Below are positions 1 through 11,927 of a DNA stretch of 11,927 nt, in pieces. The stretch lies in the IMG/VR virus record IMGVR_UViG_3300042006_000037. One strand, written 5' to 3'. Made by a program: the position numbers and the translations under genes. The notes below the pieces were generated by a model that was not told the origin of the DNA, made no database searches, and saw only the letters and a program-made list of their open reading frames with translations. Position 1 is the first letter of the stretch. Each line of letters opens with the position of its first letter. Origin of the DNA: a virus (lineage: Duplodnaviria > Heunggongvirae > Uroviricota > Caudoviricetes).

Positions 1-433
1 CGACATAATCATGGTAATCTTTGAACTGACGATAGATTACACCTTCACCAACACCATTTGGTCGCAGACGATCACGCTTGTAAGCAGTATCTTGTGCTAC
101 ATGAAACTCTTTGATTTCAACAACATAGCCAAGGTCTTGCAGAGTTCGCACCAGATTGTTACGACGACCGGTATTCAAGTTGGTGTCACTGATCACAATG
201 TTCTCATCACGCGCCCAACTTTCCATGATCATTTGTTCATGAACTTCGGAAACTTCTTTCTCATTCTTACCATTGAACTTGTAGTTGCTCCAGTTCGAAC
301 CCGGACATACGACATTGAATCGAATGTAATCCCGATTGATATCACGGAAACCTTGAGCAACAAGCTCATTTGCAAAAGTGGTTTTACCACTTGCACTTAC
401 ACCAACTGTAATAATTGCCTTCAATTTACACAT
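1..433 (-). CDS. pseT: Polynucleotide 5'-kinase (T4 PseT/Pnkp-like), N-terminal kinase domain; runs off the left edge
   Basis: Not in the ORF track. ATG at 433 with SD AAGGAG (435-440, minus). Translation MCKLKAIITVGVSASGKTTFANELVAQGFRDINRDYIRF...IVISDTNLN... has a P-loop GxxxSGKTT, the RD catalytic motif and the DxTNL motif of T4 Pnk. The start overlaps the ligase stop. Confidence 0.85.
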   Translation of the reverse strand, partial: MCKLKAIITVGVSASGKTTFANELVAQGFRDINRDYIRFNVVCPGSNWSNYKFNGKNEKEVSEVHEQMIMESWARDENIVISDTNLNTGRRNNLVRTLQDLGYVVEIKEFHVAQDTAYKRDRLRPNGVGEGVIYRQFKDYHDYV

Positions 434-1562
434 ACTCCTTTAGAATTTCCATTTTATAACTGTCGCGTTGATCATTGAACGCATGAATCGCACACATGTT
501 TTTAGCACGAGCTTGGAACAATGCTGCTTTAAACGGATGTTTTTGAGCAACTACAGCAAACTCCTTCTGCTCTGAGATTCCCTTGATTTCATCGTAAGAA
601 TCACCAATTGCATCTGTAAGCTTCAGATATGCGTTAACATATGGCATAATCACAACCTCATCATCCGGGAAGTAATTAAGATACTCGTGATGTTCACCAC
701 TAAGAACCAATTGCATTACACGTTTAGGATTCAAACCTTCACCACGAATATGGTGGACAGCCACATAAGTTGGAGACTTAACCTTTGCAATAGGTACACC
801 ATCTTGGTATACAACGTAACCTTCGTCAAGGTCTTTCAACTCACGAGAAGTGCGAAGACATTCTTCAACTGTGTCAAATCGATATTCTTTCGGTTGCTGA
901 ATCAGTTTAGACAGCGGGCATGATTCGTCGACCAACCACTCACGTTCATACTCTGTTTCGTATTCACCTGTTTCATTATTGCGTGCAGCAAGGAAATGTA
1001 GTTTGTAACCTTCATAACGTTTGACGACACGGTTTTCAACACTTGTCAATTCAAAGATATACGTGTTATGGAAATGGAGAAGCGACTGATTCATCAGTAG
1101 TTGAAAACGACTATCTGTATCACATCCAAGAGCCTTCAGCACCAGCTCCTTGAACGTTACACCATAACCCATGCAATCGCTCTCACCATAAGCTGTTCCC
1201 TTTGTAGAGACGTTCCAGCGGCCTTTGTGGCGATAGATCTTAATCAGACTACCGTCAACCTTGTCATAAGTAACTGCTTTACTCCAATCAATCACAGGCA
1301 TGACATTCAATGCCTCACCGTAGTTAAAGAATCGGTCGAAGCTGCGAGAAACAACACGTAAGGTTCCAGCTTCCAGAATCAGACTGCGACATTCCATCAC
1401 AATCGGATTTGTCTTTGGGCTATCAATCTGGTTGTAGTTCAGTACCAGCAGATCATCCACCTTCTTTACGCTGATTGCTAGCTGTTCGGTCAGTGCAGAC
1501 AATCCTTCATCCAGATCGTGAAGAGACGTACTATGTCGTTTGATGAATTCGATTACTTGCAT
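426..1562 (-). CDS. rnlA: ATP-dependent RNA ligase, T4 Rnl1-like
   Basis: Nucleotidyltransferase motifs: I (YDKVDGSLIKIY), III (YIFELTS), IV (DEGYVV), V (AKVKS). The N-terminal NY/ECRSLIL/RSFDRFFN segment is typical of Rnl1. SD GGAG upstream; adjacent to Pnk. Confidence 0.88.
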   Translation of the reverse strand: MQVIEFIKRHSTSLHDLDEGLSALTEQLAISVKKVDDLLVLNYNQIDSPKTNPIVMECRSLILEAGTLRVVSRSFDRFFNYGEALNVMPVIDWSKAVTYDKVDGSLIKIYRHKGRWNVSTKGTAYGESDCMGYGVTFKELVLKALGCDTDSRFQLLMNQSLLHFHNTYIFELTSVENRVVKRYEGYKLHFLAARNNETGEYETEYEREWLVDESCPLSKLIQQPKEYRFDTVEECLRTSRELKDLDEGYVVYQDGVPIAKVKSPTYVAVHHIRGEGLNPKRVMQLVLSGEHHEYLNYFPDDEVVIMPYVNAYLKLTDAIGDSYDEIKGISEQKEFAVVAQKHPFKAALFQARAKNMCAIHAFNDQRDSYKMEILKEYV

Positions 1563-1591
1563 TTTGTTTCTCCGGTTGGTTTATGTCGCTC

Positions 1592-1619
1592 ATTCTACAG
1601 CAGGCTAACACATTGTCAA
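1592..1619 (-). promoter_or_regulatory. sigma70-type promoter for the ligase-Pnk operon
   Basis: Minus strand TTGACA (1619-1614), 16-bp spacer, TAGAAT (1597-1592), about 30 nt upstream of the ligase ATG. Confidence 0.7.
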
Positions 1620-1628
1620 CGATTATTT

Positions 1629-1704
1629 TCACCACCCTCTGAGGTAGGTCAAACACAATGTCACCACCCTGTCAGGTAGGTGTGTCACCACCCTCAGAGG
1701 GTCT
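1629..1704. repeat. Three direct repeats TCACCACCCT + dyad (operator/iteron-like)
   Basis: TCACCACCCTCTGAGGTAGG (1629-1648), TCACCACCCTGTCAGGTAGG (1661-1680), TCACCACCCTCAGAGGGTCT (1685-1704). Each contains CCTS-W-SAGG dyad symmetry. Confidence 0.85.
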
Positions 1705-1752
1705 GAAGTAAGAAAGACTGAGTAAGACAGATAAGTAGTAAGAAAGAAAAGC

Positions 1753-1781
1753 TTGCGTACACGTCCTCCCATGGGTATGGT
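1753..1781 (+). promoter_or_regulatory. Possible sigma70 promoter for the wHTH gene
   Basis: TTGCGT (1753-1758), 17 bp, TATGGT (1776-1781), 30 nt before the ATG at 1812. Confidence 0.45.
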
Positions 1782-1811
1782 GTATGGAATTACAGAACAG
1801 AGTGAAGGACA

Positions 1812-2273
1812 ATGAGTAGTGAGTTTTACAAGGCACCTAAGAATCTGATGAGTGCTACTGGATTCGTAAGTAAATCAACAGGTGAACCAGTAGACCTTAC
1901 TGCTGTTGATAAACTGGTGCTGATCTACATGTACGCAAGAACCACATACTTCAACATCTCGGGAGGAGGTCATTACGAAACACAGGTCACCATTGGTAAT
2001 GCAATCGGTTTGGAATGGAAGGCAGTAGCAAGATCGTTAAAGAAGATGTACGATGGTGGTGTGATAGATGCAGACAAACCAAGATCCAATGGTAACAAGA
2101 GTTGGGTGTACAAGAGTGTGAACCTCGACATTCAATTCTTTGGAACCAAGAGAATTCAAAAAGAAGTGAGAATAGTGGTTGACAAGGTTGATGAACAGAG
2201 TACCATAGAACCACAAGCGAACGACGATATGTTCGAAGACGATGAATTTTTATCTAGCATACAATGGGAGTGA
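1812..2273 (+). CDS. Winged helix-turn-helix DNA-binding protein (phage replication-initiator-like N-terminal fold)
   Basis: FYKAPKNL...LTAVDKLVLIYMYAR...ETQVTIGNAIGLEWKAVARSLKKMYDGGVI matches the pattern of HTH_36/RepA_N-like wHTH domains; acidic C-terminal tail; SD GAAGGA. Confidence 0.6.
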   Translation: MSSEFYKAPKNLMSATGFVSKSTGEPVDLTAVDKLVLIYMYARTTYFNISGGGHYETQVTIGNAIGLEWKAVARSLKKMYDGGVIDADKPRSNGNKSWVYKSVNLDIQFFGTKRIQKEVRIVVDKVDEQSTIEPQANDDMFEDDEFLSSIQWE

Positions 2274-2278
2274 TCGTA

Positions 2279-2515
2279 ATGAATGATGGAATCATGAATA
2301 CTTGGGATGTGGTCAGTTCAGACCATGGTGCTGTGATGTTTCGGTGTGCAAAACACAGCACTGCTGAGTACCTCCGTGACTGGTGTGAAGCTGAAGAGTG
2401 GAATCTATTTCTGAATACTTCAAAACGGTTGTATGGTGTTTATCCACATGTGATACCACTCATGGAAAAAAGAATTGATACATATTCCGTAACTGAGAGT
2501 GAGGTAATTCTGTGA
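2279..2515 (+). CDS. Hypothetical protein (78 aa)
   Basis: Start revised from 2264 to ATG 2279 because SD GGGAG lies at 2266-2270; tightly packed after the wHTH gene. Confidence 0.65.
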   Translation: MNDGIMNTWDVVSSDHGAVMFRCAKHSTAEYLRDWCEAEEWNLFLNTSKRLYGVYPHVIPLMEKRIDTYSVTESEVIL

Positions 2516-2688
2516 GTTTTGAGTTTGATTGCAATTTCTTTGGTGGTGCTGTACTGGCTGATGCTTCATGTGGGTCTGTAAGTATCTGTAATCGCTTTGG
2601 AGAGGTTTTAACTGTAAACCTTGATCACGATCCAGAATTTACATTGTCAGGTCTTACAGCTCCTTGTAGCCTGTCTGAGCAATGGTGA
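2512..2688 (+). CDS. Hypothetical protein (58 aa)
   Basis: Not in the ORF track. GTG start overlaps the upstream TGA (GTGA), SD GAGGT 2501-2505; MSFEFDCNFFGGAVLADASCGSVSICNRFGEVLTVNLDHDPEFTLSGLTAPCSLSEQW. Confidence 0.6.
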   Translation: MSFEFDCNFFGGAVLADASCGSVSICNRFGEVLTVNLDHDPEFTLSGLTAPCSLSEQW

Positions 2689-2692
2689 TAAA

Positions 2693-2884
2693 ATGCTGTG
2701 TGAATATGAATGTTATCTGATTGGTGGTCCTTGGATTTCTGAGAATCCAAATTGTCCAACACATGGTAGTAATCGTGATTACATCAATGATGAGTATCGT
2801 CAATCAAAACTCAACGTACTGATTCGTTGCTGGAATCGTGAGATTAGTGCTGACGAAGCGCTTGACGAATTGGATTACTTGTAG
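2693..2884 (+). CDS. Hypothetical Cys/His-containing protein (63 aa)
   Basis: In-frame ATG at 2693 with SD GGTGA 2684-2688, replacing the track's 2621 start; CEYEC...CPTH could bind a metal. Confidence 0.6.
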   Translation: MLCEYECYLIGGPWISENPNCPTHGSNRDYINDEYRQSKLNVLIRCWNREISADEALDELDYL

Positions 2885-2889
2885 TGGTC

Positions 2890-2919
2890 TTGACATTTTC
2901 AACCTATCAGGTGTAGAGT
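2890..2919 (+). promoter_or_regulatory. Possible sigma70 promoter
   Basis: TTGACA 2890-2895, 18 bp, TAGAGT 2914-2919, in the intergenic gap. Confidence 0.45.
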
Positions 2920-2952
2920 GTAGTCTTCTTTAATCAACAGAGGACAAACAAT

Positions 2953-3120
2953 GTGAATAACCCCGATAGCTATGAAAATGTAATGAAAGAAATGGAAGAG
3001 GTTAATGACGAACTCGAATCAGAAGATCTTAGTGAAAGTAAGGACTTCAAGTTTGAATATGCATTCGAGTCATTGACAAATAAAAACTCATCTTACAAGA
3101 GGCGCAACTATGATGTTTGA
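2953..3120 (+). CDS. Small acidic hypothetical protein (55 aa)
   Basis: GTG start 9 nt after GAGG; MNNPDSYENVMKEMEEVNDELESEDLSESKDFKFEYAFESLTNKNSSYKRRNYDV; below the ORF-track cutoff. Confidence 0.55.
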   Translation: MNNPDSYENVMKEMEEVNDELESEDLSESKDFKFEYAFESLTNKNSSYKRRNYDV

Positions 3121-3199
3121 AGAACATGGAGTTGGTGAGGGGATCGGTTGTGAAGAGATTGATCTTGGGTTGTTTATGAAAGAAGAGGAATGGATTTAA
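3110..3199 (+). CDS. Very small acidic hypothetical protein (29 aa)
   Basis: SD AAGAGG 3097-3102; MMFEEHGVGEGIGCEEIDLGLFMKEEEWI; overlaps the previous stop. Confidence 0.4.
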   Translation: MMFEEHGVGEGIGCEEIDLGLFMKEEEWI

Positions 3200-3217
3200 A
3201 ATAATTTGAACTACGTA

Positions 3218-3246
3218 TTGACATCAGAAGGGAGTCTCTGTATAAT
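3218..3246 (+). promoter_or_regulatory. Consensus sigma70 promoter of the tRNA operon
   Basis: TTGACA 3218-3223, 17 bp, TATAAT 3241-3246; start site expected around 3252-3253. Confidence 0.9.
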
Positions 3247-3250
3247 GGGC

Positions 3251-3356
3251 AACATATCCAGACAAAAGAGCACTTCCTTTACTGATGAATTGGTACATAG
3301 CCCTCTCCTCTATGGAATCAGGTGATGTAAAGGATTGCTTGTTGTGATTTGATGTT
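3251..3356 (+). ncRNA. Candidate rod-shaped small RNA / structured leader
   Basis: Nested helices by eye: AACAU/AUGUU, ACAA/UUGU, GAGCA/UGCUU, UCCUUUAC/GUAAAGGA, CUGAU/AUCAG, CAUAG/CUAUG, closing a CCCUCUCCU loop. Confidence 0.4.
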
Positions 3357-3396
3357 AGTGTCCATTGGCCTTCCAAATCGTAACAACAAACATTGC

Positions 3397-3473
3397 AGGT
3401 CGGTGGCTCCAATTGGTACAGCAGCGGATTCCAAATCCGCCAACTCTAGGTTCAAGTCCTAGTCGACCTGCCA
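3397..3473 (+). tRNA. trnW: tRNA-Trp(CCA)
   Basis: Acceptor AGGTCGG/TCGACCT, anticodon stem GCGGA/TCCGC with loop TT-CCA-AA, T-arm CTAGG-TTCAAGT-CCTAG, G73, encoded CCA. Confidence 0.95.
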
Positions 3474-3480
3474 AACAAAA

Positions 3481-3555
3481 GCGTGATTAGTGTAATTGGT
3501 AACACTTCTGACTTCCAATCAGACATTAAGAGTTCGAGTCTCTTATCCCGCACCA
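3481..3555 (+). tRNA. trnG: tRNA-Gly(UCC)
   Basis: Acceptor GCGTGAT/ATCCCGC (U4.C69 mismatch), anticodon stem TCTGA/TCAGA with loop CT-TCC-AA, T-loop TTCGAGT, A73, CCA. Confidence 0.9.
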
Positions 3556-3612
3556 AACAATAAGAGCACCAAGTGTGGCTAGGCACATGTCAACCCTCTA
3601 GCAGAATTTAAA

Positions 3613-3699
3613 TGGTAAGTGGGGGAACTGGTAGACCCATCGCACTGTTAATGCGACGACGAAAGTCAACTGTAGGTTCGAAACCTACCTTACCAGCCA
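3613..3699 (+). tRNA. trnN: tRNA-Asn(GUU) with a long variable arm
   Basis: Acceptor TGGTAAG/CTTACCA, anticodon stem TCGCA/TGCGA with loop CT-GTT-AA, 15-nt variable region with GAC-GAAA-GTC hairpin, T-arm GTAGG-TTCGAAA-CCTAC, G73, CCA. Confidence 0.88.
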
Positions 3700-3730
3700 A
3701 ACATGTTGTAACTAAAGAGGAGCTGTAAAG

Positions 3731-3856
3731 ATGGTTAAGTTTTACGATGCAACTAAAGAACACAAGATGATCGAGAAGAGTAAAGAGAAATCGAAAGGTC
3801 ATCCGAACAAAGGTTTGAAAGGTAAGAATCCTTATTCTGGTAAGGTTGTTTCCTAA
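3731..3856 (+). CDS. Small Lys-rich basic protein (41 aa) within the tRNA cluster
   Basis: SD GAGGAG 3717-3722; MVKFYDATKEHKMIEKSKEKSKGHPNKGLKGKNPYSGKVVS; fills the Asn-Asp spacer almost exactly. Confidence 0.65.
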   Translation: MVKFYDATKEHKMIEKSKEKSKGHPNKGLKGKNPYSGKVVS

Positions 3857-3863
3857 GTTTCAA

Positions 3864-3939
3864 AGTGTATTAGTATAGTGGTCGATTATGCTGGCCTGTC
3901 ACGCCGGAGACACGAGTTCAATTCTCGTATACACTGCCA
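3864..3939 (+). tRNA. trnD: tRNA-Asp(GUC)
   Basis: Acceptor AGTGTAT/ATACACT, anticodon stem CTGGC/GCCGG with loop CT-GTC-AC, T-arm ACGAG-TTCAATT-CTCGT, G73, CCA. Confidence 0.95.
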
Positions 3940-4005
3940 ATTACTATGTTTCACTGAGCGTGCTAAGGTTTCCGTCACCTAAGCGCCAGTAACTAAGACG
4001 GACAT

Positions 4006-4081
4006 GCCGGTTTAGCTCAGATGGTAGAGCAACGCACTTGTAATGCGGAGGTCGTGAGTTCAATCCTTACAATCGGCACCA
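4006..4081 (+). tRNA. trnT: tRNA-Thr(UGU)
   Basis: Acceptor GCCGGTT/AATCGGC, D-arm GCTC-AGATGGTA-GAGC, loop CT-TGT-AA, A27.G43 mismatch, A73, CCA. Confidence 0.95.
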
Positions 4082-4144
4082 AATTCGTAGAAATGCTATT
4101 TGGTCTAAACCAACAATAGCGAACGGGGTATACGCCCCATTATG

Positions 4145-4220
4145 TGAGATAACTGATTTGGGTTCGATTCCCACCTTCCTTGACCGGAAGTTGCACACCG
4201 GCTGCGATCAGGTAAGCTCA
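4145..4220 (+). ncRNA. Permuted tRNA-like cloverleaf no. 1 (YrlA/Y-RNA-like topology)
   Basis: Closing stem CTGAT 4153-57/ATCAG 4207-11 (extends to TGAG/CTCA); T-arm TGGG-TTCGATT-CCCA 4159-73; looped acceptor-like stem CTTCC/GGAAG 4175-90; D-like arm GCA-CACCGGC-TGC 4193-4205. Confidence 0.5.
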
Positions 4221-4303
4221 ACAGGTATTCAACTTTCGATACTAGTCAGATAGTTGTGTACCGGATCTAATTCAAGCAGGCTTGAGAACATCGCTTGTTA
4301 ACA

Positions 4304-4385
4304 GTTGCTTGGTGTGCATGGGTTCGAGTCCCATTTCTGGTGGCATACACCGGAGTAAGCTCAGTCGGTAGAGCTACCTAATAAC
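4304..4385 (+). ncRNA. Permuted tRNA-like cloverleaf no. 2 (YrlA/Y-RNA-like topology)
   Basis: T-arm ATGGG-TTCGAGT-CCCAT 4318-34; 7-bp acceptor stem TTCTGGT 4335-41/ACCGGAG 4349-55 closed by a 7-nt loop; D-arm GCTC-AGTCGGTA-GAGC 4359-74; closing stem GTTGCTTGGT/ACCTAATAAC. Confidence 0.55.
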
Positions 4386-4389
4386 AAAA

Positions 4390-4472
4390 GGATCAGTAGG
4401 GTAATTGGTAACCCAATGGACTGTAACTCCACGCTGAATGCATTGTTGGTTCGAGTCCAACCTGATCCACCA
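4390..4472 (+). tRNA. trnY: tRNA-Tyr(GUA)
   Basis: Acceptor GGATCAG/CTGATCC, loop CT-GTA-AC, class II variable region, T-arm GTTGG-TTCGAGT-CCAAC, A73, CCA. Confidence 0.95.
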
Positions 4473-4483
4473 ATTTGTAATAT

Positions 4484-4559
4484 CTCCTCTTAGCTCAGTT
4501 GGTAGAGTGCTCGGTTTGGAACTGAGAAGTCGAAGGTTCGAGTCCTTCAGGGGTGACCA
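4484..4559 (+). tRNA. trnP: tRNA-Pro(UGG)
   Basis: Acceptor CTCCTCT/AGGGGTG (C1-G72, U2.U71), anticodon stem CTCGG/CTGAG with loop TT-TGG-AA, T-arm GAAGG-TTCGAGT-CCTTC, A73, CCA. Confidence 0.93.
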
Positions 4560-4575
4560 ATTAAAGGAGTATTTG

Positions 4576-4746
4576 ATGAAAGTTAAAATGCGTCGTCGTC
4601 AACTTAAAGATATGGGACCAGCAGATTGTCGTTGCTGTTCACGTCTTAGTTGGAAAGAATGCAGACTTGATCGTCAGATACTGAAAGAAGTTTTAGAAGA
4701 TACAATGGTAGCTCAACCCGATGGACGGCGACGGGACTGGTCTTGA
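4576..4746 (+). CDS. Small basic Cys-containing protein (56 aa), overlapping tRNA-Ser
   Basis: SD AAAGGAG 4563-4569; MKVKMRRRQLKDMGPADCRCCSRLSWKECRLD...; the true start is 4576, not the track's 4438, which reads through two tRNAs. Confidence 0.6.
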   Translation: MKVKMRRRQLKDMGPADCRCCSRLSWKECRLDRQILKEVLEDTMVAQPDGRRRDWS

Positions 4747-4800
4747 AAACCGGCGAGCGTTAATAGCGCCTTTAGAGTTCGATCCTCTAAGCTACCGCCA
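4707..4800 (+). tRNA. trnS: tRNA-Ser(UGA)
   Basis: Acceptor GGTAGCT/AGCTACC, anticodon stem CTGGT/ACCGG with loop CT-TGA-AA, long variable arm, T-arm TAGAG-TTCGATC-CTCTA, G73, CCA. Atypical CAA connector and enlarged D-loop. Confidence 0.9.
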
Positions 4801-4806
4801 AACAAT

Positions 4807-4894
4807 AGTACAATGTCTGAGTGGCTTAAAGAAACGGTTTGCTAAACCGTCGAGTGTAAAAGCTCCGTAGGTTCAAATCCTACTTGTACTGCCA
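4807..4894 (+). tRNA. trnS: tRNA-Ser(GCU)
   Basis: Acceptor AGTACAA/TTGTACT, anticodon stem ACGGT/ACCGT with loop TT-GCT-AA, variable arm GAG/CTC, T-arm GTAGG-TTCAAAT-CCTAC, G73, CCA. Confidence 0.95.
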
Positions 4895-4941
4895 AACAAT
4901 TACCCGACAAGGAATTGTAACTGCCTCAAGGCAGACACCAT

Positions 4942-4966
4942 AACCCGGCCTTCGTGCCGGGTTTAG
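4942..4966 (+). terminator. Intrinsic terminator of the tRNA operon
   Basis: AACCCGGC-CTTCGT-GCCGGGTT 8-bp GC-rich hairpin; the U-tract is short. Confidence 0.7.
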
Positions 4967-5010
4967 TCGTATTTGGGGCATTCATTTCGAAAAAATAAGT
5001 AGGATAAATT

Positions 5011-6339
5011 ATGACAACCAGACATGATCTAATTAATACATTTTCACGTACTGGTGTTAGAGGGTTAATTGTTGATGGTATGTTTGACAATTTGTTAGAT
5101 GTGCCAGTTAGTCCAACAAACCTGACAAAACCATTGAGTCGTGAATTCGCAATCTTCGGTGATAGCCGAACTGCACAATGTCACACAATTGCAGCAACAG
5201 CGTTTTCAACCGAGAACTATGGTTATGCTTTTTGGGCTGCTCAGGTAGCTGGTGGTTTCTGCCCAACAACTTACAACTTCGGTGTAGGTGGTGATACAAC
5301 AGGTATGATGCTTGCTCGTATCTCGGCTGTAGTTGCATGTCCAGCAGACATTATACTCTTCATGGGTGGAACTAACGACAGAACTGGTGGTATGACAGTT
5401 GCTGACACTAAGCGGAATATCACTGCGATTGTTCGTCGTCTGCAAAAAGCAGGAAAGATTGTAATCGTTGGTAATGATACACCACGATTCGCCACCAAGG
5501 CTTTGACTGCTCCACAACAAGTTGATCATGAAACTATTCGCGACTGGATCATTAACGAGTTGTCTGAGATTACACCAGTAGCTGATACTTACTCGTTAAT
5601 TGTTCAAAGTGACTTGCATGACGACCTGCACGTCAACATCAAAGGTGCATACAAAGTAGGTGCACTCGGCTTTGGTCCTGTGCTTGCGCAGTATGTCAAT
5701 CTCGGAGTTGATCTTCCTACTGAAAGTGCAGACTTGTTCTCTGTGAATAACATTACCGGTAGCCTCACAGCTAATCCATTGATGACAGGTAGCGTTACAC
5801 AATCAACTGGTTCTGTCAACCCTGTCGCTGGAAGTGTGGTCGCCACTGGATTCAAAGGTGCAGGGTCAAGCTTCACAGGACTCACCACACAATGGTCTAA
5901 AGAAGTTGCACAGTATGGTGAGTCACAGGTGATTAAGTTTGGTGGAACACCTACATCAGCTGGTGCATACATTGCTGTATCACCCACTGCGACGTTTACT
6001 CTTGCGAACCTGTCTGCTGGTAATGTTATCAGTTTAATGGCTGTGTATGACCTTGTAGGTGATGGACTTGGTATTCTTGGTGTTACAGCAGAACTGTTGG
6101 TAACCAAACCAGTTGCTTCAGTGTCAACCACTATCTATTATCGAGACGGTGATAAGTATGTAGATCCACATTCAATGCCCACTGGTACAATCACAGGTGC
6201 ATTGGACACACAACGTTATACCGTTGATGGTACAGAGACAGCTATCGTTACTCGTATCAGTATTTACTTCGCACAAAACGTTCCTCAGAACTCTACAGTT
6301 AAGCTTCGTCAGTTCGCTGTACGAAAACATGTAGGTTAA
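5011..6339 (+). CDS. SGNH/GDSL-family esterase with a beta-rich C-terminal domain (probably virion-associated)
   Basis: All four SGNH blocks present: FGDS (I), FGVGGDT (II), GGTND (III), DDLH (V). The Thr/Ser/Gly/Val-rich C-terminal half suggests a beta-sandwich. Confidence 0.85.
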   Translation: MTTRHDLINTFSRTGVRGLIVDGMFDNLLDVPVSPTNLTKPLSREFAIFGDSRTAQCHTIAATAFSTENYGYAFWAAQVAGGFCPTTYNFGVGGDTTGMMLARISAVVACPADIILFMGGTNDRTGGMTVADTKRNITAIVRRLQKAGKIVIVGNDTPRFATKALTAPQQVDHETIRDWIINELSEITPVADTYSLIVQSDLHDDLHVNIKGAYKVGALGFGPVLAQYVNLGVDLPTESADLFSVNNITGSLTANPLMTGSVTQSTGSVNPVAGSVVATGFKGAGSSFTGLTTQWSKEVAQYGESQVIKFGGTPTSAGAYIAVSPTATFTLANLSAGNVISLMAVYDLVGDGLGILGVTAELLVTKPVASVSTTIYYRDGDKYVDPHSMPTGTITGALDTQRYTVDGTETAIVTRISIYFAQNVPQNSTVKLRQFAVRKHVG

Positions 6340-6372
6340 CAAACTCAATTAACTCAACAAAAGGAAACAAAT

Positions 6373-6657
6373 ATGGCTATTGCAACTCGTGATGAACTGA
6401 TCGAAGCTCTTGCACTACTGGGTGTTGTAGGTACTGCCCGTAATGGTGACCTAGATGCATTGTTTAACGGTGGTGGTTATGTACTACCCGCTGCAACTAC
6501 AGCCGTTGTTGGTGGTGTAAAGAAAGCAACTGCTGTTGCTGATCTTGCTGCACAAACAGTGACTGATATTGCAACTGCACAAACAGCTGTTACGGAAATT
6601 GTGAACAAGCTCAATGCTCTGCTTGCTGCAAGTCGAACAGCTGGTCAACTGACTTAA
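6373..6657 (+). CDS. Head-fibre-like protein
   Basis: YVLPAATTAVVGGVKKATAVADL...EIVNKLNALLAASRTAG resembles the phage head-fibre family signature; SD AAGGA. Confidence 0.7.
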   Translation: MAIATRDELIEALALLGVVGTARNGDLDALFNGGGYVLPAATTAVVGGVKKATAVADLAAQTVTDIATAQTAVTEIVNKLNALLAASRTAGQLT

Positions 6658-6673
6658 TAGATTAAGCTCCATT

Positions 6674-6700
6674 AGCCCGCCATGTGCGGGCTTTTCTATT
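6674..6700 (+). terminator. Intrinsic terminator
   Basis: AGCCCGC-CATGT-GCGGGCT followed by TTTCTATT. Confidence 0.85.
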
Positions 6701-6724
6701 TGTCAAGAGTTATTGCTCATGGTA

Positions 6725-6753
6725 TTGACAAATTTAAGGTCAGACTATAGAAT
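6725..6753 (+). promoter_or_regulatory. sigma70 promoter for terS
   Basis: TTGACA 6725-6730, 17 bp, TAGAAT 6748-6753. Confidence 0.8.
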
Positions 6754-6785
6754 TGTCTTTATGTCAAGAATTATAGGAGTTAATT

Positions 6786-7217
6786 ATGTCCAGTGAAGAT
6801 ATGGGACTTAGCCCACTTCATGAACGTGACACTCGATTCCAACCCGGTGTATCTGGTAATCCTGCCGGACGACCAAAGGGAAGTAAGAGTGGTCCACGGT
6901 CTAAAATGCGTACACAGCTTGTTAAACTATGCGAGTTACAACCAGATGCGTTAGAGATTCTACGTATCAGTATGACTGGTAAGAACTCAGCTGGTGAAGC
7001 AGTAAACGTACCATCTAAAGATAAAGTTGACATGGCAAAGTTCATTGTCAAATCTATCGAATCATTGAACAACACTTGTCTTCGTGAAGAGATGGCAATC
7101 CTTGGTGTTCGTGATAAAGGTAATGCTGAAGGTGCGGCACAACTAGAAGAAAACCAGAAAGAAGCTGAAGCGACATCAACCGGTGCATTCAGTCTCGATA
7201 TGGAAACCCAACATTAA
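6786..7217 (+). CDS. terS: Probable terminase small subunit (DUF5681-type N-terminus)
   Basis: TRFQPGVSGNPAGRPKGSK motif common in TerS-like proteins; helical body; located upstream of terL; SD AGGAG. Confidence 0.65.
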   Translation: MSSEDMGLSPLHERDTRFQPGVSGNPAGRPKGSKSGPRSKMRTQLVKLCELQPDALEILRISMTGKNSAGEAVNVPSKDKVDMAKFIVKSIESLNNTCLREEMAILGVRDKGNAEGAAQLEENQKEAEATSTGAFSLDMETQH

Positions 7218-7226
7218 GGAGTAACT

Positions 7227-7664
7227 ATGAATAAGTATCACCTGCACGTAACCAGTTCCGACTCTCTTGGTTTGAACATGATTGAGAACATTATTGAAAT
7301 GGCGAACTTGGGTGCCAAGCTTAAACCCGGAACTCTTCCAAGTATGCGATTCCCACACAGTTGTTCTCTTGTTCTAGAAGCTGAAGTTCCACCAGTTCCG
7401 AATGCTACACTTCGTGTATTCGAATATGACTCATGCAAAGAAGTGTTTGCTGCCTTTGTAGAGCCTGTCGCTGCAACCTTCTCATTGGATACAGAGGATA
7501 CACCAGTAGTTGATAAGAGTACCAACCAAGGAACTCCATGGACTAAAGAACAACTAGACAACATGGATTGGGAAACTGAATTCAAAGAAGTATGTAAGTC
7601 TGTTGAAATCACTGGTCGCTCCCGCGACAAGATGACTAAAGAATATCTTGCAAAATTTGCTTAA
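7227..7664 (+). CDS. Hypothetical protein (145 aa), possible C-terminal helix-extension-helix (Rho_N/LEM-like) motif
   Basis: SD AAGGAG; the C-terminal WTKEQLDNMDWETEFKEVCKSVEITGRSRDKMTKEYL has HeH-like spacing (weak). Confidence 0.7.
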   Translation: MNKYHLHVTSSDSLGLNMIENIIEMANLGAKLKPGTLPSMRFPHSCSLVLEAEVPPVPNATLRVFEYDSCKEVFAAFVEPVAATFSLDTEDTPVVDKSTNQGTPWTKEQLDNMDWETEFKEVCKSVEITGRSRDKMTKEYLAKFA

Positions 7665-7679
7665 TTAGTATTTTGCGTA

Positions 7680-7708
7680 TTGACAAAATAATGATTATCA
7701 TTTAGAAT
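7680..7708 (+). promoter_or_regulatory. sigma70 promoter of terL-portal-protease operon containing a Fur-box-like palindrome
   Basis: TTGACA 7680-7685, 17 bp, TAGAAT 7703-7708; the spacer holds AATGAT-T-ATCATT (7690-7702). Confidence 0.8.
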
Positions 7709-7753
7709 AGGCACTTATATGGAGATAAGAAGTTATCTCCTTCGGAGCACACC

Positions 7754-9277
7754 ATGACCATGGATGTAAAACATGAAGTTAACATGGTGCGTCCTCAATC
7801 TCCCTTCCAAGAGAAATACCTGAAGTCGAATGCTAAGATTCTGGTAGTTGGTGGTGCAGCCGGTAGCTCTAAAAGCTATGTCGGACTAATGCGACACCTA
7901 CGTTGGGCGCATGATCCAAAGTATAATGGTTACTGTATTCGACAACACAGTAACGACTTGATGAAAGCTGGTGGACTGTTCCAAGAAGCAGTCGGGCTTT
8001 ACTCTCAGGTTTATCCTGACATCAAAGTAAAGATTAAAGATCAGATGATTGTTTTCCCAAGTGGTGCATCTGTTTCATTTGCTCACTATGAGAACGACGC
8101 TGCTGGTCGTAAGTATCAAGGTCTTCAACTCTCTAACGTATTCTATGACGAAGCAACTCACGCTGACGAACAACACATCTGGTGGTTGTTTTCACGTCTT
8201 CGAACATCAGCTAAGATGGAACCAAGTATTTGGTTGTCATGTAACCCTGACCCTGATAGTTATCTTTTCGAATGGGTTAAGTGGTGGTTGTATCCAGAAG
8301 GTCACCCTCAGTATGGTATTGCTGATCCTGCAAAGAACGGGATCACAAGATTTGTACTTCGTATTGGTGGCGAGATGTGCTGGGGTGAATCTCCAGAAGA
8401 ACTCATTGAGAAGTACGGAAAGAAAGATCTTCCATTTGATCATACAGATCAAGTTAAACCGATTCCATTCCAAGTGTTGCTGGGTACACTGATCGACAAC
8501 CCAACGTTGATGAAGCTCCAACCTGACTATAAAGGTAAGTTGGAAGCTATGCCAGATGTTGAGATGAGGCGTCTGCTCCTCGGAGACTGGACGGCACGTG
8601 AGGAAGGTTCTACATACTTCCAACGTTCGTGGTGTGGTGAAGATGCTCTTGATGAGCCATCTGCCAGTGAGATTGTACGAACAGTTAGAGCATATGACTT
8701 TGCTGGTACATTGAAGTCTTCTGGTAACCCAAGTCCTGACTATACAGCATGTGTGAAGATGAGCAAGTTGAAGAATGGAGATTACTTCATTCACGATGTT
8801 CGTCGTTGCCGAATCCTTTATGGTCAGTGGGAAAAGTTCATCCTCGACAACGCAGAACAAGACGGAAAGAACTGTGAGATTATTATCCCACTCGATCCCG
8901 GTGCTTCTGCCAAAGTTGCAACAAGCCTGCTCACACGTTCGTTGAGTGAAAAAGGATACAGAGTTAGAACGATGAAAGCAACGCAATCCAAGTTGGATCG
9001 TTTTCGTCCCTTCTCTTCTTTGGCTATGAACGGACATGTTCAGTTCCTTAAGGGTTGTGCAACTGACTTGGAAAACAAGATTGAAAACAACAACAGCTTC
9101 ATGTACCGAGAGCTTGAAGGCTTTAACGGTAAGAAGCGTAGCGGTGAGACAGGTCACGATGACATTGTTGACTGTATCAGTGATGCCACGTCAATCCTCG
9201 CTCAGCGCGTCAACGTACCTAATATGGCACAGGTTTTAGCCAGTGTCAACCTTTCACATAGTACCCCCTTCGATTAA
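7754..9277 (+). CDS. terL: Terminase large subunit
   Basis: Walker A-like GGAAGSSKS, Walker B VFYDEA, coupling motif LSCNP, RNase H-like nuclease residues (YDFA, HDDIVD). No intron or intein evident. Confidence 0.95.
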   Translation: MTMDVKHEVNMVRPQSPFQEKYLKSNAKILVVGGAAGSSKSYVGLMRHLRWAHDPKYNGYCIRQHSNDLMKAGGLFQEAVGLYSQVYPDIKVKIKDQMIVFPSGASVSFAHYENDAAGRKYQGLQLSNVFYDEATHADEQHIWWLFSRLRTSAKMEPSIWLSCNPDPDSYLFEWVKWWLYPEGHPQYGIADPAKNGITRFVLRIGGEMCWGESPEELIEKYGKKDLPFDHTDQVKPIPFQVLLGTLIDNPTLMKLQPDYKGKLEAMPDVEMRRLLLGDWTAREEGSTYFQRSWCGEDALDEPSASEIVRTVRAYDFAGTLKSSGNPSPDYTACVKMSKLKNGDYFIHDVRRCRILYGQWEKFILDNAEQDGKNCEIIIPLDPGASAKVATSLLTRSLSEKGYRVRTMKATQSKLDRFRPFSSLAMNGHVQFLKGCATDLENKIENNNSFMYRELEGFNGKKRSGETGHDDIVDCISDATSILAQRVNVPNMAQVLASVNLSHSTPFD

Positions 9278-9288
9278 GGAGTTGCCTG

Positions 9289-10809
9289 ATGGCAGAAAAC
9301 GCCGAAAACACAACCTCCTTGAAACAAGGAGAATCCAAAGCTCCTGCAATTGTATATGGTGAGACTGGTTACACCGGTCTTGTCACTCTTGGTGGTCAAG
9401 TTTGGGATGATTGTCAACATGAACTACGTTGGCCATTAGCTTACAAGACATTCAAGAAGATGGCAACTGACGGTTCCGTTGGACCAGCTCTAGAGTTTGT
9501 CGAAGGTAAAGTAGCCGAAGCCACATGGAGTGTAAAGATTCCAAAGGGTGTTCCAAAAGAACGAGAAGCTACTCTCAAAGCTCAACAGAAGTATCTCACT
9601 GAAGTAATGGACGACATGCGTCACAGTTGGACAACCGGCATTAAGAATGCTGCGACGTTTAACCGTTATGGATTCAGCGTCCTTGAAATGGTGTTTCGCT
9701 TCCGCAACTACAAATACGGCAGTAAGTTCAATGACGGTCTGGTGGGGATTGAAGCCCTTTCACCAAGGAGTCAGGGAACGGTTGTCCAGTGGTATTGGAA
9801 AGACAAAGGTCGTGAACTAGATGGTTTCGATCAACGCATTATAATCCCAAGTGAAAACAGCATGATTAGTCATGATGGTTGGGAAGTTATGCGAACTAGT
9901 GTCACTCAAGAGACTGGTGTCAAATACATTCCAATGAAGAAGTGCTTACACTTCCGCCACAATCCTCAGAATGATAGCCCTTCTGGTACATCGCCTTTGG
10001 TTGCTGCATGGCAACCGTGGAAGATGAAACAAGCTTACCAAGAGTCTGAAGCTATTGGTGTAGCACAAGACAACAACGCCTTTAAGATCCTGTTCCTCCC
10101 ACCTGAGTATCTTGTTGAAGATCGTGACCCTGACCGGGAAGAGTCCTTCAACATGTACACTCGAATGATGGAACGAGCACATCAAGCAAAACAAAGTGGG
10201 TTCATCCTACCAATGTTGCTCGATCAGGAAGGCAATAAGATGTTTGACTTTGAGATTAAGAATATCTCGGGTACGAAGTCTTATGACGTTAACGCAATCA
10301 TTAACCGATATGTGCGAGAGATTCAAGTTGCTCTCTTCGCTGACGTATTGTCGCTTGGTGGTGGTTCTGGTGGTAGTTACTCTCTTGCTGAATCGAAAGT
10401 AAGCATCATCGACATGGCTGTAAAGAGTCGATTGAACGAAATCAAAGACCAGCTTAATCATAAGCTTGTTAAGACATTGTTTGAACAGAACTCATGGCCT
10501 ACCGATGTAATGCCTTACATTGATTTTGATTTACCTAACAGTGAGTCACTGGAGAGCGTTGGTAAATATCTACAACAATCGGCTGCTGTCGGACTTATCC
10601 CACTGGTTCCTGAAGTTGTTAACTTTGTCCTTGCTCGTGTTGGTATTGATTATCGAGTTCCTGACGATACACCTACTGAGAAACTTAGAGAAATGATGAC
10701 AAGTTTCGTCTCCGAAGCTGGGGGTGGAATGGAATCAGGACTCAACGGGAGTAACGGAAAAGGAACAGGTTCTAGCGGTGATCCTGATACAGCAAACAAA
10801 GGGAGTTAA
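9289..10809 (+). CDS. Portal protein
   Basis: Directly follows terL; 506 aa; features such as YGFSVLE and the SPSGTSPLVAAWQPWKMK region resemble DUF935/Mu gp29-like portals; SD AAGGAG. Confidence 0.88.
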   Translation: MAENAENTTSLKQGESKAPAIVYGETGYTGLVTLGGQVWDDCQHELRWPLAYKTFKKMATDGSVGPALEFVEGKVAEATWSVKIPKGVPKEREATLKAQQKYLTEVMDDMRHSWTTGIKNAATFNRYGFSVLEMVFRFRNYKYGSKFNDGLVGIEALSPRSQGTVVQWYWKDKGRELDGFDQRIIIPSENSMISHDGWEVMRTSVTQETGVKYIPMKKCLHFRHNPQNDSPSGTSPLVAAWQPWKMKQAYQESEAIGVAQDNNAFKILFLPPEYLVEDRDPDREESFNMYTRMMERAHQAKQSGFILPMLLDQEGNKMFDFEIKNISGTKSYDVNAIINRYVREIQVALFADVLSLGGGSGGSYSLAESKVSIIDMAVKSRLNEIKDQLNHKLVKTLFEQNSWPTDVMPYIDFDLPNSESLESVGKYLQQSAAVGLIPLVPEVVNFVLARVGIDYRVPDDTPTEKLREMMTSFVSEAGGGMESGLNGSNGKGTGSSGDPDTANKGS

Positions 10810-10811
10810 TA

Positions 10812-11927
10812 ATGGCTACTCATAGCTTGGTACGTATTAAAGGTTCACTGGTTAACACTCCACATCTGATTGAACAAAATTCTTTTCATAGCATTCTGGA
10901 ATATGTTAACCAGCGAATCGAAGGGAACATTGATGTAACCCCTGAAGCTCGTTCTGATGATGACTTTGGTGGACCGACTTATGTTTCGGATACCGCAACT
11001 GGTGTGATGCACATCAACGGTCCACTAACATATCGAACTTCCGGTTGGGAAGCTCTTTGTGGTGGTACATCTTACGAGATGCTGAAAGAACAAATGGAAT
11101 ACTTTGTCGAACAAGGAGCCAAGACTGTCGTAATGATGGCTGACTCTGGTGGTGGTGAAGCTCACGGCATGATGGACAGTGCAAACTACTTGCGCAAACT
11201 TGCTGATGAGAATGGTATCAAAATCATTGCTTACGTAGATGGTATGTCGGCTTCTGCTTGCTATGGTCTAGTTTGTATTGCTGATGAGATTGTAATGTCG
11301 GCTGATAGTCAAGTGGGTAGTATTGGTGTTCTGATTCAACTGATGAACAACAGTAAGCAACTTGAGAAAGCCGGTATTGAGCGAACATTCATTACAGCCG
11401 GTGAAGACAAAGTTCCTTTCGCTGCTGATGGTTCTTTCACTGAAGCGTTTAAAGAACGTCTGCAAACACAAGTTGATACCTTGTATGAAGCATTCACAGG
11501 TCATGTTGCAACTCACCGTGGTCTTGACATTAAAGTCGTTAAAGACACACAGGCAAATGTATTCATGTCCGACGAAGCTCTTGAACTTGGTCTTGCTGAT
11601 TCAGTAATGACTGTTGAAGAATTTTATAACTATGTGGCAGATGTTGCCGAAGCAAACAATAAGGAGGGCACAATGAAAGGCGCCTTGAAATTTATGAACC
11701 GAGGAGATAAAGCAGATATGGCTAAGCTCGACGAACTACAAGCACTGTTGAGTGCAGAACAAGAAGCACGTGTAACAGCTGAGACTTCGCTGACTGCTCT
11801 GGGTGAACAACTGGCTTCACTGACTACACAGTTGGGTGAGTTCAAAGAAGCTCAGGCTCAGGCTGCTAAAGCTGCTGCTGATGCAATTCTGGTAGGTCGC
11901 AAGGCTGCTCTTGCTGATGTTGTTCCT
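10812..11927 (+). CDS. Prohead maturation protease (peptidase S49/ClpP-like) with a C-terminal scaffold region; truncated at the right edge
   Basis: Not in the ORF track; open from ATG 10812 to the window end. MADSGGG, YVDGMSASACY (catalytic Ser), VGSIGV and GLADSV motifs; Ala/Glu-rich coiled-coil C-terminus. Confidence 0.92.
   Translation, partial: MATHSLVRIKGSLVNTPHLIEQNSFHSILEYVNQRIEGNIDVTPEARSDDDFGGPTYVSDTATGVMHINGPLTYRTSGWEALCGGTSYEMLKEQMEYFVEQGAKTVVMMADSGGGEAHGMMDSANYLRKLADENGIKIIAYVDGMSASACYGLVCIADEIVMSADSQVGSIGVLIQLMNNSKQLEKAGIERTFITAGEDKVPFAADGSFTEAFKERLQTQVDTLYEAFTGHVATHRGLDIKVVKDTQANVFMSDEALELGLADSVMTVEEFYNYVADVAEANNKEGTMKGALKFMNRGDKADMAKLDELQALLSAEQEARVTAETSLTALGEQLASLTTQLGEFKEAQAQAAKAAADAILVGRKAALADVVP
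11673..11927 (+). CDS. Nested in-frame scaffolding protein (lambda Nu3-like); truncated
   Basis: SD AAGGAGG 11661-11667 precedes in-frame ATG 11673; a second SD GAGGAG 11701-11706 precedes in-frame ATG 11718. Confidence 0.65.
   Translation, partial: MKGALKFMNRGDKADMAKLDELQALLSAEQEARVTAETSLTALGEQLASLTTQLGEFKEAQAQAAKAAADAILVGRKAALADVVP

What the first reader, a model, noticed from the sequence alone, without database searches (positions are those of the whole stretch)
4304..4385. Circularly permuted tRNA mimic no. 2: near-perfect tRNA elbow with a sealed acceptor stem, forming a tandem pair with no. 1
Seen: the 3'-half elements (4-nt variable GUGC, T-arm AUGGG-UUCGAGU-CCCAU, acceptor strand UUCUGGU) precede the 5'-half elements (ACCGGAG, UAA, D-arm GCUC-AGUCGGUA-GAGC, U, ACCUA). 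All 7 acceptor pairs form, the G15-C48 Levitt pair is possible, and the flanks pair over 10 bp with 2 mismatches where the anticodon arm would be. There is no CCA and no anticodon loop. Two such elements in one 300-nt spacer, each with G(G/A)UCUAA about 60 nt upstream of the T-loop (4102-4108, 4264-4270), argue against chance. Hypotheses: (a) phage Y-RNA-like RNAs, although no Ro60/Rsr gene is in this window and I see no clean match to the GNCGAA Ro-binding motif; (b) uncleavable tRNA decoys that titrate anticodon nucleases or elbow-binding proteins; (c) a permuted pre-tRNA matured by cutting and the neighbouring Pnk/Rnl ligation, as known in red algae and some archaea but not, to my knowledge, in phages. 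This is the best candidate for a new system here.
Basis: partly seen in the sequence, partly recalled or inferred. Interest (0 to 1): 0.85.

Follow-up and report, generated by a model that had tools for sequence, protein, structure and literature searches.

The report
Handle-less back-to-front tRNA mimic
Inside this Pseudomonas-type phage's tRNA operon lies a real, selected gene for a small RNA shaped like a tRNA with its acceptor end sealed and its anticodon end open. It resembles the tRNA-like head of bacterial Y RNAs (YrlA), but it has neither the Ro60 protein nor the Ro60-binding stem that normally go with that head.

Summary
Positions 4304-4385 read, in order: closing strand, 4-nt variable loop, T-arm, an 8-bp acceptor stem capped by a 5-nt loop, D-arm, closing strand. 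All tRNA elbow nucleotides are intact, and there is no CCA and no anticodon loop.

It is not a decayed tRNA junction. A divergent copy sits in the cultured Pseudomonas phage vB_PF_Y1-MI. There, 10 of 25 base pairs are changed on both sides and every pair is kept, while the D-arm, T-loop, GUGC and UAA stay identical. A model built without that phage scores it at 50.8 bits. True tRNA-tRNA junctions score 35 bits or less.

The fold is that of the YrlA tRNA-like module, but membership fails:
- Rfam scores it 19 bits against a cut-off of 69.
- There is no GNCGAA motif and no long handle.
- The carrier phages have no TROVE or DUF2828 gene.

The permuted pre-tRNA idea is not supported. Y1-MI lacks an Rnl1 ligase, and no anticodon loop is conserved.

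Element 1 is a separate thing. It is the variable tRNA-elbow module of a conserved, roughly 220-nt structured RNA (4082-4303) found in eight phages.

The function is inferred: a non-decoding tRNA-body mimic or ligand, processed out of the tRNA operon.

This scan had already noted the same element on a sister phage (e1-5387318) and similar handle-less mimics elsewhere.

The parts
3218..3246 (+). Consensus sigma-70 promoter (TTGACA-17-TATAAT) of the tRNA operon. No + strand terminator-like site follows up to 5100.
4006..4081 (+). tRNA-Thr(UGU) with encoded CCA. Its 3' end abuts the conserved RNA.
4082..4303 (+). Conserved, roughly 220-nt structured RNA. Layout: hairpin 1 (4095-4120), CGAAC, hairpin 2 GGGGU-AUAC-GCCCC (4125-4138), outer helix UGUGAG (4143-4148) with CUCAACA (4217-4223), the element 1 domain, hairpin 3 (4224-4262), CUAAUUCA, and 3' hairpin AAGCAGGC-UUGAGAACAUC-GCUUGUU (4274-4299).
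   Evidence: Present in eight phages. The consensus fold has 42 pairs, 8 of them with changes on both sides.
4153..4211 (+). Element 1: closing stem CUGAU/AUCAG, T-arm UGGG-UUCGAUU-CCCA, sealed hairpin CUUCC-UUGACC-GGAAG, and a 16-nt linker containing GG. It has no true D-stem.
   Evidence: Seven sequence variants keep all three stems although the stem sequences differ.
4304..4313 (+). Element 2, 5' closing strand: GUUG pairs with UAAC 4382-4385, and UUGGU pairs with ACCUA 4376-4380, with one U.U and one C.A mismatch.
   Evidence: covaries with Y1-MI
4314..4317 (+). 4-nt variable loop GUGC. C4317 can form the Levitt pair with G4364. The loop is identical in Y1-MI.
4318..4334 (+). T-arm AUGGG-UUCGAGU-CCCAU.
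   Evidence: 2 of 5 pairs are compensated in Y1-MI
4335..4355 (+). Sealed acceptor stem UUCUGGUG / CACCGGAG (8 bp) capped by GCAUA. No CCA.
   Evidence: The stem sequence is almost wholly different in Y1-MI (9 bp, cap CUUGU) with pairing kept. The only difference from the sister phage G003 lies in the cap.
4356..4375 (+). UAA, D-arm GCUC-AGUCGGUA-GAGC, then U. All 20 nt are identical in Y1-MI.
4376..4389 (+). 3' closing strand ACCUA-A-UAAC plus an AAAA tail that ends at the predicted RNase P site of tRNA-Tyr.
   Evidence: the 3' end is inferred
4390..4472 (+). tRNA-Tyr(GUA), immediately downstream. In Y1-MI the element is likewise followed at once by a tRNA-like gene with a GUA anticodon.

Best explanation
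Positions 4304-4385 (with tails, about 4301-4389) form a gene for a small non-coding RNA of about 85-90 nt. It is a circularly permuted tRNA body.

Inferred steps:
- It is co-transcribed with the nine tRNAs from the promoter at 3218-3246.
- Its 3' end is set when RNase P cuts at the 5' end of tRNA-Tyr (4390).
- Its 5' end is cut away from the upstream conserved RNA.

Shown by sequence and covariation: it folds into a four-way junction whose T-arm, D-arm, variable loop and 8-bp capped acceptor stem keep every nucleotide needed for the L-shaped tRNA elbow. The anticodon arm is replaced by an open-ended irregular helix of about 10 bp.

Because it has no free CCA end and no anticodon, it cannot be charged or decode. 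Its most likely mode of action, which is inferred, is to occupy a factor that recognises the tRNA body (elbow plus acceptor/T-arm stack). That would make it a stable, non-consumable tRNA mimic used by the phage as a decoy or ligand in host RNA surveillance, tRNA-directed defence or tRNA processing.

In design it is the tRNA-like head of YrlA Y RNAs without the Ro60-binding handle and without a Ro60 partner. A possible extra step, by analogy with M. smegmatis YrlA (whose 7-bp acceptor stem is cut by RNase P and then receives CCA), is nicking in the acceptor cap.
For: 1. Anatomy and fold.
2. The Rfam YrlA model aligns precisely to 4304-4385 over model positions 16-93, which are the tRNA-like module.
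3. A homolog exists in Pseudomonas phage vB_PF_Y1-MI (L036 2492-2580), found by BLAST. It scores 50.8 bits (E 3e-15) with model R1, which was built only from the window and its sister phage.
4. In the alignment, 25/25 pairs are kept in all sequences and 10 pairs are changed on both sides. No shuffle out of 500 does as well. Controls with the partner slid by 1-3 columns give 37-59% pairing and 0-2 double changes.
5. Invariant between the two lineages are the 20-nt UAA/D-arm/U block, the T-loop UUCGAGU and the variable loop GUGC. This is the elbow.
6. In window, G003 and Y1-MI the element lies on the tRNA strand, directly upstream of a tRNA with a GUA anticodon.
7. One consensus promoter lies upstream, and no terminator lies inside the cluster.
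8. Precedent for expression: PAK_P3 sRNA2, an abundant late RNA of about 130 nt carrying a T-arm, lies between phage tRNA-Tyr and tRNA-Gln (PMC4933390).
9. [quoted passage not shown]
Against: - No expression data exist for this element.
- Only two independent lineages are known: window/G003, which are near-identical, and Y1-MI. All covariation therefore rests on one pairwise comparison, made on an alignment fitted to the model.
- The element is absent from eight related phage genomes searched with the model, so it is dispensable.
- The folding energy is no better than that of shuffles.
- No binding partner is identified. The decoy or ligand role is pure inference, and a sealed acceptor and missing anticodon rule out mimicry towards anticodon nucleases and CCA-end toxins.
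Confidence: 0.55

Rival explanations
1. It is a bona fide Y RNA. The element, alone or together with the upstream conserved RNA, binds a Ro60/Rsr-type protein supplied by the host and tethers it to an effector, as YrlA does.
For: - The topology and conserved positions are the same as in YrlA.
- Some Pseudomonas species, such as P. fulva, encode Rsr and YrlA (PMC4201824).
- The upstream RNA carries an invariant AGCGAACG (4118-4125), one letter away from GNCGAAN0-1G.
- The Y-like RNA next to the DUF2828/vWA protein of mycobacteriophage Archie has the same T-arm, sealed acceptor, D-arm order, and an acceptor hairpin nearly identical to Y1-MI's.
Against: - There is no GNCGAA anywhere in 4082-4389.
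- The closing helix is only about 10 bp with 2 mismatches, and its sequence is not conserved in Y1-MI.
- There is no TROVE, DUF2828 or DUF7788 gene in this phage, and no TROVE or DUF2828 gene in G003 or Y1-MI.
- Y1-MI lacks the upstream RNA.
- The host is unknown, so host Rsr could not be checked.
Confidence: 0.12
2. It is a processing or punctuation element. The tRNA-shaped fold serves mainly in cis to guide RNase P, RNase E or 3' exonucleases. It would define the ends or stability of the upstream RNA and help the unusual tRNA-Tyr downstream to mature, and it would have no role as a free RNA.
For: - In both lineages it sits directly 5' of a tRNA with a GUA anticodon, and those tRNAs are atypical (class II in the window, Sec-like in Y1-MI).
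- It lies inside one polycistronic operon.
- It is dispensable in relatives, where the 3' hairpin of the conserved RNA abuts tRNA-Tyr instead.
Against: - Strict conservation of the whole elbow (D-loop, T-loop, Levitt pair, variable loop) and of an 8-9 bp capped acceptor is far more than a cleavage signal needs.
- Other tRNAs in these clusters mature without such an element.
Confidence: 0.15
3. It is a relic: the 3' half of one tRNA fused to the 5' half of a tandem duplicate, without function.
For: - tRNA-tRNA junctions do score with YrlA-type models: 15-24.5 bits with Rfam YrlA and up to 34.6 bits with R1 for tandem paralogs in L009.
- The element is seen in few genomes.
Against: - There are 10 compensatory double changes, and all 25 pairs are kept between lineages.
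- There is no CCA or spacer. Instead a precise 5-nt cap closes an 8-9 bp stem in both lineages.
- The outer tRNA halves are absent.
- Real junctions do not seal the acceptor (alignments).
Confidence: 0.04
4. It is a permuted pre-tRNA that is circularised or ligated by the neighbouring Pnk/Rnl1 and opened at the acceptor, giving a functional decoding tRNA.
For: - The halves are in permuted order.
- Rnl1 (426-1562, minus strand) and Pnk lie 3 kb away.
Against: - The tails beyond the anticodon-like stem are not conserved (AUAACAAAA against GCAAACAAU), and the position that would be U33 is C in Y1-MI.
- The stem continues into a further helix instead of a 7-nt loop.
- Y1-MI has no Rnl1-family gene.
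- Relatives with Pnk/Rnl1 (phiPMW, SYP) lack the element.
Confidence: 0.03

Closest known systems
YrlA (Y RNA-like A; Rfam RF02553; Chen et al. 2014, PMC4201824; structure preprint 10.1101/312249)
   Same: - The parts come in the same order: closing helix, variable loop, T-arm, loop-closed acceptor stem, D-arm.
- The elbow nucleotides and a G15-C48-type Levitt pair are conserved.
- The acceptor stem is 7 bp or longer, as in M. smegmatis and mycobacteriophage YrlA.
   Different: - There is no GNCGAAN0-1G motif and no long 5'/3' Ro-binding stem.
- No Ro60 gene lies within 4 kb or anywhere in the phage.
- The element is embedded in a tRNA operon.
- It scores 19 bits against a gathering score of 69.
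- Chen et al. discarded hits at tandem tRNA genes and kept only hits near Ro60, so such elements were outside their catalogue.
Y-like RNA beside the DUF2828/DUF7788/vWA 'RNA-binding protein' of cluster L mycobacteriophages (Archie, NC_028878; L037 2450-2580)
   Same: - It has the same permuted cloverleaf.
- Its acceptor hairpin (AGCGGCCCUGUGUCGCUGU) matches Y1-MI's (GGCGGCCUUGUGUCGCUGU) at 17 of 19 positions.
   Different: - The Archie RNA sits on a long handle (GUGGACUCC...GGAGUCCAG) directly after the protein gene.
- It scores only 20-23 bits with R1/R2, so the sequence relationship to the window's element is not established.
PAK_P3 sRNA2 (Chevallereau et al. 2016, PMC4933390)
   Same: - It is a Pseudomonas phage small RNA encoded between tRNA genes, next to tRNA-Tyr and upstream of the terminase gene.
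- It carries a T-arm.
- It ends in an AGGCUUGAGA hairpin like the 3' hairpin at 4274-4299.
- It is experimentally abundant late in infection.
   Different: - Its fold is not a permuted cloverleaf.
- The similarity is to the upstream conserved RNA, at the level of short motifs only, and not to element 2.
Permuted tRNA genes of Cyanidioschyzon merolae and some archaea; two-piece (permuted) tmRNA
   Same: The 3' half (T-arm, acceptor 3' strand) is encoded before the 5' half.
   Different: - Those precursors yield an anticodon loop, or a tag reading frame, and a free CCA end.
- Here there is no anticodon loop, no tag frame, no G3:U70 and no CCA, and ARAGORN finds no tmRNA.

Membership tests
YrlA / bacterial Y RNA (RF02553) | tRNA-like module in the order T-arm, loop-closed acceptor-like stem, D-arm | tested here: met
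   The Rfam alignment covers model positions 16-93 at 4304-4385. The minimum-energy fold agrees.
YrlA / bacterial Y RNA (RF02553) | Score at or above the curated gathering threshold (69 bits) | tested here: not met
   The score is 19 bits here and 21.2 bits for Y1-MI. Ordinary tRNA junctions reach 24.5 bits.
YrlA / bacterial Y RNA (RF02553) | Ro60-binding module: GNCGAAN0-1G near the 5' end, on a terminal 5'/3' stem | tested here: not met
   There is no GNCGAA in 4082-4389. Model positions 1-15 and 94-114 are unmatched. The closing helix is not conserved in sequence.
YrlA / bacterial Y RNA (RF02553) | Encoded within about 4 kb of a Ro60/TROVE gene on the same strand | tested here: not met
   No TROVE match was found in this 104.9-kb complete genome, in G003 or in Y1-MI. 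No DUF2828 or DUF7788 match was found either.
YrlA / bacterial Y RNA (RF02553) | Bound by Ro60/Rsr; modified by TruB and DusA | not testable with these tools
   This needs immunoprecipitation and modification mapping.
Functional (decoding) tRNA, including permuted tRNA genes | 7-nt anticodon loop with U33, and a free acceptor end with CCA (encoded or added) | tested here: not met
   ARAGORN and the Rfam tRNA model call nothing here. The tails are not conserved, and the position that would be U33 is C in Y1-MI. The acceptor is capped.
Two-piece / permuted tmRNA | Tag reading frame, G3:U70, CCA end, pseudoknots | tested here: not met
   ARAGORN finds no tmRNA. Only the T-arm matches the tmRNA models, at 7.6 bits or less for element 2. 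The wobble pair is G4:U69, not G3:U70.
New family defined here (models R1/R2) | Conserved UAA-GCUCAGUCGGUAGAGC-U, UUCGAGU and GUGC, with covarying T, acceptor and closing stems | tested here: met
   Members are window, G003 (L012) and Y1-MI (L036) at 50.8-119.7 bits. Background hits score 35 bits or less.

The most novel reading that the evidence does not exclude
Phages of Pseudomonas carry a free-standing, Ro60-independent class of anticodon-less, acceptor-sealed tRNA mimics. They act as stable decoys or ligands for a host factor that reads the tRNA elbow, such as a tRNA-directed immune nuclease or sensor, the Rtc/Ro RNA-damage response, or a tRNA-processing enzyme. If so, the tRNA-like head of Y RNAs has an activity of its own. 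Together with the elbow module of the neighbouring 220-nt RNA, this would point to a toolkit of tRNA-shaped RNAs in phage tRNA operons.
Probability: 0.3. Interest if true: 0.85.

Novelty: new variant of a known kind. Interest (0 to 1): 0.6.

Why it matters
What the tRNA-like domain of bacterial Y RNAs does has been an open question since 2014. A natural version without the Ro60 handle or the Ro60 protein, kept under selection inside a phage tRNA operon, would isolate that domain's function. One carrier, vB_PF_Y1-MI, is a cultured phage, which makes the question testable.

The finding also bears on phage tRNA gene clusters. These are now known to counter tRNA-cleaving defences (PMC11555353, PMC11464382). 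It suggests that the clusters also carry non-decoding tRNA-shaped RNAs that annotation pipelines miss, or miscall as intergenic space or small ORFs.

Tried and rejected
Wider searches for more copies:
- Exact and degenerate DNA patterns for element 2 in IMG/VR found only the sister phage.
- The same kind of pattern in 185,579 species genomes found only ordinary tRNA tandems.
- Model R2 run over ten related phage records found no further member.
- Patterns for the upstream RNA found six IMG/VR contigs in all. The single metagenome scan found only one contig, which is also in IMG/VR.

Scoring methods that proved uninformative:
- Rfam YrlA scores do not discriminate, because tRNA junctions score as high.
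- The full-length YrlA hit at G000:63814-63947 (15.5 bits) looks like coding sequence and was dropped.

Partner proteins:
- I looked for TROVE, RtcB, DUF2828 and DUF7788 and found none.
- The DUF7873 partner suggested by earlier notes could not be searched by accession. Pfam scans of 30 ORFs of this phage showed no such family. This check is not exhaustive.

Other comparisons and rejected origins:
- T4 rnaC and rnaD were checked. rnaC has a T-arm but normal topology, with the ends at the acceptor. rnaD has none.
- The best tRNA look-alike for the two halves is SYP tRNA-Phe, which shares UAAGCUC...GAGCUA. The match is too weak to infer an origin.

Tools that could not be used:
- No literature on permuted tRNA mimics in phage tRNA clusters was found.

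Full report
**Setting.** The window is part of a complete 104.9-kb phage genome with direct terminal repeats. The phage is related to the Pseudomonas phages vB_PpS_SYP and phiPMW.

A consensus sigma-70 promoter at 3218-3246 precedes a cluster of nine tRNA genes on the + strand (3397-4894). There is no terminator-like site in between. Rnl1 and Pnk genes lie upstream on the other strand. Between tRNA-Thr (ends at 4081) and tRNA-Tyr (starts at 4390) lies a 308-nt spacer without a tRNA call or a plausible ORF.

**The observation.**
- a closing strand and a 4-nt variable loop GUGC;
- a T-arm with the canonical loop UUCGAGU;
- the acceptor 3' strand, a 5-nt cap, and the acceptor 5' strand, giving 8 bp in all;
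- UAA, a textbook D-arm, U, and the other closing strand.

U8, A14, G15/C48, G18G19, U54/A58 and G53/C61 are all in place. The isolated sequence folds into this four-way junction at minimum free energy. The energy is no better than that of shuffled sequence (z = -1.2), as is common for tRNAs.

The Rfam YrlA model aligns to precisely 4304-4385 over its tRNA-like module (positions 16-93 of 114). The score is only 19 bits against a cut-off of 69. That score is not evidence by itself. Ordinary tRNA-tRNA junctions in this phage and its relatives score 15-24.5 bits with the same model. Chen et al. warned of this artefact (PMC4201824).

**Is it selected?** Near-identical copies exist only in one sister phage, G003 (locus L012). 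It differs at one position, in the acceptor cap.

A BLAST search at low stringency then found a 66-nt match in an unannotated gap of the tRNA cluster of the cultured Pseudomonas phage vB_PF_Y1-MI. That sequence (L036 2492-2580) has the same architecture.

The following are identical to the window: GUGC, UUCGAGU, and the 20-nt block UAA-GCUCAGUCGGUAGAGC-U.

The stems differ but still pair:

| Stem | Window | Y1-MI |
|---|---|---|
| T-stem | AUGGG/CCCAU | GUGAG/CUCAC |
| Anticodon-like stem | UUGGU/ACCUA | GAAGU/GCUUC |
| Capped acceptor | UUCUGGUG-GCAUA-CACCGGAG | UGUGGCGGC-CUUGU-GUCGCUGUG |

A covariance model built only from the window and G003 (R1) scores Y1-MI at 50.8 bits (E 3e-15). The best tRNA junction, from two tandem paralogous tRNAs in L009, reaches 34.6 bits without a sealed acceptor. 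All others score 23 bits or less.

On the model-guided alignment all 25 pairs form in all sequences, and 10 pairs are changed on both sides. No shuffle out of 500 does as well. Sliding the partners by 1-3 columns gives 37-59% pairing and 0-2 double changes.

Two caveats apply. This is effectively one pairwise comparison, and the alignment was fitted to the structure. Even so, the pattern of invariant elbow and freely covarying stems is what selection on a tRNA-shaped fold predicts. It is the opposite of what a decaying relic predicts.

**Distribution and context.** Model R2 found no further member in ten related phage records. A pattern scan of the species-genome collection returned only normal tRNA tandems. 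The element is therefore rare and dispensable.

In window, G003 and Y1-MI it lies immediately 5' of a tRNA with a GUA anticodon. That tRNA is a class II Tyr in the window and a Sec-like tRNA with a GUA anticodon in Y1-MI.

None of the three carrier phages has a TROVE or DUF2828 gene. This phage also lacks DUF7788 and RtcB. Y1-MI has no Rnl1-family ligase and lacks the upstream conserved RNA.

**Element 1 and the rest of the spacer.** Alignment with relatives shows that 4082-4303 is a conserved, structured RNA of about 220 nt. It is present in eight phages: the window, five IMG/VR genomes found by exact pattern, L034, and the cultured phage Boevelstad.

Its invariant parts are:
- hairpin 1;
- CGAAC followed by GGGGU-AUAC-GCCCC;
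- an outer helix, UGUGAG with CUCAACA;
- a long hairpin with an AUACUAGU loop;
- CUAAUUCA;
- a 3' hairpin with the loop UUGAGAAYAUC.

These parts frame a variable domain, which is element 1. It consists of a closing stem, a T-arm, a sealed 5-7 bp hairpin and a linker of 10-16 nt containing GG. Seven sequence variants keep all three stems although the stem sequences are unrelated.

Element 1 is thus a tRNA-elbow module inside a larger RNA, without a real D-stem. It is a different entity from element 2. In L011, L013 and L034 the conserved RNA runs straight into tRNA-Tyr. In L010 and L014 an odd tRNA-like gene with an 11-nt 'anticodon loop' sits where element 2 is.

The first is a covarying hairpin tip. 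The second is part of CUAAUUCA. Y1-MI's copy of element 2 has neither.

The 3' hairpin also occurs alone between tRNA-Tyr and tRNA-Pro of phage UAVern, and in the vB_PpuM-Amme-3 group. A similar AGGCUUGAGA hairpin ends PAK_P3 sRNA2. That RNA carries a T-arm, lies between phage tRNA-Tyr and tRNA-Gln, and is among the most abundant late transcripts (PMC4933390). This is the best available evidence that such inter-tRNA RNAs accumulate in Pseudomonas phages.

**What it is like, and what it is not.** In design, element 2 is the tRNA-like head of YrlA. It is closest to the actinobacterial and mycobacteriophage type with an acceptor stem of 7 bp or more. In M. smegmatis that type is cut by RNase P and receives CCA (PMC4201824).

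The Y-like RNA next to the DUF2828/DUF7788/vWA protein of mycobacteriophage Archie has the same order of parts. Its acceptor hairpin is almost identical to Y1-MI's. This hints at shared ancestry, but the model score (20-23 bits) does not establish it.

Membership in YrlA fails on three defining features that were tested: the gathering score, the Ro-binding motif and handle, and linkage to Ro60.

The element is not a tRNA, a permuted pre-tRNA or a tmRNA. No anticodon loop is conserved, and the would-be U33 is C in Y1-MI. There is no CCA, no tag frame and no G3:U70, and ARAGORN is silent. The one carrier without Rnl1 argues against maturation by ligation.

**Mechanism.**
- Shown: a selected fold that reproduces the tRNA body, with a sealed acceptor and an open helix in place of the anticodon arm.
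- Inferred: co-transcription with the tRNAs; a 3' end set by RNase P cleavage at tRNA-Tyr; and accumulation as a stable L-shaped RNA that cannot be charged or decode, so that it acts by being bound.
- The partner is unknown. Candidates are a host factor that reads the elbow and the acceptor/T stack, such as a defence nuclease or sensor, the Rtc/Ro response, PNPase or tRNA enzymes.

tRNA-Tyr is a known target of Septu/PtuAB-type defences, which phage tRNA-Tyr counters (PMC11555353, PMC13096335). However, element 2 lacks the long variable arm that one of these papers (abstract of PMC13096335) reports as the cleavage site, so this link is only context.

Rival readings are host-Ro60 Y RNA (0.12), cis-acting processing element (0.15), relic (0.04) and permuted pre-tRNA (0.03).

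**Novelty.** I found no paper describing Ro60-less, handle-less permuted tRNA mimics in phage tRNA operons. Chen et al. filtered out hits at tRNA tandems and away from Ro60.

Earlier notes of this scan reported the same element on what appears to be the sister phage (e1-5387318). They also reported similar handle-less or differently partnered mimics in other phages (e1-5361100, e1-4113103, e1-4274050). I treated these as leads only. This is therefore a new variant of a known kind: solid as an RNA, open as to function.

Noticed in passing
window 4082-4303: A conserved, structured RNA of about 220 nt follows tRNA-Thr in eight phages. It has invariant hairpins and a swappable tRNA-elbow module (element 1). 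It matches no Rfam family at E<=10. Short motifs (CGAAC plus a GC hairpin; the AGGCUUGAGA hairpin) recur in the tRNA clusters of vB_PpuM-Amme-3, UAVern and Boevelstad and in PAK_P3 sRNA1/sRNA2.
   Followed up: partly
G000:C1:79225-79340 (- strand; outside the window), upstream of a Band_7/SPFH gene at G000:78094-78990: A tRNA-Leu-like gene (Leu-type D-arm, canonical T-arm GUGGG-UUCGACU-CCCAC, acceptor plus CCA) has a long insert where the anticodon arm should be. It lies under a TTGACT-17-TAGAAT promoter, and ARAGORN does not call it.
   Followed up: partly
L010 about 1226-1305 and L014 about 444-525: Where the window has element 2, two relatives carry an odd tRNA-like gene. It has an acceptor plus ACCA and a T-arm, but a 2-bp D-stem and an 11-nt 'anticodon loop' (ACAAUAUUAAA). 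ARAGORN does not call it.
   Followed up: no
L036 2580-2661 (vB_PF_Y1-MI): An unannotated tRNA with a Sec-like architecture (long acceptor and D-stems; Rfam tRNA-Sec 27.5 bits, below threshold) but a GUA (Tyr) anticodon lies right after the mimic.
   Followed up: partly
L036 (OR500437.1), whole tRNA cluster: The GenBank record annotates the tRNA genes on the strand opposite to the one on which ARAGORN and Rfam find them. Small 'hypothetical protein' ORFs are annotated over inter-tRNA RNA regions.
   Followed up: no
L010 about 1400-1505: Another tRNA-like gene missed by ARAGORN lies after tRNA-Pro. The 3' end of its T-arm and acceptor (GGGGUUCGAGUCCUCACUUCUGGU) resembles that of element 2 (GGGUUCGAGUCCCAUUUCUGGU).
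   Followed up: no
window 3613-3699 and L036 2404-2491: tRNA-Asn(GUU) has a long variable arm (87-88 nt) both in this phage and in Y1-MI, so this odd class II-like Asn tRNA is shared across the group.
   Followed up: no
window vs L008/L012 (G003): The Thr-to-Pro stretch is about 98% identical between the two phages, although their Rnl1 proteins are only 71% identical. This suggests recent exchange of the tRNA/RNA cassette. tRNA-Tyr differs by one compensated pair in its anticodon stem.
   Followed up: partly
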